A stretch of DNA of 61,428 nucleotides from a bacterium (lineage in GTDB: Bacteria > Patescibacteriota > Minisyncoccia > Phycocordibacterales > UBA6899). The DNA is taken from assembly GCA_043743715.1 (NCBI GenBank), contig JAYTWK010000039.1:1-61428 (forward strand), given 5' to 3'. The notes beneath the pieces are model-generated. The model saw only the letters and a program-made list of their open reading frames with translations. It did not search any database and had not been told where the DNA came from. The position numbers and the translations under genes were made by a program. This document shows positions 1 to 61,428 of this stretch, piece by piece (positions within the stretch are counted from its first letter, which is position 1; each line of letters starts with the position of its first letter).

Positions 1-156
1 CTTCCCCAAACCTCAAACTCACTTGAGGGTCACTTTGGACATATTCGCGATATTGTGCGTGTCCATCGTGGCATCTCTGATGCATTACTGCGAAAAGTAC
101 TGTGTGCAATTTTCCTTGCTTCGACGATTGCTCCGAAGAAGAAAAAAGTGGCCTAA
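1..156 (+). CDS. 3'-terminal fragment of a CDS cut by the window edge; the tail TSNSLEGHFGHIRDIVRVHRGISDALLRKVL resembles the C-terminal LEG motif region of ISL3-type DDE transposases
   Basis: Frame 1 is open from nt 1 to TAA 154-156. It is absent from the ORF track because it has no start. A weak hairpin GTGGC/GCCAC plus T-run follows. Confidence 0.3.
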   Translation, partial: LPQTSNSLEGHFGHIRDIVRVHRGISDALLRKVLCAIFLASTIAPKKKKVA

Positions 157-177
157 AAAAGCCACGATTTTTGTATA

Positions 178-630
178 TTATGCCGAAAGTTCTGCTTCGA
201 TGAGCGTCTCTTGGGTGATGAGTAGTGCTTTCACTTGTGAACTGATGCACAGCTTGCCGACGGGAGTGAGATAGCGTATTACGAACGTCATCGTGTTGTG
301 GATGTTCTCACCACGTTGCGACGATTCGAGGGCGGCGAGGATCGCTTCGATGCGTATGCAGCTTCCGACGGGGACTGCGCGCCTGAACGAGACCGTTCGC
401 TCGAGAAGCACAATGCCGGGAAACTCCTTGACGATGAGTTGGTTGGCTAGTGGCGCAATCAGATCTCCGTGAGCTATTACGGTTGCGAACCCAGCGCACT
501 TGGCCGCTGTAATATCGAAGTGGATAGGATTGTGGTCGCCTGTCGCCTGCGCAAAGGCTTCGACCATCGCCTTAGATACTTCCACGACAAATGAGAACTC
601 ACGACCTACAGTAAGTTTGCTTGCATCCAT
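178..630 (-). CDS. MaoC-like hotdog-fold dehydratase / (R)-specific enoyl-CoA hydratase
   Basis: 150-aa ORF with the MaoC signature region FAQATGDHNPIHFD...GFATVIAHG. Confidence 0.8.
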   Translation of the reverse strand: MDASKLTVGREFSFVVEVSKAMVEAFAQATGDHNPIHFDITAAKCAGFATVIAHGDLIAPLANQLIVKEFPGIVLLERTVSFRRAVPVGSCIRIEAILAALESSQRGENIHNTMTFVIRYLTPVGKLCISSQVKALLITQETLIEAELSA

Positions 631-720
631 GATGCCTCCTTGGGGGGTAAAATTTGGGGGTAAATTAAATACAGAACAGGTCTTGTAACCTAGGGCAAAC
701 TATAATATTCTAGTCGAATC

Positions 721-1737
721 ATGTCAAACGACTTATCCGCAAAAATGAATAACGGTTTTTGGGACAAACTTCAGAAGCCATTTTTTGCACTTGCGCCGAT
801 GGCAGATGTGACCGATGCGGCATTCAGGAGACTCATAGCCAAGCACGGCAAGCCAGATGTCATGTGGACCGAATTCGTCGCAGTGGACGGATTGCTCTCA
901 CCTGGGCGCGACATACTACTCAAGGACTTCATCTATACCGAAGCGGAACGCCCCATTGTCGCGCAGATATTTGGCTCAAAACCCGATAATTTTTACAAAG
1001 TTGCACAGTTGGTAGCCGACCTTGGTTTCGACGGCATCGACATCAACATGGGTTGCCCGGATAGGAATGTCGAGAAGCAGGGAGGGGGAGCGGCGATGAT
1101 CAAGACCCCCGAGCTCGCGCTTGATGTCATTCGTGCGACACAGGAAGGGGCCAAGAATAATAAAAAGAAGAACGGTAAGCGTCTCCCTGTCTCAGTGAAG
1201 ACTCGGGTCGGCTACAACAAGATAGAGCTCGATACCTGGCTTCCTATTCTGCTTTCGGCACATCCTGCCGCTATCACCGTTCATGCGCGCACTAGAAAAG
1301 AAATGTCGGACGTCCCGGCGCAGTGGGAATTAGTGAAGACAGCAGTAGAAATGGCAAAAGGCACCGGAACGCTGATTATCGGCAATGGCGACGTGAAAGA
1401 CCTCGAGGATGCCAAGCAAAAGGCTGCCGAGACAGGCGCAGACGGTGTGATGCTCGGCCGCGCCATCTTCGGAAACCCCTGGCGATTTAATCCCAACATG
1501 AAGGTAGAAGACATTCCGCTCCCCGAACGCTTCCGTGTCATGCTCGAACACACAAAACTATTTATGGAACTCTTGGGCGACGTAAAAAGTTTTGCAGTGA
1601 TGAAGAAGCATTACAAAGCATACGTGAACAACTTCGACGGCGCAAAAGAACTGCGCGTCAAGCTGATGGAATCAGGTAGTGTGGAAGAGATAGAGGCATA
1701 TGTAAATGATTTTTTGCAAAGTACTCGCACAAGATAA
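721..1737 (+). CDS. dus: tRNA-dihydrouridine synthase
   Basis: 338 aa. LAPMADVTDAAFRRL, FDGIDINMGCP and VKTRVG motifs are typical of the Dus TIM-barrel flavoenzymes. Confidence 0.9.
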   Translation: MSNDLSAKMNNGFWDKLQKPFFALAPMADVTDAAFRRLIAKHGKPDVMWTEFVAVDGLLSPGRDILLKDFIYTEAERPIVAQIFGSKPDNFYKVAQLVADLGFDGIDINMGCPDRNVEKQGGGAAMIKTPELALDVIRATQEGAKNNKKKNGKRLPVSVKTRVGYNKIELDTWLPILLSAHPAAITVHARTRKEMSDVPAQWELVKTAVEMAKGTGTLIIGNGDVKDLEDAKQKAAETGADGVMLGRAIFGNPWRFNPNMKVEDIPLPERFRVMLEHTKLFMELLGDVKSFAVMKKHYKAYVNNFDGAKELRVKLMESGSVEEIEAYVNDFLQSTRTR

Positions 1738-1809
1738 TGAAGAGCTGCATGTGGATGTTGTGTTCATACTTGATACTCAATACTCAATACTCTATACTGA
1801 TAGGTATCC

Positions 1810-2103
1810 ATGACTGATTTTTTGAAAATGGATATTTTCTTTGCGGTCACGACAGTCGTCGTGTTCTTCGCGGGACTTATGCTCCTCATTGCTCTGTATT
1901 ATGGGATACAGATATTGCGTAGCGTAAATCGTGTGGTAAAGAATGTCGCCGACGAAAGCGACAGTGTGCGCGGTGATGTCGCTGTCTTGCGCGCGAAAGT
2001 GCGCGATGAGGGTATGCGTGTGCAACACCTGATGGATTTTTTCCTCGGGATGAAGGAGAGGAAGATTGTCAGCAAAAAGAAAAGTGCACAGCCCGAAGAG
2101 TGA
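1810..2103 (+). CDS. small membrane-anchored coiled-coil protein, unknown function
   Basis: 97 aa with an N-terminal hydrophobic helix followed by a charged helical region. Confidence 0.5.
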   Translation: MTDFLKMDIFFAVTTVVVFFAGLMLLIALYYGIQILRSVNRVVKNVADESDSVRGDVAVLRAKVRDEGMRVQHLMDFFLGMKERKIVSKKKSAQPEE

Positions 2104-2145
2104 GAAAAGTGTTTTGATTGTGCTTATTAGAACTAATGATTTTAT

Positions 2146-2601
2146 ATGGAGAACACAAGTAAGAAAGTGACAGGTAAGAAGGTTGCGGTTGGAGTAGGAC
2201 TCGGACTCGCGGCGGCAGCTGCCGCAGGTGCTGGATATTTTTTCTTTGGCAGCAAGGAAGCGGCAAAACATCGCGCAAAGGCAGCCGGGTGGTCGCGCAA
2301 ACTTCACTCAGAAGTGCTGCAGAAGGCAAAGAAATTGAAGAAGCTTGACGAGAAGGCTATTCGTACGATTGTTGACGAATCCACTCGCGCATATGAGAAA
2401 GTGAAGTCAATCGATAAGGCTGATCTTCAAGGTGCAGCGAAGGAGCTGAAGGCAAACTGGAAGCATATCAGCGCAGAATTGACTCGTGTTGCAAAGAGCG
2501 GAACCAAAGGAGTGAAAGGCGCAGCAAAGAATGCAGTAACGACTACAAAAAAAGCAGTTGCGAAGGCAGTAAAAAAGCCTGCGAAGAAAAAGAAGGCATA
2601 G
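2146..2601 (+). CDS. YtxH-like membrane-anchored protein with Lys/Ala-rich tail
   Basis: 151 aa with a Gly/Ala-rich TM segment, a helical region and the tail KKAVAKAVKKPAKKKKA. Confidence 0.5.
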   Translation: MENTSKKVTGKKVAVGVGLGLAAAAAAGAGYFFFGSKEAAKHRAKAAGWSRKLHSEVLQKAKKLKKLDEKAIRTIVDESTRAYEKVKSIDKADLQGAAKELKANWKHISAELTRVAKSGTKGVKGAAKNAVTTTKKAVAKAVKKPAKKKKA

Positions 2602-2636
2602 CCAGCTACTCACTTCTGTGTTAGTTTGTGTCTACT

Positions 2637-2936
2637 ATGACAACTCTAAAAACAAAGACAAAAGACGGAGCAAGAACAAGTAGTAACACAGAGGAATTCG
2701 CAGGTTGCAAAGGTGCGTGTGCGTGTGCGCGAGCTGCGGGCCAAGACGCCGCATGTGCAACTCCTACCGAGACCGTGTCTATCGATAAGTTTGGTAAATG
2801 TCCGTGCGGTAAGTCAAAGGAAGACTGCTGTCACAAAGATACAATCGACGAGAATGCCGCGCTTCACGAACTCTGCGAGCCGCACAACGGCAAACACGTT
2901 TGTGATGTCGACTCTGATGTCCAAAAAACCGCTTAA
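2637..2936 (+). CDS. small Cys/His-rich protein, possible metal-binding
   Basis: ATG at 2637; the ORF track starts at GTG 2628. It has 12 Cys in clusters such as CKGACAC, CPCG and CCH. The stop lies in the loop of a terminator hairpin. Confidence 0.5.
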   Translation: MTTLKTKTKDGARTSSNTEEFAGCKGACACARAAGQDAACATPTETVSIDKFGKCPCGKSKEDCCHKDTIDENAALHELCEPHNGKHVCDVDSDVQKTA

Positions 2937-2951
2937 CAATAGCGGTTTTTT
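2923..2951 (+). terminator. intrinsic terminator
   Basis: AAAAAACCGCT-loop-AGCGGTTTTTT, an 11-bp stem including A/T arms, followed by a T-run. Confidence 0.7.
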
Positions 2952-3034
2952 GTTCAGAGTAAAATTTGCTATACTCCATGTATATGTATCTGCATTTGCC
3001 TACTTACTACCTGCTACCTACTATCTACTAATTT

Positions 3035-4084
3035 ATGTCAGAACTCGCACTTTATCGCAGATACCGCCCGGAATCGTTTGCCGATGTACGCGGACAAGAC
3101 GAGATTGTCGGGGTTTTGATGCGCTCGGTCAAAGACGAGAATATCTCGCATGCCTACTTATTCTCAGGCGGTAGGGGGACAGGTAAGACCACTATTGCGC
3201 GTATATTTGCGGCTGAAATTGGCACCAAGCCCTCGGACCTCTACGAGCTCGACGGCGCTTCAAATAGAGGCATTGACGATATTCGTGAATTGCGTGAAGG
3301 AGTTGCGACTATGCCCTTCGAATCCGAGTATAAGGTCTATATCATCGATGAGGTGCACATGCTTACGAAAGAGGCGTTCAATGCGCTTCTCAAGACCCTC
3401 GAAGAGCCTCCCAAGCACGTAGTGTTCATCCTCGCTACCACTGATCGTGAGAAAGTGCCTGAAACGATTATCTCCCGCTGCCAAAGTTTTGTGTTTCGAC
3501 AACCGCAACTCATGGAGCTAAAGGAATTTGCCATCGACGTCGCAAAGAAGGAAAAAGTGAAACTCGACCCTCCGTCAGCAGAAATAGTCGCGATGTTCGG
3601 CGACGGTTCGTACCGCGATACGCTTTCGGTCTTAGAGAAAGTGTTGATAGCAGGAAAGGGAGATACTCTTGATGTCGATCTGGTGGCACGTGTGGTCGGA
3701 GCTCCGACCCATGACCTGGTGAATCGCGTTGTGCGCGCAATAGATGCGGGGGACCCGGCAGACGGACTCAAGGCGGTGCGCGAAGCAGACCGCGACCATA
3801 TCGATATGAAGGTCTACCTCAATATGCTGCTTATGAAACTGCGCGCAGTCTTACTGCTTCGCTATGAACCCGGTTCCGAGGCCGACCTCAAAGATGAATT
3901 TCCGCCAGACGACTTAGAACTCATAAAGGCGCTGGCAAATAGTAAAGATAAGCACATCAACTCAAATGTGCTCTCAGAATTCTTGAAAGCCTACAGTGAA
4001 CTCGGTTATGGAAGCATCCCATCACTCCCGCTTGAACTCGCGCTTATACGACTCGTCGGAGAGAAGGAAGAAACAAAGGCCTAA
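3035..4084 (+). CDS. dnaX: DNA polymerase III subunit gamma/tau (short form)
   Basis: The YRRYRP N-terminus, Walker A GGRGTGKTT, DEVHML and the SRC sensor motif are all present. Confidence 0.9.
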   Translation: MSELALYRRYRPESFADVRGQDEIVGVLMRSVKDENISHAYLFSGGRGTGKTTIARIFAAEIGTKPSDLYELDGASNRGIDDIRELREGVATMPFESEYKVYIIDEVHMLTKEAFNALLKTLEEPPKHVVFILATTDREKVPETIISRCQSFVFRQPQLMELKEFAIDVAKKEKVKLDPPSAEIVAMFGDGSYRDTLSVLEKVLIAGKGDTLDVDLVARVVGAPTHDLVNRVVRAIDAGDPADGLKAVREADRDHIDMKVYLNMLLMKLRAVLLLRYEPGSEADLKDEFPPDDLELIKALANSKDKHINSNVLSEFLKAYSELGYGSIPSLPLELALIRLVGEKEETKA

Positions 4085-5340
4085 TGACTGCTCACCTTAC
4101 TCGTTTGAGTCGGCGACATTTCTTTTGTCCGTACGTGTTCTGGACGAATGCCGATGCCGATGATATAGGCAGGTATAGCACTAAGTAGGGGAAACCACTT
4201 GAGGAGATTGAGCGGAAATCCGATATTAAGTGGTGTGCGGTCTCCCGTATCAGTGAGAATACTTTTCATGATGCGATTCTGAACAAATACCTGAAAGCGC
4301 TGAGTAAGTCTTGCCGGGAATTCGCGCCGCTTCTGCACTTCCTTGAGGTCTCGAAGTGTAACGCCACCGCGCGCAAATGCCGGTACCAATATGTTCGCCG
4401 TCGCCACCGCATCTTGTATAGCGAAGTTGATGCCGACGCCTCCGACCGGGCTCATGGTGTGTGCGGCGTCGCCTATAGCAAGAAATCCGTCGCGTTGCCA
4501 TTCGAAGAGATGCTCGACTGAAACCGACAGCATTTTCACTTTCTCCCAGCTAGCGACTTCTTTTACTCGCTCGCCGAGGAATGGTGCGAGGTGAAGAATA
4601 TTTTGCTGCAACGCTGCTATCCCACGTGCTTTGATATGCGGAAATTCTCCCTTCGCTATCACAAATCCGCACTGCCAGTATTCGGTGCGGTTAATCATCG
4701 GCATCATCAGTCCACGGTCAATTCTTCCGAGAGATTTGTCACCGTCTGTTTCTGTCCGTGAAATACTAAACCAGAGCACATCCATGGGTGCGCCGAGGTC
4801 TTCACTTGTAAGACCGCTCAAGGGTCTCACGGTCGAATGTCTACCATCAGCCGCAATGACGAGGTCTGCGCGGATATCAAACGTACTCGTAGTATCCTTG
4901 GCCTTTATGCCGACAATTTTGTCGTGTTCAATAATGAGGTCGGTCGCCTCAGTTGCCATCAGGAGGTGAAAAGAAGGAAATCGCTTCGCTTCGCCTGATA
5001 TGAAATTCAGGAAATCCCATTGTGGAATGAATGCTATATACGGCTCTCTGAGTTTAAGACGTGAGAAATCAGCAACAATCATTTTTTCCCCACTGATGCT
5101 CGCCTCCATTTGGCGGGTCTTTGCATGCTTGAGGGCGAGGAATTTATCTAGAATTCCTAATTCATACAAATTCTCCATGGTCGACGGATGAATCGTGTCC
5201 CCGCGAAAGTCACGAAAAAAATCAGGCCACTTCTCAAGCACGGTAACGTCGATGCCCGAACGCGCGAGTAAGTATCCAAGCATAATACCCGCAGGTCCAC
5301 CGCCCGAGATGGCAACTTTGGTAGCAAGGTCTTTATCCAT
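4081..5340 (-). CDS. FAD-dependent monooxygenase/oxidoreductase (UbiH-like family)
   Basis: GGGPAG dinucleotide-binding N-terminus and GDAAHTMSPVGGVGINFAIQDA motif. Confidence 0.8.
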   Translation of the reverse strand: MDKDLATKVAISGGGPAGIMLGYLLARSGIDVTVLEKWPDFFRDFRGDTIHPSTMENLYELGILDKFLALKHAKTRQMEASISGEKMIVADFSRLKLREPYIAFIPQWDFLNFISGEAKRFPSFHLLMATEATDLIIEHDKIVGIKAKDTTSTFDIRADLVIAADGRHSTVRPLSGLTSEDLGAPMDVLWFSISRTETDGDKSLGRIDRGLMMPMINRTEYWQCGFVIAKGEFPHIKARGIAALQQNILHLAPFLGERVKEVASWEKVKMLSVSVEHLFEWQRDGFLAIGDAAHTMSPVGGVGINFAIQDAVATANILVPAFARGGVTLRDLKEVQKRREFPARLTQRFQVFVQNRIMKSILTDTGDRTPLNIGFPLNLLKWFPLLSAIPAYIIGIGIRPEHVRTKEMSPTQTSKVSSH

Positions 5341-5426
5341 ATCCCTTTATTATACATTAATTATATATTGTTTTTCGCTCTAAAAAACGCTATGATGCCG
5401 AACATTGCAGGACTAGCTGCAAATAT

Positions 5427-5497
5427 TGGGGGATCGTCTAACGGTAGGACAGTGCCCTTTGAAGGCATTAATTGGGGTTCGATTCCCTGTCCCCCAG
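5427..5497 (+). tRNA. tRNA-Gln (anticodon UUG)
   Basis: Hand-folded cloverleaf with acceptor TGGGGGA/TCCCCCA, anticodon stem GTGCC/GGCAT, loop CTTTGAA and T-loop TTCGATT. No CCA is encoded. Confidence 0.85.
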
Positions 5498-5580
5498 CAA
5501 TCTCGTGCAGTGCTCGAGGCATATGTGTGTCCCGAGCATTTGAGATGAATGCTTAACAAATCTCCAACAGGGGAGATACA

Positions 5581-6195
5581 ATGAAAATTATGAAAAAGGG
5601 AGTTATTTACATCATGACAACGGCAGTTTCCGGACTCATAAAAATCGGACAAACTGGCACTGAGAATTATCAAGAGCGCATGCGTAATTTAGAAGCGAAC
5701 GGCTACTACAACGTGGTCGGTTTGAAGCGCGCGTTTGCAATTGAGCTTGATGATTATCAAGAAAAGGAAAGCTTGCTCCATGAGATTTTTAGTCGTCAGC
5801 GCATCGGCGAAAGCGAATTATTCGCACTCGACATCGAATTGGCAAAACAGTTGTTCTTGTCGTTTGAAGGCAAGGTTACTTTTCCAAAGGAAGTTGATAA
5901 AGATAAGGACTTTGAAGAAGTTGCAAAAAACAGAAGGCAGGGCGCTCTCTTTAGTTTTTATAAAAAAAGTATTAAAGATGGCGATGAAATCGTATTTATT
6001 GCCGATAAGGAAATTGTGGCGAAAGTTGTTGGTGAGCGGGAAGTGGAATATGGTGGACAAATATGGAAGTTGGCTCCACTCACTGCCCACATTTATGAAC
6101 AGAAAGGAGAGTTGAATGAAAGCGGTTCTTACCAAGGGGCAGCCTACTGGTCATATAATGGCAAGCGTCTAAGAGAATTACCTGACAAATACTAA
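5581..6195 (+). CDS. GIY-YIG / T5orf172-type nuclease-domain protein
   Basis: GVIYIMTT...GLIKIGQT...R...E N-terminal module typical of GIY-YIG/T5orf172. The C-terminal half is unassigned. Confidence 0.6.
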   Translation: MKIMKKGVIYIMTTAVSGLIKIGQTGTENYQERMRNLEANGYYNVVGLKRAFAIELDDYQEKESLLHEIFSRQRIGESELFALDIELAKQLFLSFEGKVTFPKEVDKDKDFEEVAKNRRQGALFSFYKKSIKDGDEIVFIADKEIVAKVVGEREVEYGGQIWKLAPLTAHIYEQKGELNESGSYQGAAYWSYNGKRLRELPDKY

Positions 6196-6198
6196 TCA

Positions 6199-6451
6199 GG
6201 CGGTAGTGCCTTTATTTTTTGGGTTCTTCACAGGTTTCTTCATGACAAGCACACAGATGATTACAAGTAGTTAATACTTATAAGCGCGATAACAAGGGGA
6301 ACTGGGGACAAGTCAACATTTCCATCATGTTCATAGTCTAACATTTTCACAAACTGGCTTGCCCACTCCTCATCACCATAAGGCGTCTGTTGTCACGGTT
6401 GAAGACGTGATAGACAATGTCACCGAGTGTGATACGAGGCAGGAGCGGCAT
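6199..6451 (-). pseudogene. decayed IS200/RAYT-like Y1 transposase remnant
   Basis: The minus strand reads MPLLPRITLGDIVYHVFNRDNRRL, then a stop. DEEWASQFVKMLDYEHDGNVDL follows in another frame, then an NHL-containing piece in a third frame. This order mimics PRI..G..YHV..RGNRR / DED...L..L / NH.HL of COG1943 proteins. Confidence 0.35.
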
Positions 6452-6580
6452 AGATTATATCTATCGCATGTAAGTTATCATTTATTTGGACTTATCTCAT
6501 TCTCTCCCTGTTATCTTCATCTAAACTTCATGAGTTTCTGATATCTTCATAATGGAGGCTTTAATACATAATATTTATTC

Positions 6581-6730
6581 ATGCTCTACACTATCGCCGT
6601 TGTTCTTGTTCTTCTTTGGTTGTTCGGAATCGTTACCTCTTACACGCTAGGTGGGTTCATACACCTTCTTCTCGCAGTAGCGGTCATCGTCATACTGTTA
6701 CGTATTATTAAGGGAGAAAGGCCACTATAG
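6581..6730 (+). CDS. 49-aa two-helix membrane protein (lmo0937-like family)
   Basis: MLYTIAVVLVLLWLFGIVTSYTLGGFIHLLLAVAVIVILLRIIKGERPL. It falls below the ORF-track length cutoff and has a paralog at 7014. Confidence 0.6.
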   Translation: MLYTIAVVLVLLWLFGIVTSYTLGGFIHLLLAVAVIVILLRIIKGERPL

Positions 6731-7013
6731 ACTGGTACCAGCAATAAATATACCGTAAACTGAGATTATTATTTATTTAACAAAACATCTTAAAGAAATT
6801 CCATAATATATAGTATCAACGCCCGTAGTGTTAGATGCAATGCATAATACAAACAGAAGAATTGCGTCGAAGTCTGCAGGTGTATGCCCTATGTAAACTC
6901 TCTACACGAAAGATTCTTGATTGTAATGTAATATGACAACTCAAGTCGCGCTATACTAACTACATGAGTAATACTGCTCATAGATATTTATCTCATTAAC
7001 ATAATTATATTAT

Positions 7014-7166
7014 ATGTTGTACACTATCGCAGTCGTTCTCGCTATCTTATGGCTCCTTGGATTTCTCACATCGTATACCCTTGGCGGTTTTATTCATATC
7101 CTTCTCGTGATCGCAGTCATCGCAGTGCTGTTTCGCATCATTCGAGGTGAGGATCCCTTCAAATAA
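7014..7166 (+). CDS. 50-aa two-helix membrane protein, paralog of 6581..6730
   Basis: MLYTIAVVLAILWLLGFLTSYTLGGFIHILLVIAVIAVLFRIIRGEDPFK. Many differences from the first copy are synonymous or conservative. Confidence 0.6.
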   Translation: MLYTIAVVLAILWLLGFLTSYTLGGFIHILLVIAVIAVLFRIIRGEDPFK

Positions 7167-7186
7167 TAAATAATCAAACTATCATT

Positions 7187-7414
7187 ATGTCTACCATCAT
7201 CAATAATCCGACTCCTCAAACCGAGCGGACCGTTGTCACTACCGACTCAGGTAGTTGGGTGATTGTACTCGTCCTGCTAGCTGTCATTGCTGCCGGTGTG
7301 TACTGGTGGATACACCGAGGAGCTCCTGTATCGCAAACGACTCCTACTCCTACGGTGGTGAATGTGAGCATTCCGAGCGGCCAAGTCAGCCCGCCGTCGA
7401 ACACAGCACCATAA
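7187..7414 (+). CDS. small single-pass membrane protein with Pro/Thr-rich tail
   Basis: 75 aa with one clear TM helix WVIVLVLLAVIAAGVYWWI. Confidence 0.45.
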   Translation: MSTIINNPTPQTERTVVTTDSGSWVIVLVLLAVIAAGVYWWIHRGAPVSQTTPTPTVVNVSIPSGQVSPPSNTAP

Positions 7415-7744
7415 GCGTAATAATCAATTTGTTCTGCAAAAACAGGTGTGGTCTTGAAATTTTGGACCGGCACCTGTTTTGCTATGGTAATCAAATGCAA
7501 AATAATAGCTCCGATCATTGTGCCATTATCCTCATTCGCAACGTCAGTAGAGTCTGAAATTGCTTTCGCGCATGTACATTGCACATTGTGCATACAACCG
7601 CTATATGAGGCAAAGACTCAAATATACTGAGATTCGTTCAAGCACGCGTACCTCAGAAGTCTCAAGCATGAGGTTTGTGAGTCTTCACCGTTTCCTCACC
7701 TCGCGATAGTGTACAATAAAGAGATTATTTTTCACAAAAACAAC

Positions 7745-8077
7745 ATGAAGAAATTCATTGGAATTTATATGGCGCCCCCCACGGCGATTGACGCTATGCG
7801 AAAAGCGATGACGCCCGAACTCGATAAAGTTCAGAAGGAAAGCTGGGGGAAGTGGATGGATAAGATAAAGGATTCGACCGTCGACCGCGGAGCGCCGACC
7901 GGAACGAATATGCGTGTGAACAGTAAGGGTATGACACAGGTCCGAAATGAGATCTGCGGCTACACTGTCGTAGAAGCCGAGACACTTGAGGATGCGGCGA
8001 AGTTTTTCACTGATAGTCCCATGCTCGCGATGCCTGAGGCCTATGTCGAGGTTGCGGAGTGTTTGCCCATGAGCTAG
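7745..8077 (+). CDS. hypothetical small soluble protein
   Basis: ATG at 7745 inside the track ORF 7709..8077; alpha/beta-like composition. Confidence 0.45.
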   Translation: MKKFIGIYMAPPTAIDAMRKAMTPELDKVQKESWGKWMDKIKDSTVDRGAPTGTNMRVNSKGMTQVRNEICGYTVVEAETLEDAAKFFTDSPMLAMPEAYVEVAECLPMS

Positions 8078-8109
8078 TTAGGACTAGCAATAACCAACGA
8101 TTCATTTTT

Positions 8110-8427
8110 ATGGCTATGAAATCATGTATCACCTGCGGTATGCCGTTCGTCGGCAATCACGTAAATGATATCGGACTTGAAACTCCTGACGGCCCGGTAT
8201 GCAAATTCGATGCACAAGACGGTAAATTAAAAAGCCCGAAAGAGATATTCGACGGCGGAGTAATCTTTTTTGCTGATGAAGTCACACAGGGAGACAATAA
8301 GCTTGCAGAAAAGTTGACTCGCAAAAATATGAAGTCGCTCATTTATTGGCAGCACCATCCGTTCGCCGAACTTGAAGGTAGAGAAGCAACCGACGAAGAA
8401 TTCGCGGATGCAATGGCAAAACTATAA
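8110..8427 (+). CDS. putative zinc-ribbon domain protein
   Basis: ATG 8110 lies after the upstream stop. The N-terminal CITCGMP...C motif is typical of the putative zinc-ribbon (Zn_ribbon_2-like) family. Confidence 0.5.
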   Translation: MAMKSCITCGMPFVGNHVNDIGLETPDGPVCKFDAQDGKLKSPKEIFDGGVIFFADEVTQGDNKLAEKLTRKNMKSLIYWQHHPFAELEGREATDEEFADAMAKL

Positions 8428-8449
8428 AGACAAAACGTTAATATATACT

Positions 8450-8914
8450 ATGCAAAAAATAGCACCATTTCTCTGGTTTGAAACCGGAGCAAAAGAAGCG
8501 GCAGAATTCTATGTCAACGTATTCGGTCCGGATGCGAAGATCACATCGTCCCAAGTGATGGAGGGGACACCTTCCGGCACCGTCGAGATTATGAGCATCT
8601 CGCTCAAGGGTCAGGAGTTCACACTCATGACTGCCGGACCGTTCCGCAAATTCAATGAAGCGATATCATTTGTCATTACTTGTGATGATCAGCAAGAGGT
8701 TGACCACTACTGGGAAAAACTCTCTGCGGTCAAAGAATCAGAGCAGTGCGGTTGGCTGAAGGATAAGTACGGGGTGTCATGGCAGGTGGTACCGACCGCG
8801 CTCGGCCGCCTGATGGGTGATCCGGACAGGGTGAAGGCAGGACGTGTGCAGGCGGCAATGATGCAGATGAAAAAAATCATCATTGCAGACCTGGAAAAAG
8901 CCTACGCTCTGTAG
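8450..8914 (+). CDS. VOC-superfamily protein (PhnB / 3-demethylubiquinone methyltransferase-like domain)
   Basis: ATG 8450. IAPFLWF...AEEAAEFY-type N-terminus and CGWLKDKYGVSWQV motif. Confidence 0.75.
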   Translation: MQKIAPFLWFETGAKEAAEFYVNVFGPDAKITSSQVMEGTPSGTVEIMSISLKGQEFTLMTAGPFRKFNEAISFVITCDDQQEVDHYWEKLSAVKESEQCGWLKDKYGVSWQVVPTALGRLMGDPDRVKAGRVQAAMMQMKKIIIADLEKAYAL

Positions 8915-8949
8915 CCACAGTAACAGCCAGAGTGTAAATAGCGGAAAAC

Positions 8950-10716
8950 ATGCTAGCCTATACCATATGTATGGGAAAGCAATCGGGTGACGCAGTAAAA
9001 CAACCGCGGGAGGAGGGACTCTTCAGCATACTAGGTGCATACAAAGGACTGATTTTCGCTCTGGTCATCTTCACGATACTCGGCAATGCACTGAATCTGG
9101 TGATGCCGAAAATAGTCGCGCGCGCCATCGATAATTTTGCTGCGGGCAATTTTGACCTGACTCTTGTCTCCGTACAATTCCTGCTGGTTGCTATTGGTGT
9201 CTTCGTCTTCTCCTACCTGCAGAATATTGTTCAGACCTATGTATCAGAGAAAGTTGCTCGCGATCTGCGCAGTACATTCATCGGCAAACTCTCACTCAAA
9301 GAATATGCCTACATCGAGGAAGTGACTCCGGCGAAACTGCTGACAAATATGACTTCCGATATCGACGCAATAAAGAATTTTGTATCACAAGCCATCGCGT
9401 CACTCATCTCGTCTGTCTTCCTCATCATCGGCGCAAGCGTGCTGCTCATCATGATAGATTGGCGGCTCGCGCTCGCGGTCCTCATCATCGTGCCTATTAT
9501 CGGCGGAGTATTCTTCGTGGTACTTCGCAAGGTCCGCAAACTTTTCACCAAGGTCCAGGAAGCCATCGACTGGCTGAATAAGGTGATCAATGAAAGTATT
9601 TTGGGCGCCGCGCTGATCCGTATCCTCAACTCGCACCAATATGAGTACCAGAAATTTATTGATGCCAACTCAGAGGCGAAGGAGATAAGCATGAGCATTT
9701 TGCGTTTGTTCGCGAGTCTCATTCCGGCCATCATGTTTACCACCAATTTCGCGACCCTCATCATTCTCTCACTTGGCGGACACTTTGTGATAAACGGCAG
9801 TATGACGCTCGGTGGCTTCAGTGCGTTCAACAGTTACCTTGCAATACTTGTCTTTCCTATCATTCTTATCGGTTTCATGAGCAATGTTATTGCGCAGGCG
9901 CAGGCATCATTCGCGCGCATCACGAAAGTACTCTCGTCTCCCGACCAGAAAGAGAGTGGCACACGCACTGGCGTTATCCACGGCGACATCAGCGTCAGAA
10001 ACCTCACGCTCCTCTACGGCGAGCGCGCAGCACTCAAGGATGTGTCATTTAATATCGCCAAGGGCCAGAAGACCGCTCTCATCGGCCCCACCGCGGCGGG
10101 GAAGACTCAGCTTCTCTATGCCCTGTGCGGGTTAGTGAAGACCACGAAAGGTTCCATTAGCTATGACGGTCATCCGCTCGCCGAGTACAAGAAAGAGACA
10201 CTTCACGGCCAGATCGGACTAGTATTTCAGGACAGCATCATGTTCAACCTCTCACTGCGTGAGAATATCGCATTCAATAATGAAGTGGAGGATGCGAGCA
10301 TTGAGAAAGCGATAGCGACCGCCGAACTTTCTGATTTTATTGCCGAGCTTCCCGAAGGCCTTGATACACTCGTCTCCGAGCGTGGCACCAGCCTCTCGGG
10401 CGGACAGAAGCAGCGCATCATGCTCGCGCGTGCCTTGGCACTTGATCCGAAGATACTGTACCTCGATGATTTTACCGCACGCGTCGACAATGCGACCGAG
10501 AAAAAAATCTTGGCCAATGTCACGAAGAATTACCCTGGCCTGACGCTTATCTCGGTGACCCAAAAGATTGCCCCGATAGAACATTATGACCAAGTGATAC
10601 TCTTGGTTGAAGGCGAAGTACTCGGAGTAGGTACGCACAAAGCGTTGATGGAGTCAGTCCCGGAGTACGTGCAGATTTATGATTCACAGCAAAGTACCGA
10701 AAACTATGAACTATAA
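8950..10716 (+). CDS. ABC exporter, fused permease/ATPase (half-transporter 1)
   Basis: Six-TM domain, then Walker A GPTAAGKT, signature LSGGQKQR and Walker B ILYLDD. Confidence 0.9.
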   Translation: MLAYTICMGKQSGDAVKQPREEGLFSILGAYKGLIFALVIFTILGNALNLVMPKIVARAIDNFAAGNFDLTLVSVQFLLVAIGVFVFSYLQNIVQTYVSEKVARDLRSTFIGKLSLKEYAYIEEVTPAKLLTNMTSDIDAIKNFVSQAIASLISSVFLIIGASVLLIMIDWRLALAVLIIVPIIGGVFFVVLRKVRKLFTKVQEAIDWLNKVINESILGAALIRILNSHQYEYQKFIDANSEAKEISMSILRLFASLIPAIMFTTNFATLIILSLGGHFVINGSMTLGGFSAFNSYLAILVFPIILIGFMSNVIAQAQASFARITKVLSSPDQKESGTRTGVIHGDISVRNLTLLYGERAALKDVSFNIAKGQKTALIGPTAAGKTQLLYALCGLVKTTKGSISYDGHPLAEYKKETLHGQIGLVFQDSIMFNLSLRENIAFNNEVEDASIEKAIATAELSDFIAELPEGLDTLVSERGTSLSGGQKQRIMLARALALDPKILYLDDFTARVDNATEKKILANVTKNYPGLTLISVTQKIAPIEHYDQVILLVEGEVLGVGTHKALMESVPEYVQIYDSQQSTENYEL

Positions 10717-12463
10717 ACTGAACACAAACAGCGGTGGAGATAAAAAAACAGGCGCGCTCGGCGGCGTGAAGCGCCTCCTCCCGTTCATGGCCGGGGAAGG
10801 AAGAAACGGCGTCATCTCGCTCGTCGGCATTCTGGTGAATTCACTCTCATCGCTCATCACCCCGGTAATTATCGCGCGTGCGGTAGACACCTCACTGCGC
10901 AACAAAGATATGCATGGAGTCCTGATGTGGGCGCTCGTACTACTTCTGGTCTATCTTGTCGGTCTGTATGCAAGTTACAAGCAGACCATCACCATGGGCG
11001 GCATCGGAAGGCGAGTGCTCTACAATCTGCGTAACGCGCTCTTTAGTAAACTACAGTCGCTGCCGGTGGCATTTTTCAATCAGAATAAATCCGGCGATCT
11101 TATTTCACGCATCAATAACGATACTGATAAGCTCAATCAGTTCTTTGCGCAGGCGCTGATGCAGTTCATCGGCAATCTTTTCATGATCGTTGGTGCAGGA
11201 GTGTTTCTTGTTTCGCTTAATTGGAAGCTCGGAGGAGCATCGCTTATTCCGGCACTCTTGGTACTTATCGCAACTCAGCTTATTTCTCCCTGGGTAAAGC
11301 GGGTGAATTTCCGGAGCCTCCAGAGTCTTGGCGGAATGAGCGGCGAGATACAGGAAAGCATCAGCAACTTCAAGGTTATCGTGGTATTCAACCGGCTGGA
11401 TTATTTCAGAGATAAGTTTAATGATGCGAACCAAAAGAATTATAAAGCCGCGGTAAGTGCCGGAATCGCGAACAATGTTTTCACACCGCTGTATACCCTT
11501 GCATACGGCCTGGCGCAACTCGTTGTACTCTATGAGGGTATACACCTGATAGCCACAGGCAATTTCACGGTCGGACTTCTTATAGGTTTTCTCTTGTACG
11601 TGAATAGTTTCTATTTCCCGCTCCGGCAGCTTGCCAGTGTATGGTCATCGTTCCAGCAGGCGCTTGCCGCACTTGATCGCATCTCGGAGGTGCTTGCGCT
11701 TCACACAGATATGGATATAGTGCCCTCATTGCATGAGAGCGGATCCTCGGTGCTTGAATTCAAGAATGTGTCGTTCCGCTACGCTGACGGGTCTGAAGTA
11801 CTGCGTCATACATCGTTCACGCTCGAGAAAGGCAAAACCTATGCGCTAGTCGGACCCACAGGAGGAGGAAAGACTACCACTGCATCCCTCATGGCGCGTC
11901 TGTATGATCCGACCGAAGGAACAGTACTTTTATCAGGACGCGATATCCAATCGTATACACCGGAAGAGCGGGCAAAGAAAATAGGATTCATCCTCCAAGA
12001 GCCATATCTCTTCACTGGGACTGTGCAGGATAATATTCTTTACGGCAATCAAGAATATCATTCATATACAAACGAGGAGCTTGCAAAGCTGCTCGAGTCG
12101 AAAGGACTCGCGGGTCTGCTCTCGCGATTCCCCGAAGGAATAGAGACAAAAGTGACTTCAGGTGGTGATGCGATTAGTCTCGGCCAGAAGCAGCTCATCG
12201 CGTTCATGCGCGCAGTTTTACGCGAGCCGGAGCTTCTCATTCTCGATGAAGCAACCGCGAATATCGATACGGTGACCGAAGAGCAGCTTGAAATCATCGT
12301 CAGTAAGTTGCCGGTGACGACCACCAAGGTAATCATTGCACATCGCCTCAACACGATCCGTAGCGCTGATGAAATATTCTTCGTGAACGGTGGAGAAATA
12401 ACTCTTGCCGGATCAATGCAGAACGCGCTCGACATGCTGCTTCACGGCAAGCGCGCCAGTTAG
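10706..12463 (+). CDS. ABC exporter, fused permease/ATPase (half-transporter 2)
   Basis: ATG 10706 overlaps the upstream stop. Walker A GPTGGGKT, degenerate signature ISLGQKQ, and LLILDEAT. Confidence 0.9.
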   Translation: MNYKLNTNSGGDKKTGALGGVKRLLPFMAGEGRNGVISLVGILVNSLSSLITPVIIARAVDTSLRNKDMHGVLMWALVLLLVYLVGLYASYKQTITMGGIGRRVLYNLRNALFSKLQSLPVAFFNQNKSGDLISRINNDTDKLNQFFAQALMQFIGNLFMIVGAGVFLVSLNWKLGGASLIPALLVLIATQLISPWVKRVNFRSLQSLGGMSGEIQESISNFKVIVVFNRLDYFRDKFNDANQKNYKAAVSAGIANNVFTPLYTLAYGLAQLVVLYEGIHLIATGNFTVGLLIGFLLYVNSFYFPLRQLASVWSSFQQALAALDRISEVLALHTDMDIVPSLHESGSSVLEFKNVSFRYADGSEVLRHTSFTLEKGKTYALVGPTGGGKTTTASLMARLYDPTEGTVLLSGRDIQSYTPEERAKKIGFILQEPYLFTGTVQDNILYGNQEYHSYTNEELAKLLESKGLAGLLSRFPEGIETKVTSGGDAISLGQKQLIAFMRAVLREPELLILDEATANIDTVTEEQLEIIVSKLPVTTTKVIIAHRLNTIRSADEIFFVNGGEITLAGSMQNALDMLLHGKRAS

Positions 12464-12613
12464 ATTGTATTTTAATCTGTAAATGCAAACACATAACACA
12501 ACGAGGAAGCTACACTCGAGGCACTCCTTGCGGTCCTTAATTAGTCCTTATCAATAAAGGGTGGAATCAAGAAACGTTGCTTAATTTATCAATCTGTGGT
12601 ATTGTCAGTACAT

Positions 12614-12847
12614 ATGAATACCCTTAAGAAACCTGAGAAAGAAACTCACTCAAGCCTTATCGAGATAACTCTGGCGGAGTTTTTGACATCGTATAACAAG
12701 AATATGCCTGAAAGCTTCCCGCGCGTCACCACTGTGCTACTTCTACGCTTTAAAGAGCTGCACCCGGCGCTGTTTAAGAATAGTGATTCATGGACTCTCG
12801 ACCAGCACCGCAAAAAAGTCTTTGAGTGGCTCCCAAGGAACGCGTAG
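12614..12847 (+). CDS. hypothetical protein
   Basis: 77 aa from ATG 12614, with a -10-like TGgTATTGT 8 nt upstream. Confidence 0.4.
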   Translation: MNTLKKPEKETHSSLIEITLAEFLTSYNKNMPESFPRVTTVLLLRFKELHPALFKNSDSWTLDQHRKKVFEWLPRNA

Positions 12848-12886
12848 TCAACCGCTGCTAACGCATCTTTGCTGTATACTATCTCT

Positions 12887-13474
12887 ATGCAAATGATGGC
12901 TATTACAGCGTATACTGAACTCGCATACATAGCCTGGGCGGCACTCATCATCATTTGGGTAGCAGGGTCATTTGGCAATAAGAAGACGTTGAACGTATCT
13001 CACATCCGCGAGCAAGTCATCGTCCTCGTTCTTATGGCTATCGGCTTCGGGCTGATGTTCAATCAGCGGGTGCTCCCATGGGGACTCAGCTCGTTCATCT
13101 CGCATCCGCAGGTACAGAGCAGTTTGATCGGAGACATCCTTGCCCTTTCAGGAGTAGTATTCGCTATCTGGGCGCGCGTCGCACTTGGAAAAAATTGGAG
13201 CGGGACAGTCGTCACTATCAAAAAAGATCACCAGCTCATCGAAAGCGGCCCGTATGCATACGTGAGGCATCCGATCTATGCGGGATTTCTTACCGCCGCA
13301 GTCGGTACGGCGCTCACTATCGGAACGCTCGCGAGTTTTCTTGCGGTGCTCTTCTTGCTGGCGGCATTCATCATTCGCATCAAACGCGAAGAGAAAATGA
13401 TGACCGCACAATTTCTAAATGAATATCCGCTATACATAACACGTACCAAAGCGCTGATTCCATATTTGTTTTAA
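12887..13474 (+). CDS. isoprenylcysteine carboxyl methyltransferase (ICMT/PEMT) family membrane protein
   Basis: Multi-TM protein with the GPYAYVRHPIYAGF motif. Confidence 0.75.
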   Translation: MQMMAITAYTELAYIAWAALIIIWVAGSFGNKKTLNVSHIREQVIVLVLMAIGFGLMFNQRVLPWGLSSFISHPQVQSSLIGDILALSGVVFAIWARVALGKNWSGTVVTIKKDHQLIESGPYAYVRHPIYAGFLTAAVGTALTIGTLASFLAVLFLLAAFIIRIKREEKMMTAQFLNEYPLYITRTKALIPYLF

Positions 13475-13480
13475 GTCGGC

Positions 13481-14176
13481 TTACTGTCCTACAGGCTCGC
13501 TGCTCACACCATACGCATGAAATTCCCCATTAATATTTTCGCCGAATATCACTACTGGTGAATCGGTTGAGTAGTTATCACTCGGCATAAGTGTCTCACT
13601 GTTTACATGAACCGGAGCACCTCCATCTTTTAAGATGGTGATGGTCCCTGAAGCGGTGCGAATGATTACTCCGTGGAAAAAATGCGACGGCCGCCCAAAT
13701 GGAGGCTGCGCGAAGCTATTGTAGATGGGGACGCCATGCGCATTCGAGTAGTTGCGAATCTGCGGATGGAGGTCGTCAAGATCTGCGATGACTGAGGCAA
13801 GCGTAAGGATGACAACGAGTGTCCCTGCGCTGTATAAGAGCGGTCGCTTGTAAACAAAACTATACCGGCACAGGAGTTCCTCAAGTACAGCAAGGAAGAC
13901 GAGTGAACCGATAACCAGGAGCCAGGGGAATGAGAGTAAAAATTCCATCCAGCCACGATACCCAAAGCGGGGTGCGAATGAGAGTCCAGATTCGCGAATG
14001 ACGAAGACCACCAAACTCGTGAGGTAGATTGCAGCGAGGAAGACGCAAAACAATGTAAGTACTGAGAGAGTCGTTTGTAGCGAGAAGTGCCATTTAGGGC
14101 GCATGTGAAGTCCCCTCGCGCGGATTTCGGCGAGTACACTCTGGCTTGTTGGTTGCTGGTTGTGTGTGTTTGTCAT
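13481..14176 (-). CDS. membrane protein, putative anti-sigma factor
   Basis: Its start overlaps the stop of the upstream ECF sigma gene (ATGA). It has a cytoplasmic N-terminus and several TM helices. Confidence 0.45.
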   Translation of the reverse strand: MTNTHNQQPTSQSVLAEIRARGLHMRPKWHFSLQTTLSVLTLFCVFLAAIYLTSLVVFVIRESGLSFAPRFGYRGWMEFLLSFPWLLVIGSLVFLAVLEELLCRYSFVYKRPLLYSAGTLVVILTLASVIADLDDLHPQIRNYSNAHGVPIYNSFAQPPFGRPSHFFHGVIIRTASGTITILKDGGAPVHVNSETLMPSDNYSTDSPVVIFGENINGEFHAYGVSSEPVGQ

Positions 14177-14775
14177 GTTGTTCGATTTATCAAGTCCATC
14201 TTCTGCTTCGCTTCTTCATGTTCGTTGATCTCCTTTTCTATCATCTCGCGTACGAATTTCTTTCCTCTTGATATTCTGACTCCGACGGTGGCTATTGGAA
14301 TCTTCAGAATGTCGGCGATCTCGCTATATGAGAATTCATCATAAAAGAAAAGGTACAGTGGTTCGCGATATTTTGCATCAAGCTTCGAGAGGTGCTTGTC
14401 TATCTGCTCTTTCGACTCAGCCTGGAGCGTTTCCGCATCGGCGGTCTCAGGGGCCGCGATAGTCGGAAAGATAGTATCCGGGTCAAGAAATGAGAACGAT
14501 AACCTTCGGCGCTTTTTGAGCGCAGTAATAAACTCATTATGTGCGATGCGGTATATCCATGGCGAAAACTTCCGTTCCTTGTCAAAAGATCGGATATTCT
14601 CAAATGATTTGAGGAACACATCTTGGAGAAGGTCTTCCGCGTCGGTCTTATCAAAAAGGAATTTCTTGGCGTAACGCGCAAGTTTTGGAGAAAAGCGTTC
14701 AACAATGACGCCGAATGCCTCGATATCGCCGTTCTGCACGGCTGTCGCTAGCTGTTCGTCTGTGCGCTCATCCAT
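14173..14775 (-). CDS. ECF-type RNA polymerase sigma-70 family factor
   Basis: Region 2 (LLQDVFLKSF...WIYRIAHN) and region 4 (EFSYSEIADILKIPIATVGVRISRG) are recognisable. Confidence 0.85.
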   Translation of the reverse strand: MDERTDEQLATAVQNGDIEAFGVIVERFSPKLARYAKKFLFDKTDAEDLLQDVFLKSFENIRSFDKERKFSPWIYRIAHNEFITALKKRRRLSFSFLDPDTIFPTIAAPETADAETLQAESKEQIDKHLSKLDAKYREPLYLFFYDEFSYSEIADILKIPIATVGVRISRGKKFVREMIEKEINEHEEAKQKMDLINRTT

Positions 14776-14973
14776 AATTGATATCTCAACACTAATTAGT
14801 ACACCTGAACAGCGAAAATATTTCAGCCGCTGCGATAACAGCTGAGCATATATGTTTTTAAACGTACAAAGCTACCATGTTGGCGCTTTGTCACTTGACA
14901 TAAAATTAATAGTGTGATAACCTATTTTAGGTAGTTGATCCTGCAATCTTGTTAAATCAAATAGGAGGTTTAG

Positions 14974-15390
14974 ATGAAAAGTCTATTGAAAGTTGTCTTG
15001 CGTGTGTTCGAATTTATGTTTTTTTCAAGTAGCTTTCCTGCCGAGCTTATAGTTCAGCCCAGCGACACCTTGAGTCAAGCCAAAGCTAGAACATGGCTTA
15101 GACACGCTCGGAATCTACTTTCCGACAACACCGTCAACGTGAATTATGTTCGCAAGTTCGCAAAAGAGGCGCATGCGACACTCGAAGATATCGGTACATC
15201 CGAATCAGAGCTGAATGAGCTTCTCATCGGTGGTTACAAAGCCGAAGCTAGAACATGGCTTAGACACGCTCGGAATCTACTCTCCGACAACACCGTCTAC
15301 GTCAATTATGTTCGCAAGTTCGCAAAAGAGGCGCATGCGACACTAGAAGATATCGGTACAAGCGACAAAGAATTGGGCGAGCTGGAGTAG
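14974..15390 (+). CDS. secreted/anchored protein made of two near-identical 41-aa repeats
   Basis: AGGAGG SD 6 nt upstream; hydrophobic N-terminus; ARTWLRHARNLLSDNTV.VNYVRKFAKEAHATLEDIGTS occurs twice. Confidence 0.5.
   Translation: MKSLLKVVLRVFEFMFFSSSFPAELIVQPSDTLSQAKARTWLRHARNLLSDNTVNVNYVRKFAKEAHATLEDIGTSESELNELLIGGYKAEARTWLRHARNLLSDNTVYVNYVRKFAKEAHATLEDIGTSDKELGELE
15079..15363 (+). repeat. direct repeat of ~123 nt with 162-nt period inside the CDS
   Basis: 15079-15201 versus 15241-15363 differ at only a handful of positions. Confidence 0.85.
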
Positions 15391-15416
15391 CTCAATGTAG
15401 TGTGTAGTAAATACTT

Positions 15417-15450
15417 AAGTGGCGAAGTTGAAATACTAGCCACTTTTTTT
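15417..15450 (+). terminator. intrinsic terminator
   Basis: AAGTGGC-N15-GCCACTT followed by TTTTT. Confidence 0.55.
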
Positions 15451-15693
15451 ATTCTCGATTAGGGCAAATACCCCGCGAGCTTGCTCCGAAAATATTTTGA
15501 GCGAAGCTCGTCTTGATACCCCGTCAGCTTGCTGCGGGGTTATTCATTGAAAAAAGGAGGTAAAGAAGTGTACGCTGTCAACCATGAACATTTGATATGA
15601 AATATTTTTCTGAGATGGGTGTAATAGTTGATGTGAGCCGTTCCTTAATGGAGCCAACGCTCATGCCGGCGTTATGAGTAATCTAAATTGCAT

Positions 15694-16200
15694 ATGAAGA
15701 AACAGAGTAACAAAAGCAAGGTAATCGTAACATTTCTCGGCCTTGCAACGCTCGGTGCAGGTGCAGGAGCCGCGGCAATAACCAGTGCGCCATCAGTCCC
15801 TGCGAATACCGTGCAAGTATCACAGAGTACTGGTGGGAAAGGTATGGGGCTCGGTCGCCGAGGGCCGCCCGGAGTCATTGGCACGGTAGCCGCCGTTAGC
15901 GGGAGGAGTATTACGGTACACGAAAAGGGTGGTGCAGTATACACTGTTGATCTTACGAATGCGAAAATAACGAAGAATGTCGGAGGCGTGCAGCCCATGA
16001 CCATCACTGCAGCAGATATAAGGATAGGCGACACCATCGGTGTACGTGGTACTATCTCGGGCAGGACGGTCACGGCGACCTTCGCAATGGACGGGATCTC
16101 GCTTACGGCGCCGCTTAGCGGAAAGGGGAGCCCCGGCGGACATCATGGTCAGAGTATTTCCCCAAGGCTAGTGCAATCTCCGGTGACACTATTATTGTGA
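15694..16200 (+). CDS. secreted repeat protein, probably frameshifted near its 3' end
   Basis: Signal-like N-terminus. GTVAAVSGRSITV...YTVDL modules; a further module continues in another frame to 16262. Confidence 0.5.
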   Translation: MKKQSNKSKVIVTFLGLATLGAGAGAAAITSAPSVPANTVQVSQSTGGKGMGLGRRGPPGVIGTVAAVSGRSITVHEKGGAVYTVDLTNAKITKNVGGVQPMTITAADIRIGDTIGVRGTISGRTVTATFAMDGISLTAPLSGKGSPGGHHGQSISPRLVQSPVTLLL

Positions 16201-16393
16201 CAGGTGCCGACGGCACGAGCATTGTTTTCGACGCGGTAGGTGTGAAGCTCTCCAAGCTTTAAACCATTAGCATTTCTGACCTAATGGTAGGTGATGAAGC
16301 GGGTGTTAGTGGCTTAGTGGTGTAGTGTCTGCCACATCATCAGCAGAGCAACAGATAGTTCTTTCTTAATTTTTGTTTTCTCCAAACAAGAGC

Positions 16394-16422
16394 AAAAGGA
16401 CCCGTATCATACGGGTCCTTTT
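16394..16422. terminator. bidirectional-looking intrinsic terminator
   Basis: AAAAGGACCCGT-ATCAT-ACGGGTCCTTTT. Confidence 0.6.
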
Positions 16423-16488
16423 GGGTATGAAATACAAATTTCTTTCAAACATGGAGTCCTGTACGATATACTGTGGTCTATACTGCTT

Positions 16489-16746
16489 ATGAAAAACACT
16501 TTCGTCACAGGTATCATTTCGTTGATTGCTATTTCTGGACTGGCTATCCTGTGGGCTGTTGAACGAGCGAAGCCTCATGCGTCGACGCAGTTCAACTCAC
16601 AGACGGCTTCAGGATACGGTGTAAAACTTCTTCCTATGGAAGTGTCGACGACAATTATTTCAAATACCTCGGTGCAGTTTGCTACGACAACCCTTCGCGA
16701 TGCTACGACGACGCAAACAACACACGTTTCTCCCAGAAACCCATAA
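16489..16746 (+). CDS. small membrane-anchored protein
   Basis: 85 aa with an N-terminal TM helix and a Thr-rich tail. Confidence 0.4.
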   Translation: MKNTFVTGIISLIAISGLAILWAVERAKPHASTQFNSQTASGYGVKLLPMEVSTTIISNTSVQFATTTLRDATTTQTTHVSPRNP

Positions 16747-16982
16747 CGCTAAGCCCGGTGTAGACCTCCACAGTATCAAAAACGACTCAGGGCAGCATAC
16801 TCCCACTAAATGTGGCTAAACCACCTCCGCAGGAAGCGATACATGCCGACACATGCTTAGAGTATCAAAAAGACCGGTGGACCGTGTTCATTCACTACTT
16901 CACAAGGTGACAGTATTTCAGGCATCTGTGATACTTCTTTGAATCCTTCGCTCGCATGTATGCTGGCGAGTGGGCCACTGCG

Positions 16983-18008
16983 CTAGATGGTATATTTTCC
17001 ATCAGCAAAAATGACTGTACCATCTGCAGTCGATGCGTCGACCACGGGAAAGAGGTCAACATGATAGCGTGCCTTATGGGTAGTGATGCCCTCTTTTTTG
17101 TATACACTATGCTTCTCACCCATTGAGAGGTGCATGCCGAGGATACGCTCGAAAGCGGTCACATCTTCGACATAGCGCTCCTTCGTAATAGCACGGTTGA
17201 GTCCGAATCCTATCTCGCGGATAAGAGGTCGCTCATTGGTTTTAATTTCCATTACGATATCGGTAAAATTCTTTGGCGCATTGTCTGCCCACGAAACTAC
17301 CACCCCACGTATAACGTCAACGCGAAACGGTTCGTGCATATTCACACTGAAGTCGCTGCCTGCGAACGCATACACATAGAACGAGCCGTTCATCTTCGAG
17401 AAGTCGAGACTTTCTGTGAAAACTTCGCCAATAGGGAAGGTGCCGCCGATATTTTCCATGCCAGTGTAATCCCCAAGGTTCGGCTTCGGAGATTCAAGTC
17501 CACCGGTGACGGTGAGTGTCGCATCATTGCCAGCGATGACAAGTGTGTCGGTCGCGGCAAGTTTCGATTGCAAACGTCTTCCTAATCCGCGGTACCAGTC
17601 AGTGTCGTATGAGAGCGCATCGATATACACATCCCATACAGCAATGCTGTTGCGGTAGAGGTGATTGTGTTCGATCACCTTAAATTTCTGCTTGAACAGA
17701 TGTAGACGAATGCGAAAATCGTCGAGCCGGAAATTCGACGTCTGAATGAGCACTACCAAATCACCGGCGCTCATGGTGTCGATGGCCGCAATCGTCTCTT
17801 CCTTGCTTTTCATAGTATTGAAATCAAGGAATGTCGCCTTTGGAAGCGCAGCGCGGTATGCCTCAGTGAGGATATTGGTCAGTCCGTTTTCGGTGTCGTA
17901 GATGACAAGCGCTCTTTCATGAGGTTTGTGCTCGATAGCTTTTGCGATGATATCCGCGACATTTTTCTTGGCTTGATTGAGGAGTGCCGCTCGTTTGCTT
18001 TCTTGCAT
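16983..18008 (-). CDS. M29-like (AmpS/PepS-type) aminopeptidase family protein
   Basis: 341 aa. The GGTFPIGEVFTE, EIGFGLN and GMHLSMGE motif order resembles the thermophilic metalloprotease M29 family. Confidence 0.5.
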   Translation of the reverse strand: MQESKRAALLNQAKKNVADIIAKAIEHKPHERALVIYDTENGLTNILTEAYRAALPKATFLDFNTMKSKEETIAAIDTMSAGDLVVLIQTSNFRLDDFRIRLHLFKQKFKVIEHNHLYRNSIAVWDVYIDALSYDTDWYRGLGRRLQSKLAATDTLVIAGNDATLTVTGGLESPKPNLGDYTGMENIGGTFPIGEVFTESLDFSKMNGSFYVYAFAGSDFSVNMHEPFRVDVIRGVVVSWADNAPKNFTDIVMEIKTNERPLIREIGFGLNRAITKERYVEDVTAFERILGMHLSMGEKHSVYKKEGITTHKARYHVDLFPVVDASTADGTVIFADGKYTI

Positions 18009-18097
18009 GCTATAGAGCGTAGCGCAAAATCACAAAAAAACATAATAAGCAGAGTACAGGTGTGCATGCCGCTCTTACGTGATGATATACTCTAGGT

Positions 18098-18634
18098 ATG
18101 AAAAAAGTCTTGCTTATCGCGATAGTTTTTCCGGTCATTCTTGTAGGAGCGATCTATGTACTGGCAAGAACGGGCGTAGACAAATCTAAGGGAGTCGCGT
18201 GTACACCGCAAGCCAAGATCTGCCCTGACGGAACATCTGTTTCCCGTGGCGGTCCACATTGCGAATTTGCCGCATGCCCGAATGAAGTATTGCCGATTCC
18301 ACTTCAGCCCGAGCCGACCCCAGGTCAAGAGGTCACTCAAGTGGGCTTCGGACAGACCATAACCGATAATGATATCCGTATCACTCCCTTATCTCTTGTT
18401 GCAGACAGTCGATGCCCTAAAGATGTGAACTGTATCCAAGCGGGGACAGTGAGCATACTGATGCAGTTAAAAAAAGAAGGAGAAACCAAAAAAGTGACGA
18501 TGAGTCTCGGGGAATCTGTACAATTCGGAGGCATGAGTATCAAATTGAACTCGGTCAATCCAGAGAAGTATTCGAAAGTGTTAATTCTACCTGAAGCTTA
18601 TCGTTTCGAATTCCTCACCACCGCAAATAACTGA
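18098..18634 (+). CDS. membrane-anchored extracytoplasmic protein, unknown function
   Basis: 178 aa with an N-terminal TM helix and paired Cys residues. Confidence 0.5.
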   Translation: MKKVLLIAIVFPVILVGAIYVLARTGVDKSKGVACTPQAKICPDGTSVSRGGPHCEFAACPNEVLPIPLQPEPTPGQEVTQVGFGQTITDNDIRITPLSLVADSRCPKDVNCIQAGTVSILMQLKKEGETKKVTMSLGESVQFGGMSIKLNSVNPEKYSKVLILPEAYRFEFLTTANN

Positions 18635-18660
18635 TGCTGGTAATTTATTAACCTATAAAC

Positions 18661-19227
18661 ATGATCACCAATATGTATTTCAATAGTCCTCACGTTAGGT
18701 CCGCACTCAAACGATTTATACCCCTCGGATTTGCCATCACACTCACGTTCTTTTTTGTCTTTCTCATCATTCAGCAAACAGTTCGCCTCGCTGCGAATGA
18801 GCTGGTGGTACAGATAGCGCATGATGTATCTGATGCGCTTGGAGAGGGTGCGCCGTATACCGCATTTAACACACCGCGACCCGTTAATATTGCACATAGC
18901 CTTTCCCCGTTTGCAATTCTTTTTGATCAGGACGGCAAAATGCTGACCGGAAGCGGTGTCTTAGACAATGAGGTGCCGAGACCGCCAAAGGGAGTATTCG
19001 ATTATGTAAAGTTGCATCACGAGGAGCGCGTGACTTGGTCTCCGAAGCCCGGCGTACGCATTGCTCTCGTAGGCGTGTACCACACTGGGGTCAATCCGGG
19101 TTTCGTATTTGCCGGCCGTTCGCTGAGTGAGACAGAGAACAGAATACATATACTCCTCTTGCTTACACTGCTCTGCTGGCTTACGACGCTGGTTTCGAGC
19201 TTCTTGCTCTCAGCGCTCTACGCCTAG
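18661..19227 (+). CDS. two-TM protein with an extracytoplasmic domain, unknown function
   Basis: 188 aa with TM helices at both ends. Confidence 0.5.
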   Translation: MITNMYFNSPHVRSALKRFIPLGFAITLTFFFVFLIIQQTVRLAANELVVQIAHDVSDALGEGAPYTAFNTPRPVNIAHSLSPFAILFDQDGKMLTGSGVLDNEVPRPPKGVFDYVKLHHEERVTWSPKPGVRIALVGVYHTGVNPGFVFAGRSLSETENRIHILLLLTLLCWLTTLVSSFLLSALYA

Positions 19228-19249
19228 CTCGCACATCTACAGGTACGTA

Positions 19250-19966
19250 TTAGAAGCCTTTCGATGTGTGGGTAGAAGTCGCTTTGGTTGATGTCGCCTG
19301 AGTTATTGCGAGTTCTGGTATGAGTTTCTCTATTTCCTCACGCGTCCTGAACCCATAGTAGGGCTTTCGGTTGATGATGAGTATTGGCAATTTGCCGTCG
19401 AGCTTGTAGATAGACTTAAGCGTCTCTATCACTGAGAGCCCAAGATTATAGTCAAATGCATAGATGTGCAGCTGGTCGTAATCTTCGCGCATCGAGGTCA
19501 GCGCGTAGCCTTGCTTCTTACAGTCGTCGCAATTTCCAACGTTGGTATAGAAGTAGAATATGGTGAGCGGTTTTTGCGCGCACTGCTTTGAGCGCTCGCG
19601 TAGGAGTAGATAGTCTTTGATCTGCAGCAGTGAGTAGTACTTCTTTAAGGCGATGACCTCGGCATCATCTGCGCCACGCTGCTCTTCCATATACGAGAGT
19701 CGGTTGGACAGGCTGTTTATTTCGCTCACCATCGCGGGGGTTTTGGCCTCGCTCGTTTCGCATGCGGCGTCAGCGAGAAGCGCATATTGCACTTCGGATT
19801 CAAGAATATTACGACTAATGTTATCCTCAATATTTTTTACTTGGCTGATGCGCTCACCATAGAGATAGTTCGACAAAAAAAACACCACGGTGAAGACCGC
19901 CGCGGTAATGAAAAACACAACGACGTATTTCTTCGAATTCACCTCTTTATATTCTCTACTCGACAT
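19250..19966 (-). CDS. membrane-anchored thioredoxin-fold-like protein (CxxC)
   Basis: N-terminal TM helix; C-terminal FYFYTNVGNCDDCKKQ...LPILIIN pattern. Confidence 0.45.
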   Translation of the reverse strand: MSSREYKEVNSKKYVVVFFITAAVFTVVFFLSNYLYGERISQVKNIEDNISRNILESEVQYALLADAACETSEAKTPAMVSEINSLSNRLSYMEEQRGADDAEVIALKKYYSLLQIKDYLLLRERSKQCAQKPLTIFYFYTNVGNCDDCKKQGYALTSMREDYDQLHIYAFDYNLGLSVIETLKSIYKLDGKLPILIINRKPYYGFRTREEIEKLIPELAITQATSTKATSTHTSKGF

Positions 19967-20007
19967 GTTATGAGTTGTATCGTATTTTGGGCTTTTTTGC
20001 CAGCTGC

Positions 20008-21255
20008 TTAGCGCCAGTTTGCATCCTTGGCGGTGATGAGGTTGTAGAGCGAGCGGGCGAGCCAGAACGGGGCAATGAATCCGTACAGGAGAAGAAAGTA
20101 GAGAATATCGAACGAAATTTTGCGCTTGGCCATACGCACACCCATGAAGACGAAGAATAACACTGCGAAGAAGAGCAGGTAGACAACGAGATCTCTAAAT
20201 TCAAGATTGAGCGAGAACCAGTCGAAGCTGTAGTTCTTCAGATGTGGATGGAATCCGATAGCAGAATACTTCAAATACAGCTCATGTATCGTATGCGCGA
20301 TACTCCTTATATACAGCACAGTGAAGAATAGTGCGATAAATATGGAAACGAATGCAAACGGCAGCACCAGGAAGCCGAGGTTGCCGTATTTACGAGAGAG
20401 GAACATAAAACGGTATTCGAAGAACGCGTTCTTCAAGAATCCGGAGACCCAGCGCACGCGCTGCTTATAGAGTGCCTTGGGAGTCGCAGGAGAGACGGTG
20501 TACACATATGCAGTATGCGAGTTCTCTATCTTCATACGATTTGCCTGCAAACGCATCGCCATTTCCATGTCCTCAGTTTGGTAGCCATGCACGAAGTTGC
20601 CGATTTCTTCGAATATCTTGTGCCGATAAATTGAAAAAGGTCCGGGGGTAACATACAGGCCGTTCAGGCGGCTGAACACCTTCCTGGTGAACTCGCCAAT
20701 CATATATTCGGTCGCCTGCAGCTTCTGAAGGATGTTGCCAGGCTGGTGAATCTGTACCGACGGAGTGACCGCCATTACCACTGGGTTGTCGAAATAGGGG
20801 ATGATTTCCTTGAGCGCGTCCCTATCGACGAAAGAATCTGCGTCGAGACAGCCGATGAGGTCGCTTCTGCATTCAGCGATACCAAGATTCAGTGCGGTGA
20901 ACTTTCCGCCGTTGGGTTTTGAAAAGATGCGAATCTGCGGGTTCGACTCGAATTTTTTGGCGTAGAGGAGAGTGTCATCGGTCGAACCATCATCAATAAT
21001 GAAGATCCCGAGCCGGTTTTTAGGATAGTCGAGAGAAAGGAGTGACTCGATGGTGGCCGTAATTGTATTTCCCTCATTCCAAGCAGGGACAACGATGGTC
21101 ACGCTCGGGAATTTTCCCGGCATACGTCCCTTGTCCTTGCCTCCTTCTGGCACAAATTCATCCTTCTCCTCAAAGTAGGAAACAAGGATGAACACCTCAA
21201 AATACATCGTCAGAAAGAGGAGTCCGTAGACAAAGAAGCTTGATAGATATTGCAT
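20008..21255 (-). CDS. family 2 glycosyltransferase, processive membrane synthase type
   Basis: VVPAWNE, DDGSTD, DAD and QRVRW motifs with flanking TM helices. Confidence 0.85.
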   Translation of the reverse strand: MQYLSSFFVYGLLFLTMYFEVFILVSYFEEKDEFVPEGGKDKGRMPGKFPSVTIVVPAWNEGNTITATIESLLSLDYPKNRLGIFIIDDGSTDDTLLYAKKFESNPQIRIFSKPNGGKFTALNLGIAECRSDLIGCLDADSFVDRDALKEIIPYFDNPVVMAVTPSVQIHQPGNILQKLQATEYMIGEFTRKVFSRLNGLYVTPGPFSIYRHKIFEEIGNFVHGYQTEDMEMAMRLQANRMKIENSHTAYVYTVSPATPKALYKQRVRWVSGFLKNAFFEYRFMFLSRKYGNLGFLVLPFAFVSIFIALFFTVLYIRSIAHTIHELYLKYSAIGFHPHLKNYSFDWFSLNLEFRDLVVYLLFFAVLFFVFMGVRMAKRKISFDILYFLLLYGFIAPFWLARSLYNLITAKDANWR

Positions 21256-21717
21256 AGTGTGGCCTTGAGTGTGAGGTCAATCAAGCTGATAATAGTACTA
21301 AAATACCCATATGTAAAGGCGTTTTTTATTCAAATTCGGGGGTTTAATCTGGTGTGGGAAATTGGAAAACATTGTAAATCCTGAAAATAGTCATATACTT
21401 CAACAAATGTGATGCAATTTCACCATTTTCTCTAGAACCGTCAAGCTCTTTTAGTTAGCCACAGACTCAAAGCCATAAATTCATCGACCGTTCATAGTCT
21501 GTAATACCTATATATAGCAACGTAAATTGGCTTGTGGGCAAATGCTATTGCGGGGAAGTAACATGTCAGTACAATTGTCAGGTACTTGGATACCTCACAG
21601 AGTTCTATTGACTTTCATTAAAATTCGTGATATTATAAACGAATTCATCAATCTTAAGTCTTTGCTCAGTTCAACATCGTTTATCTCAGCTAACCCACAT
21701 TGGCCAGCCCATTATTT

Positions 21718-22461
21718 ATGTCTCAAACTCAATCCGCTACCGCTACCTCAGAAGAGATTGGTAAACAGAAGGGGAGGAAACTCCCCAGACACATTGGTAC
21801 ACTTAGTCTTCTGGTCATCGTTAGCTTCCTGACTCACCCTGATATTGCTTCGGCAGCTGGCTATAACTACCTGCAGAAGAACGCTCCGACGTTCATCGAT
21901 AAGACAAGCAGGCAGTACGGACAGATGGTTGACATCGCCGCACTTCTCAATGATTACGACAAGAAGCTCATTCTTTCGGTCATCATTATTGAGTCCGAAG
22001 GCAATGTGCAGGCCATCAGCCATCGCGGTGCCCAAGGACTTATGCAGCTTATGCCTGAGACCGCAAAGGGACTAGGCGTGAAAGATGCTCACGATCCGCT
22101 TCAGAATATACTTGCCGGCACGAAGTACTTGAAACAACTTGAGAATAGTTACGGTTTCGATTCACCTCAGGAAGCACTGGTGGCGTACAATATGGGTCCG
22201 TCGCGTGCAAAGCGCTGGCTGTCACAGTACTCCGCCGAAGATTATGGGTACGTGCAAAAAGTGATGTACGTCTATGGCGTACTTCTCGATCAAGAAAAGC
22301 AAAAGAACCAAATGGCAGAATCGATACAGAATAAGATCGACGAATCAAACAAGCTCACAAAAGCGCCTCTGCAGATGCTGAACAAACCTCGCACACTGAG
22401 CATGGCGGCATTTCCTATGACTATTCCCGCAAGTCGCCGCCAAGCAGAAACACAAAATTAG
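21718..22461 (+). CDS. lytic transglycosylase (SLT domain)
   Basis: ATG 21718. ESEGN...AQGLMQLMPETA...AYNMGP motifs. Confidence 0.85.
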   Translation: MSQTQSATATSEEIGKQKGRKLPRHIGTLSLLVIVSFLTHPDIASAAGYNYLQKNAPTFIDKTSRQYGQMVDIAALLNDYDKKLILSVIIIESEGNVQAISHRGAQGLMQLMPETAKGLGVKDAHDPLQNILAGTKYLKQLENSYGFDSPQEALVAYNMGPSRAKRWLSQYSAEDYGYVQKVMYVYGVLLDQEKQKNQMAESIQNKIDESNKLTKAPLQMLNKPRTLSMAAFPMTIPASRRQAETQN

Positions 22462-22480
22462 ACAAAGTGATTTTTACAAA

Positions 22481-22515
22481 AAAGAAAGACCGCGCGGAGT
22501 GCGCGGTCTTTCTTT
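22481..22515 (+). terminator. strong intrinsic terminator
   Basis: 15-bp perfect stem AAAGAAAGACCGCGC-GGAGT-GCGCGGTCTTTCTTT. Confidence 0.8.
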
Positions 22516-22545
22516 GTGCACCATGCGCTGTGATAGAATTACTCG

Positions 22546-23304
22546 ATGATTGAAGTGTCATTTTTTTCGGCATTACTCGGTGGGATTCTGACCTTCTTTG
22601 CTCCATGCACATTGCCCTTAATTCCGGCATATGTCGGGTTCTTGGGAGGTGGTGTGCGAGAGGAAGATGCCGCTGACGGGACACTAGTTCGTAAGAGAAT
22701 AGTTCGTAATGCGGTGCTGTTTGTACTCGGCTTTTCGCTCATCTTCATCCTTGCGGGTGTAGTTTCCGGAAGTGTCGGGAAATTGTATGTACGTCATCAT
22801 ATGATTATCTCGCAGCTCTCAGGAGTCATTATTATATTTTTCGGCATTTCGATGCTTGGTATCCTCCCGCTCCCAAATCTCCTTGAAAAAATATTTAAAA
22901 GTCGAAAACTCCCGAAAAGCATCATTCCCGGCAATCCTTCGTCCGCATTTCTATTGGGGATTCTTTTCGCCATCGGTCTTGGCCCAACTTGCCTTGGTCC
23001 CATTTTGGGATACATCTCTCTACTTGCGGTAACCTCGGGCACGGCACTCTACGGCGCACTGATGCTTGGGGTTTATTCCCTCGGTATAGCGATACCATTT
23101 CTTGTCGTCGCACTACTTTATGGAAGCTCGTTTGCGCATATCGAAAAGTTGACGAAAACACTCCCAGTCATTAATCGCGTTTCGGGGCTTATACTCATTT
23201 TTGTTGGGGTACTGCTGCTTCTTGTGAACTTCGGCATGTTGGGTGTGTGGATGGGGCATGTGTTTAAAGCGAAGTGGTATACTGATTTGGTGAACTATAT
23301 GTGA
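22546..23304 (+). CDS. ccdA: cytochrome c-type biogenesis protein CcdA (DsbD transmembrane domain)
   Basis: FFAPCTLPLIPAYVGF motif and a second Pro-Cys region; six TM helices. Confidence 0.85.
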   Translation: MIEVSFFSALLGGILTFFAPCTLPLIPAYVGFLGGGVREEDAADGTLVRKRIVRNAVLFVLGFSLIFILAGVVSGSVGKLYVRHHMIISQLSGVIIIFFGISMLGILPLPNLLEKIFKSRKLPKSIIPGNPSSAFLLGILFAIGLGPTCLGPILGYISLLAVTSGTALYGALMLGVYSLGIAIPFLVVALLYGSSFAHIEKLTKTLPVINRVSGLILIFVGVLLLLVNFGMLGVWMGHVFKAKWYTDLVNYM

Positions 23305-23353
23305 TGTCTGCTGTCAGCAGATCAGCAGATTCCTTGGCGTGTTCGCCAAATAT

Positions 23354-24292
23354 ATGAGATATTACTCCTCTTCTAAACCGACTTACAAGCAGCCTTACAA
23401 ACAGCGATACGAGTGGATATTCACGTTCTTCGTTATCCTTCTCGCTTGTATGCCGGGACTTGCGTTCGCCCGGACAATGCACGCGGGTCTTCCGAGCGAG
23501 CAGCTGTGGTTTTCGAAAGACCCATTCTTCGCAGGAGATACTATCACTATCTTTACTCTCATATTCAATTCGAGTAATTATCGTCTCTCGGGCACTATGA
23601 CCCTCAAGGACGGCACGAGTACACTCAACACGAAACCTTTTGTTGTAGACGGTCTTGGAGGGTCGCAGGTGGTTACGTTTCCGCTACTCATGACAAAAGG
23701 TAACCATTCTTTTTCGGCCGTGATTACACAAGGCGAGCTCAGTCAAAACGGTACTACCCAGACCGATGCATTTATCATAGCAACGCATACTCCGAAGGTC
23801 ATGCGTTTTGCCGACGACGACAAAAATCAGAACGGTATTGGCGACAGCCTTGAGCCCCCTTTGCCACCCTCAAAGCCAATCGTGTTGTCGGCCACCACGA
23901 CACCCCCGTCCACGGTGCCGACTTCAAAGGACGTACGTAGAGAGGAAAATTTCATTCTTGCAAATGCTCCGACGCCTATTGTGAACGCTGCAGTCCCAGT
24001 GCTCGGTGCGATAGAAGACTTTCGTGTGACTGAAGCGGTGAAAGCACTTCGTAATCTAAGCCAAATAGAAGGGGAGCTACATGCCTCAATCACAACATCG
24101 AAGGGAAACGGATGGGAGCTACTCGGGAGTGGTATCACAAGCGGCGAAGTTGCAAAAAGCCCATTCGAGCATTTGAAACTTTTCATTGCGCTCATCATGC
24201 GTTTCTTTACCGCAAATCCCTATGCGTTCTATATCGTACTCCTTCTTGTGCTCTATAAACTCGTGCGCATGATTATCAGTCTGTTTTTCTAA
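23354..24292 (+). CDS. hypothetical membrane/extracytoplasmic protein
   Basis: ATG 23354; N- and C-terminal TM helices with a central beta-rich region. Confidence 0.45.
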   Translation: MRYYSSSKPTYKQPYKQRYEWIFTFFVILLACMPGLAFARTMHAGLPSEQLWFSKDPFFAGDTITIFTLIFNSSNYRLSGTMTLKDGTSTLNTKPFVVDGLGGSQVVTFPLLMTKGNHSFSAVITQGELSQNGTTQTDAFIIATHTPKVMRFADDDKNQNGIGDSLEPPLPPSKPIVLSATTTPPSTVPTSKDVRREENFILANAPTPIVNAAVPVLGAIEDFRVTEAVKALRNLSQIEGELHASITTSKGNGWELLGSGITSGEVAKSPFEHLKLFIALIMRFFTANPYAFYIVLLLVLYKLVRMIISLFF

Positions 24293-24487
24293 GACTGCTC
24301 TTGCGCTGCCTTACGCCTTTCATTCCCAAGCAGTCGTAGTAGACTGGTAACAAGTATCCCGAACAAGTATCTCGTTAGACATCGGATGTGCGAGACTTTA
24401 GGTTGCAAATGGGAATAAGAGAAAGATAGCGTATGCTGGGTGACTAAAGAGGCTAATATTATTTTATTAAACATAATTTCTAACGGC

Positions 24488-24997
24488 ATGGATAAAAAAG
24501 GAACATATGTTATCGCCGGCATCATTATCCTTGCAGTTGCCGGATATGCCTTTATCTCGTTTCAAAAATCATCTCTCCTCGACACTGGGCCTGCTCCATA
24601 TGATGCGAATACACAAGCAAGCACTACCCGATGGGAGACCTCCCCGGCTGAAATAGTGGTAACCCAAAAAACTCTGGTCACTGCAAAGCACGCATACACG
24701 AAGGGTGAGCATACCGTTGCAGGTGAAGTGCCACTTCCCACTGCGTGCGATATTCTTGATTCGAGCGCGATAGTGAGCGCGGATAAGAAGCAGGTGCTGG
24801 TGCAACTTGCATCGAGAATAGCCACCGGAGACAAATGCACTCCCAACATCACCCCAGCGCGTTTCAAGGTGACCGCAAAAGCGAGTAAAGACGCAGTCAT
24901 TACCGCTACATATAACGGTCAGGCGGTGACCCTCAACCTGATTGAAGCAGCACCGGGCGAAAATCTCGATAATTTCGAGTTATACATCAAAGGTTGA
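24488..24997 (+). CDS. hypothetical membrane-anchored protein
   Basis: ATG 24488; single N-terminal TM helix. Confidence 0.45.
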   Translation: MDKKGTYVIAGIIILAVAGYAFISFQKSSLLDTGPAPYDANTQASTTRWETSPAEIVVTQKTLVTAKHAYTKGEHTVAGEVPLPTACDILDSSAIVSADKKQVLVQLASRIATGDKCTPNITPARFKVTAKASKDAVITATYNGQAVTLNLIEAAPGENLDNFELYIKG

Positions 24998-25122
24998 TGT
25001 GCGTTAAGGGAACCCGGCTTTGCGGGAAGCGTACATCAAGAGCTTTTGTGCTAGTTTGTGTTTGGCCCTGCAAACAAAAAATAGCCAAAAGGTGTACTGA
25101 TCCTGTAAGGATAAAGGTCGCT

Positions 25123-25250
25123 CGGGTTTACAAATTTCAAAAGCACCGTCAGCCGTTCCAGCGAACGGCTGCGTTCTACTCGACAGTTTGCCCCATCAGA
25201 ATGGGGACCATGCCAAACTGTCTCCGTAAGGCATTTGAAATTTGAAACCC
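25123..25250. ncRNA. candidate structured RNA of unknown class, or a compound terminator, between convergent genes
   Basis: A closing helix CGGGTTT-a-CAAATTTCAAA / TTTGAAATTTG-AAACCC encloses two perfect hairpins, CAGCCGTT/AACGGCTG and GACAGTTTG(CCCCAT-CAGA-ATGGGG)..CAAACTGTC. Confidence 0.3.
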
Positions 25251-25278
25251 TCGCTCTCTAGAAAATGCTGCGGTCTCT

Positions 25279-25875
25279 CTACTGACTCTTGGTCCTTAAG
25301 CTTAATGAAACAATGAGAAAGTTTGCAAACACTAGATAGATCGGATAGAGGGCGTTACTTAAGTCTAATGCTGCGACGGCAAACACATTGAGTGTTGCTA
25401 CCGCAAGTGAAATTGACCAGGCTTTTGTGTCCTCTGTTCCGGGGTGTTTGTATAATTTTTTTGCTATTGCAAGTGTACCAAGGCCGTCGATGATGACATT
25501 TAATACCAGTGCATAAAGAGGGTTGCTCGTGTAGATCCAAAGTACGATACTAAAGAATGATAGAAAAAGACAGGCATAATCAAATTTTGAAAATGCAAAA
25601 TATCCGGTTTTGAATGAGATGACGATGACAACCGACTGTCCGATTACGTACGCTACTGCAAGCCAGACAGCTTGCCAAGCATGAAGTGCGATAGTGCTGG
25701 CGACTATCATAATCATCGCAACGGTATACAGAACCCATCCGGCAAGATTAGGCTTCGTCACTCCTTTTCTCATTGAAACAACCAGGAACCAGAAGGGGAC
25801 GAAACCAAGTATTCCTGCTGCGTAGCCGATATAAGGCTGAATTTCGTGCATGAAGTAAATAATAGCATGCTCCAC
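25279..25875 (-). CDS. polytopic membrane protein, unknown function
   Basis: 198 aa with about six hydrophobic helices. Confidence 0.55.
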   Translation of the reverse strand: MEHAIIYFMHEIQPYIGYAAGILGFVPFWFLVVSMRKGVTKPNLAGWVLYTVAMIMIVASTIALHAWQAVWLAVAYVIGQSVVIVISFKTGYFAFSKFDYACLFLSFFSIVLWIYTSNPLYALVLNVIIDGLGTLAIAKKLYKHPGTEDTKAWSISLAVATLNVFAVAALDLSNALYPIYLVFANFLIVSLSLRTKSQ

Positions 25876-25918
25876 TCTGCTTTAGACATAAAACGAGAAT
25901 TGCCGTAAGATAGTAAGC

Positions 25919-26335
25919 GTGGAATTAAAACCTGTACATGCAAAGAAATCCATTCTCGCAATCGGCATTGTCATCTTTTTTGTGATAAGTATATTCGGCC
26001 TCCCTCTCTCGGGAATGTCTATGAATATGGAAGGAGAAATGATCGGTTGCCCGTATATGGATATGGGGGAGGCATCAATCTGCCATATGTCACTTTTTGA
26101 ACATATCTCGATGTGGCAAACCGCATTCGCGTCCGTGATTGCAGAGCACGGGTCGCTCTCACTTTTGGTACTTTTGGCAATTGCCCTTGCCCTCACCTTA
26201 ACTCATCTTCTTAGGTCACAGAGGCAAATAGCTGTTTTACCCGTTGACCACAGACTCCGTCGTCGCGAAGTGAAACGTAGTGTATTTTTTCAAGAGGCTT
26301 TCTCGAACGGTATTTTGAATCCGAAGCTTTTCTAA
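25919..26335 (+). CDS. membrane protein with a Met/Cys/His-rich loop, first gene of the copper cluster
   Basis: GMSMNMEGEMIGCPYMDMGEASICHMSLFEH lies between two TM helices. Confidence 0.5.
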   Translation: MELKPVHAKKSILAIGIVIFFVISIFGLPLSGMSMNMEGEMIGCPYMDMGEASICHMSLFEHISMWQTAFASVIAEHGSLSLLVLLAIALALTLTHLLRSQRQIAVLPVDHRLRRREVKRSVFFQEAFSNGILNPKLF

Positions 26336-26411
26336 CTTCTTCATTTCTGCGATTGACACTCCATTGTCATATCGTTTTTTGCTGCATCGCATACCCATAA
26401 TCAGCATCCAA

Positions 26412-26957
26412 ATGAAAAAATTAACCCTTGCCCTCATTCTTTGTATCATTCTTTTTGCTGGATACAAGCTCTTGACTATTCCGAAGATCGTCGCTCCCGG
26501 TGAGGCTTTTCCATCGCTCGGGCAGCAGCATGTACAGCCGGAAAGCCCTGAGATTATGTACAATTCGAATCCGCCTACGAGTGGCCCTCATTATCTTGTG
26601 CCCGCACCATCGGGGATTTATGACACCGAATTTCCTGATCGTGAGTTGATACATAACATCGAGCACGGTCATATCTGGATTTCGTATAAACCCGATTTAT
26701 CAAAAGACCAAGTCGAACAACTCGTCGCAATTGCAAAAAGCTACGGGACAAAAATCATCGTGGCCCCACGCACAAAGAACGATTCGCCAATAGCGATAGC
26801 GGCGTGGCAGCACTTGCTAAAACTGAGTGCTGTTGATGAAACACAGATCAAAGCGTTTATTAATGCTCTACAAGGCCATGGTCCCGAAAGTGTGCCAGAT
26901 TCTGGATTCAAAGATTTCCGAACTCCGCGATCAACGTCGAGTATACATACACTATGA
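26412..26957 (+). CDS. DUF3105-family protein (membrane-anchored)
   Basis: ATG 26412. PPTSGPHY and HNIEHGH motifs. Its stop overlaps the copA start. Confidence 0.7.
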   Translation: MKKLTLALILCIILFAGYKLLTIPKIVAPGEAFPSLGQQHVQPESPEIMYNSNPPTSGPHYLVPAPSGIYDTEFPDRELIHNIEHGHIWISYKPDLSKDQVEQLVAIAKSYGTKIIVAPRTKNDSPIAIAAWQHLLKLSAVDETQIKAFINALQGHGPESVPDSGFKDFRTPRSTSSIHTL

Positions 26958-29251
26958 CTCAACAAATAAGTACATACAAAATAAAAGGCATGCACTGCGC
27001 CTCATGCGCGGGCATCATCGAAAAAACTCTGAAGAAAAAAGAAGGGGTCATTTCTGCAGAAGCAAATTACGGGACTGAGTCAGTGAAAGTCACTTTTGAC
27101 GAAGCGAAGATCAAACCCGAAGTGCTTTCAAAAGTGATACAACCACTCGGCTATTCACTGGTCATTCCTTTGCCTATGCCCATGAACATGTCGGCAAGTG
27201 AACACGCACGACATCTAGGGTTCGATCAGTCAAAAAACGAAAAACTCAAAGAGATAGGAGAGATGCGGACAATGGTCATCTCGGCTATCCCACTTGCGAT
27301 ATTCAGTATTATCGTGATGACATGGGAAATTCTTGCGCAGTTCCGTGCTGTATCGGCAGTGCCATATATCTGGAGTGAATTTTTCCATCACCTCCTACCG
27401 CTTATGGCGACATATATGCTGTTTGTGGTAGGGAAGCCATATCTTCTTGGCTTCTACCGCTTCTTGCGCTACGGCAAGGCGAATATGGATACGCTGATCG
27501 GTATCGGGACATCTGCGGCGTACTTCTATAGCTTCATCGTCACTGCATTTGAGGAAACACTCCGTCCATTCATTAGCGTCGATCACACATACTATGACGT
27601 CACCATTGTAGTGATTACATTTATCACACTTGGGAAGTATCTCGAAGCAAGGTCAAAACTTAAGACCGGGGATGCGATCGAGAAACTACTGAACCTGCAA
27701 GCAAAGACTGCGCTGGTAGTTCGTGAGGGAAAAGAGCTCGAGATACCTGTCGATAAAGTACTTCATGATGATCTGGTTATCGTAAAACCTGCGGGAAAGA
27801 TTCCTGTCGATGGTGTACTTGTAGACGGATCATCATACATTGATGAGTCGATGGTAAGTGGTGAGCCAATGGCGATTGAAAAGCGCATTGGGGATACTGT
27901 TGTCGCAGGGACAATCAATACCACTGGAACATTTACATTCAAAGCGACCAAAATAGGATCAGAAACACTCCTCGCAAACATCATCAAAATGGTTGAGGAA
28001 GCACAAGGGAGTAAGGCCCCAATTCAAGCTCTTGCGGATAACATATCAAGTGTATTTGTTCCAGTCGTACTCATGATCGCTTTTCTCGCTCTCGCGACAT
28101 GGCTACTGGTCGGAACTCATTACCTTGGTTTCTCACAGGCACTATCGTATGGCCTTGTTTCATTCGTTGGTATTCTCGTTATCGCATGTCCATGTGCGCT
28201 TGGTCTTGCGACTCCGACTGCTATTATCATTGGTGTCGGAAAAGGAGCAAAGGAAGGCATTCTCATTAAAGATGCAACGAGTCTGGAGATGCTTCATAAG
28301 GTGAATGTCGTAGTGGTCGATAAGACCGGGACCATCACAAAAGGAAAGCCAGAACTGACATCAATCCAAAGTCTCTCATCACAGAGTGAGGATGAAATTG
28401 TATGCCTACTTGCTGCGCTCGAAAGCAAGTCGGAGCATCCTATTGCACACGCGGTTGTGAATTACGCAAAAGAAAAGATGATTACGTTAAAGGAGGTCAC
28501 GGAGTTTGTGGCAATCAAGGGCAAGGGTATTATGGGCACCATAAGCGGTACTGTGTACTATGCGGGAAATACCAAGCTCATGAACGACCTTGGTCTTGCA
28601 CTTGATCTTGTGTTGCTCGAAAAAGAAACCATGGAAGGCAAAACACCTGTCATGCTGAGTACAAAGGAAAAGTTGCTTGCAATCATTATGGTTGCCGATA
28701 GTGTGAAGCCCGAAGCAATGGAAGCGATAAAAAATCTCCACAAGCTCGGCATAAAAACCATCATGCTCACCGGAGACAATAAAAACACCGCACAGTTCAT
28801 CGCGACCCAAGTGGGCATCGATGAAGTCGTTGGAGAGGTGCTCCCAGAAGATAAGTTGAACAAGATTAAAGAACTTCAGTCGCAGGGACTCATTGTTGCA
28901 ATGGCGGGAGATGGCGTAAATGACGCTCCCGCGCTTGCAGTGGCAGATGTAGGTATCGCAATGGCGACCGGTACAGATGTCGCCATCGCATCCGCAGGAA
29001 TCACACTTCTTCATGGAGATATTTCCAAATTGGTCAAAGCGATAAGACTTTCAAAGATGACCATGCGCGGGATCAAGCAGAATCTTTTCTGGGCATTCAT
29101 CTACAATCTTGTCGGCATCCCGCTTGCCGCCGGGGTGTTCTATCCAATCTTCGGATGGCTTCTTTCTCCAGTATTTGCAGGTCTTGCGATGGCATTTTCG
29201 AGCGTATCAGTAGTCGGTAACTCGTTGCGTATTAAATCAAAGAAGCTCTAA
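26954..29251 (+). CDS. copA: copper-translocating P1B-type ATPase
   Basis: HMA domain GMHCASCAG, TM CPC motif, DKTGT phosphorylation site, and GDGVNDAP. Confidence 0.95.
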   Translation: MTQQISTYKIKGMHCASCAGIIEKTLKKKEGVISAEANYGTESVKVTFDEAKIKPEVLSKVIQPLGYSLVIPLPMPMNMSASEHARHLGFDQSKNEKLKEIGEMRTMVISAIPLAIFSIIVMTWEILAQFRAVSAVPYIWSEFFHHLLPLMATYMLFVVGKPYLLGFYRFLRYGKANMDTLIGIGTSAAYFYSFIVTAFEETLRPFISVDHTYYDVTIVVITFITLGKYLEARSKLKTGDAIEKLLNLQAKTALVVREGKELEIPVDKVLHDDLVIVKPAGKIPVDGVLVDGSSYIDESMVSGEPMAIEKRIGDTVVAGTINTTGTFTFKATKIGSETLLANIIKMVEEAQGSKAPIQALADNISSVFVPVVLMIAFLALATWLLVGTHYLGFSQALSYGLVSFVGILVIACPCALGLATPTAIIIGVGKGAKEGILIKDATSLEMLHKVNVVVVDKTGTITKGKPELTSIQSLSSQSEDEIVCLLAALESKSEHPIAHAVVNYAKEKMITLKEVTEFVAIKGKGIMGTISGTVYYAGNTKLMNDLGLALDLVLLEKETMEGKTPVMLSTKEKLLAIIMVADSVKPEAMEAIKNLHKLGIKTIMLTGDNKNTAQFIATQVGIDEVVGEVLPEDKLNKIKELQSQGLIVAMAGDGVNDAPALAVADVGIAMATGTDVAIASAGITLLHGDISKLVKAIRLSKMTMRGIKQNLFWAFIYNLVGIPLAAGVFYPIFGWLLSPVFAGLAMAFSSVSVVGNSLRIKSKKL

Positions 29252-29255
29252 AATT

Positions 29256-30284
29256 ATGATAACAGAAAAAACATACACATTTCATGTGAGTGGCATGCAT
29301 TGCAATGCATGCATTCTCATGACAGAAAGCGAACTCTTGGATGTACCATATATCACCAAAGCGAAATCAAGCTTACGTCGTAATTCAGTCGAGGTCAGCG
29401 GAAACTTTGGCGATAAGAGTGAGGAAACAATAGTTCAGGAACTCACTGCTGTGCTTATAAAACATGGCTATGCGCTCTATACCGCAAAACAAGCTAAAGA
29501 AAAAAGCTGGGCGGACTTTAAAATCGCGGTACCTATTGCGCTGGCATTTGCGATACTATTCGTATTCTTACAAAAGATCGGTCTGGTGAACCTCGTGAAT
29601 GCCGGTAAGGTTACATATGGGACAGCATTTGTTGTCGGCATCGTCGCTTCGCTCTCAACCTGTATGGCGGTGGTAGGAGGACTACTACTCTCTCTGTCGG
29701 CAACATTTGCAAAAGAGGGTGACCGAGTGAAGCCACAGCTACTCTTCCACGTTGGTCGTCTTGTTTCCTTTTTCTTGCTTGGTGGCGTGATTGGAGCGCT
29801 CGGCTCAGTATTCCAGTTAAGTGCAAGTGCAACCTTTGTGCTGAGTGTGATCATCGGCATCGTTATGCTTGTTCTTGGTATCAACTTGCTTGATGTATTC
29901 CATACAACAAAAGCGTTTCAACTTGGAATGCCAACATTCATTTCGAAGCACGCACTTCGGGTAGCGAAGTTGAACCATAGCCTTACTCCGCTACTAGTCG
30001 GAATTGCGACGTTTTTCTTGCCGTGTGGATTCACGCAGTCGATGCAGATGTACACGCTCTCTACAGGAAACTTCCTCACCGGCGGGCTGACGATGTTTTT
30101 CTTTGCACTCGGGACACTTCCCGTACTTGCACTTATTAGTTTCAGTTCCTTTAGCGTCCAAAAAAGTACAACATCAGGAATCTTCTTCAAGACCGCAGGG
30201 CTGATTGTCATCATGTTTGCTCTGTTCAATCTCATTAATAGTTTCGCGGCAATAGGCTTGATTGCACCGATCTTTAGCTTCTGA
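29256..30284 (+). CDS. HMA metal-binding domain fused to a DsbD_2/TauE-like membrane domain
   Basis: GMHCNAC N-terminal domain followed by about six TM helices with a conserved FLPCGF motif. Confidence 0.7.
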   Translation: MITEKTYTFHVSGMHCNACILMTESELLDVPYITKAKSSLRRNSVEVSGNFGDKSEETIVQELTAVLIKHGYALYTAKQAKEKSWADFKIAVPIALAFAILFVFLQKIGLVNLVNAGKVTYGTAFVVGIVASLSTCMAVVGGLLLSLSATFAKEGDRVKPQLLFHVGRLVSFFLLGGVIGALGSVFQLSASATFVLSVIIGIVMLVLGINLLDVFHTTKAFQLGMPTFISKHALRVAKLNHSLTPLLVGIATFFLPCGFTQSMQMYTLSTGNFLTGGLTMFFFALGTLPVLALISFSSFSVQKSTTSGIFFKTAGLIVIMFALFNLINSFAAIGLIAPIFSF

Positions 30285-30289
30285 TCAAC

Positions 30290-30676
30290 ATGAAATCAAC
30301 AATCATATCAATCGTGCTCGTTGGAATACTTATCGGCAGCGCGATTATCCTCTCGCGTGGCGGTCGTGGGCAAGAAGTCGCGTCGGTAGACAATGTTTCA
30401 GTTGTAGACGGTAAGCAAATCGTTGAGATAGGGGCAAAGGCCGGCTATGCACCAAAACTGTCCGCCGCAAAAGCGGATATACCAACGGTACTGCGCATGA
30501 AAACGAACAGTACATTTGATTGTTCCTCTGGCGTAACTATCCCTAGTCTAGGGCTAAGACAGATACTTCCTTCCGATGGAATAACTGACATTGAGATACC
30601 CGCCCAGAAAACTGGTTCGACACTCAGAGGCATTTGCATGATGGGGATGTACAACTTTGAGGTGCAGTTCAACTAG
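30290..30676 (+). CDS. cupredoxin-like small secreted protein
   Basis: Signal anchor; C-terminal GICMMGMYNFEVQF, as in Cupredoxin_1/EfeO-type domains. Confidence 0.55.
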   Translation: MKSTIISIVLVGILIGSAIILSRGGRGQEVASVDNVSVVDGKQIVEIGAKAGYAPKLSAAKADIPTVLRMKTNSTFDCSSGVTIPSLGLRQILPSDGITDIEIPAQKTGSTLRGICMMGMYNFEVQFN

Positions 30677-30884
30677 TCATAGTCAAAACTAGGCGTTTTT
30701 GGGGTGTTATGTTGTGATGGATAATCCACTTGCCCGTCAAAAATAGCTTTGCTAGGCTAGTGACACTTGTCCCGTTAGAGACCGCGGTCAGTTTCGCAGA
30801 AGGGACAAGGTGCGATAACTTTTTACTGAAAGACTTTATAATACTAAACGTACAGATCGGGAGACCGCGTCTGTCTCTAATGGG

Positions 30885-31418
30885 ATGGCTAAACAAACAC
30901 AACAACTGGTGCTGATGCTGGTGATAGGAGTACTCATCGGAGTGACCGCAGTGATGGCATGGAAAGCCAAAACCGTTGGTGAGGGTGAAGAAGCAGTGAA
31001 CAGTACTGTAAGTGGTGCGACCACTTCGGCGGAAAGTATAATCAACAAAGAAAACGTAGGAGAAGCACCCGCATTGCCGGCTAGCGCAGAAATCCCAGCG
31101 AATAAGCGTATAGGGCTGTCGGTGGAAGATCAAGCTGCGGGTAACACAGTACTCGTGAGCGGATTTGATGTGGCGGAGAATCACTGGATCGCGGTCTACG
31201 ATGGAATGGACGGTACTCCCGGCTGGATACTCGGAGCATCACGCATTCATGCTGGCGATACGAGTATCAATATCGAATTACTTCGCGCTACAATCTCAGG
31301 CAGGAAATACTATGTCGCAATGCTTGGAGATGATGGCGCCGATAGCTTCAGTAAGAAGACAGACCTGCCGCCGCTTTCGCCTGACAAAGTGCTGATTGCA
31401 TCATTTATCGCAAAATGA
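30885..31418 (+). CDS. membrane-anchored hypothetical protein
   Basis: 177 aa with an N-terminal TM helix and a beta-rich C-terminal domain. Confidence 0.5.
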   Translation: MAKQTQQLVLMLVIGVLIGVTAVMAWKAKTVGEGEEAVNSTVSGATTSAESIINKENVGEAPALPASAEIPANKRIGLSVEDQAAGNTVLVSGFDVAENHWIAVYDGMDGTPGWILGASRIHAGDTSINIELLRATISGRKYYVAMLGDDGADSFSKKTDLPPLSPDKVLIASFIAK

Positions 31419-31472
31419 TTTTGCGTTTTATCTGACTTGCGTCCAAGTTGTGTAAACTTTCACTCTACGTTC

Positions 31473-31514
31473 GTCAAAAAGCCTACTTTTTTACAAAAAA
31501 GTAGGCTTTTTGAC
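31473..31514. terminator. bidirectional intrinsic terminator
   Basis: 20-bp perfect palindrome GTCAAAAAGCCTACTTTTTT-AC-AAAAAAGTAGGCTTTTTGAC. Confidence 0.75.
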
Positions 31515-31545
31515 TTTCCTCTATATACAGTTTAACCATATTCTA

Positions 31546-31554
31546 TGCTATAAT
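31546..31554 (+). promoter_or_regulatory. extended -10 promoter element TGcTATAAT for the glycogen operon
   Basis: Exact TGnTATAAT 61 nt upstream of ATG 31616, just after the terminator. Confidence 0.45.
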
Positions 31555-31615
31555 TTAACCCAAGGCAACGCAGAGCACCAGGGAAGAGTGCCCGCCTGTT
31601 CCTTTTACTTTACGC

Positions 31616-32839
31616 ATGAAAAATATTCGCGTGCTCATGTTTGGCTGGGAATTTCCACCGCATAACAGCGGGGGTCTAGGTATAGCATGCTACGGATTAA
31701 CGCGTGCACTCTCTCGCCGCGATCTCGATGTTACTTTTGTACTGCCGAAAAAATTGACCGGTCTCGAACATGATTTTCTGAAGATTGTATTCGCAAATGT
31801 TCGTAACATTAAAGTACGCACCGTACAAACGCTTCTGCATCCGTACATCAATACTGAACTCTACGACGAGTACTTACGCACTGCACCCGAAGACAAAATA
31901 TACGGACTCAATTTATTCGACGAAGTGAGACGCTATGGTTTGCAAGCGCGACTCATCGCACAAAGTGAACCACATGATGTCATTCATGCTCATGATTGGC
32001 TTTCATTCCGCGCAGGTATCGAAGCAAAGCGCATTTCAGGAAAGCCGCTTATTGTACACGTACATGCGACCGAATTCGACCGCACCGGAGGTCATCCGAA
32101 TCAGTACATCTATGAAGAAGAGCGCCGAGGTCTTCATGCCGCCGACTGCATCATTGCGGTCTCGCAGCTCACCAAGAATGTCATCGTTACGCACTACGGC
32201 ATCCCTGCGGATAAGGTCTGTGTCGTACACAACGGAATTGATACAAATGAGTGGCGCAAGTCCCTACCTCCTGCACTCGATCACGTGAAGGCCGAAGGTA
32301 AGAAAATTGTGCTGTTCGTCGGACGCATCACTATCCAGAAAGGACCTGACTATTTCATCAAGGTCGCAAAGCGTGTACTTGAGTACGACCAAAACGTACT
32401 CTTTATCATTTCAGGGGCAGGAGATATGGAACACCAGATCATCCGACTTGCGTCAGAAATGGGACTTGGCGAGAAGGTTGTATTCGCAGGTTTTGTGCGT
32501 GGCGATGATTTGGTTAAACTCTATCGCGCGGCAGACCTCTATGTGATGCCGTCAGTTTCTGAACCATTTGGCCTTACCGCACTTGAGGCGCTCGCGAACG
32601 GTACGCCGATACTCGTATCACGCCAGTCGGGAGTTTCCGAAGTATTGACTCATGCGCTCAAGTCAGATTTTTGGGATGTGGATGACATGGCGGACAAAAT
32701 CATTAATGTCGTCAAAAGTGCCGGTCTCAAGCAAACACTTGGCGAGCTCGGTTCTCTCGACGTTGAACATGTGACCTGGGAAAATGCCGCGCAGAAATGC
32801 TCGGTTATTTATAATGATATTATCCGTAACGCCACATGA
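31616..32839 (+). CDS. GT4-type glycosyltransferase, glycogen synthase-like
   Basis: FGWEFPPHNSGGLG N-terminus and the C-terminal EPFGLTALEA motif. Confidence 0.8.
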   Translation: MKNIRVLMFGWEFPPHNSGGLGIACYGLTRALSRRDLDVTFVLPKKLTGLEHDFLKIVFANVRNIKVRTVQTLLHPYINTELYDEYLRTAPEDKIYGLNLFDEVRRYGLQARLIAQSEPHDVIHAHDWLSFRAGIEAKRISGKPLIVHVHATEFDRTGGHPNQYIYEEERRGLHAADCIIAVSQLTKNVIVTHYGIPADKVCVVHNGIDTNEWRKSLPPALDHVKAEGKKIVLFVGRITIQKGPDYFIKVAKRVLEYDQNVLFIISGAGDMEHQIIRLASEMGLGEKVVFAGFVRGDDLVKLYRAADLYVMPSVSEPFGLTALEALANGTPILVSRQSGVSEVLTHALKSDFWDVDDMADKIINVVKSAGLKQTLGELGSLDVEHVTWENAAQKCSVIYNDIIRNAT

Positions 32840-32870
32840 TTATATATGCAGCTAACTTCCTTTAAGTAAT

Positions 32871-34226
32871 ATGCCGAGTGTATGTTTTTATTTTCAGGTT
32901 CACCAGCCGTACCGTACCAAGAAGTACCGCATCTTTGACGTCGGCAATGATCATGAATATTTCAACGACAAGAGTGACAGAGATATCAATAATGAAAAGA
33001 TTCTCCACAAGGTCGCAAACAAATGTTATCTGCCGATGAATGCACTCCTCCTCGAGCTGCTCCAGAAATATCCCGAATTCAAATGCTCGTTCTCATTTTC
33101 CGGAGTATATCTCGATCAATTACAGGAATTCTCGCCCAAGACACTCAAGTCATTTCAGAAACTGGTTGGTACTGGACGCGTCGAAGTGCTTGATGAAACC
33201 TATTACCACTCGCTCTCATTCCTGTATTCAAAAGACGAGTTCAAGCGCCAGGTCACGATGCATCGCGAGAAGGTGCAGAAGCTCTTTGGAGTGGTGCCGA
33301 CTGCATTTCGTAATACCGAACTTATCTACAACAACGAGCTTGCCAAGACTATTGAGGACATGGGCTACAAAGCAATACTCGCCGAGGGCGCTGATCATCT
33401 CTTAGGTTGGCGTAGTCCAAATTTCTTGTATCAGGCACCTGGAACAAGTAAGATAAAGACCCTCCTCAAGAATTACCGACTCTCGGATGACATTGCTTTT
33501 CGTTTCTCTTCACGCGATTGGCCGGAGTGGCCTCTGCGGGCGGAGAAGTTCGCGGAATGGGTAAGTGCAGTCAATGGTAACGGAAATGTGGTCAATCTGT
33601 TCATGGATTATGAGACGTTTGGTGAGCACCAGTGGGAGGATACCGGTATTTTTGAATTCATGCGTGCACTTCCGGGCGAGGTGCTCAAGAATCCCGACAA
33701 TGATTTCGTAACGGTCACCGAAGCTGCGAAGCGCTATCCCACCGTGGGCGAATTTGATGCACATAATTTTGTCTCATGGGCGGATGTCGAACGCGACCTC
33801 TCTGCATGGCTATCGAACAATATGCAGCACGAAGCGATAGACAATGTCTACGCGCTCGAGAAAGATGTGCTCGCGACCGGCGACAAGAAGCTCATCGAAG
33901 ACTGGCGCAAACTTCAAACTTCTGACCATTTCTACTACATGTGCACCAAGTGGTTCGCAGACGGTGACGTACACAAATATTTCAATCCCTACGAAACGCC
34001 ATATGAAGCATTCATTGCCTACAACAATGTACTGCACGACCTCGCACTGCGGACAAAAGAATATACGGGTAAGCCGGTCCTTCTCGCGAGTGAGGCTGGG
34101 GAGCTAACGCATATTGCGACAAACAACATCAAAAAGATAGCTCCGACGAAGAAGCCAGTCGCGAAGAAGAAAGCAATATCGGCACCGAAGAAAAAAACTC
34201 CTGTAGCAAAAAAGAAAAAAAACTAG
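32871..34226 (+). CDS. GH57 family alpha-amylase-like glycoside hydrolase with a Lys-rich tail
   Basis: FYFQVHQPYR N-terminus and the FMDYETFGEH motif; the last ~35 aa are KKxxAKKK repeats. Confidence 0.85.
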   Translation: MPSVCFYFQVHQPYRTKKYRIFDVGNDHEYFNDKSDRDINNEKILHKVANKCYLPMNALLLELLQKYPEFKCSFSFSGVYLDQLQEFSPKTLKSFQKLVGTGRVEVLDETYYHSLSFLYSKDEFKRQVTMHREKVQKLFGVVPTAFRNTELIYNNELAKTIEDMGYKAILAEGADHLLGWRSPNFLYQAPGTSKIKTLLKNYRLSDDIAFRFSSRDWPEWPLRAEKFAEWVSAVNGNGNVVNLFMDYETFGEHQWEDTGIFEFMRALPGEVLKNPDNDFVTVTEAAKRYPTVGEFDAHNFVSWADVERDLSAWLSNNMQHEAIDNVYALEKDVLATGDKKLIEDWRKLQTSDHFYYMCTKWFADGDVHKYFNPYETPYEAFIAYNNVLHDLALRTKEYTGKPVLLASEAGELTHIATNNIKKIAPTKKPVAKKKAISAPKKKTPVAKKKKN

Positions 34227-34283
34227 CCAAAAGCATCGCTTGCGATACACATACCATGTCCAACAAATATATGTACAATCTCT

Positions 34284-36245
34284 ATGGCTAGATCTCTTTC
34301 ATTTGGGAACGGATCAATGCTGGTGTGTATTGACCAGTTCGCGCAGGTACGCGACTTGTACTTTCCGTACGTCGGTCTTGAAAATCATATTGGCGGATCA
34401 TATGTGCATAAGATTGGAGTATGGGTCGACGGACAGTTCTCATGGGTCTCGGACGGCTCATGGATGATACGTATTGATTCTGATACCGCCTATACCGGCA
34501 TCTCGGTGTTGTACTCACCTCGGCTCGCAGTCGAGCTCAGCTTCACTGACGTGCTGTACAACGAAAAGAACGTGCTGATGCGCAAAGTAAAAGTGCAGAA
34601 CAAGTCAGACCGCGAGCGTGAAGTGAGAGTGTTCTTCAATCATCAGTTTGATATTTATCATTCAGAAAATCTCGATACCGGTTACTATGATCCCATTACC
34701 AATACGATTATTCATTATGAAGGCCGGCGTGTGTTCCTCATGAATGCACGGCAAGGAGATAGGGGTATCGATGATTACTCGGTCGGCATCTTTCAGATTG
34801 AAGGTAAAGAGGGAACATACCGTGATGCGGAAGACGGAGTACTTGCAAAGAATGCTATCGAGCATGGGAGTGTCGATTCGACCATCGGCATGAGACTTGC
34901 CATCGGTGCCGAAAGTGTAAAAGCATTTCACTACTGGCTTGCTGTCGGTGAGTCTATCGAGGAGGCAAAAGAGATAAATAGCTTTGTACTTGAGCGTTCG
35001 CCCGATGAGATTATTAAATCTTCTCGTGACTATTGGTATGCCTGGGTGATGAAGAATGAGTGGAATTTTTACGGTCTTGGTGATACGCTCATCGACTTGT
35101 TCAAAAAATCTCAATTCTTTCTGCGTTCGCACGTAGACAAGAATGGAGCGATTGTCGCTTCAGGTGACTCGGACATGCTTCGTGGTGGTCGTGATACCTA
35201 TGCATATATGTGGCCTCGCGACTCTGCGTATGTCGCCACAGCACTCGATTGGATAGGCGATAGACACAGCGCCAGGAAATTCTTCGAACTTTGTAATTCT
35301 CTCATCACCGAAGACGGCTATTTGATGCATAAATATCGCTCAGACGGTTCACTCGGATCCTCTTGGCACGGTTGGCTGGTCGATGGCAGGACCGAACTTC
35401 CCATTCAAGAAGATGAGACAGCTTTGATTCTCTGGGCGCTCTGGGAACACTGGTTGGTGACGAAAGATCTCGATTTCATTGAATCAATCTACAACTCATT
35501 CATTCGCAAAGCGGCAATGTTCTTATCTTCACACAGGGATACGTATTCGGGACTGCCGAAGCCCTCATATAATCTTTGGGAAGAGAAATTTGGCGTGCAT
35601 ACATATACTGCGGCGACGGTGTATGCCGGACTTACTGCCGCTGCCCGGTTCGCTGAAATACTCGGCAAGGAACGCAGTGAACATAATTTTGACCGCATTG
35701 CGGAGGAAATGCGTCTCGCTATCATCAAGCACCTCTATAACCCCGAGGATGGAAGTTTTTACCGCTCGCTCATCATCGACCCAAACGGGATGACTGTGTA
35801 CGATCGAACTATCGATGCGTCGAGTGCGTACGGACTTTTCTTGTTTGGTGTACTTCCGGCGGATGACCCGATGCTGATGCATGCCATGAAACTCACCAAA
35901 GAGAAACTGACGGTACGTACTCCGGTCGGCGGTATCGCGCGGTATCTCGGCGACCAGTATTACCGAGTCGGCGGAGACGTCCCGGGTAACCCTTGGTTCA
36001 TTACAACGCTCTGGTTCACACAATATTCTATTGCCCTCGCAAAGAGTGATCATGACCTCGACCAGGTGCGTCTCGACCTCAACTGGGTCGAGCGAAATGC
36101 GCTACGCTCGGGTATACTCTCTGAACAGCTCAATCCATATACCAAAGAACAGATTTCTGCCGCGCCTTTAACCTGGAGTCACGCAGAGTATCTCCGCACG
36201 ATTATTATGTACATGCGTAAGTTAACGGAGCTTAAAATAATTTAA
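34284..36245 (+). CDS. GH15 family glucoamylase/glucodextranase-like hydrolase
   Basis: YMWPRDSAYVATAL and the C-terminal LSEQL...PLTWSHAEY motif. Confidence 0.85.
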   Translation: MARSLSFGNGSMLVCIDQFAQVRDLYFPYVGLENHIGGSYVHKIGVWVDGQFSWVSDGSWMIRIDSDTAYTGISVLYSPRLAVELSFTDVLYNEKNVLMRKVKVQNKSDREREVRVFFNHQFDIYHSENLDTGYYDPITNTIIHYEGRRVFLMNARQGDRGIDDYSVGIFQIEGKEGTYRDAEDGVLAKNAIEHGSVDSTIGMRLAIGAESVKAFHYWLAVGESIEEAKEINSFVLERSPDEIIKSSRDYWYAWVMKNEWNFYGLGDTLIDLFKKSQFFLRSHVDKNGAIVASGDSDMLRGGRDTYAYMWPRDSAYVATALDWIGDRHSARKFFELCNSLITEDGYLMHKYRSDGSLGSSWHGWLVDGRTELPIQEDETALILWALWEHWLVTKDLDFIESIYNSFIRKAAMFLSSHRDTYSGLPKPSYNLWEEKFGVHTYTAATVYAGLTAAARFAEILGKERSEHNFDRIAEEMRLAIIKHLYNPEDGSFYRSLIIDPNGMTVYDRTIDASSAYGLFLFGVLPADDPMLMHAMKLTKEKLTVRTPVGGIARYLGDQYYRVGGDVPGNPWFITTLWFTQYSIALAKSDHDLDQVRLDLNWVERNALRSGILSEQLNPYTKEQISAAPLTWSHAEYLRTIIMYMRKLTELKII

Positions 36246-36254
36246 TACATATGA

Positions 36255-36379
36255 ATCCCGTTAGAAGTATTTCTTGCACAAAACAATATATAATGAACCA
36301 TATGAACAATATCCCACAAATGACATTTAGATTTAGTCATAATCAGAGGAAGTGCAGTACTTCCTACTTCTAACGGGAT
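36255..36379 (+). repeat. 15-bp perfect inverted repeat bracketing the GH15-pgi spacer
   Basis: ATCCCGTTAGAAGTA (36255-36269) pairs with TACTTCTAACGGGAT (36365-36379). The 3' arm includes the AT of the pgi ATG. Confidence 0.7.
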
Positions 36380-37685
36380 GAACAAACAAGGCTTTGAGCT
36401 TACATTCGAACATGTCCCTACAACACCGCTTATTCCGGAGCGCCTGAGTTCATATGCCGAGCTCGTCCGCGAGGTCATCTCTAAAAAAAGTGGCCCGTAC
36501 GAGATAGGAGAAGATGCGCTACGACTACCTCATGATCCGAGCGTGCTTGCTGATGTCACGCATATGGTACAACGCTACTGGAATACACAGCTGCGCTACA
36601 TCATTGTGGTAGGTGTCGGCGGATCGAATCTTGGTGCAAAAGCACTCTACGATGCATTACGTGGCACGCTCGACGGCTATCTCGATGGTTTTCCTAAACT
36701 CATCTTTCTTGATACGGTTTCTCCGAAACTACTCAGTGACCTCGAACGACTGCTTGAAGTCGATGTTTCGTACAAAGAAGAGATAGTAGTGAATCTTATC
36801 AGTAAGTCTGGCTCGACCACGGAAAGTGTGGCAAATTTTGAGATGCTGCATGCATATCTCTTAAAGCGTTTCCCCACCATCAACAATCGTATTGTTGTCA
36901 CTACCGAAAAAAATTCTCCGCTCTGGAATATTGCCGAAAAGCATAAGTTCGGCGTCCTGCTCCATCAGCATGTCGGTGGAAGATTTTCAGTTTTTTCAAG
37001 CGTCGGACTTCTTCCCCTCGGACTTGCGGGCATTGATATCAGCGGTTTTGTCGAAGGAGGGAAAGAGACCTTGCGACAATGTCTTATTGGAAACGATCAG
37101 GCGATGCTGTTCGCAACATCACTCTACCTAGCCACAAAGCATGAAGTAACGACCGTCAACTTTTTCTTTTTTAATCCCGAACTTGAATCGCTCGGTAAAT
37201 GGGCGAGACAACTCTACGGAGAAAGTCTCGGCAAAGAGCATAACAAGAGTGGGAAGCTCGTGCATGAAGGCATCACCCCTATCGTTTCAATCGGTTCGAC
37301 TGACCTGCACTCAATGGTACAGCTGTATCTTGGCGGGCCAAGGGATAAATTTACCCTACTTATGCATGTGAAAGAAGCGACTCACATGCATGTTCCTGAG
37401 ACTTTGATATTTAAAAATATCATTACGGGAATAAACGGTAAACAGCCGGCGGAATTGATGGATGCAATTTACCAGGGCGTGCGCTCGGCATACGGGAAGC
37501 ACAAACTTCCATTCGCAGAAGTCGGTTTTCATGCGATAAATCCCTATACGCTCGGCATGTTTCTCTCATGGCAAATGCTCTCCGTAGTGTATCTCGCAGA
37601 GTTACTTCACGTGAATGCATTCGATCAGCCGAATGTTGAAGATTATAAGCATGTCACCAAAGACATACTCAATTCAAGCAGGTAG
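36378..37685 (+). CDS. pgi: glucose-6-phosphate isomerase
   Basis: VVGVGGSNLGAKAL, SKSGSTTE and GGRFSVFS motifs. Confidence 0.85.
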   Translation: MNKQGFELTFEHVPTTPLIPERLSSYAELVREVISKKSGPYEIGEDALRLPHDPSVLADVTHMVQRYWNTQLRYIIVVGVGGSNLGAKALYDALRGTLDGYLDGFPKLIFLDTVSPKLLSDLERLLEVDVSYKEEIVVNLISKSGSTTESVANFEMLHAYLLKRFPTINNRIVVTTEKNSPLWNIAEKHKFGVLLHQHVGGRFSVFSSVGLLPLGLAGIDISGFVEGGKETLRQCLIGNDQAMLFATSLYLATKHEVTTVNFFFFNPELESLGKWARQLYGESLGKEHNKSGKLVHEGITPIVSIGSTDLHSMVQLYLGGPRDKFTLLMHVKEATHMHVPETLIFKNIITGINGKQPAELMDAIYQGVRSAYGKHKLPFAEVGFHAINPYTLGMFLSWQMLSVVYLAELLHVNAFDQPNVEDYKHVTKDILNSSR

Positions 37686-37826
37686 TTAGTGGGAAGTAGT
37701 AAGTAGAAACTGCTGTTGAATATACTAAAATACTAAACAACATGAGTAACACAACACCAAACGCACCAATGACTCGAGTAATCACTGGCAATAGAATTTC
37801 TGTGTCTTCTATTTACTACTCACTAA
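37686..37826 (+). repeat. ~20-bp imperfect inverted repeat bracketing the pgi-glucokinase spacer
   Basis: 37686-37708 pairs with 37807-37826 as 6 bp, a 3-nt bulge, then 14 bp including one G-T that is a G-U wobble only on the plus-strand RNA. Confidence 0.65.
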
Positions 37827-37830
37827 TCTC

Positions 37831-38682
37831 ATGAACTACATTCTGTTTGATATCGGCGGCAGTAAGACGCGCATTGCACTTTCCCATGACGCAAAAGCGT
37901 TCGAGGAGCCAGTCATTGTCGATACGCCGAAAGATTTTGATACTGCAATGATGCTTATGAAAACAACGGCTTTCAAGCTCACCGGAGGTGAAGCGATAGA
38001 TTTAGCCGTAGGTGATGTCGCCGGCGTGTTGTCTCAAGACAAAAAAATTCTTGTAAACGCTGCACATCTCGCAGGATGGAACGGAAAGCCGATTGCCGAA
38101 GTCTTGAGTCTTGCGCTAGGGGCACCAATTCAGATTGAAAATGATGCTGCACTTGTAGGACTTGGCGAGGCGGTATTTGGAGCGGGGAAAGGGCATGAGA
38201 TTGTTGCGTATATTACCGTCTCAACCGGGGTGGGAGGAGCGAGAATTGTAAATCAAGCCATCGACGCGTCCGCAATGGGATTTGAACCCGGACACCAGAT
38301 TATTGATGCGGACGGAACACTCTGGCAGCACGCAGTGTGCGGTAAGGGCGAGGATTTCGAAGGAGAAGTTTCCGGGACAGCGATTAGAGAGCGCTATGGT
38401 AAAAAGCCTTACGAAATCACTGATGAGAAATTTTGGGAAGATATGGCACGAGTGCTTGCATACGGACTCAATAATACTATTGTCCACTGGTCGCCACATA
38501 TTGTCGTCGTCGGCGGATCAATGATGAAGGAGGTCGGAATCCCGATTGAACGCGTACGCGCACATCTGCGGGGCATCTTGCATATCTTTGCGAAGTTACC
38601 ACTTATTGAACACTCGACGCTTGGTGACATCGGCGGACTCTATGGAGCACTCGCGCTGATCAAGAAATCTCATCCAAACTAG
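37831..38682 (+). CDS. ROK-family sugar kinase (glucokinase-like)
   Basis: FDIGGSKTRIAL N-terminus and ENDAALVGLGE motif. Confidence 0.75.
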   Translation: MNYILFDIGGSKTRIALSHDAKAFEEPVIVDTPKDFDTAMMLMKTTAFKLTGGEAIDLAVGDVAGVLSQDKKILVNAAHLAGWNGKPIAEVLSLALGAPIQIENDAALVGLGEAVFGAGKGHEIVAYITVSTGVGGARIVNQAIDASAMGFEPGHQIIDADGTLWQHAVCGKGEDFEGEVSGTAIRERYGKKPYEITDEKFWEDMARVLAYGLNNTIVHWSPHIVVVGGSMMKEVGIPIERVRAHLRGILHIFAKLPLIEHSTLGDIGGLYGALALIKKSHPN

Positions 38683-39182
38683 TCGCTGATACTTCTCTCA
38701 AGAGTCACGAACCGTAGCGGGAAGAGGTTCTTCTCATCCGGCTGCTGAGAACTTTCTTCCTTTGTTGTCCAACTGCCGCTTTGGTAATCGGGGAAAAAGG
38801 TATCACAATCGAATTCATTATCTATGAGTGTCAGATAGAGTCTGTCTGCCGCAGAAAGTGTTTCGGCAAAGATCTGTGCACCGCCGATGATAAACACCTC
38901 AGTATTTTTATTTCCACCCACTGCTTCGAGTGCTTCGTTGAGTGAAGAAAATATCTCAACTCCATCCGCCTTGAAACCTGATCGTGAAAGTACGATATTA
39001 CGGCGATTCGGGAGTGGTTTGCCGAGCGACTGATAAGTATTGCGCCCCATAATGATCGCATGGTCAGTGGTGAGTGTGCGGAAACGCTTCATATCAGAGG
39101 GAACCTTGCCCATCCAGGGAAGGCCGTTCTTCGCGCCAATCCCACGTTTACTATCCATCGCTGCAATAAGAGAAATGATCAT
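38679..39182 (-). CDS. folA: dihydrofolate reductase
   Basis: IAAMDSKRGIG..GLPW...D..RF...T....IMGRNTY motif set. Confidence 0.9.
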   Translation of the reverse strand: MIISLIAAMDSKRGIGAKNGLPWMGKVPSDMKRFRTLTTDHAIIMGRNTYQSLGKPLPNRRNIVLSRSGFKADGVEIFSSLNEALEAVGGNKNTEVFIIGGAQIFAETLSAADRLYLTLIDNEFDCDTFFPDYQSGSWTTKEESSQQPDEKNLFPLRFVTLERSISD

Positions 39183-39188
39183 AGTTTT

Positions 39189-40106
39189 TTAGACCGCGAT
39201 CGGTCCCTTAATACCGGGATGAGGGTCATAGCCGACGAGGGCGAAGTCCTCAAATTTATAATCAAAAATAGACTCAACATTCCTGTTAATGCGGAGTTCT
39301 GGCAAGGGTTTCGGGTCGCGCGCGAGCTGGGTATCGACCTGCTCGAGATGATTGAGATAGATATGGCAGTCGCCACCGGTCCAGATGAATTCGCCGGGGC
39401 TAAGTCCCGTGACCTTCGCTATCATCATGGTGAGGAGCGCATATGAGGCGATGTTGAAGGGTACACCGAGGAATGAATCACAACTGCGCTGATAGAGCTG
39501 ACAGGAAAGCTTGCCCTCTGAGACTGAGAATTGGAACAGACAGTGGCACGGCGGAAGGCCCGCCTTCGCCATCTCATCGATGTCCGCGACGTTCCATGCA
39601 GAGACAATGAGTCTGCGCGAGTCCGGTGACTTCTTTATCATCTCGATGACTTTGGAGATCTGATCGACATGACCCCCGCTTGGAGTAGGCCAATTGCGCC
39701 ACTGGTAGCCATAGATGGGGCCGAGGTTGCCGTAATCTTTTGCAAACGCATCATCGGTTTTAATATGTTCGATAAACGCAATCATGCCGGTCTTCCACTC
39801 TTCCGTATCGCTTTTTGGTACAGGCAAATTATTGCGCTGTAAGTATGACTTGTAGGGCCACTCATCCCAGATGTGCACATTATTCTTTGCAAGGTAGGCA
39901 AGATTTGAATCGCCGCTTAAGAACCACAGCAGTTCGTGCAGAATGAGATGAAACGGTGTTTTCTTTGTGGTGACAAGCGGAAATCCCTCTGAAAGATCAA
40001 AGCGCATCTGATAGCCAAATACGCCGATTGTGCCGGTGCCGGTGCGATCAGTCTTCTTGGTGCCATTATCTTTGATGTGCCTGAGATAGTCGAGGTATTG
40101 TTTCAT
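39189..40106 (-). CDS. thyA: thymidylate synthase
   Basis: DRTGTGT, LPPCH active site, and [13 protein letters not shown]. Confidence 0.95.
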
Positions 40107-40192
40107 GCAAGTCTCCTTGATTTATGGAAGATCATTCCAATATAACTATATCACGGACAAATTCTAAAAAGACTACGAAAGATCGGGTGGTG

Positions 40193-40201
40193 TGGTATAG
40201 T
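40193..40201 (+). promoter_or_regulatory. extended -10 element TGgTATAGT 7 nt upstream of the tgt ATG (leaderless candidate)
   Basis: TATAGT ends at 40201 and the ATG starts at 40209, with no SD between. Confidence 0.45.
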
Positions 40202-40208
40202 CGGAATC

Positions 40209-41492
40209 ATGTCTCAATCAGAAGGTAAATTTAGCTTCACCATCGTAAAGAAAATCCCTGATTCACTCGCGCGTGTGGGGGTTATCCACACTCCACACGG
40301 GGATATTGAGACTCCGGCGTTCATCGTCGTGGGCACGAAAGCGACGGTCAAAGGACTGACCCCGGAGCAAGTACGCGAGCTTGGCGCGCAGGCGGTGCTT
40401 TCTAATACTTACCATCTTTACCTGAAACCGGGGGATGAGCTCGTACGCGATGCAGGAGGGCTCCATAAATTCATGGACTGGGACGGACCGACATTCACTG
40501 ACTCAGGCGGATTTCAGGTATTCTCGCTTGGTGCGGCGTTCGGCATCGGAGTCACCAAGATTGCGACCGATGAGGAGTCGAATATTCCGGAAGTTACCAA
40601 GAAGAGGAGGGAAGGCAAGCAGGACCCGGACGAAGATGAGCGTTCACAACATGAACAGCTCGCGAGAGTAGACGATGATGGTGTGACCTTCAAGTCGCAT
40701 ATCGACGGCAGTTCTCATCGCTTCACTCCTGAAAGATCAATCCAAATACAACACAATATCGGTGCGGACATCATAGTTGCATTCGACGAGTGCACTTCAC
40801 CCCTCGCACAATATGATGAGCAGAAGGTTTCACTCGATAGAACTCATGCATGGGCACAGCGCAGTCTCGCGGAACACAAGCGCCTTGGTGGGCCTCAAGC
40901 GCTTTATGGTGTGATACAGGGAGGCAAGTACAAAGATCTGCGCATTGAAGCAGCGACCACCCTTGGTGCTATGGATTTTGATGGTTATGGGATTGGCGGT
41001 TCGTTCACCAAGGATGACATAGGCACCGCTGTCGCATGGGTCAACGCCATTCTTCCTCCAGAGAAACCTCGGCACCTCCTTGGCATAGGCGAACCGATCG
41101 ACATGTTTCTCGGAGTGGAAAGCGGCTGCGATACCTTCGATTGTGTGGCCGCGACGCGTATTGGTCGCAACGGCTCGGTGTACACAAAAAACGGTCGCAT
41201 CAATCTTAATAATACGAAGTTCAAGACTGACTTCTCTCCAATAGATAGCACTTGTGAATGTTTTGCCTGTACGCATTACACACGCGCTTACATTTCCTAC
41301 CTTTTTTCGGTCGATGAAATGCTTGCGTCGTCGCTCGGCTCAATACACAACCTACACTTTATAGTGAATTTAGTTAAAAAAATCCGACAAGCAATGCTTG
41401 CCGGACGGTTCAATGAATTTAAACGCGATTTTCTCCAGGGGTATTACGGAAAAAAGGATTTTAGCGACCCTTCTTGGTCACATGCTCGATGA
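40209..41492 (+). CDS. tgt: queuine tRNA-ribosyltransferase with a ~40-aa charged insertion
   Basis: TPAF..VGT, TDSGGFQV, and the zinc motif CxCxxC...H (CECFACTHYTRAY). Confidence 0.9.
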   Translation: MSQSEGKFSFTIVKKIPDSLARVGVIHTPHGDIETPAFIVVGTKATVKGLTPEQVRELGAQAVLSNTYHLYLKPGDELVRDAGGLHKFMDWDGPTFTDSGGFQVFSLGAAFGIGVTKIATDEESNIPEVTKKRREGKQDPDEDERSQHEQLARVDDDGVTFKSHIDGSSHRFTPERSIQIQHNIGADIIVAFDECTSPLAQYDEQKVSLDRTHAWAQRSLAEHKRLGGPQALYGVIQGGKYKDLRIEAATTLGAMDFDGYGIGGSFTKDDIGTAVAWVNAILPPEKPRHLLGIGEPIDMFLGVESGCDTFDCVAATRIGRNGSVYTKNGRINLNNTKFKTDFSPIDSTCECFACTHYTRAYISYLFSVDEMLASSLGSIHNLHFIVNLVKKIRQAMLAGRFNEFKRDFLQGYYGKKDFSDPSWSHAR

Positions 41493-41652
41493 GCAGTGCA
41501 AGCGCTCCGCCTTGAAAGAGAAGCGACAGTGCTAGAAGCATACCTTTTGCAACGCCGAAAGTTTCGAATATCTTTACCCCCAGTATGTGTACTTCAAACA
41601 GTGGGGCAGAAATTGCAATTAACACCAAAATCAGAATCCATCTATTGGTCAT
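41461..41652 (-). CDS. small two-helix membrane protein
   Basis: 63 aa and hydrophobic; overlaps the tgt 3' end by 32 nt. Confidence 0.35.
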   Translation of the reverse strand: MTNRWILILVLIAISAPLFEVHILGVKIFETFGVAKGMLLALSLLFQGGALALLIEHVTKKGR

Positions 41653-41727
41653 AGCATTTCCTTCCGTTAAACGAAGTTGAAAATCATTCTATTTCACAAA
41701 CTACACCTTTATGTTATCTTGTCAACT

Positions 41728-43881
41728 ATGGCGAACTTCAAACTGAAATCTGACTGGCCACCCGCGGGCGACCAACCCAAAGCGATAGACGCGCTTGTGG
41801 GCGGCTTTCGCAATGGAATGCGCTATCAAACACTTCTTGGCGTGACTGGTTCAGGCAAGACCTTCACAGCGGCAAATGTGATTCAGAAACTTGATATGCC
41901 TACGCTCGTCATAGCTCACAATAAAACTCTCGCAGCACAGCTTGCTCAGGAATACCGCCAATTTTTTCCCGACAATGCGGTCCACTACTTCGTTTCATAT
42001 TACGACTACTATCAGCCGGAAGCATACCTACCGACCACCGATACCTATATCGAGAAGGATGCACAGATAAACGAAGAGATAGACCGTCTGCGTCACGCAT
42101 CGACCCAGGCGCTACTTTCACGTAAAGACGTGATCATCGTCGCCTCAGTCTCATGCATCTACGGCCTCGGTTCTCCTGAAGAATATCTCAAGGTGAACTT
42201 AAAACTCACGAAAGGGGATAAGCTGACCCGCAATGAGCTGATTCGTAAACTAGTGAATGTGTATTTTGATCGCACCAATGCAGACCTTGCCCCTGGTACT
42301 TTTCGTGCAATCGGCAACACACTCGAAATCATGCCAACCGGGGAAATGGTCGTACACCAACTTACATTTGTCGGTAACGCTATCGAGTCAATTATGAACA
42401 TCGATCCGATTAGCCGTGCAATAGTAAATGAAGTGAATGATATTTTCATTTTTCCTGCTAAGCATTTCATTACATCGGCAGACGAACGAAAACGTGCAAT
42501 AGCAGACATTAAGATTGAGCTGAAAGATCAGCTCAAAAAATTCGACAAAGAAGGAAAGCTCCTCGAAGCGGAGCGATTAAAGCGACGCACCAATTATGAT
42601 CTCACTATGATTGATGAAGTTGGGTACTGTAGTGGCATCGAGAATTACTCGAGGCACTTCTCCGGCAAAGCTCCGGGCGAGCCGCCCGATACACTGCTGT
42701 CGTATTTCCCGCACAATGCTGATGGTAGCCCCGCTTTTCTTACGGTCATCGACGAGTCACATGTATCCATCCCACAGGTGCGCGCGATGTATGCCGGCGA
42801 TCAGTCGCGCAAGAAGATGCTCGTCGAGTATGGTTTTCGTCTCCCGAGTGCGCGAGATAATAGACCACTTACCTTTGATGAGTGGGAGAAGCGCGTCGGT
42901 CAAGTCTTGTTCACCTCCGCAACGCCCGCTCTATTTGAAAAGGAAGTCAGCGAGCAGGTGGTCGAGCAAGTCATTCGCCCGACAGGACTCATCGACCCCG
43001 AGATGGTAGTTCGAGGAGTTGTCGAAAGACGAGCAGGCAGTGGAGATGTTGATGCGAGCATGGATGAGGGTAATGAGACAAAGCATGTGTCGCGCGCGAA
43101 GCGCAGTAGAGGGGAAGTCTTCGACCCCGTCAAAAAACAAGCAGCCTATCCGGGTCAGATTAAGGACTTCATTGCTGAGGCCAGTATCGTAGTAAAACGT
43201 GATGAGCGTATTCTTGTAACCACGCTCACCAAGAAAATGGCCGAAGATCTTTCAGTATTTTTAAAGGAAAAAGGTATTAAGAGTGAGTACCTGCACAGCG
43301 ATGTGAAGACCATGGATCGCATCAAAATTCTTACAGAGTTTCGCAAGGGGAAGTTTGACTGTCTTGTCGGTGTGAACCTCTTGCGCGAAGGACTTGATTT
43401 GCCGGAAGTGTCTCTCGTGGCTATTCTCGATGCCGACAAGGAAGGATTCTTGCGATCAGAAACCTCGCTCATTCAGACCATCGGCCGGGCCGCACGGCAT
43501 ATTTCAGGTCGAGTCCTATTATATGCCGATGTTATGACAGGGTCGCTCACTGCGGCGATAGGAGAGACAAATCGTCGTCGCACTATTCAGCTTGCGCACA
43601 ATGCCGCAAACGGCATCACCCCGGTTTCTATTAAGAAGAAGATTCACGACATCACCGAGGAACTCCAGAGCGTGCACGACAAGACACTCAAGGAACTTCT
43701 GATGCTCGATAAGAAGCAGTTTGATAAAGATCCCGAGAAACTCATCAAGCAAAAAGAGAAGCAGATGAAGGAAGCCGTGAAAGAGCTCGATTTCGAGACC
43801 GCCGCGCTTCTGCGCGACGAGATTCAAGTACTCTCAGGTGCTCCGCTTCGCCCTAAGGCTGTCAGGCGCTCAAGAAAATAA
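41728..43881 (+). CDS. uvrB: excinuclease ABC subunit B with a ~43-aa insertion
   Basis: ATG 41728. GDQPKAI, GVTGSGKT, the beta-hairpin region YYDYYQPEAY, helicase motifs and the C-terminal UVR domain. Confidence 0.95.
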   Translation: MANFKLKSDWPPAGDQPKAIDALVGGFRNGMRYQTLLGVTGSGKTFTAANVIQKLDMPTLVIAHNKTLAAQLAQEYRQFFPDNAVHYFVSYYDYYQPEAYLPTTDTYIEKDAQINEEIDRLRHASTQALLSRKDVIIVASVSCIYGLGSPEEYLKVNLKLTKGDKLTRNELIRKLVNVYFDRTNADLAPGTFRAIGNTLEIMPTGEMVVHQLTFVGNAIESIMNIDPISRAIVNEVNDIFIFPAKHFITSADERKRAIADIKIELKDQLKKFDKEGKLLEAERLKRRTNYDLTMIDEVGYCSGIENYSRHFSGKAPGEPPDTLLSYFPHNADGSPAFLTVIDESHVSIPQVRAMYAGDQSRKKMLVEYGFRLPSARDNRPLTFDEWEKRVGQVLFTSATPALFEKEVSEQVVEQVIRPTGLIDPEMVVRGVVERRAGSGDVDASMDEGNETKHVSRAKRSRGEVFDPVKKQAAYPGQIKDFIAEASIVVKRDERILVTTLTKKMAEDLSVFLKEKGIKSEYLHSDVKTMDRIKILTEFRKGKFDCLVGVNLLREGLDLPEVSLVAILDADKEGFLRSETSLIQTIGRAARHISGRVLLYADVMTGSLTAAIGETNRRRTIQLAHNAANGITPVSIKKKIHDITEELQSVHDKTLKELLMLDKKQFDKDPEKLIKQKEKQMKEAVKELDFETAALLRDEIQVLSGAPLRPKAVRRSRK

Positions 43882-44044
43882 TTCGCTGACCTTCTAAAAA
43901 CGCGAACTTCTTCGTTACGGAGCCTCTATGGTTCGGTCAACATATATGAATATGTCTTCCTCACCATTTTCTCCGTGTCTCGAATTTCATCGTCTTTGAG
44001 AAGGTCGGTACTTGTTGCCAATTCTTAGAGTGATGTATGTTTCA

Positions 44045-44053
44045 TGCTATAAT
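44045..44053 (+). promoter_or_regulatory. extended -10 element TGcTATAAT 9 nt upstream of the FIST gene ATG
   Basis: Exact TGnTATAAT, ATG at 44063, no SD. Confidence 0.45.
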
Positions 44054-44062
44054 TAGAGTCAT

Positions 44063-45238
44063 ATGATCGTCGCGAGTGTTGGAGTCGGCTCAGATGCTGA
44101 TGCGCATAAAGCGGGAGCAGAAGCCTCTACTCAGGCGCTTTCAGGTCTTCCCGATAAGAAGGCGAGTATTCTTTTTGTCTTTGGCTCGGTGACGTACGAC
44201 CAGGACAAGCTTATTGAAGGAGTTACCGCATCCGCTCCCGGTGTGTTTATTTTTGGCTGTTCCACTGCGGGTGAAATCTCAAGCGAAGGCTTCTCTTCAG
44301 AAAAAAGCGTGGTGGTGCTCGCGGTGTATTCTGATACCGTCAAATTCTGGGGTGCGCTCGGGAATCATCTCATCTGGAATTCAAAGCTGGCAGGGGAAGA
44401 ACTCGCGAACAAACTCGAATACGATTCGCACGGTTATGTGACCTCGGCACTCCTTTTCCTCGATATTATCGTCGGGAACAGCGACGCTGCACTCCGGGGT
44501 CTGCTCGGAAGACTGGGAAGTAATTTTCCTATTTTTGGAGGGGCTGCAAGCGATGACATGCTGTTCTATGAGACATTTCAATACCTTGAGAATAAAGTGT
44601 ACACCGGGTCTGTTGTCGGCCTCGGCATCTCGGGAGATTACACCGCAGCGGGAGTCGCGATGCACGGATTCCTGCCAATCGGCATAGAACGCATTGTGAC
44701 CCGCTCTGAGGGCACTACACTCTACGAACTCGACAGTAAACCTGCCGCTTCCATCTATGAAGAATATTTCGGAGAAGAACATGTTTCTGAGTTGCACGAA
44801 GGACTGCTTCCGACTCTGGCGGTCTCCTACCCCTTAGGCGTTTTTGCTACCGATTCAAACGAAGTCGTGCTTCGGCACCCGGTATTCGTCGACCAGAAAG
44901 GCGCTATGACCTTCACCGCTCCTATTCCGCAAGGCGCAGAGGTACGGCTCATGATCTCTGATATCGAGCGCGGGCTTGAGGTAGCTGAACTTGCTGCGCG
45001 CGGTGCACTTCTGAAGCTTGGAGGAAAGAAACCCAAAGCTGCGATCATCGTGAACTCCGTAGCGCGCAAAAAGATGCTCGGAATCAGAGCTGATGAAGAA
45101 ATAGAAGTCATACAGCGCGTCATTGGTCGAGATGTTCCTATGGTTGGATTCTATAGTTATGCACAAATAGGAGGGAAGATAGGCGAAGAAACCCCTTTCC
45201 ACAACGGCTCATTACTCGTTTGGCTGCTTGCTGAATAA
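44063..45238 (+). CDS. FIST-domain signal-sensing protein
   Basis: FGCSTAGEI and the C-terminal VGFYSYAQIG motif of FIST_N/FIST_C. Confidence 0.75.
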   Translation: MIVASVGVGSDADAHKAGAEASTQALSGLPDKKASILFVFGSVTYDQDKLIEGVTASAPGVFIFGCSTAGEISSEGFSSEKSVVVLAVYSDTVKFWGALGNHLIWNSKLAGEELANKLEYDSHGYVTSALLFLDIIVGNSDAALRGLLGRLGSNFPIFGGAASDDMLFYETFQYLENKVYTGSVVGLGISGDYTAAGVAMHGFLPIGIERIVTRSEGTTLYELDSKPAASIYEEYFGEEHVSELHEGLLPTLAVSYPLGVFATDSNEVVLRHPVFVDQKGAMTFTAPIPQGAEVRLMISDIERGLEVAELAARGALLKLGGKKPKAAIIVNSVARKKMLGIRADEEIEVIQRVIGRDVPMVGFYSYAQIGGKIGEETPFHNGSLLVWLLAE

Positions 45239-45265
45239 GATTTTCTCGCGTAACACGAGCACACC

Positions 45266-46708
45266 ATGATCACGCTATTTCAGAACGAGCATCATTCAAA
45301 CACGAGACTACAGTCAACGCGCTGGATTATCGACGCGCGCTGGTACTATGCGCTCTTGGCGTTTCTTCTTTCTGTTATTACCAATGGTGACGACCCGCGG
45401 TCTCTCGGCATCATCGCCTGCTTAGGAGCGGTCGCAGTTGTCATCGCAAGTAACGTATTCTTTTTCCTCTACCTCAGAAAGACCCAGCTTACTATCACTG
45501 ATGAACAGCTCGATGTACTTAATATCAGCCAGATATCTATCGACCTGTGCTTCTTTTTTGTCATCATGCTGTTCACCGGGGGTGGCATCGAAAGCATCGC
45601 TCATTCATTTTTCTTTGTCCCCATCATGGTGTCGATGATACTCTTCGGTTTCCGCGGCGCTATCTCGGTTGCAGTGGTCTCGGGCGTACTTGTGTTCACC
45701 ACCGTGCTTTCACATACCGGAGTCATCCACATGCTGCTCACCAAGGGCACGGATTTTACACTCTCACGCGAAGCGACCCTCGAGCTCACCAAGGTTGGAA
45801 TTCTATTCCTAGTCTACTTACTCACAGGATTCTTTGGAGGATACATTTCGAGGCTTCTTCGTGCTCGTGATATTCTGCTGTTGGAGCAGATTACCAAGGA
45901 AGAAGGTCATATTAAACGTCTTGAAGAGTTAACGCTTGAATTTGATAAAAGCGCAAAGCTGCTGGTGCGCCGTGATCTTGAACTTTCGGGAGCAAATGAG
46001 AAGCTCACTCAGCTCGACAAGATGAAATCTGAAATCATCTCGGTGGTTGCACACCAATTGCGAACGCCGCTCTCGGCTATTAAGTGGACACTCAAGATAC
46101 TTTTAGATGGTGACGCGGGCATCGTTTCTCCTGAACAGAAAGACCTTTTGTCCAAAGGGTTCGAGTCCAACGAGCGTATGATTGCCCTCATCAATGACAT
46201 GCTCGAAGTCGATAGACTTGAGTCAGGGAAGATTAAATATAGTTTCGTACCTGTGCAGTTCGAGGAGCTGGTACAAGATATGATCAGGAGTCTACTTCCG
46301 CTCGCAACAGCAAAAAATATACGCATCGAGTTCTCGTCCCCTGTCGAACTCACCCCAAAAATAAAGATAGATCCTGACAAGATGCGCGATCTGTTACAGA
46401 ATCTCATTGACAATGCCATCAAGTACACCACGAACGACAGTTCGGTCGCTGTCACGGTATTCATGGACAACAATGAGCTGCACCTCACTGTCAAGGATAC
46501 GGGTATCGGTATTCCGGAAGACGAAAAAGACAAGATCTTCTCGCGCTTTTTCCGGGCGCAGAATGCGGTGCATACCGAGACCGACGGATCGGGGCTTGGC
46601 CTTTTCATTGCGCAGAGCGTTGTGAAGCGTCACGGCGGCAAGATATGGTTCGAGAGTGTACTCAACCAGGGGACCACTTTTCATGTACTGTTGCCCTTCA
46701 CCTCGTAG
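45266..46708 (+). CDS. membrane sensor histidine kinase
   Basis: Multi-TM N-terminus, H-box VVAHQLRTPLSAI, N-box, and G-boxes DTGIGI / GSGLGL. Confidence 0.9.
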   Translation: MITLFQNEHHSNTRLQSTRWIIDARWYYALLAFLLSVITNGDDPRSLGIIACLGAVAVVIASNVFFFLYLRKTQLTITDEQLDVLNISQISIDLCFFFVIMLFTGGGIESIAHSFFFVPIMVSMILFGFRGAISVAVVSGVLVFTTVLSHTGVIHMLLTKGTDFTLSREATLELTKVGILFLVYLLTGFFGGYISRLLRARDILLLEQITKEEGHIKRLEELTLEFDKSAKLLVRRDLELSGANEKLTQLDKMKSEIISVVAHQLRTPLSAIKWTLKILLDGDAGIVSPEQKDLLSKGFESNERMIALINDMLEVDRLESGKIKYSFVPVQFEELVQDMIRSLLPLATAKNIRIEFSSPVELTPKIKIDPDKMRDLLQNLIDNAIKYTTNDSSVAVTVFMDNNELHLTVKDTGIGIPEDEKDKIFSRFFRAQNAVHTETDGSGLGLFIAQSVVKRHGGKIWFESVLNQGTTFHVLLPFTS

Positions 46709-46743
46709 TCTCTATTTGTGTTATACTATCCCATAACAAAACC

Positions 46744-47565
46744 ATGCCTCCAACCACCCCTCGCAACATACTGGCACTCATCGTTGATCCCGCCATCATC
46801 AATAATCTCGGTCAGATTACGAATGTACTCGGCCTTCAGATGATTGTCACTTCTGATATACAACAGTTTACGATCAGGCTACAGGAAGTGCATCCCGAAC
46901 TCGTGATCATCGATGTTGGAGTCGCTGAATTTGACGGATTCCAAATCCTCGAGTCGATACGTGCGAGTGGTACAGACTGGATACGCAGTATCCCTGTGAT
47001 GATAGCTTCGAACACCGGTGACCTTGTCGAGATTAGTCGCGCACTACACCTTGGTATCAAGGATTATTTCGTGAAGTCCTCATTCGACGCGCAGCAAGTG
47101 CTTGAGAAGATTAGGAGGCATATGTCAGCCGGGGAAGGAGTAGCCGGAGCTACGCTCACATCGGGAGCACCCGCAATTAAGGTGCTCATGGTAGAGGATG
47201 ATAAGTTCCTCCGCGATCTGGCGGCACAGAAGCTCACCAAAGAGAAACTTGACGTCACGACCGCCGTAGACGGCGAACAGGGTATAGCACTTGCGGAAAA
47301 AATCATACCGAATGTCATATTGCTCGATATATTGCTTCCGGGCATCGATGGATATGAAGTACTAAGGCGAATTCGTGCGAACCCCTTGCTCGATCACACC
47401 CACGTCGCAATGCTCTCAAATTTTGGCCAACGCGAAGATATTCAGAAGGCACTCTCGGGTGGCGCAGATAATTTTCTTGTCAAAGCGAACTACACACTCG
47501 ATGAAGTAGTCGATGAGGTCAAGAAGATCATCGAGAAACCACGCGTCGTCCCGTCGCGCGCCTAG
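46744..47565 (+). CDS. response regulator with two tandem receiver domains and no output domain
   Basis: ATG 46744. The second REC has canonical EDD...D(ILLPGIDG)...K; the first REC is divergent. Confidence 0.8.
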   Translation: MPPTTPRNILALIVDPAIINNLGQITNVLGLQMIVTSDIQQFTIRLQEVHPELVIIDVGVAEFDGFQILESIRASGTDWIRSIPVMIASNTGDLVEISRALHLGIKDYFVKSSFDAQQVLEKIRRHMSAGEGVAGATLTSGAPAIKVLMVEDDKFLRDLAAQKLTKEKLDVTTAVDGEQGIALAEKIIPNVILLDILLPGIDGYEVLRRIRANPLLDHTHVAMLSNFGQREDIQKALSGGADNFLVKANYTLDEVVDEVKKIIEKPRVVPSRA

Positions 47566-47653
47566 CGCTCTCTACGGTACTATCGGGTGCCTATTTTGAA
47601 GATGTCAAAACATGTGCTAGTATAGCGCTACTTTTGGCATTCTATTCTAAATC

Positions 47654-50353
47654 ATGACCTCAAAGGAGCAAAAAAACGATAATAAAAAAGGCCTTGACTC
47701 TATTATTGTTCGTGGCGCTCGCACTCATAACTTGAAAAATATTACGGTTGAAATGCCGCGTAATAAAATGGTTGCCATCACAGGTCTCTCAGGTTCGGGC
47801 AAGTCATCACTTGCATTTGATACCATATTCGCCGAGGGGCAACGCCGCTATGTCGAATCGCTTTCTGCGTATGCGCGTCAGTTTTTACACCAGATGCAAA
47901 AGCCGGATGTCGATGAGATCATAGGACTTTCTCCGGCTATTTCGATTGACCAAAAATCGCATTCATCTAATCCTCGTTCTACTGTTGCCACCATCACCGA
48001 GATTTATGACTATCTGCGCGTACTCTATGCGCGCATTGGCGTACCACACTGTCTTACCTGCGGCAAGCCTATCAAGCGACTGACCAACGAAGAAATTATG
48101 AATTTTGTATTTGAGAAGGTCGATGAAATCGGGAAACATGCGCCGAAATCGGGAAAAAGTAATAGTGTGATGGGAGTAGAGTACTCCACACTCAAGGTGG
48201 GAATCTATGCACCTGTGGTACGCGGCAGAAAGGGCGAGTACTACCAGCTCTTGTATGACTTCCTTTCCAAGGGATACACGAAGGTACGCGTGGACGGCAA
48301 GGTGAAGAATTTGCGCGACCGCATCGAACTCACCAAGACTAAAAAGCACAATATTGAAATGCTCGTTGATGAATTTTTCGTCTCTGAATTCAAAGACAAT
48401 GAGAAGGGAGTACGCGAGCGGATAGCTGAGGCGGTCGAGCGAGGCCTTGAAGAAACCGACGGCCTCGTGCTCCTCGTCATAGGCGAAGAAGAGTCATTGG
48501 TGTCGGCAAAGTTCGCTTGCCCGGATGATGGCTTCTCCTACCCCGAAGTTGAGCCGCGGTTATTCTCGTTCAACTCACCCTACGGCGCATGTCCTGCGTG
48601 TAATGGGCTTGGTACCAAACATTTCTTCGGTGATGAGCCGTGTGATGTGTGTCATGGAGCAAGGCTGCGCGATGAAGCGCTACATGTCACTATCGGCGAT
48701 GCAAATGCAATAGAGGAGGCAACGCTCTTTGCAAAGAGCAAAAAGAAAGAAAAAGAAGCCACTCTCTATCCGCGCGGAAAGAATATCGTCGATGTCACGA
48801 ATATGTCTATCGAAGAAGCGAGTGCATTCTTCAAGCAGATAGAGTTTACTCCAATGGAGAGACAGATTTCGGCTGTGGTCATCAAGGAGATAGAATCACG
48901 GTTACGTTTTATGCTCGACGTAGGTATTGGCTACCTTACGCTCGGACGGCGTGCGAATACCCTCTCAGGAGGCGAAGCTCAGCGTATCCGTCTCGCATCG
49001 CAGCTCGGCTCGAGGCTTGTGGGTGCGCTGTATGTGCTTGACGAGCCGACTATCGGCCTGCATCAGAAAGACAACGACCGTCTGATCAAGACTCTTCGAG
49101 ACCTATGTGATATCGGCAACACCATCATTGTGGTTGAACATGACGAGGACACTATTTTTGCCTCTGACTATCTCATCGATATAGGCCCCGGTGCGGGTAT
49201 TCACGGCGGCCATGTGGTGGTTTCCGGCTATCTTGATGATCTCATTTTAGATAAAAAGAAAAAGTCTCTTACACTCGACTATCTTCGAGGTGACGAGCTC
49301 ATACCTATACCCGAGAAGCGTCGCGACAAAGCGAAAGGCGAATTACAGATACGCGGCGGTAAGGCATTCAATATTAGCAATATGAATATCGACATTCCGC
49401 TTGGGCGTATGGTGGCGATCACTGGTGTTTCCGGCTCGGGCAAGTCGACCATGATGTACGAGCTTGTGTATCGCAATCTGCAGGCGCGTTTTGATCGCAA
49501 ACATCGCACGGCAAAGGTCTACAATGTTTCAAGTTTCACGGGCACCGAATACCTGCACCGTACCATCCTCATTGACCAAAGTCCTATTGGCCGCACACCG
49601 CGCTCGAACCCCGCCACGTATACCGGCGCATGGACATTCATCCGTGATATGTTCGCAGAGACTGAAGAAGCGCGTGTCCGCGGCTGGAAGCCTTCACGCT
49701 TCTCGTTCAATGTGAAGGGGGGGCGCTGTGAGGCATGTGAAGGGAACGGCATGATAGCGGTCGAGATGCACTTCTTGCCGACGGTGTATGTGATATGTGA
49801 TGTCTGCCAAGGGAAGCGCTTCCAAAAGGAAACACTTGAAGTCAAATGGAAAAAGAAAAGCATCTACGATATATTAAAGATGACCATTGAGGAAGCAGAG
49901 GAATTCTTTAAAGATATTCCCGCAATCTCAGACCGATTAAAGTCGATGACCAGTGTCGGGCTCGGATATCTTGAACTCGGGCAGTCAGCAACTACGCTTT
50001 CGGGCGGTGAGGCACAGCGCGTGAAGATTGCTTCAGAGCTCTACCGTCCGCTTGAGCAGCGCACACTCTATCTTCTTGATGAGCCGACCATCGGGCTTCA
50101 TTATGCTGACGTACGAAAACTTATCGACATTCTGCAGATGCTGGTGGATAAGGGCAACAGCGTGGTATTGATCGAACATAATCTCGACGTGATCAAATCG
50201 TGCGATTACCTCATCGATATCGGACCGGAGGGAGGTGGAGGCGGAGGTAATCTCGTCGGCAAGGGCACACCGGAAGAACTCGCAGGCAACGCGAAGTCGC
50301 ATACTGGGCGCTACCTCAAGAAAATCTTGGCAAAAGGAAAGAGGGCAGAGTGA
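47654..50353 (+). CDS. uvrA: excinuclease ABC subunit A
   Basis: Two ABC modules ([18 protein letters not shown]), zinc-finger Cys clusters and LSGGEAQR signatures. Confidence 0.95.
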
Positions 50354-50383
50354 GCCCCCTTTGTGTCGGTAACAGCTGACAGG

Positions 50384-50755
50384 TCAGTGCAATTTCGCGC
50401 TAAGCTGACTTTCGTGCAAGATCTGCGGTAAGTCTGTCAGATAGTCGCGCACCGCGACAGTCGAACGGCCGTACTTCTTGAAGAACTTCATCCCCGCGAC
50501 GACCAAAGCAAGGTATGCATGGTCTTCTGAGAACCGAACAATGCCCCCAGGGACAAGCTCGATCAGCATGATGAAGTGTTTCACCATGCGACGGCTGACA
50601 GCCATCAAGTTGACGAAATACTCTCCATCGGCGGCGATGACGTCAATCCCGTACTTCTGATTGAGCTCGCGCGTGATGAGCTCCTTGTTGTATTCACTGA
50701 GCTGAAACAGAGGAAGTGGAACCATTGCTTCCTCGAAGAGTGCTTGCTGTCGCAT
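50384..50755 (-). CDS. hypothetical protein
   Basis: 123-aa ORF filling the uvrA-uvrC gap on the opposite strand. Confidence 0.45.
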   Translation of the reverse strand: MRQQALFEEAMVPLPLFQLSEYNKELITRELNQKYGIDVIAADGEYFVNLMAVSRRMVKHFIMLIELVPGGIVRFSEDHAYLALVVAGMKFFKKYGRSTVAVRDYLTDLPQILHESQLSAKLH

Positions 50756-50849
50756 ATGAACCTTTCGATTTTCGATTGTGGAAGAACTTGTTTATATAAT
50801 CACGTATTGAAAATTTGTCCATAGTTATGGTTTAGGCTAGAATCGTGAT

Positions 50850-52106
50850 ATGCAGAGCGCAAAACTCACAAAACTCAATCTACCGGACAAACCCGGGGTA
50901 TATAAGTTTTATGATGTGAAAGGAAAACTGCTCTATATTGGGAAGGCCACTTCACTCCGCGATCGAGTACGCAGCTACTCTTCCAATGACCTCCTCTATA
51001 CCCGTGGCAAGCATATCGTCGACATGGTGACGCTCGCGAAGACGATAAAACATGTCATCACCGATTCTGCACTCGAGGCGCTCATTCTTGAAGCGGCGCT
51101 TATTAAAGACCATCAGCCACTTTATAATACCAAAGAGAAAGATAATAAGAGTTTCAACTATGTGGTCGCGACCAATGAGCCATTCCCAAGGGTGCTTGTG
51201 GTACGAGAGCGTACGATGCTTTCGGGGGTAGGGAATACTGACGGTTTATACAAATATGCATTCGGCCCGTTCCCAGGCGGAAGCAATCTCCAGGAGGCTC
51301 TGAAAATCATCAGAAAAATATTTCCGTTCAGAGACAAGTGTGAGCCAGCAAAGGAACTTGGGACAAGGAAGCCATGCTTCAACCGGCAGATAGGATTATG
51401 TCCGGGAGTCTGCTCGGGAGAAGTCACACCCAAGGAGTACGACGAAATACTGCGCAACATCAAACTGTTCTTCGACGGTAAAAAAGCTATGGTGATGAAA
51501 CGCCTCAAGGCAGCAATGCGGCAGCATGCGAAACTCTACGAATTTGAGAAAGCTGGCGAATGCAAGAAAATGATCTTTGCGCTTCAACATATCAAAGACG
51601 TTTCGCTCCTCGATCAGGAAATCCGCGAAGTCTCACAGCGCTCGTCAAAGAAACGATCGCGTGCATACCGTATCGAAGCGTATGACATCGCTCATATCAG
51701 CGGCAAATATACCGTCGGCGTCATGGTGGTCGTCCTAGACGGGCAGCCAAAAAAGAGCGACTATCGCAAATTCAAAATCAGAATCGATCCCGACAAGAGT
51801 GACGATACACTACATCTTGAAGAAGTGCTGATGCGACGCTTTAACCACAACGAATGGCAAAAACCAGACTTGATGGTGATAGACGGCGGAGTAGCTCAGA
51901 AACGACGTGCAGAAAAGGTTATCAAACAGCTTGGGATTACTACAGACATCGTCAGTGTGGTCAAAGATAATCGTCACAAACCGCGAGCAATCATGGGCAA
52001 TAAGGAGCTCATAGAGTCGTACAAACGGGGAATTTTGGTAGCCAATGCCGAATCACATCGCTTCGCAGTGCTCTATCATCGTCAACTGCGCGAAAGGCTT
52101 ACGTAA
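50850..52106 (+). CDS. uvrC: excinuclease ABC subunit C, short form lacking the C-terminal (HhH)2 region
   Basis: GIY-YIG (GVYKFYD...LLYIGKA), UVR domain, and the RNase H-like domain (IEAYDIAH...VIDGG). It ends at 418 aa. Confidence 0.85.
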   Translation: MQSAKLTKLNLPDKPGVYKFYDVKGKLLYIGKATSLRDRVRSYSSNDLLYTRGKHIVDMVTLAKTIKHVITDSALEALILEAALIKDHQPLYNTKEKDNKSFNYVVATNEPFPRVLVVRERTMLSGVGNTDGLYKYAFGPFPGGSNLQEALKIIRKIFPFRDKCEPAKELGTRKPCFNRQIGLCPGVCSGEVTPKEYDEILRNIKLFFDGKKAMVMKRLKAAMRQHAKLYEFEKAGECKKMIFALQHIKDVSLLDQEIREVSQRSSKKRSRAYRIEAYDIAHISGKYTVGVMVVVLDGQPKKSDYRKFKIRIDPDKSDDTLHLEEVLMRRFNHNEWQKPDLMVIDGGVAQKRRAEKVIKQLGITTDIVSVVKDNRHKPRAIMGNKELIESYKRGILVANAESHRFAVLYHRQLRERLT

Positions 52107-52171
52107 GGATGATTGCCGGTGTATCCCTATACTAGATACTTCATACAACATACCTTATACTTGTAGTACAT

Positions 52172-53161
52172 ATGTCAAAAGTCCGAGTCGGCGTCGTACG
52201 TGGGGGTCCTTCGAGTGAATATGCAGTGTCTCTCAAAACTGGAGAGAATGTTTTGCGTCATTTAAACAAAGAAAAATACATCACGCATGATATCCTGATG
52301 ACGACGCGCGGCGAATGGTATATGGACGGTGTGCGCACCGACCTCTCTACTATCGATCACAATGTTGATGTCATCTGGAATGCAATGCACGGTGCGTTTG
52401 GTGAGGATGGTAAGGTACAGCAGCACTTCGAATCTTATGGGATTCCCTACACTGGCTCTAATGTGCTCGCATCAGCTATCGGGATGCACAAAGGGTTGGC
52501 GAAAGACAGATTTGTTGAAGCGGGCATTCTTGTTCCGTATGGAGAAGTGATTCCGGGAAGCGAGAACATGTTCGAGGTTGCTTTCGAGTTATTCCGCAAT
52601 CGTCACATGCCGGTCATCGTAAAGCCGGTCTCAGGCGGTTCATCTGTTGCAACGCGTATTGTGCGCACCTATGATGAGCTACGGAATGCACTTGTTGAGG
52701 CAAGTAAATACGGTGATATACTGGTCGAGGACTTTGTCGAAGGCAAAGAAGCCACGGTGTGCGTGATCGATAGTACGAGGTCGGGGGAGTACTTCGTGCT
52801 CTATCCGATTGAGATAGTGCCACCCGAAAAAAGTGCATTTTTTGATTATGATGCAAAATATTCAGGAAAAAGCACCGAGATTGTGCCGGGAAGATTCACC
52901 CTCACTATCCACAGTATGCTTCGTGATCTCGCTATTAAGGCACACAAAGCTATCGGCGCAAGGCATTATTCGCGCTCGGACTTCATTATCACTCCCGAAG
53001 GAGCTATTTATCTGCTTGAGATAAATACACTTCCCGGACTCACAGAAGAATCACTGCTCCCAAAAGCACTCAAAGCCGGACATGTCGACTTCTCTGATTT
53101 TCTTGACCATGTCATCACACTGGCAATGAAAAAGAAGCAGTCCTCCATGGTCACCCCGTAG
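52172..53161 (+). CDS. ddl: D-alanine--D-alanine ligase
   Basis: MHGAFGEDGKVQ, the ATP-grasp core, and LEINTLPGLT. Confidence 0.9.
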   Translation: MSKVRVGVVRGGPSSEYAVSLKTGENVLRHLNKEKYITHDILMTTRGEWYMDGVRTDLSTIDHNVDVIWNAMHGAFGEDGKVQQHFESYGIPYTGSNVLASAIGMHKGLAKDRFVEAGILVPYGEVIPGSENMFEVAFELFRNRHMPVIVKPVSGGSSVATRIVRTYDELRNALVEASKYGDILVEDFVEGKEATVCVIDSTRSGEYFVLYPIEIVPPEKSAFFDYDAKYSGKSTEIVPGRFTLTIHSMLRDLAIKAHKAIGARHYSRSDFIITPEGAIYLLEINTLPGLTEESLLPKALKAGHVDFSDFLDHVITLAMKKKQSSMVTP

Positions 53162-53222
53162 GGGGGGTGGAAAAAAATTCTGCGCTGTGTATAATAGTTC
53201 ACATTGTGCGCAAAGAGCAATA

Positions 53223-53295
53223 GGGCCGTTAGCTCATCTGGTAGAGCACCGCATTTGCAATGCGGGGGTGGCAGGTTCGAGTCCTGTACGGTCCA
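53223..53295 (+). tRNA. tRNA-Ala (anticodon UGC)
   Basis: Acceptor GGGCCGT/ACGGTCC with the G3:U70 alanine identity pair, anticodon loop TTTGCAA and T-loop GGTTCGAGTCC. No CCA is encoded. Confidence 0.9.
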
Positions 53296-53297
53296 CA
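53279..53297 (+). repeat. attL-like direct repeat (3' end of tRNA-Ala)
   Basis: GAGTCCTGTACGGTCCACA, identical 19/19 to 60134-60152. Confidence 0.85.
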
Positions 53298-53461
53298 AAA
53301 TTAATAAGTCCGCACTCAGCGGACTTATTAATTTTGTGTTGTAATCGCGTTCGCGCGAACCTTTTTTGAGAGGAATGAACAAGGGTAACTCAGGCACCCC
53401 CGCTCGCTCCGCTCGTCGCCCCTCGGCATCTCCGGCTCCCGATTTTTTCCGCCCCGCCATA
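53294..53461. repeat. left ~170-bp terminal inverted repeat; its outer 45 nt form a 20-bp-stem hairpin that also serves as the tRNA-Ala terminator
   Basis: The reverse complement aligns with 59849-60019 at roughly 90 percent identity by eye. The hairpin is CACAAAATTAATAAGTCCGC-ACTCA-GCGGACTTATTAATTTTGTG. Confidence 0.8.
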
Positions 53462-53515
53462 CTTTAAATCAAGAAAGCGTTTCGCTTACCTTAATGCATC
53501 TCCTTTCAACATAGA

Positions 53516-53541
53516 AAGATATTTCTATATAGAAATATCTT
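53516..53541. promoter_or_regulatory. 26-bp perfect palindrome (C-box-like operator) overlapping a TACAAT -10 upstream of the XRE gene
   Basis: AAGATATTTCTAT|ATAGAAATATCTT. TACAAT lies at 53541-53546 and the ATG at 53560. Confidence 0.6.
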
Positions 53542-53559
53542 ACAATTATGTTATCCTAA

Positions 53560-53778
53560 ATGCAATCAACTATGGGGGATATTTCTGTTAAGTTTGGAAA
53601 GCGGGTTAAAGAAATCCGTGTTAAGAAGGGTTTTTCGCAAGGCAGTCTTGCGAAGATTTTAGGGGTACACCCATCTGATATTAGTGGCATAGAGCGAGGC
53701 AAAAGGAATATGTCACTGAAGAACATTGAAAGACTGGCAAAAGCACTTAATGTTACGATTCAAGCGCTGATTAGCTGA
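53560..53778 (+). CDS. XRE-family HTH regulator, probable RM controller (C) protein
   Basis: 72 aa. FGKRVKEIRVKKGFSQGSLAKILGVHPSDISGIERGKRN is a canonical HTH_3 domain, positioned just upstream of an RM gene pair. Confidence 0.8.
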   Translation: MQSTMGDISVKFGKRVKEIRVKKGFSQGSLAKILGVHPSDISGIERGKRNMSLKNIERLAKALNVTIQALIS

Positions 53779-53837
53779 AATGAATATACTCACCACGCTA
53801 AGTGGCCGGATTTTTTGTGACCTCGTGTTCTGTCATG

Positions 53838-53870
53838 TGTGCATAACTATTTTGCACAATAGGATATAAT
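53838..53870 (+). promoter_or_regulatory. dyad TGTGCA-N9-TGCACA followed by TATAAT 6 nt upstream of the RM gene ATG
   Basis: Dyad at 53838-53858, TATAAT at 53865-53870, ATG at 53877, no SD. Confidence 0.4.
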
Positions 53871-53876
53871 TAGAAA

Positions 53877-55733
53877 ATGTTGAATGAACGGATTACCGAA
53901 AATCTTGTGCGCGATCGTTTGCGCAAATTGAAATACTATGACAGTGAGGCGGTTACGATTGAGGAACAACGGAGTGACGTGGCTGCGATTAAACGACTTT
54001 TGCGTGGAGCGAGCAAGACTGGCGGCGTTGGTTCTGGGTATCCCGAATTTATTATTACGACAAGCGCAACGCCTGATTTTATTTTTATTATCGAGTGTAA
54101 GGCTGACGCCAAAAAACACCAAAGTAAAACATTTGATCAGGTTAAGGATTTTGCTGTTGATGGAATATTGCATTATGCAAAGTCACTCTCCAGAGAATTC
54201 AACATTATTGCCGTTGCAATAAGTGGACAAACAAAAGCTGACCAAAAATTTTCCGCCTTTATTCACCCAAAGCTCAGCAAGGAGGCAAAAATATTATGCA
54301 ATAAATCTGGAAAGCCACTGGATGAGCTCATTTCATTAGATGATCTAATTTCCCTTGGGAGTTACGACCCCTCAGTTGAGAAGCAACGACACGACGACCT
54401 AATGGCATTTTCTCGTGAATTACATGACTTCATGAGAGATCATGCAAAACTTACCGAAAGCGAAAAACCTCTTTTGGTGAGTGGCACACTTATCGCCCTA
54501 AGAAATGAACCTTTTGCAAAAAGTTTTGTGAACTACAAGCCTTCAGAATTGCAGAAAGCTTGGCTTAGAGTGATAAAAGAAGAAATAGAAAAGGCAGACA
54601 TACCAAACTCAAAAAAGGACAACATGGCCCAACCCTATTCTTCGATAGCCGTACACCCTGAGTTGGGTAAGCCCACTAAGGTTTACCCTTATGGAGTTTT
54701 GCGAGAGCTTATTCAAATGCTAAACAATAGGGTCTGGCCTTTTCTCAGTATTTATCATGACTTTGATGTTGTGGGGCAATTTTACGGTGAATTTTTAAAA
54801 TACACTGGAGGCGACAAGAAGGCGCTTGGAATTGTTTTGACGCCCCGCCATATAACAGAACTCTTCGCTTCCTTGGCAAACTTAAATAAAAAATCCAGAG
54901 TCCTTGATATTTGCTGCGGGACGGGCGGGTTTCTTATTTCATCCATGACGATGATGATTAAACAGGCGATGAACAAACGTGAAATTGAATACATCAAGAA
55001 AGAGGGTCTTATTGGCGTTGAACAACAGCCGAATATGTATGCCTTAGCGGCCAGCAATATGATTTTACGTGGCGACGGCAAGGCAAACCTTTATCAGGGG
55101 AGCTGTTTTGATCAAGAAATTACCAAGGAAATCAAGAAACATAAATGCGATACTGGGATGGTTAACCCGCCATACGCGCAAAAAGACGAAGAGTCTCAAG
55201 AGCTCAAGTTTGTTTTTCAGATGTTAAATTTACTGGAAAAAGGGGGCACCGGGATTGCAATTGTTCCCATGTCTTGCGCAATAAATCCGTCTAGTCCTGG
55301 CAGAGAGGAGTTGTTAAAGTATCATACACTTGAAGCAGTGATGTCGATGCCGGATGAATTATTTTATCCGGTGGGTACCGTTACTTGCATTATGGTCTTT
55401 ACTTCGCATGTCCCTCACGGCGAGTCAAACAAAAAGACATGGTTTGGATATTGGAAGGATGATGGTTTTGTAAAAACTAAACACCTAGGTAGAGTTGATT
55501 TAAATGAAACATGGGCCACTATCCGCGAAAGTTGGATTGATGCTTTTCGTAACAGGGATAATATCCCCGGCTTAAGCGTAAAGCAGAAGGTTGGCCCAAA
55601 TGACGAATGGTGTGCTGAGGCATACATGGAAACAGACTACTCAAAATTAACAGAGAAGGACTTCGAAAACACAATTAGAAACTACACGCTGTTTAGGTTA
55701 AACGAACAAGCAGAAAATGATAAAAGTAAGTGA
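53877..55733 (+). CDS. fused PD-ExK endonuclease / gamma-class N6-adenine DNA methyltransferase (BcgI-A-like RM subunit)
   Basis: The N-terminus has GYPEF...PDFIFIIECK. The MTase has motif I VLDICCGTGGFL upstream of motif IV VNPPYA. Confidence 0.8.
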   Translation: MLNERITENLVRDRLRKLKYYDSEAVTIEEQRSDVAAIKRLLRGASKTGGVGSGYPEFIITTSATPDFIFIIECKADAKKHQSKTFDQVKDFAVDGILHYAKSLSREFNIIAVAISGQTKADQKFSAFIHPKLSKEAKILCNKSGKPLDELISLDDLISLGSYDPSVEKQRHDDLMAFSRELHDFMRDHAKLTESEKPLLVSGTLIALRNEPFAKSFVNYKPSELQKAWLRVIKEEIEKADIPNSKKDNMAQPYSSIAVHPELGKPTKVYPYGVLRELIQMLNNRVWPFLSIYHDFDVVGQFYGEFLKYTGGDKKALGIVLTPRHITELFASLANLNKKSRVLDICCGTGGFLISSMTMMIKQAMNKREIEYIKKEGLIGVEQQPNMYALAASNMILRGDGKANLYQGSCFDQEITKEIKKHKCDTGMVNPPYAQKDEESQELKFVFQMLNLLEKGGTGIAIVPMSCAINPSSPGREELLKYHTLEAVMSMPDELFYPVGTVTCIMVFTSHVPHGESNKKTWFGYWKDDGFVKTKHLGRVDLNETWATIRESWIDAFRNRDNIPGLSVKQKVGPNDEWCAEAYMETDYSKLTEKDFENTIRNYTLFRLNEQAENDKSK

Positions 55734-56664
55734 TCTTTTTGACGTCAGATATGGTGTTAACTTAGAGCTCAATAAACTTGAGTTAGATTCGCATGGGGTT
55801 AACTTTGTTTCTCGCACAGCCAAAAACAACGGCGTCTCAGCGAGGGTAAAATTAATCGAGGGGGTGACACCACTGGAAGCAGGATTGATAACTGTTGCTG
55901 GTGGCGGGAGTGTGCTTGAGACCTTTCTTCAACCAGAGCCATTTTACAGTGGACGGGACTTGTATTATTTGCGTCAAAAGGTGGATCTTACTAATGCTCA
56001 AAAACTATACTATTGTCTTTGTATTCGTTCTAATAAATATCGTTACAACTATGGTAGACAAGCCAATCGTACTCTCGGTGACATTGTTGTACCCATCCCG
56101 AGCGATTTACCAAAATGGGTAAGTAGCGAAAAAATTGAAGATTATTCACATGTACAAGGAAGGGTATTGAGTGGCGACGTCGACAATCTTCAAACTCAAA
56201 AATGGAAATGGTTTCGATACGACACCCTTTTTGAGATTAAAAAAGGCAAGCGCCTAACAAAGCAACACATGGTGCAAGGAGAGACGTTATTTATTGGCTC
56301 AACCGACACAAAAAATGGATTGACAGCGCGCATAGGGCAAGCACCAATTCATAGTCAAAATACAATTTCTATTTCCTATAACGGGAGTGTTGCGGAGGCG
56401 TTTTATCAACCCGAACCTTACTGGGCCACAGACGACGTTAACGTGTTGTATCCAAAATTTAGCTTGAATCCATTCATCGGTTTATTTTTGTGTACAGTTA
56501 TTAAGCAAGAAAAATATCGTTATAATTATGGAAGAAAATGGCACCTAGGGCGCATGAACGAATCATTAATAAAGCTTCCCGCAACAACCGACGGTACGCC
56601 TGATTGGAGATATATGGAAAATTATGTTAAGCACCTCCACTTTTCTGCTGGAGTAGAATCCTAG
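55717..56664 (+). CDS. specificity (S) subunit with two paralogous target-recognition halves
   Basis: Overlaps the upstream gene by 17 nt. The halves start LFDVRYG / LFEIKKGKRLT and end YRYNYGRQANRTLGDIVVPIP / YRYNYGRKWHLGRMNESLIKLP. Confidence 0.7.
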   Translation: MIKVSDLFDVRYGVNLELNKLELDSHGVNFVSRTAKNNGVSARVKLIEGVTPLEAGLITVAGGGSVLETFLQPEPFYSGRDLYYLRQKVDLTNAQKLYYCLCIRSNKYRYNYGRQANRTLGDIVVPIPSDLPKWVSSEKIEDYSHVQGRVLSGDVDNLQTQKWKWFRYDTLFEIKKGKRLTKQHMVQGETLFIGSTDTKNGLTARIGQAPIHSQNTISISYNGSVAEAFYQPEPYWATDDVNVLYPKFSLNPFIGLFLCTVIKQEKYRYNYGRKWHLGRMNESLIKLPATTDGTPDWRYMENYVKHLHFSAGVES

Positions 56665-56745
56665 ATAAGCAATTGGGTTATCCGCGACTGCACCTAAGAT
56701 TGCCCGCACCTTGTGTGACCCTGCTTTCGGATGTAGGGTTTCTAA

Positions 56746-58335
56746 GTGCCCACCACAGCAAATAAAACAAAGACAAATAAACTCACGGTCTATCTCATCA
56801 AGCCCGAGTTTTCAGCGCTTGAAGATATTGTTGATCCTACAACCCGCATACAAGATATTGACGGTGTGGGAACGTTTCTCTTTGAAAATTCACACACGAA
56901 CATACCTAATTGGGTAAAAGGTTTTTTTGGTTCAACATTGTCCGAAGATCTTCAAATATTTACAGCAAGTGCCCGAGGAATGCTGATCGTGCCAATCTCT
57001 CTGAATAATACGATAATTACTTTTGCCGTATCGTTCGGAGTCGGACGTTTTTTACTGAAAGAAGGCGTTGCTGAAGAGCGCTTTGGGCTCAAGGTTGTAT
57101 TGAATTCAACGGGCGAAGATGGTTTTCGTAGTATCGACAAAACTACTCTTGGCTCTGTCCCCAAACATAGTCGTGAGCAAATGAGCAGAGATGTCGCACC
57201 TTCCGACTTCGGGATAGACATTGAGCAAGACCTTGTGGGACTTGTAACTGCAAGATCAAATGATCAAGATTTCGGAAAAATTATCACAGGAAGAGATGCA
57301 CTCAACCTTTCTGTAAAAGTCGATGTATCCAATATTGTTGATTTTCTTAAGCATTGCTATGAACGGTACTTAAGCGACGACTATAAAGTAAACTTCAGTT
57401 GGATTGATCAAATTTCAGAAGTTCGAAACAAGCTAAAAGAGGAGGAACTTTTTTCTGCGGTCGTTGGCCGTATTAACAATAATCAGCTTGATAAGATTTG
57501 GATGGCTGTCCCTGAGGTAATAAATTGGGCTGATATTCGCGGCTTCCGATATTTGAGAGCAAAGCAAGCAGACCTAGAGGATGATCTTGGCATCGAGAGA
57601 TTCTTGGAGTCTCTCGATGGCAGACAACTCACAATAGATGAACTCAAAGATGCGCCAATCTATGTTATTTCAGCTCAGAATGATGACACCATTATGCGCT
57701 GGTCAGCTTTTCGTTGTGTCTATGCTGAAATTGAACTTGAAGGAAAAACGTATATTCTCAACAATGGAAGGTGGTACGAAATTGCGAGTGATTTTACTCA
57801 AGAAGTGCAAAGAGATTTTGCGAGTGTACCAGATTCAACCATTGCGTTGCCTGATTATATCTCCGGAGACGAATTAGAATATAACACAACCGCATCTGGG
57901 ACCCTCGCGGGAGCGTGTTGTATGGATCAGAAGTTAATTAACCATGGAGGAGGTCATAATAAAATTGAATTTTGTGATATATTCACTAATGATAAGAAAA
58001 TAATTCACGTAAAGAAATATGGCGGATCAAGTATTTTGAGCCATCTCTTTGCGCAAGGAATGGTTTCGGGTGAACTGTTCATTGGTGATGAAGAATTTCG
58101 TCGCAAGCTAAATGTTCATTTACCTAGAACTCATAAACTTTCAAATATTCGGACTCGGCCCAATCCTTCCGAGTACGAAGTCGTCTACGCAATCATCAGC
58201 AAATCAACTGACCCGCTCGACATACCATTTTTCAGTAAGGTAAGTTTGAGAAATTCTGCAAAACGACTCAAGACACTGGGGTATAACGTTTCAAAGAAGA
58301 AAATAGTCAAAACTGCCACTACAATGCACCTCTAG
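56746..58335 (+). CDS. TIGR04141/DUF6119-like protein of unknown function, possible nuclease
   Basis: 529 aa with a GTG start. The N-terminus KLTVYLIKPEF and the size match my recollection of the family. The C-terminal MDQK...IEFCDIF...IIHVKK looks like a variant PD-(D/E)xK core. Confidence 0.55.
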   Translation: MPTTANKTKTNKLTVYLIKPEFSALEDIVDPTTRIQDIDGVGTFLFENSHTNIPNWVKGFFGSTLSEDLQIFTASARGMLIVPISLNNTIITFAVSFGVGRFLLKEGVAEERFGLKVVLNSTGEDGFRSIDKTTLGSVPKHSREQMSRDVAPSDFGIDIEQDLVGLVTARSNDQDFGKIITGRDALNLSVKVDVSNIVDFLKHCYERYLSDDYKVNFSWIDQISEVRNKLKEEELFSAVVGRINNNQLDKIWMAVPEVINWADIRGFRYLRAKQADLEDDLGIERFLESLDGRQLTIDELKDAPIYVISAQNDDTIMRWSAFRCVYAEIELEGKTYILNNGRWYEIASDFTQEVQRDFASVPDSTIALPDYISGDELEYNTTASGTLAGACCMDQKLINHGGGHNKIEFCDIFTNDKKIIHVKKYGGSSILSHLFAQGMVSGELFIGDEEFRRKLNVHLPRTHKLSNIRTRPNPSEYEVVYAIISKSTDPLDIPFFSKVSLRNSAKRLKTLGYNVSKKKIVKTATTMHL

Positions 58336-58434
58336 GCTCTCCAGTAGCTCAAGGAGCACCACTTCACTTCGCATCTGTGTCCTATACGACCCCCTCTTTT
58401 ACGTATGTAAGCCATATTTTGATACAATATAGCC

Positions 58435-59118
58435 ATGGACAATCCTAAACCTTCTGAACTCGAAATTGAGCCTACCGGCGAGGCTAATACTAGCGCTCCA
58501 GTCACTCTCCCGATAAATGACGCAGTTGAGCCACCCCAGACAGAGCCAACACAAGCACCCACAGAGCATGTCCCGACACCCGAAACGCCTCAAACTGAGC
58601 CATTATCTGAGCCGTTACAAACCTCGCCCGAAACCCCAACGCCTCATTTGCCGGCAGATGAGGCGTTCCCGGAATCTGCACCTGAACCCACAGCCGAGGC
58701 GCCCAAGCTGGAAACTCCAGCGCCATCATCAGCCCCAACCCAAAACACAAACACGCCTGAGGAGTCACCTCGAACCCCACCACCAACACAACAAGGCACA
58801 GCACAACCCGAACCACCGCCCACTCCTGCATCAGCTCCCGCATCCCTGCCCGCACAAGCGCCCACGGAAACTCCCCAAAATATTCTCATGCTTCTGCTCA
58901 CCAAAGCACGGCTTGTCACCCAACTCCGCAAACACAAAAAACTCATAAAAATTATGGGGCTGTTTGCAAAGAAATCACATATCACTAATGACGATGTCGA
59001 GAAACTCTTGCACGTCTCCGACGCAACCGCACTCCGCTATCTCACCCAACTCAAAAAGGAGAACAAGATCGTACAAAATGGAAAGACTGGGCAAGGTGTC
59101 ACGTACTCCAAACGCTAA
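58435..59118 (+). CDS. Pro/Thr/Glu-rich protein with a C-terminal winged-helix DNA-binding domain
   Basis: About 150 aa of low complexity, then IMGLFAKKSHITNDDVEKLLHVSDATALRYLTQLKKENKIVQNGKTGQGVTY. An alternative short form could start near MLLL. Confidence 0.5.
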   Translation: MDNPKPSELEIEPTGEANTSAPVTLPINDAVEPPQTEPTQAPTEHVPTPETPQTEPLSEPLQTSPETPTPHLPADEAFPESAPEPTAEAPKLETPAPSSAPTQNTNTPEESPRTPPPTQQGTAQPEPPPTPASAPASLPAQAPTETPQNILMLLLTKARLVTQLRKHKKLIKIMGLFAKKSHITNDDVEKLLHVSDATALRYLTQLKKENKIVQNGKTGQGVTYSKR

Positions 59119-59848
59119 CGTACACTGAGTCTTCCGACCACGTCGGGTCAGCTCTCGCACCAACTATCAGCCGTACCCCACACTTGGATTCCTCCGGCCT
59201 CGGGCATTTCCGCTAGGGCGATCCCTTTCTCACCGGGTGAGCGCCGCCCCGAACGAAGGCACCAAACTCTGATAGCGAAAGCGACACAACATACTCGGTA
59301 ATGAAAACAGGGTTGGGGGGTTGTGCGAGTGGCTGCTTCTGAAGGTCCTCGAACGAAGCCAACGACTCAAACGCTAACAGAGCTCTGAGAGACCCTAACC
59401 GCAAACTACCACTACGAAGAAGGGCCCGACGCTGGGGGGAAGGGTCGGCCCTCCCCCCAACTAGAGGCGGAGTGTGCCTCGCCGGTTCGAAGCCTCCATG
59501 GTCTAACGCCTCATCTACCGGCAAATGAGGCGTTCAGCTCAAACCAACGGCTCATATAGGCGAGGCGACCGCCCGCACACTGGCATCTAGGCGCGAGTAG
59601 CCCTAGCGGAAATGCCTGAGGCCGGATGGCCGAGGGTGCACCAAGTCCAACAACCTCTCACTCCAATCGCCGCACCGAGGTCGGAGGGCGATCACGGGAG
59701 TCGAATCGGAGAGAGGAATGGGAGGCGGCGCACAAACGTATGGAGGAAGCACCCCCGACTGACACACCCGAGAGGAGTGGGCTCTGCCACTCCGGCAAGG
59801 GTGTGACAGAGCCCCTTCGGCAATCTCCTTCCATATTCGCAGTTTTCT
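59119..59848. other. GC-rich non-coding module with nested long-range helices
   Basis: No credible ORF. A sampled 60-nt line (59401-59460) has 40 G+C, versus 23 for a line in the RM gene. Confidence 0.6.
59193..59626 (+). repeat. 27-bp inverted repeat pair enclosing 380 nt (long-range RNA helix or MITE-like TIRs)
   Basis: 59193-59219 pairs with 59600-59626 at 26 Watson-Crick positions plus one G-T, which is a G-U wobble only on the plus strand. Confidence 0.75.
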
Positions 59849-60019
59849 TATGGCGGGGTGGAAAAAATCGGGAGCCGGAGATGCCGAGGGGCGACGAGCG
59901 AAGCGAGCGGGGGTGCCTGAGTCTTCATTGTCCATTCCTCTCGAAAAAGGTTCGTGCGAACGCGATCACAACACCACAAAATTAATAAGTCCGCATGCTG
60001 CGGGCTTATTAATTTTGTG
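59849..60019. repeat. right ~170-bp terminal inverted repeat with terminal 20-bp-stem hairpin
   Basis: Mirror copy of 53294-53461. Hairpin 59975-60019 is CACAAAATTAATAAGTCCGC-ATGCT-GCGGGCTTATTAATTTTGTG. Confidence 0.8.
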
Positions 60020-60133
60020 AATCGTAAGCAAAACAACTGCTTGTTTTGCGTCAGGACGAGAAGAGGTTTTCCCATATTTCTAAGGATTTTTAATCCGAAG
60101 AAATGGGAAACCTACACTGTTGCTTTAGGCAAA

Positions 60134-60152
60134 GAGTCCTGTACGGTCCACA
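60134..60152 (+). repeat. attR-like direct repeat (copy of the tRNA-Ala 3' end)
   Basis: GAGTCCTGTACGGTCCACA, 19/19 identical to 53279-53297. Confidence 0.85.
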
Positions 60153-60265
60153 GCAACTAAAACGCCTTTAGAAATTGGAAGTACTCAAAGTGGTGCAGCT
60201 GAAACCGCGAGCTGGGGTCGCGAACACTTACATTTTCTGGCCTGCAAGCAAGATCTGTAAATTTC

Positions 60266-60300
60266 AATAAATAAAATGCCCCATGCAATCAGCATGGGGC
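60266..60300 (-). terminator. intrinsic terminator of the minus-strand SLT gene
   Basis: GCCCCATGC-AATCA-GCATGGGGC, followed on the minus strand by ATTTTATTTATT. Confidence 0.65.
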
Positions 60301-60357
60301 GGTTCGATTCGAGGAGCTTGTCCTCATGTTAGTTTCCGGGTTTTGAGACATGAGAAA

Positions 60358-61278
60358 TTACTTGAGTGCCAGAGCTTCCGAGTAAACATGACCATGAGCT
60401 TCGAGTACGTTGTAGTTGCGTAGTACTCTCCGCACATAACCGTCACTGCGAGGATCGAAACTCTCGCGGTACAAGAACTTCCGATTGCCTTCACGTCCAT
60501 GGTACGGGCCGATGTGGTAGCCGATGAGCGTGCGCTCGATCGCATGCGGTAGGCCGATAAAAAGCGCGGCATAGGTCGTGAGTGCGCCATAACCAGCTCG
60601 ATAGTTGTGTACAGGATTAAACGCATTTCCTCCACCGAACCTCGCCATCGTGTCAGGTGTCAGCTGCATTAAGCCTTCGCTCTTTGCCTTGGATTTGTCA
60701 CTAGGAATACATACCGCGTGCGGATTGCCCCTGGACTCTTCGAGTGTAATAGCGATCAGTAGATGCTTCACTTGAGAAAGGTTGAGTCCAGCTGTGATCA
60801 GGACGGCGGTCTTACCACTCGCTACTTGTGCGTCAATATGCTTGCCAAATTTCTGGACGATACAGTCAGCACGAACCACAATACGCTTCACTTCATCGTA
60901 GATGCGGCTCCCGAGGTAGTCGCAGCTCGTTTTTGAAAAGGTGGCAACTGTGCTGACATTAGACACAACAGTTCGGACGGGAACAAGCAACTTATCCCTA
61001 GAAGCCACAACACGATGAGTCTTATTCACTTTCCTAGAAGCTTTCAGCTTCGTCGAGTCTTTCTTCCTGACTGTATACTCGGGTAATGCTGATCCCGCGG
61101 GTATCACGACGTTATGAGTCTTGATAACAGCAGTGGAAGACGTACTGAACAGAAGCACCAGGGCAATCGCAATGGTCATCGCTATCGCGATTGCAAGCAG
61201 GTGGAAGTTTGTGGGTAGGGCGGGGGAGGAATGTGTGTGCTGCCGGCTCCGCACGAGAAAGGGTGTTCTCTTAGTCAT
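60358..61278 (-). CDS. membrane-anchored lytic transglycosylase (SLT domain) protein
   Basis: ATG 61278 preceded by AGGAGA. TM helix, then LEESRGN...SEGLMQLTPDT...GYHIGP. Confidence 0.75.
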   Translation of the reverse strand: MTKRTPFLVRSRQHTHSSPALPTNFHLLAIAIAMTIAIALVLLFSTSSTAVIKTHNVVIPAGSALPEYTVRKKDSTKLKASRKVNKTHRVVASRDKLLVPVRTVVSNVSTVATFSKTSCDYLGSRIYDEVKRIVVRADCIVQKFGKHIDAQVASGKTAVLITAGLNLSQVKHLLIAITLEESRGNPHAVCIPSDKSKAKSEGLMQLTPDTMARFGGGNAFNPVHNYRAGYGALTTYAALFIGLPHAIERTLIGYHIGPYHGREGNRKFLYRESFDPRSDGYVRRVLRNYNVLEAHGHVYSEALALK

Positions 61279-61428
61279 CAAGTTCTCCTGAGTTACGAGT
61301 TTCAAGGATACTGAAGTTGTTTCACAACAACCTAAATTCCGTAATCTATTAGGACACTCTGTACAATGAATCTTATGAGTTCATCACCAAGATTAACCAA
61401 TACAGAGAGAGACGAGATAGAAATATTA

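Follow-up and report, generated by a model that had tools for sequence, protein, structure and literature searches.

The window, a 61,428-nt stretch of Patescibacteria DNA, contains, at the end of a restriction-modification (RM) cassette carried by an insertion at a tRNA-Ala gene, a gene for a 529-aa protein of the DUF6119/TIGR04141 family. Genes of this family are linked to RM systems of several types. Based on this linkage, the conservation pattern and the predicted fold, we tentatively propose, at slightly less than an even chance, that the DUF6119 family is a horizontally mobile single-protein anti-phage/anti-plasmid effector of the nuclease type, which travels with RM cassettes as a module of its own.

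Identification of the gene and its family

The gene under study is the following:

56746..58335, + strand: DUF6119/TIGR04141 family gene, 529 aa, GTG start (ORF listing, full-length HMM matches, AF2 model)

An exact entry for this ORF, with the same coordinates, strand, GTG start and length as described in an earlier note on this DNA, was found in the ORF listing. The two peptides quoted in that note, NKLTVYLIKPEFSALEDIV and CCMDQKLINHGGGHNKIEFCDIFTNDKKIIHVKKYGGS, correspond to residues 11–29 and 391–428 of the translation. Homologs start at the same position (consensus 'MP.....KTN.L.IY.IKP'), in support of the GTG start. The family had been named in the earlier note, and HMM searches confirmed it over the full length with both profiles, namely TIGR04141 of NCBIfam (E=1.6e-148, 495 bits vs. 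a cut-off of 35; residues 13–520, profile positions 1–516 of 516) and DUF6119 of Pfam (PF19614; E=3e-141, 472 bits vs. a cut-off of 27). The membership of the protein in the family is far beyond chance. The gene call is ordinary, the defense candidate is credible and new, and its function is putative.

The family comprises 4,266 clusters at 50% identity (E<=1e-3). In a deep profile search, the best 150 of the 50%-identity representatives were all full-length look-alikes without extra domains, mostly 510–570 aa long with a few truncated, and no domain-fusion clue was found among them. PF19614 was also the sole domain in 120 of 120 close homologs. The AF2 model of the full-length protein was obtained with a pLDDT of 86.3 and a pTM of 0.75.

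The earlier note knew of no mechanism for the family, and a described function was likewise not found in the literature, PADLOC-DB 2.0.0 or the PDB. In the literature, DUF6119, TIGR04141, PF19614 and 'sporadically distributed protein' came up in passing mentions only, and the latter phrase is still the only family name in NCBIfam as of June 2026. None of the 5,027 models of PADLOC-DB 2.0.0 matched the protein at E<=0.01. A sequence search of the PDB with the single protein and with a 64-sequence profile gave nothing relevant, and no sequence relative was found there.

An insertion at tRNA-Ala carrying the RM cassette

The following features surround the DUF6119 gene in the window:

53223..53296, + strand: tRNA-Ala(TGC), integration target (ARAGORN, Rfam)
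53279..53297, + strand: left copy of the 19-nt direct repeat GAGTCCTGTACGGTCCACA, tRNA 3' end, att-like (exact repeat at 60134-60152)
53287..53461, no strand: left ~175-nt block (hairpin + 137 nt), inverted at the other island end
53511-53546: palindrome just upstream of the C-protein gene
53560..53778, + strand: HTH controller (C) protein (Pfam HTH_3, E=1.4e-15; PADLOC Control_protein, E=2.6e-19)
53877..55733, + strand: type IIG restriction enzyme-methyltransferase, 618 aa (PADLOC REase_MTase_IIG, E=2.3e-122, full length; Pfam N6_Mtase, E=4e-29)
55717..56664, + strand: specificity (S) subunit (Pfam Methylase_S, E=3.7e-21, two stretches; PADLOC Specificity_II, E=3.7e-48)
59849..60026, no strand: right inverted copy of the ~175-nt block
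60134..60152, + strand: right copy of the 19-nt direct repeat GAGTCCTGTACGGTCCACA, right end of the ~6.9-kb insertion

A low-GC element of ~6.9 kb with the cassette is inserted at the 3' end of tRNA-Ala. Its GC content is 0.40–0.42 over 53.5–58.3 kb vs. 0.48–0.50 in the flanks. The ~175-nt blocks at its ends form inverted repeats of 137 nt (89% identity) and 56 nt (86%), and the hairpin arm of the block occurs at only two places within the window, namely the two island ends. In the GC-rich part of the element, Rfam yielded terminator-like hairpin noise only.

The island location claimed in the earlier note was shown directly by an empty site in the genome of a sister Patescibacteria (UvrA 96% identical; flanks with 78–81% nucleotide identity). 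There, the same tRNA directly precedes the right-flank sequence, with 67 nt between tRNA-Ala and the sequence homologous to window position 60196, where the homology resumes. The term 'defense island' proved to be an overstatement, as the islet carries one RM system and the DUF6119 gene and is without Abi or CBASS genes. It also has no integrase of its own, yet is clearly inserted at the tRNA. The window presents a clean tRNA-linked insertion with an RM cassette in a Patescibacteria genome, and the sister genome provides the corresponding empty site.

All genes of the cassette lie on one strand in the order C protein, type IIG restriction-methylase, S subunit and DUF6119, so that the DUF6119 gene is the last one. 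The start of the S-subunit gene overlaps the IIG gene by 17 nt. The DUF6119 gene does lie on the strand of the S-subunit gene, as noted earlier, but the stop-to-start gap is 81 nt instead of 82 nt. No promoter-like or terminator-like site was found in this gap, and the position of the gene is operon-like. The N-terminal part of the IIG enzyme contains 'PDFIFIIECK', i.e., a PD...ExK motif. A role of the DUF6119 protein as a stand-in for the R subunit in the window was rejected, since the IIG enzyme carries this motif of its own.

Neighborhoods of family members across bacteria

Loci of the family in 78 other genomes were surveyed using crude ORF calling and local HMMs. The adjacency to RM genes, which the earlier note had seen at this single locus, turned out to hold across the family, with a preferred direction and strong statistical support: RM M/S genes accounted for 38 of 212 genes at offsets −3 to −1 vs. 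8 of 498 at offsets of six or more on either side (odds ratio 13.4, p=2e-14). Most of these upstream genes (33/38) share the strand of the DUF6119 gene, and a same-strand upstream gene ends within 25 nt of it in 27 of 57 loci. An RM gene was present within three genes in 29/78 loci, which is probably an underestimate given the crude ORF calls and local HMMs.

Among the pooled −1/−2 neighbors of 75 loci, Pfam revealed N6_Mtase (14), Eco57I (10), Methylase_S (9) and N6_N4_Mtase (7), and PADLOC assigned the upstream neighbors to MTase_I (14), Specificity_I (9) and MTase_II (8). Downstream neighbors include HsdR (4) and S subunits (5). At least three RefSeq plasmids carry the order hsdM-hsdS-DUF6119-hsdR-SprT, in which adjoining genes abut or share 1–4 nt, and the DUF6119 gene is flanked on both sides by RM genes in ~9 further genome loci. 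Most type I contexts contain HsdR, so that the DUF6119 protein as a stand-in for the R subunit was rejected there as well.

The partner RM systems vary and belong to types I, IIG, IIS-like and III. The closest relatives (63–75% identity) lie beside a D12 MTase with AlwI and AIPR, a type I system, a type III system, an IIG-like enzyme with GmrSD, and an integrative element. Because the RM type varies and close relatives adjoin different systems, the DUF6119 gene appears to be an independent module. The IIG enzyme of the window shows only methylase-domain similarity (19–25% identity) to the neighbors of other family members; since it does not recur beside them, a fixed RM family that always accompanies DUF6119 was rejected. 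BLAST clustering of all neighbors revealed RM, recombinase and HTH families only and no conserved partner gene.

Other copies adjoin TIR/deaminase/ATPase genes, follow a NACHT protein or, at the end of a prophage, are placed between two integrases, and serine and tyrosine recombinases occur near some copies. Culturable carriers of the gene are represented by Mameliella alba pKUB257, Paracoccus albus p3, Actibacterium pNS6001 and the Pseudomonas phage vB_PaeS-D14B. The family was found in 1 of 50,697 phage records and on 28 of 72,556 plasmids. The identity of the Patescibacteria protein to an Acidobacteria relative is 64%.

Predicted structure of the DUF6119 protein

The protein was divided as follows:

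56746..57828, + strand: N-terminal and middle regions, residues 1–361, beta-rich (secondary structure of the AF2 model)
57829..58332, + strand: C-terminal domain, residues 362–529, predicted restriction-endonuclease-like alpha-beta core (domain-only AF2 model)
57967..58014, + strand: candidate active-site stretch E408-F-C-D411...H421-V-K423 (conservation)

Modeling of the C-terminal domain alone using AF2 led to a model with a pLDDT of 94.2 and a pTM of 0.89. It contains a helix (376–386), five strands (390–392, 397–400, 405–408, 412–414 and 418–424), a second helix (428–447) and a further strand (478–485). This predicted alpha-beta-beta-beta-alpha-beta-like order corresponds to the topology of the PD-(D/E)xK core. 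Invariant residues across 51 sequences (26–51% identity) are E376, E408, D411 and Q437; at least 90% of these sequences also share D394, H421 and K423, with H421 replaced by Cys in one member. Note that the candidate residues E376, D394 and Q437 fall outside the 57967..58014 stretch. In the domain model, D411 stands before strand 412–414 and K423 lies within strand 418–424. The position two before K423 is H421, not the canonical D/E of the (D/E)xK motif, and it is not strictly invariant; the invariant E408 and E376 could be the source of the missing carboxylate. The spacing D-x11-HVK given in the earlier note holds for the lysine, which is at D-x11, but not for the motif as written: the actual arrangement is E408-x2-D411-x9-H421-V-K423, i.e., D-x9-HVK.

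With the C-terminal domain as the query, Foldseek found no PDB hits at E<=1e-3. Nucleases of the PD-(D/E)xK fold from three families made up 7 of the 11 top weak hits, which were mostly CdiA-CT DNase, Hef/XPF/Mus81 and SfsA. The best hit was CdiA-CT 4zqu_A (E=0.015, prob 0.60, TMq 0.27), and Hef 1j24 (E=0.035) and SfsA 4dav (TMq 0.32) were also present, with TM not exceeding 0.32 overall. Shedu structures were absent among the Foldseek hits shown. Pfam searches at E<=10 with the isolated C-terminal fragment returned DUF6119 only, and those with three separate fragments added just a chance match to Maf1. Alignment of the domain with 16 HsdR nuclease domains using hhalign was uninformative (probability 0.08%). 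Thus, the variant PD-(D/E)xK core put forward earlier agrees with the predicted topology and with the invariant acidic and the lysine residues, while the sequence and profile tests did not detect it and the structural match is weak (E=0.015). The identity of this domain as a PD-(D/E)xK nuclease is only suggestive.

In residues 1–361, the divergent alignment revealed the invariant residues W56, G98, F113-G114-L115, G182, P256, W319, C324 and W343. The full-length model found nothing in the PDB at E<=1e-3 using Foldseek, and hits to sliding-clamp, phytochrome and TcpA structures were dismissed (TM ~0.1). With no structural relative detected in the PDB, the N-terminal two-thirds may use a novel sensing mechanism.

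One match was found in BFVD, namely the protein A0A482MSH0 of the phage PTXU04, annotated as 'Exonuclease' (E=6e-4, prob 0.99, ~300 columns, TM 0.21–0.34). This match to the N-terminal region stays unexplained. Phage RdgC homologs commonly carry the annotation 'exonuclease', and a phage 'Recombination associated protein' and E. coli RdgC (PDB 2owl, prob 0.18) were further, weak structural matches. Homology to RdgC at the sequence level was rejected: when the family alignment was compared using hhalign with 13 aligned RdgC sequences, from E. coli and divergent phage members, the probability was 0.8%, and in the wrong region, and no match to RdgC (PF04381) was found in Pfam at E<=10.

Comparison with known systems

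In Shedu (SduA, DUF4263), which occurs in defense islands, one protein combines sensing at its N-terminus with a PD-(D/E)xK nuclease at its C-terminus. A similar sensing-plus-nuclease logic is proposed here for DUF6119. However, the DUF6119 protein is larger, has a different N-terminal architecture and carries an H-x-K variant motif, and no Shedu match to it was found in PADLOC (E<=0.01) or with PF14082 in Pfam (E<=10).

PrrC of the EcoprrI type Ic RM operon, to which RloC is related, resembles DUF6119 in being one co-oriented, tightly coupled accessory gene between hsdS and hsdR, a placement that DUF6119 shows on three plasmids and at several loci in genomes. PrrC is almost exclusively embedded in type I RM systems (Payne et al., bioRxiv 10.1101/2024.01.29.577857), whereas DUF6119 is linked to several RM classes, with type IIG in the window, and often to none. 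PrrC and RloC consist of an N-terminal ABC-type ATPase and an anticodon-nuclease domain, neither of which was matched by DUF6119 in Pfam, NCBIfam or PADLOC, and the putative target of DUF6119 may be RNA or DNA.

TgvAB and other GmrSD-like type IV systems located in type I RM or Hma operons are independent of the nuclease of the host system, and genes embedded in such operons have repeatedly been independent defense systems (PMC11411939; bioRxiv 10.1101/2024.01.29.577857). The genomic behavior of DUF6119, a module nested in the operon of another system, is similar, but DUF6119 is a single protein without DUF262 or DUF1524/His-Me domains, and its C-terminal domain is predicted to be PD-(D/E)xK-like. 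The guilt-by-embedding logic has had a high experimental hit rate (Payne et al., bioRxiv 10.1101/2024.01.29.577857). DUF6119 was picked by the same logic as the HEC/PDC 'embedded' candidates of PADLOC (Payne et al.), yet it is not among them.

Proposed function and alternatives

We infer a nuclease chemistry, a sensing role of the N-terminal part and a defense function for the DUF6119 protein, the last of these being guilt by association. The N-terminal two-thirds (~360 residues) would recognize a nucleic-acid feature or an infection cue, and the C-terminal 170 residues would form a restriction-endonuclease-like catalytic domain of the PD-(D/E)xK type with a metal site built from E376, E408, D411, (H421)-x-K423 and Q437. 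Cleavage of nucleic acid by this protein would back up or complement the neighboring RM system. A bolder version is doubtful, namely a new, widespread class of single-protein immune nuclease that has a structurally new ~360-residue sensing module, plugs into RM operons whatever their type and acts generically with them, for example by finishing RM-nicked or RM-cut DNA or by firing once the RM system is disabled. In this version, DUF6119 may be among the few defense modules open to small-genome Patescibacteria.

Several observations stand against the effector reading. An RM gene within three genes was not seen in over half of the surveyed loci, and family members are very rare in phage records and uncommon on plasmids. 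DUF6119 is also not on the PADLOC candidate lists, which rest on the same embedding logic. How a stand-alone nuclease would spare the host DNA is left unexplained.

The parallel with PrrC allows another explanation, in which the co-translated RM complex would restrain the DUF6119 protein until a phage anti-restriction protein unleashes it as a suicide nuclease. The placement exactly as in PrrC (hsdS-X-hsdR) on the three plasmids, where the genes abut or overlap, the location between RM genes in the ~9 genome loci and the directional, same-strand M/S linkage are consistent with such a guard or fail-safe, and the small gaps to upstream genes suggest co-translation. However, the partner RM classes (I, IIG, AlwI-type and III) are structurally unrelated while the protein is 54–75% identical, and because of this a co-varying interface is not apparent. 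The RM enzyme of the window does not recur beside other members, many copies have no RM gene nearby, and regulatory modules like those of PrrC/RloC, such as an ATPase, were not found. A guard is rather improbable. Independence from the partner RM type would be accounted for by a modification-dependent (type IV-like) enzyme, whose N-terminal and middle domains would read modified phage bases and whose C-terminal nuclease would cut; it would complement the neighboring RM system, which stops only unmodified DNA, as TgvAB does in a Vibrio type I operon. Type IV systems inside type I operons have a precedent (PMC11411939), GmrSD-type genes adjoin some family members, and a base-binding pocket could consist of the invariant W319 and W343 together with Y344, which is nearly invariant among close relatives. 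Nevertheless, these aromatic residues may be mere core residues, and neither a Pfam or PADLOC match to SRA, EVE, YTH, Mrr, McrB(C) or the GmrSD DUF262/DUF1524 modules nor a structural match was found. A type IV-like activity thus seems improbable.

We consider it quite improbable that the protein serves the mobile element and not the host, e.g., as a nuclease aiding the insertion, spread, competitor exclusion or self-maintenance of RM cassettes or integrative elements. The sporadic distribution with high identity across phyla (64% from Patescibacteria to Acidobacteria), the copies on conjugative plasmids, on integrative elements and at a prophage end, the recombinases near some copies and the insertion of the window islet at a tRNA without its own integrase would fit this role. 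On the other hand, the gene lies inside operons and not at element ends, flanking repeats are not conserved between loci, the contexts are wholly different, and no likeness to known transposases or integrases was seen. Finally, a DNA-binding or recombination modulator of the RdgC kind would act without catalysis, e.g., by limiting self-damage or recombination after restriction. It draws on the only significant structural match, the phage 'Exonuclease' (E=6e-4, prob 0.99), which is a putative RdgC homolog, and on the weak matches to the 'Recombination associated protein' and E. coli RdgC. The profile-profile probability of 0.8% in the wrong region, the lack of a Pfam RdgC match at E<=10 and the TM of 0.16–0.34 speak against it, and the invariant E/D/K/Q set of the C-terminal domain argues for catalysis; an RdgC-like role is very improbable.

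If the defense role of the proposed effector is confirmed, a function would be assigned to a family of >4,000 sequence clusters that now has no literature of its own, no solved structure and no place in defense-finder databases, and the guilt-by-embedding rule in RM operons would gain another proven case. The order hsdM-hsdS-DUF6119-hsdR on plasmids of culturable Rhodobacterales provides a ready experimental system.

Identity and location of the gene

An end-to-end match of the window protein was found both to NCBIfam TIGR04141 (E = 1.6e-148; 495 bits, cut-off 35) and to Pfam DUF6119/PF19614 (E = 3e-141), which confirms the family named in the earlier note. The ORF and both peptides quoted there (residues 11–29 and 391–428) are present. 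The starts of the homologs align with the window GTG (consensus MP.....KTN.L.IY.IKP), and this identical position supports the GTG as the start codon. Judging from its sequence, the protein is a member of DUF6119/TIGR04141 only, among the families and systems compared. The gene and the features around it are as follows.

53223–53296, tRNA-Ala(TGC)
53279–53297 and 60134–60152, 19-nt exact direct repeat (tRNA end)
53287–53461, block of ~175 nt directly after the tRNA (hairpin with a perfect 20-bp stem plus 137 nt)
53560–53778, + strand, HTH controller (C) protein (PADLOC Control_protein, E = 2.6e-19)
53877–55733, + strand, type IIG restriction enzyme-methyltransferase, 618 aa (PADLOC, E = 2.3e-122, full length)
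55717–56664, + strand, specificity (S) subunit, its start overlapping the IIG enzyme gene by 17 nt
56746–58335, + strand, DUF6119/TIGR04141 gene, 529-codon ORF with GTG start
58435–59118, ORF with a Pro/Thr/Glu-rich N-terminal half and a weak winged-helix C-terminus
58638–58667 and 59505–59534, two similar 30-nt palindromes
59193–59219 and 59600–59626, 27-nt inverted repeat pair
59849–60026, inverted copy of the ~175-nt block (89% identical), at the opposite end of the insertion

UvrA of the window host showed 81–85% identity to proteins of Parcubacteria, Lloydbacteria and Paceibacterota, which places the host in Patescibacteria. In the sister genome GCA_043744595.1 (UvrA 96% identical), synteny extends across uvrA-uvrC-ddl-tRNA-Ala-SLT, and just 67 nt separate tRNA-Ala from the sequence matching window positions 60196–60262. 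Thus, the window segment 53279–60195 is paired with an uninterrupted site in the sister genome (locus L096, 15646–15853). Together with the tRNA-end repeat, this empty site identifies 53298 to ~60152 (~6.9 kb) as an insertion at the 3' end of the tRNA. No integrase ORF was found inside it. The hairpin arm of the ~175-nt block is absent elsewhere in the window, and the two blocks may represent either the element's terminal inverted repeats or a terminator region that was duplicated.

The GC content is 0.40–0.42 over 53.5–58.3 kb versus 0.48–0.50 in the flanks. In the segment 58300–59985 it reaches 0.54–0.61, well above the part carrying the restriction-modification (RM) and DUF6119 genes, and neither an Rfam family nor a clear coding function was found there; the island therefore appears to be a mosaic. 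The earlier note spoke of a defence island: the island itself is confirmed by the insertion and the empty sister site, but the word "defence" is generous, RM being the sole recognisable defence system in it.

The DUF6119 gene occupies an operon-like position, its start lying 81 nt from the stop of the upstream S gene on the same strand, with no promoter-like or terminator-like sites within this gap. The motif PD...ExK ("PDFIFIIECK") is visible in the translation of the IIG enzyme. An 18+18-nt palindrome (ATAGAAAGATATTTCTAT / ATAGAAATATCTTACAAT) is located at 53511–53546, 14 nt 5' of the C-protein gene, and looks like a candidate C-box operator for autoregulation of the RM cassette by the C protein.

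Distribution of the family

A word-indexed search with the window protein revealed 1,704 homologs, the best 120 of which show 54–75% identity, contain PF19614 as the sole domain and come from very different phyla. In an exhaustive profile search, 4,266 clusters (50% identity) reached E ≤ 1e-3 and 2,094 reached E ≤ 1e-30; its best 150 representatives carry no added domains and are mostly 510–570 aa long, with a few truncated. Plasmids seldom carry a member (28 of 72,556), and phage records almost never do (1 of 50,697). The lone phage homolog (Pseudomonas phage vB_PaeS-D14B, locus L084, 5728–7437) is flanked by two integrase genes at the genome or prophage end, where prophages typically carry accessory or defence genes. 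One PHROG without an assigned function matches DUF6119. The literature contains only passing mentions of the family, PADLOC-DB 2.0.0 has no model for it, sequence and profile searches of the PDB found no relative, and NCBIfam of June 2026 still lists it under a placeholder name.

A Candidatus Binatia copy (locus L071, 10001–11587) has an in-frame stop codon and is a probable pseudogene, and shortened family ORFs (396–469 aa) were found at several other loci, as would be expected if an accessory gene occasionally decays. On the Paracoccus aminophilus plasmid pAMI8 (locus L086, 5520–8512), a distant member (31% identity) has a 4-nt overlap with the hypothetical gene upstream of it (446 aa) and follows "ATP-binding protein" and S8 peptidase genes; this is possibly a multi-gene variant in a sister clade.

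Genomic context of relatives

Eighty loci from species-representative genomes were compared with 10-kb flanks and crude ORF calling, and the family gene was located in 78 of them. The counts of pooled neighbours are given below.

Table. Matches among pooled neighbours of the family gene
Offsets −1/−2, Pfam (143 proteins): N6_Mtase 14, Eco57I 10, Methylase_S 9, N6_N4_Mtase 7, HsdM_N 5, ResIII 5, HSDR_N_2 4; also resolvases, ParB-methylases, RadC and LexA-like genes
Offsets −1/−2, PADLOC: MTase_I 14, Specificity_I 9, MTase_II 8
Offsets +1/+2: S subunits 5, HsdR 4; also GmrSD, AbiEii-type ATPases, reverse transcriptases and RhuM

Using local HMMs seeded from BLAST clusters, of which the modification ("M") model also catches some S subunits, RM modification genes were found 7, 17 and 14 times at offsets −3, −2 and −1 (33 of 38 on the same strand) and 4, 4 and 1 times at +1, +2 and +3. 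Modification and specificity genes made up 38 of 212 genes at −3 to −1 versus 8 of 498 at offsets of six or more on either side (odds ratio 13.4, p = 2e-14). The RM adjacency noticed earlier for the window gene is firmly established, as is its island, and the linkage is general across the family and directional. The upstream same-strand gene ends within 25 nt of the family gene in 27 of 57 loci. By a conservative count, an RM gene lies within three genes in 29 of 78 loci, so the linkage is frequent and not obligatory.

At ~9 genome loci the family gene sits between RM genes. The operon hsdM-hsdS-DUF6119-hsdR-SprT was found on three RefSeq plasmids (Actibacterium pNS6001, Mameliella alba pKUB257 and Paracoccus albus p3), where neighbouring genes of the operon either abut or share 1–4 nt; AbiE and PIN-HTH pairs border it on pKUB257 and p3. 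A role as a substitute restriction (R) subunit was ruled out: HsdR is normally still present beside the family gene, and DUF6119 is therefore an addition to RM. The contexts of the closest relatives (63–75% identity) are adjacent to a D12 methylase, an AlwI-type enzyme and AIPR; after hsdR-hsdM-hsdS; near a type III system; with a IIG-like enzyme on one side and a GmrSD-like gene on the other; and on an integrative element. The RM enzyme of the window does not recur beside other family members. Other plasmid copies adjoin TIR/deaminase/ATPase genes or directly follow a giant NACHT protein. Given such varied partners and contexts, DUF6119 acts like a self-contained cassette for which RM operons, along with other variable defence or mobile regions, are the preferred sites of insertion or retention.

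Predicted structure and conservation

An AlphaFold2 model of the whole window protein, built on 64 homologs and of good quality (pLDDT 86.3, pTM 0.75), predicted a beta-rich N-terminal part (~1–225), a middle part (~226–361) and a C-terminal domain; Foldseek found no match to the whole model in the PDB at E ≤ 1e-3. Residues 362–529, modelled alone with very high confidence (pLDDT 94.2, pTM 0.89), formed a helix (376–386), a strand meander, a long helix (428–447) and a strand (478–485), an order of elements which, in the model, is that of the restriction-endonuclease fold. D411 directly precedes strand 412–414, H421 and K423 are within strand 418–424, and Q437 is on helix 428–447. In a divergent alignment of 51 sequences (26–51% identity), E376, E408, D411 and Q437 are among the invariant residues, and conservation is at least 90% at D394, C410, H421, K423 and Y425 (one member has Cys in place of H421).

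Foldseek gave no significant match for the C-terminal domain. PD-(D/E)xK-fold nucleases accounted for seven of its 11 top matches, all non-significant and with TM ≤ 0.32. They represent CdiA-CT DNase (4zqu_A; E = 0.015, prob 0.60), Hef/XPF/Mus81 and SfsA, three families in total. Every test for similarity to nuclease families at the sequence level was negative. Of the variant PD-(D/E)xK core proposed in the earlier note, the residues stand with a corrected spacing (E408-x2-D411-x9-H421-V-K423), and the predicted topology and conserved charged residues agree with it, but a significant structural or sequence match was not obtained. A nuclease fold of this domain is plausible and agrees with these data, but the case for it is suggestive only.

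Possible function

These data allow us to propose, tentatively and with slightly less than even confidence, that DUF6119 is a stand-alone, horizontally mobile effector. Its N-terminal and middle parts would sense either some feature of nucleic acids or a cue of infection. The C-terminal PD-(D/E)xK-like domain would cut nucleic acid and in this way complement the RM system that travels with the gene. The logic of embedded genes is supported by published precedent: two genes embedded in a Vibrio cholerae type I operon form an independent type IV system (PMC11411939), and when genes embedded in Hma systems were tested, a high proportion were confirmed as defences (bioRxiv 10.1101/2024.01.29.577857).

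A guard of the PrrC type, set free upon RM inhibition, would fit the position between hsdS and hsdR, but the RM partners are varied and unrelated and DUF6119 has no regulatory ATPase, and we consider it unlikely. A modification-dependent restriction enzyme appears equally improbable, and a function serving the mobile element slightly more so. A non-catalytic, RdgC-like DNA binder is very improbable. The N-terminal two-thirds gave a single significant match, to a BFVD phage protein annotated "Exonuclease" (E = 6e-4, prob 0.99; ~300 aligned columns, TM 0.21–0.34), a frequent annotation of phage RdgC homologs, and weaker matches included a phage "Recombination associated protein" and E. coli RdgC. 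Alignment of DUF6119 against RdgC using hhalign gave a probability of 0.8%, and the RdgC lead is unconfirmed.

PrrC/RloC and embedded GmrSD-like systems resemble DUF6119 in genomic behaviour and Shedu resembles it in architecture, but none shares domains or model matches with it. Thus, DUF6119 can be regarded as a candidate nuclease-type accessory defence gene of RM operons, with an uncharacterised family and N-terminal architecture. Similar candidates are numerous; this one stands out as large, well conserved and absent from current defence catalogues, and it is directly testable via operons of culturable bacteria.

In the three plasmid operons, the gene of a SprT-family zinc metalloprotease overlaps the hsdR end by 4 nt (L085, 9091–9807; L098, 10751–11467; L100, 10880–11596), making hsdM-hsdS-DUF6119-hsdR-SprT the conserved unit; the protease is possibly another embedded accessory gene.

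Follow-up and report, generated by a model that had tools for sequence, protein, structure and literature searches.

The GC-rich block at positions 59119-59848 of the window (the whole 61,428-nt stretch of bacterial DNA analysed here) is very probably the gene for a large structured non-coding RNA, its transcript extending probably to 59975-60019, that belongs to a family distributed across the Patescibacteria (CPR) and lying outside Rfam 15. The family is widespread in this branch and apparently undescribed; no published description of the element was found in the open-access literature searched. The RNA appears to constitute a new class of large structured RNA and, judged from its sequence, the window copy is a divergent member of the family.

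Architecture of the RNA core

The first-pass annotation of this DNA, made from the letters alone, had singled out the block as GC-rich and as containing nothing but overlapping pseudo-ORFs. Both observations hold. The GC content is 0.581 over 59001-60000 as compared with 0.41-0.49 in the neighbouring kilobases, and 59119-59848 contains only short, overlapping ORFs, none of which has a Pfam match. The bounds originally drawn around the region coincide almost exactly with those of the RNA core, whose fold begins at about 59129 and which ends with a short linker at 59831-59848. From there the RNA unit probably runs on to a hairpin at 59975-60019, for a total of about 0.9 kb. Folding of 59119-59985 relative to shuffled sequences gives z = -4.9 for the plus strand and -5.4 for the minus strand; since both strands fold more stably than the shuffles, by about five standard deviations, the stability shows genuine self-complementarity and does not itself decide the strand. 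The core and its helices are as follows.

59119-59848, plus strand: structured RNA core, homologous to 18 loci, with 60 of 71 consensus pairs kept and no Rfam match
59129-59139, plus strand: 5' strand of the closing helix P0, paired with 59679-59689 (RNAduplex, -24.4 kcal/mol) in the MFE fold
59679-59689, plus strand: 3' strand of P0, paired with 59129-59139 in the MFE fold and present in the inverted-repeat listing (I15)
59193-59219, plus strand: left arm of the 27-bp long-range helix P3, identified by pairing, shuffles and covariation
59600-59626, plus strand: right arm of P3, GCCCTAGCGGAAATGCCTGAGGC, which no other sequence in the family matches in conservation
59223-59237, plus strand: P4 hairpin, CCC/GGG in the window and UCC/GGA in most homologues
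59241-59245, plus strand: P3b strand GCGCC, whose partner GGCGC lies at 59590-59594, closing the inner multiloop
59275-59282, plus strand: P5 GNRA-tetraloop hairpin GCGAAAGC, kept in this form or as GACGAAAGUC or GCGGAAGC in 12 of 19 sequences
59433-59459, plus strand: P7 hairpin GGGGGGAAGGG / CCCUCCCCCC, in the inverted-repeat listing (I13), with compensatory changes and formed in 19 of 19 sequences
59467-59582, plus strand: P8 domain, comprised of an outer stem, the GCCTCGCC/GGCGAGGC stem and a terminal 30-nt hairpin (59505-59534)

P3 is the long-range helix that had been proposed between 59193-59219 and 59600-59626, and it stands as described. Watson-Crick pairs are formed at 26 of its 27 positions, and the odd position, G in the left arm and T in the right, is a G.U pair on the plus strand only. 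The left-arm pattern, with up to three mismatches allowed, has exactly two matches in the 61 kb, one on each strand, and matches in none of 100 dinucleotide-preserving shuffles. Throughout the family, members are recognised by the P3 core CAUUUCCGCUAGGG / CCCUAGCGGAAAUG with its GCGCC/GGCGC extension, by P7 and P8 between the arms and by a P0; all of these are present in the window, where P3 has 27 of 27 pairs including the one G.U.

Inside P3, which measures 23-27 bp and is almost invariant across the family, lies a multiloop that carries P4, an optional GNRA hairpin P5, a G-rich P6, P7 (10-11 bp) and a branched P8. The sequence of the P8 outer stem differs in nearly every subfamily with the pairing maintained. 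The nested GCCTCGCC/GGCGAGGC stem around the hairpin at 59505-59534, also remarked upon at first reading, is part of the MFE fold and corresponds to a conserved domain in the homologues. The smaller local hairpins of the first-pass annotation fared unevenly: GCGAAAGC is conserved and covaries, and its loop is a GNRA loop on the plus strand only, whereas the other three are found in the window alone. Two of these, CTCAC-CGG-GTGAG and GAGGC-N7-GCCTC, compete with conserved pairings, and GAGTGG-N6-CCACTC is located in an expansion unique to the window copy.

In other loci the equivalent of P0 covaries (e.g. GGGAGCCC/GGGCUCC vs AAGGGAGUUCC/GGACUCCUUU), and in nearly all copies the 5' end pairs with a stretch 25-50 nt past the start of the right arm; the window closes P0 with sequence unrelated to that used by the other copies. 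The GGGAG/CACGGGUGGG 5' motifs are missing, and for the 5' motif GGGAG...GCGCGCACGGGUGGG the window has only a weak counterpart, CCGACCACGUCGGGUC. The loss of the 5' motifs, the 11 of 71 consensus pairs that are broken and an inverted repeat (described below) that is only 89% identical may indicate that this copy is decaying.

Homologues, covariation and probable transcription

The comparison set consisted of 19 distinct sequences, the window plus 18 loci related to it, which come from Paceibacteria, Saccharibacteria, Nomurabacteria, Doudnabacteria and metagenomes. The exact right-arm 23-mer is found at 10 loci in GTDB genomes from at least five CPR lineages, labelled Paceibacteria, Saccharibacteria, Nomurabacteria, Doudnabacteria and "Patescibacteria group", with one bin labelled Woesearchaeota; the matches are often less than 250 nt from a contig end, and two are in one MAG. 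Gene callers often predict a spurious minus-strand ORF (motif RHPPxxFPLGL) on the element, and its products number 213 in 90%-identity clusters and at least 250 cluster representatives at 50% identity. With this motif as bait, exact-protein look-ups led to seven more distinct loci with long flanks. Parts of the region also occur in DNA runs from sediment, groundwater and freshwater, where coverage is concentrated on 59539-59672 and the contigs are short and numerous, with gaps of variable length at hairpin positions. A pattern scan of metagenome contigs returned one true homologue and one chance match. Neither BLAST against phage and plasmid collections nor a pattern scan of IMG/VR gave a match to the element.

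Covariation among these sequences is clear. In the alignment of P3, P4 and P3b over all 19 sequences, 93.7% of cells are paired, vs 33-43% when the partners are slid by one to three columns. Two-sided changes occur at five pairs, a number reached in none of 500 shuffles, and two helix positions display the full series A-U / G.U / G-C and G-C / G.U / A-U. RNAalifold, applied to 10 sequences including the window, yields 71 pairs, 13 of them with compensatory changes; the window retains 60 of the 71. Folded singly, all 19 sequences adopt the same architecture of P7 and branched P8 with stems of differing sequence. G.U or U.G occupies 25 cells of the 19-sequence alignment, cells at which a minus-strand RNA would have mispairs, and A.C or C.A only four. 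This asymmetry, together with GNRA loops that are readable on the plus strand only, identifies the plus strand as the folded strand.

The element is likely transcribed, and an abundant RNA is suggested. The evidence consists of contigs of homologues, which carry no strand information; the window's own sequence was present in no RNA run searched. Contigs of a Saccharibacteria homologue, L008, occur in 20 RNA-seq runs (wastewater, estuary, sediment, sludge and others). In three wastewater metatranscriptomes the summed contig depth is 200-2500 over positions 3640-4430 of L008 and 0 in the flanks, 3640 being its GGGAG 5' end and 4430 its terminator hairpin. The strongest of the RNA libraries also contain contigs of 48-93 kb as well as flanking contigs at depth 117-172, one of them 3.5 kb long and bounded by inverted copies of the 3' segment; part of the summed depth, and perhaps much of it, therefore reflects many copies, with some DNA possibly present as well. 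Element contigs are present in small, unrelated metatranscriptomes too. One such contig passes from P8 through the right arm and the linker into the 3' segment, which indicates that a single molecule can contain both the core and the 3' segment. One RNA-seq contig reaches 89 nt beyond the presumed 5' end. In many copies GGGAG is directly preceded by an AT-rich stretch that resembles a promoter; no sigma-70-like promoter was found upstream of the element in the window.

A large ornate non-coding RNA near tRNA genes and on mobile DNA was the leading suggestion of the first-pass annotation, and it is supported by the CPR homologues, the covariation, the G.U asymmetry, the GNRA loops and the RNA-seq contigs. 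None of the families named there for comparison (ROOL, GOLLD, HEARO, raiA, group I and II introns) accounts for it. In the window, cmscan with Rfam 15 at the gathering threshold reports two tRNAs only. At E<=10 over 58900-60400 there is no match to ROOL, GOLLD, HEARO, OLE or raiA, and the homologous loci give no family match at the gathering threshold or at E<=1. Group I and group II introns were rejected on the lack of an Rfam match and on the flanks, which are a winged-helix gene and an island end and not the halves of a split gene.

The cargo island and its borders

In the window the RNA closes an island that occupies 53297-60152 and is inserted at a tRNA-Ala gene. The order is tRNA-Ala, hairpin, inverted 3' segment, cargo, winged-helix gene, RNA, 3' segment, hairpin and spacer, with the following features.

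53223-53296, plus strand: tRNA-Ala(TGC), the island insertion site, found by Rfam cmscan
53287-53461, minus strand: inverted copy of the 3' segment and hairpin H, on the far side of the cargo and abutting the tRNA-Ala 3' end
53560-58335, plus strand: island cargo, namely a controller protein, a type IIG restriction-methyltransferase, a specificity subunit and a DUF6119/TIGR04141 protein
58435-59118, plus strand: winged-helix regulator gene directly upstream of the RNA, conserved over only about its last 80 codons
58638-58667, no strand assigned: 30-nt palindrome, almost the same as the terminal hairpin of P8 (59505-59534)
59849-59974, plus strand: 3' segment of the RNA unit and right copy of the inverted repeat; the equivalent segment of homologues is in RNA-seq contigs
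59975-60019, no strand assigned: palindromic hairpin H, probable bidirectional terminator and 3' end of the RNA; L008 coverage stops at its equivalent
60020-60133, plus strand: conserved 114-nt spacer from hairpin H to the tRNA-end repeat, homologous to 6950-7098 of L009
60134-60152, plus strand: 19-nt direct repeat of the tRNA-Ala 3' end, equal to 53279-53297 and forming the right border of the island

Across the family the element is the last module of a cargo island. The island itself is located either beside a tRNA gene, with a repeat of the tRNA 3' end as its border, or beside a large serine recombinase gene that is divergent. Cargo varies by island and includes restriction-modification systems, Fic and toxin genes, a P-type ATPase, mercury-type genes and a tail-fibre-like peptidase. 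Large serine recombinases lie at the far end, divergent from the cargo, in four loci (L004, L010, L025 and L028) and share 37-64% identity with one another; no integrase or recombinase gene is present within the window island, 53297-60152.

The inverted repeat of the window pairs 59849-60026 with 53461-53287 over 178 nt. Seven other loci (L003, L004, L008, L010, L014, L015 and L025) have an inverted copy of the 3' segment at 99-100% identity; the repeated segment begins 106-124 nt past the start of the right arm, and its inverted copy lies several kb upstream. The outer end of the inverted copy abuts the 3' end of tRNA-Ser in L008 and lies about 100 nt past tRNA-Val in L014. In L015 a 21-nt tRNA-Asp end is present three times, along with a repeated block of hairpin and spacer. 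Nothing in these islands is more intriguing than the perfect maintenance, around the cargo, of this second, inverted copy. A simple guide RNA was considered and rejected: in four loci the core shows no specific complementarity of 8 nt or more to the adjacent tRNA gene.

The winged-helix gene marks one of two subfamilies. In the window and in L001, L002, L009 and L015, P8 ends in the palindromic hairpin AACGGCUCAU...AUGAGCCGUU, and a homologous winged-helix gene lies upstream in all five. In four of the five (the window, L001, L002 and L015) a second copy of the 30-nt palindrome lies inside that gene or immediately ahead of it, and it looks like an operator. The homologues are HTH regulators of 54-147 aa, so the 227-codon ORF of the window, with its Pro-rich, C/A-rich N-terminal part, is probably over-extended, and the Pro-rich part may not be real coding sequence. 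An exact-protein look-up of the window ORF found it absent from the records.

Alternative readings, related systems and significance

Hairpins that fold in single-stranded DNA are known from integron attC sites and plasmid sso elements. A DNA-level cis element of this kind (a recombination site, transfer origin or single-strand origin), with the RNA incidental, is unlikely here, though several features would suit it. The element has a constant location at the island end beside the tRNA-end repeat, a large serine recombinase is associated in four loci, perfect inverted repeats surround the cargo, and the helix arms are almost invariant in the manner of protein-binding sites; folded single-stranded DNA, moreover, tolerates G.T wobbles as RNA tolerates G.U. 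Yet a 0.5-kb multi-helix fold with a helix closing 5' and 3' ends and with GNRA loops is typical of RNA and greatly exceeds known single-stranded DNA sites in size, RNA-seq contigs cover the element from end to end, and DNA contigs from the source sample contain no inversion or excision joints (rare forms would escape contigs).

Quite unlikely, and slightly more so, is the reading that makes the element part of the operon before it, whether that of the cargo or of the winged-helix gene. It would then be a structured 3' UTR or cis-regulatory tail, for instance a stabiliser or processed 3' end, and not a trans-acting RNA gene in its own right. The genes upstream are unrelated from locus to locus (ATPase, membrane protein, peptidase, winged-helix regulator), the sequence of the element is conserved across CPR classes whatever its neighbour, and in L011 the element is divergent from the neighbouring gene. 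These points stand against an orientation that matches the cargo in every locus and a start that, in the window, L002 and L015, is no more than a few nt away from the stop codon of the preceding gene. The promoter evidence cuts both ways: a clear promoter was not found in the window and the RNA contig extending 89 nt 5' of the presumed start would fit a tail, but the AT-rich stretch before GGGAG in many copies would not.

The other possibility raised by the first-pass annotation, a MITE or nested transposable element of 434 bp with the 27-bp inverted repeats as its ends, was rejected and has hardly any probability left. The near-perfect 27-bp repeat and the multiple copies at contig ends are what such an element would produce; homology, though, continues past both arms in every copy, by about 65-115 nt on the 5' side of the left arm and by over 100 nt on the 3' side of the right, which makes the arms internal to a conserved unit. 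Before the left arm, most copies have GGGAG...GCGCGCACGGGUGGG in common, followed by a hairpin and GGGGCAAGCA; after the right arm the shared sequence comprises GGAUGCCGAGGGUG and more. The arms are flanked by GGATTCC on the left and TGGCCGA on the right, with no target-site duplication, as had already been observed. They covary as a helix with G.U intermediates, and the interior is conserved and structured. The copy count proposed as a check shows many copies across genomes and at least two in one MAG. The copies are placed at island ends rather than at random, and in the window there are one full copy and one partial copy.

A decayed protein-coding gene of foreign, GC-rich origin, such as an integrase remnant, would explain the elevated GC and the ORFs that gene callers often predict, and was likewise discarded as scarcely credible, since the ORFs have no Pfam match, indels among copies are not in multiples of three, the plus strand has stops in every frame across the most conserved block of the family, and conservation is seen at the level of nucleotides and base pairs, with no conserved reading frame showing codon-type substitutions.

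On the favoured reading of a gene for a large structured RNA, the RNA would be transcribed in the direction of the cargo, in the window behind or together with the winged-helix gene, and would terminate at hairpin H. It would then accumulate stably and serve the island rather than the host. As a best guess, it most likely works as a structural or scaffold RNA to which a sequence-specific partner binds. The 14-bp core of P3, being invariant, suggests that this partner is conserved and, in the subfamily of the window, the adjacent winged-helix protein and the common 30-nt palindrome make that protein a candidate.

The nearest analogues in kind can be seen in ROOL and GOLLD, although the CPR RNA is a member of neither. 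ROOL and GOLLD (Rfam RF03087, RF01998) are large ornate RNAs found in prophages and in Lactobacillales, 0.5-0.9 kb in length, highly structured, protein-free, carried on mobile DNA and often located beside tRNA genes. The CPR RNA is likewise 0.5-0.9 kb, structured, non-coding, borne on mobile DNA and near tRNA genes. It differs in its CPR host, in the absence of any sequence or covariance-model similarity, and in its place at the end of cargo islands, where its 3' segment is present a second time, inverted, across the cargo, an arrangement that, to our knowledge, has not been described for ROOL or GOLLD.

Partial likenesses extend to three DNA systems. With tRNA-targeting islands are shared the repeats of tRNA 3' ends as borders (19 nt of tRNA-Ala in the window, 21 nt of tRNA-Asp in L015) and the defence or resistance genes as cargo; the CPR islands differ in having a conserved RNA gene beside the att site and a large serine recombinase in relatives in place of the usual tyrosine integrase, with no integrase in the window's island. 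As in integron cassettes with attC, a conserved and structured element that is strand-specific comes after variable cargo, and a divergent recombinase stands at the other end of the cargo. The CPR element, however, has 5-10 times the size of attC, occurs in RNA-seq contigs and bears RNA-type motifs; there is one per multi-gene island and not one per cassette, and the recombinase is of the serine and not the tyrosine type. The gin/G segment of Mu and the cin/C segment of P1 resemble L004 and L010, where long, near-identical inverted repeats enclose several kb with a serine recombinase just outside. In contrast to those segments, the CPR recombinases are of the large serine type, the inverted form was not seen, and the repeats copy part of the RNA unit and not coding sequence.

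It is a doubtful proposition, if a far-reaching one, that the RNA and the inverted 3' segment are more than passengers and together form the cis/trans module that defines a new CPR cargo-cassette system. Were it true, the cargo between the repeats would be marked, delimited or mobilised by the RNA itself or by an RNP that it forms with the large serine recombinase or with the winged-helix protein; its action could be inversion or capture beside tRNA genes, and the system would be an RNA-associated counterpart of integron cassettes.

Large ornate bacterial RNAs of more than 500 nt are rare, with fewer than 12 classes known to us, and each known class has pointed to unexpected biology. The case for a new class comprises hundreds of representatives from a major, poorly understood branch of bacteria, clear covariation and homologues in RNA-seq data. 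To this is added a reproducible link to mobile cargo islands with defence and resistance genes. The family provides a well-defined target for structural and RNA-protein studies, and it offers a handle on the movement of gene cargo in CPR genomes, where few mobile-element systems are recognised.

The island at tRNA-Ala and a promoter-like motif

The RNA lies within a 6.9-kb island at tRNA-Ala, and a motif resembling a promoter occurs in both copies of the 3' segment, which lie inverted to one another across the cargo.

Window 53297-60152: island inserted at tRNA-Ala, with 19 nt of the tRNA 3' end repeated at its border.
Window 59940-59972 and 53338-53370: promoter-like motif TTGaAAAaAGGTTCGcGC...TAtAAT; also at homologous loci L004, L007, L009, L013-L015, L027, and L028.

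The cargo comprises a controller protein, a type IIG (BcgI-like) restriction-methyltransferase with a specificity subunit, and a DUF6119/TIGR04141 protein; no recombinase is present within the window island. At its outer end the 3' segment carries this conserved promoter-like motif in outward orientation; the -10 box is degenerate in both window copies. At loci L004 and L010 the left copy is directed towards the serine recombinase gene. Elsewhere in the window, a stretch of low GC (0.39-0.43) comes after tRNA-Gln (5427-5498) and opens with a 204-aa ORF (5581-6195); the region 5427-7000 may be another small tRNA-linked island.

The winged-helix ORF and a shared palindrome

Two features bear on the winged-helix ORF directly upstream of the RNA.

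Window 58435-58880: N-terminal part (two thirds) of the winged-helix ORF, which has 227 codons.
Window 58638-58667 and 59505-59534: 30-nt palindrome AACGCCTCAT-N10-ATGAGGCGTT; also at homologous loci L001, L002, L015, and L028.

The N-terminal part is Pro-rich, with a strong C/A bias and a GC skew of -0.27. Because homologous proteins are only 54-147 aa long, as against 227 codons in the window, it may be a spurious extension of the ORF or a separate non-coding feature. The palindrome is found in two places, at the tip of the P8 domain of the RNA and inside or upstream of the winged-helix gene, and looks like an operator or iteron. At L028 the 3' segment holds approximately six AACGGCTCA/TGAGCCGTT units.

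Contigs in sequencing runs

In metatranscriptome assemblies X21 and X23 a 3.5-kb contig, at a depth of 127-173, has the beginning of the 3' segment at each end, the two copies being inverted relative to each other; this contig is the complete interior of an island at high depth. A DNA contig of low depth in runs X4 and X7 fuses the left arm of helix P3 to the sequence directly preceding the right arm (59220/59584), skipping 363 nt of the element. Either the element exists here in a minimal variant form, or the assembly took a path through the two complementary arms.

Neighbours and repeats at homologous loci

A LOOT RNA (RF03000, 58 bits) lies at 4625-4757 on the minus strand of L003, a Saccharibacteria contig, approximately 4 kb from the element. 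The element also occurs in a typical copy on a 2.2-kb contig (L006) assigned to a DPANN bin labelled Woesearchaeota archaeon, reflecting either mis-binning or cross-domain spread.

Repeats at three of the homologous loci are given in oriented coordinates. At L015 the 21-nt 3' end of tRNA-Asp occurs three times (335, 524, and 6657) and a 235-nt hairpin-spacer block is directly repeated, an arrangement that looks like tandem island remnants at a single att site. L025 carries a 1.78-kb inverted repeat of 95% identity (8493-10250 versus 2782-1034); fragments of an IS110-type transposase within both copies indicate that the inverted repeats have apparently been homogenised or re-copied after insertions. 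At L010 a perfect 120-bp inverted repeat (6-125 versus 1524-1643) flanks the serine recombinase gene. This repeat is the gene's own 3' end and directly adjoins the inverted copy of the RNA 3' segment, a layout that suggests invertible segments lying side by side or a circular intermediate.
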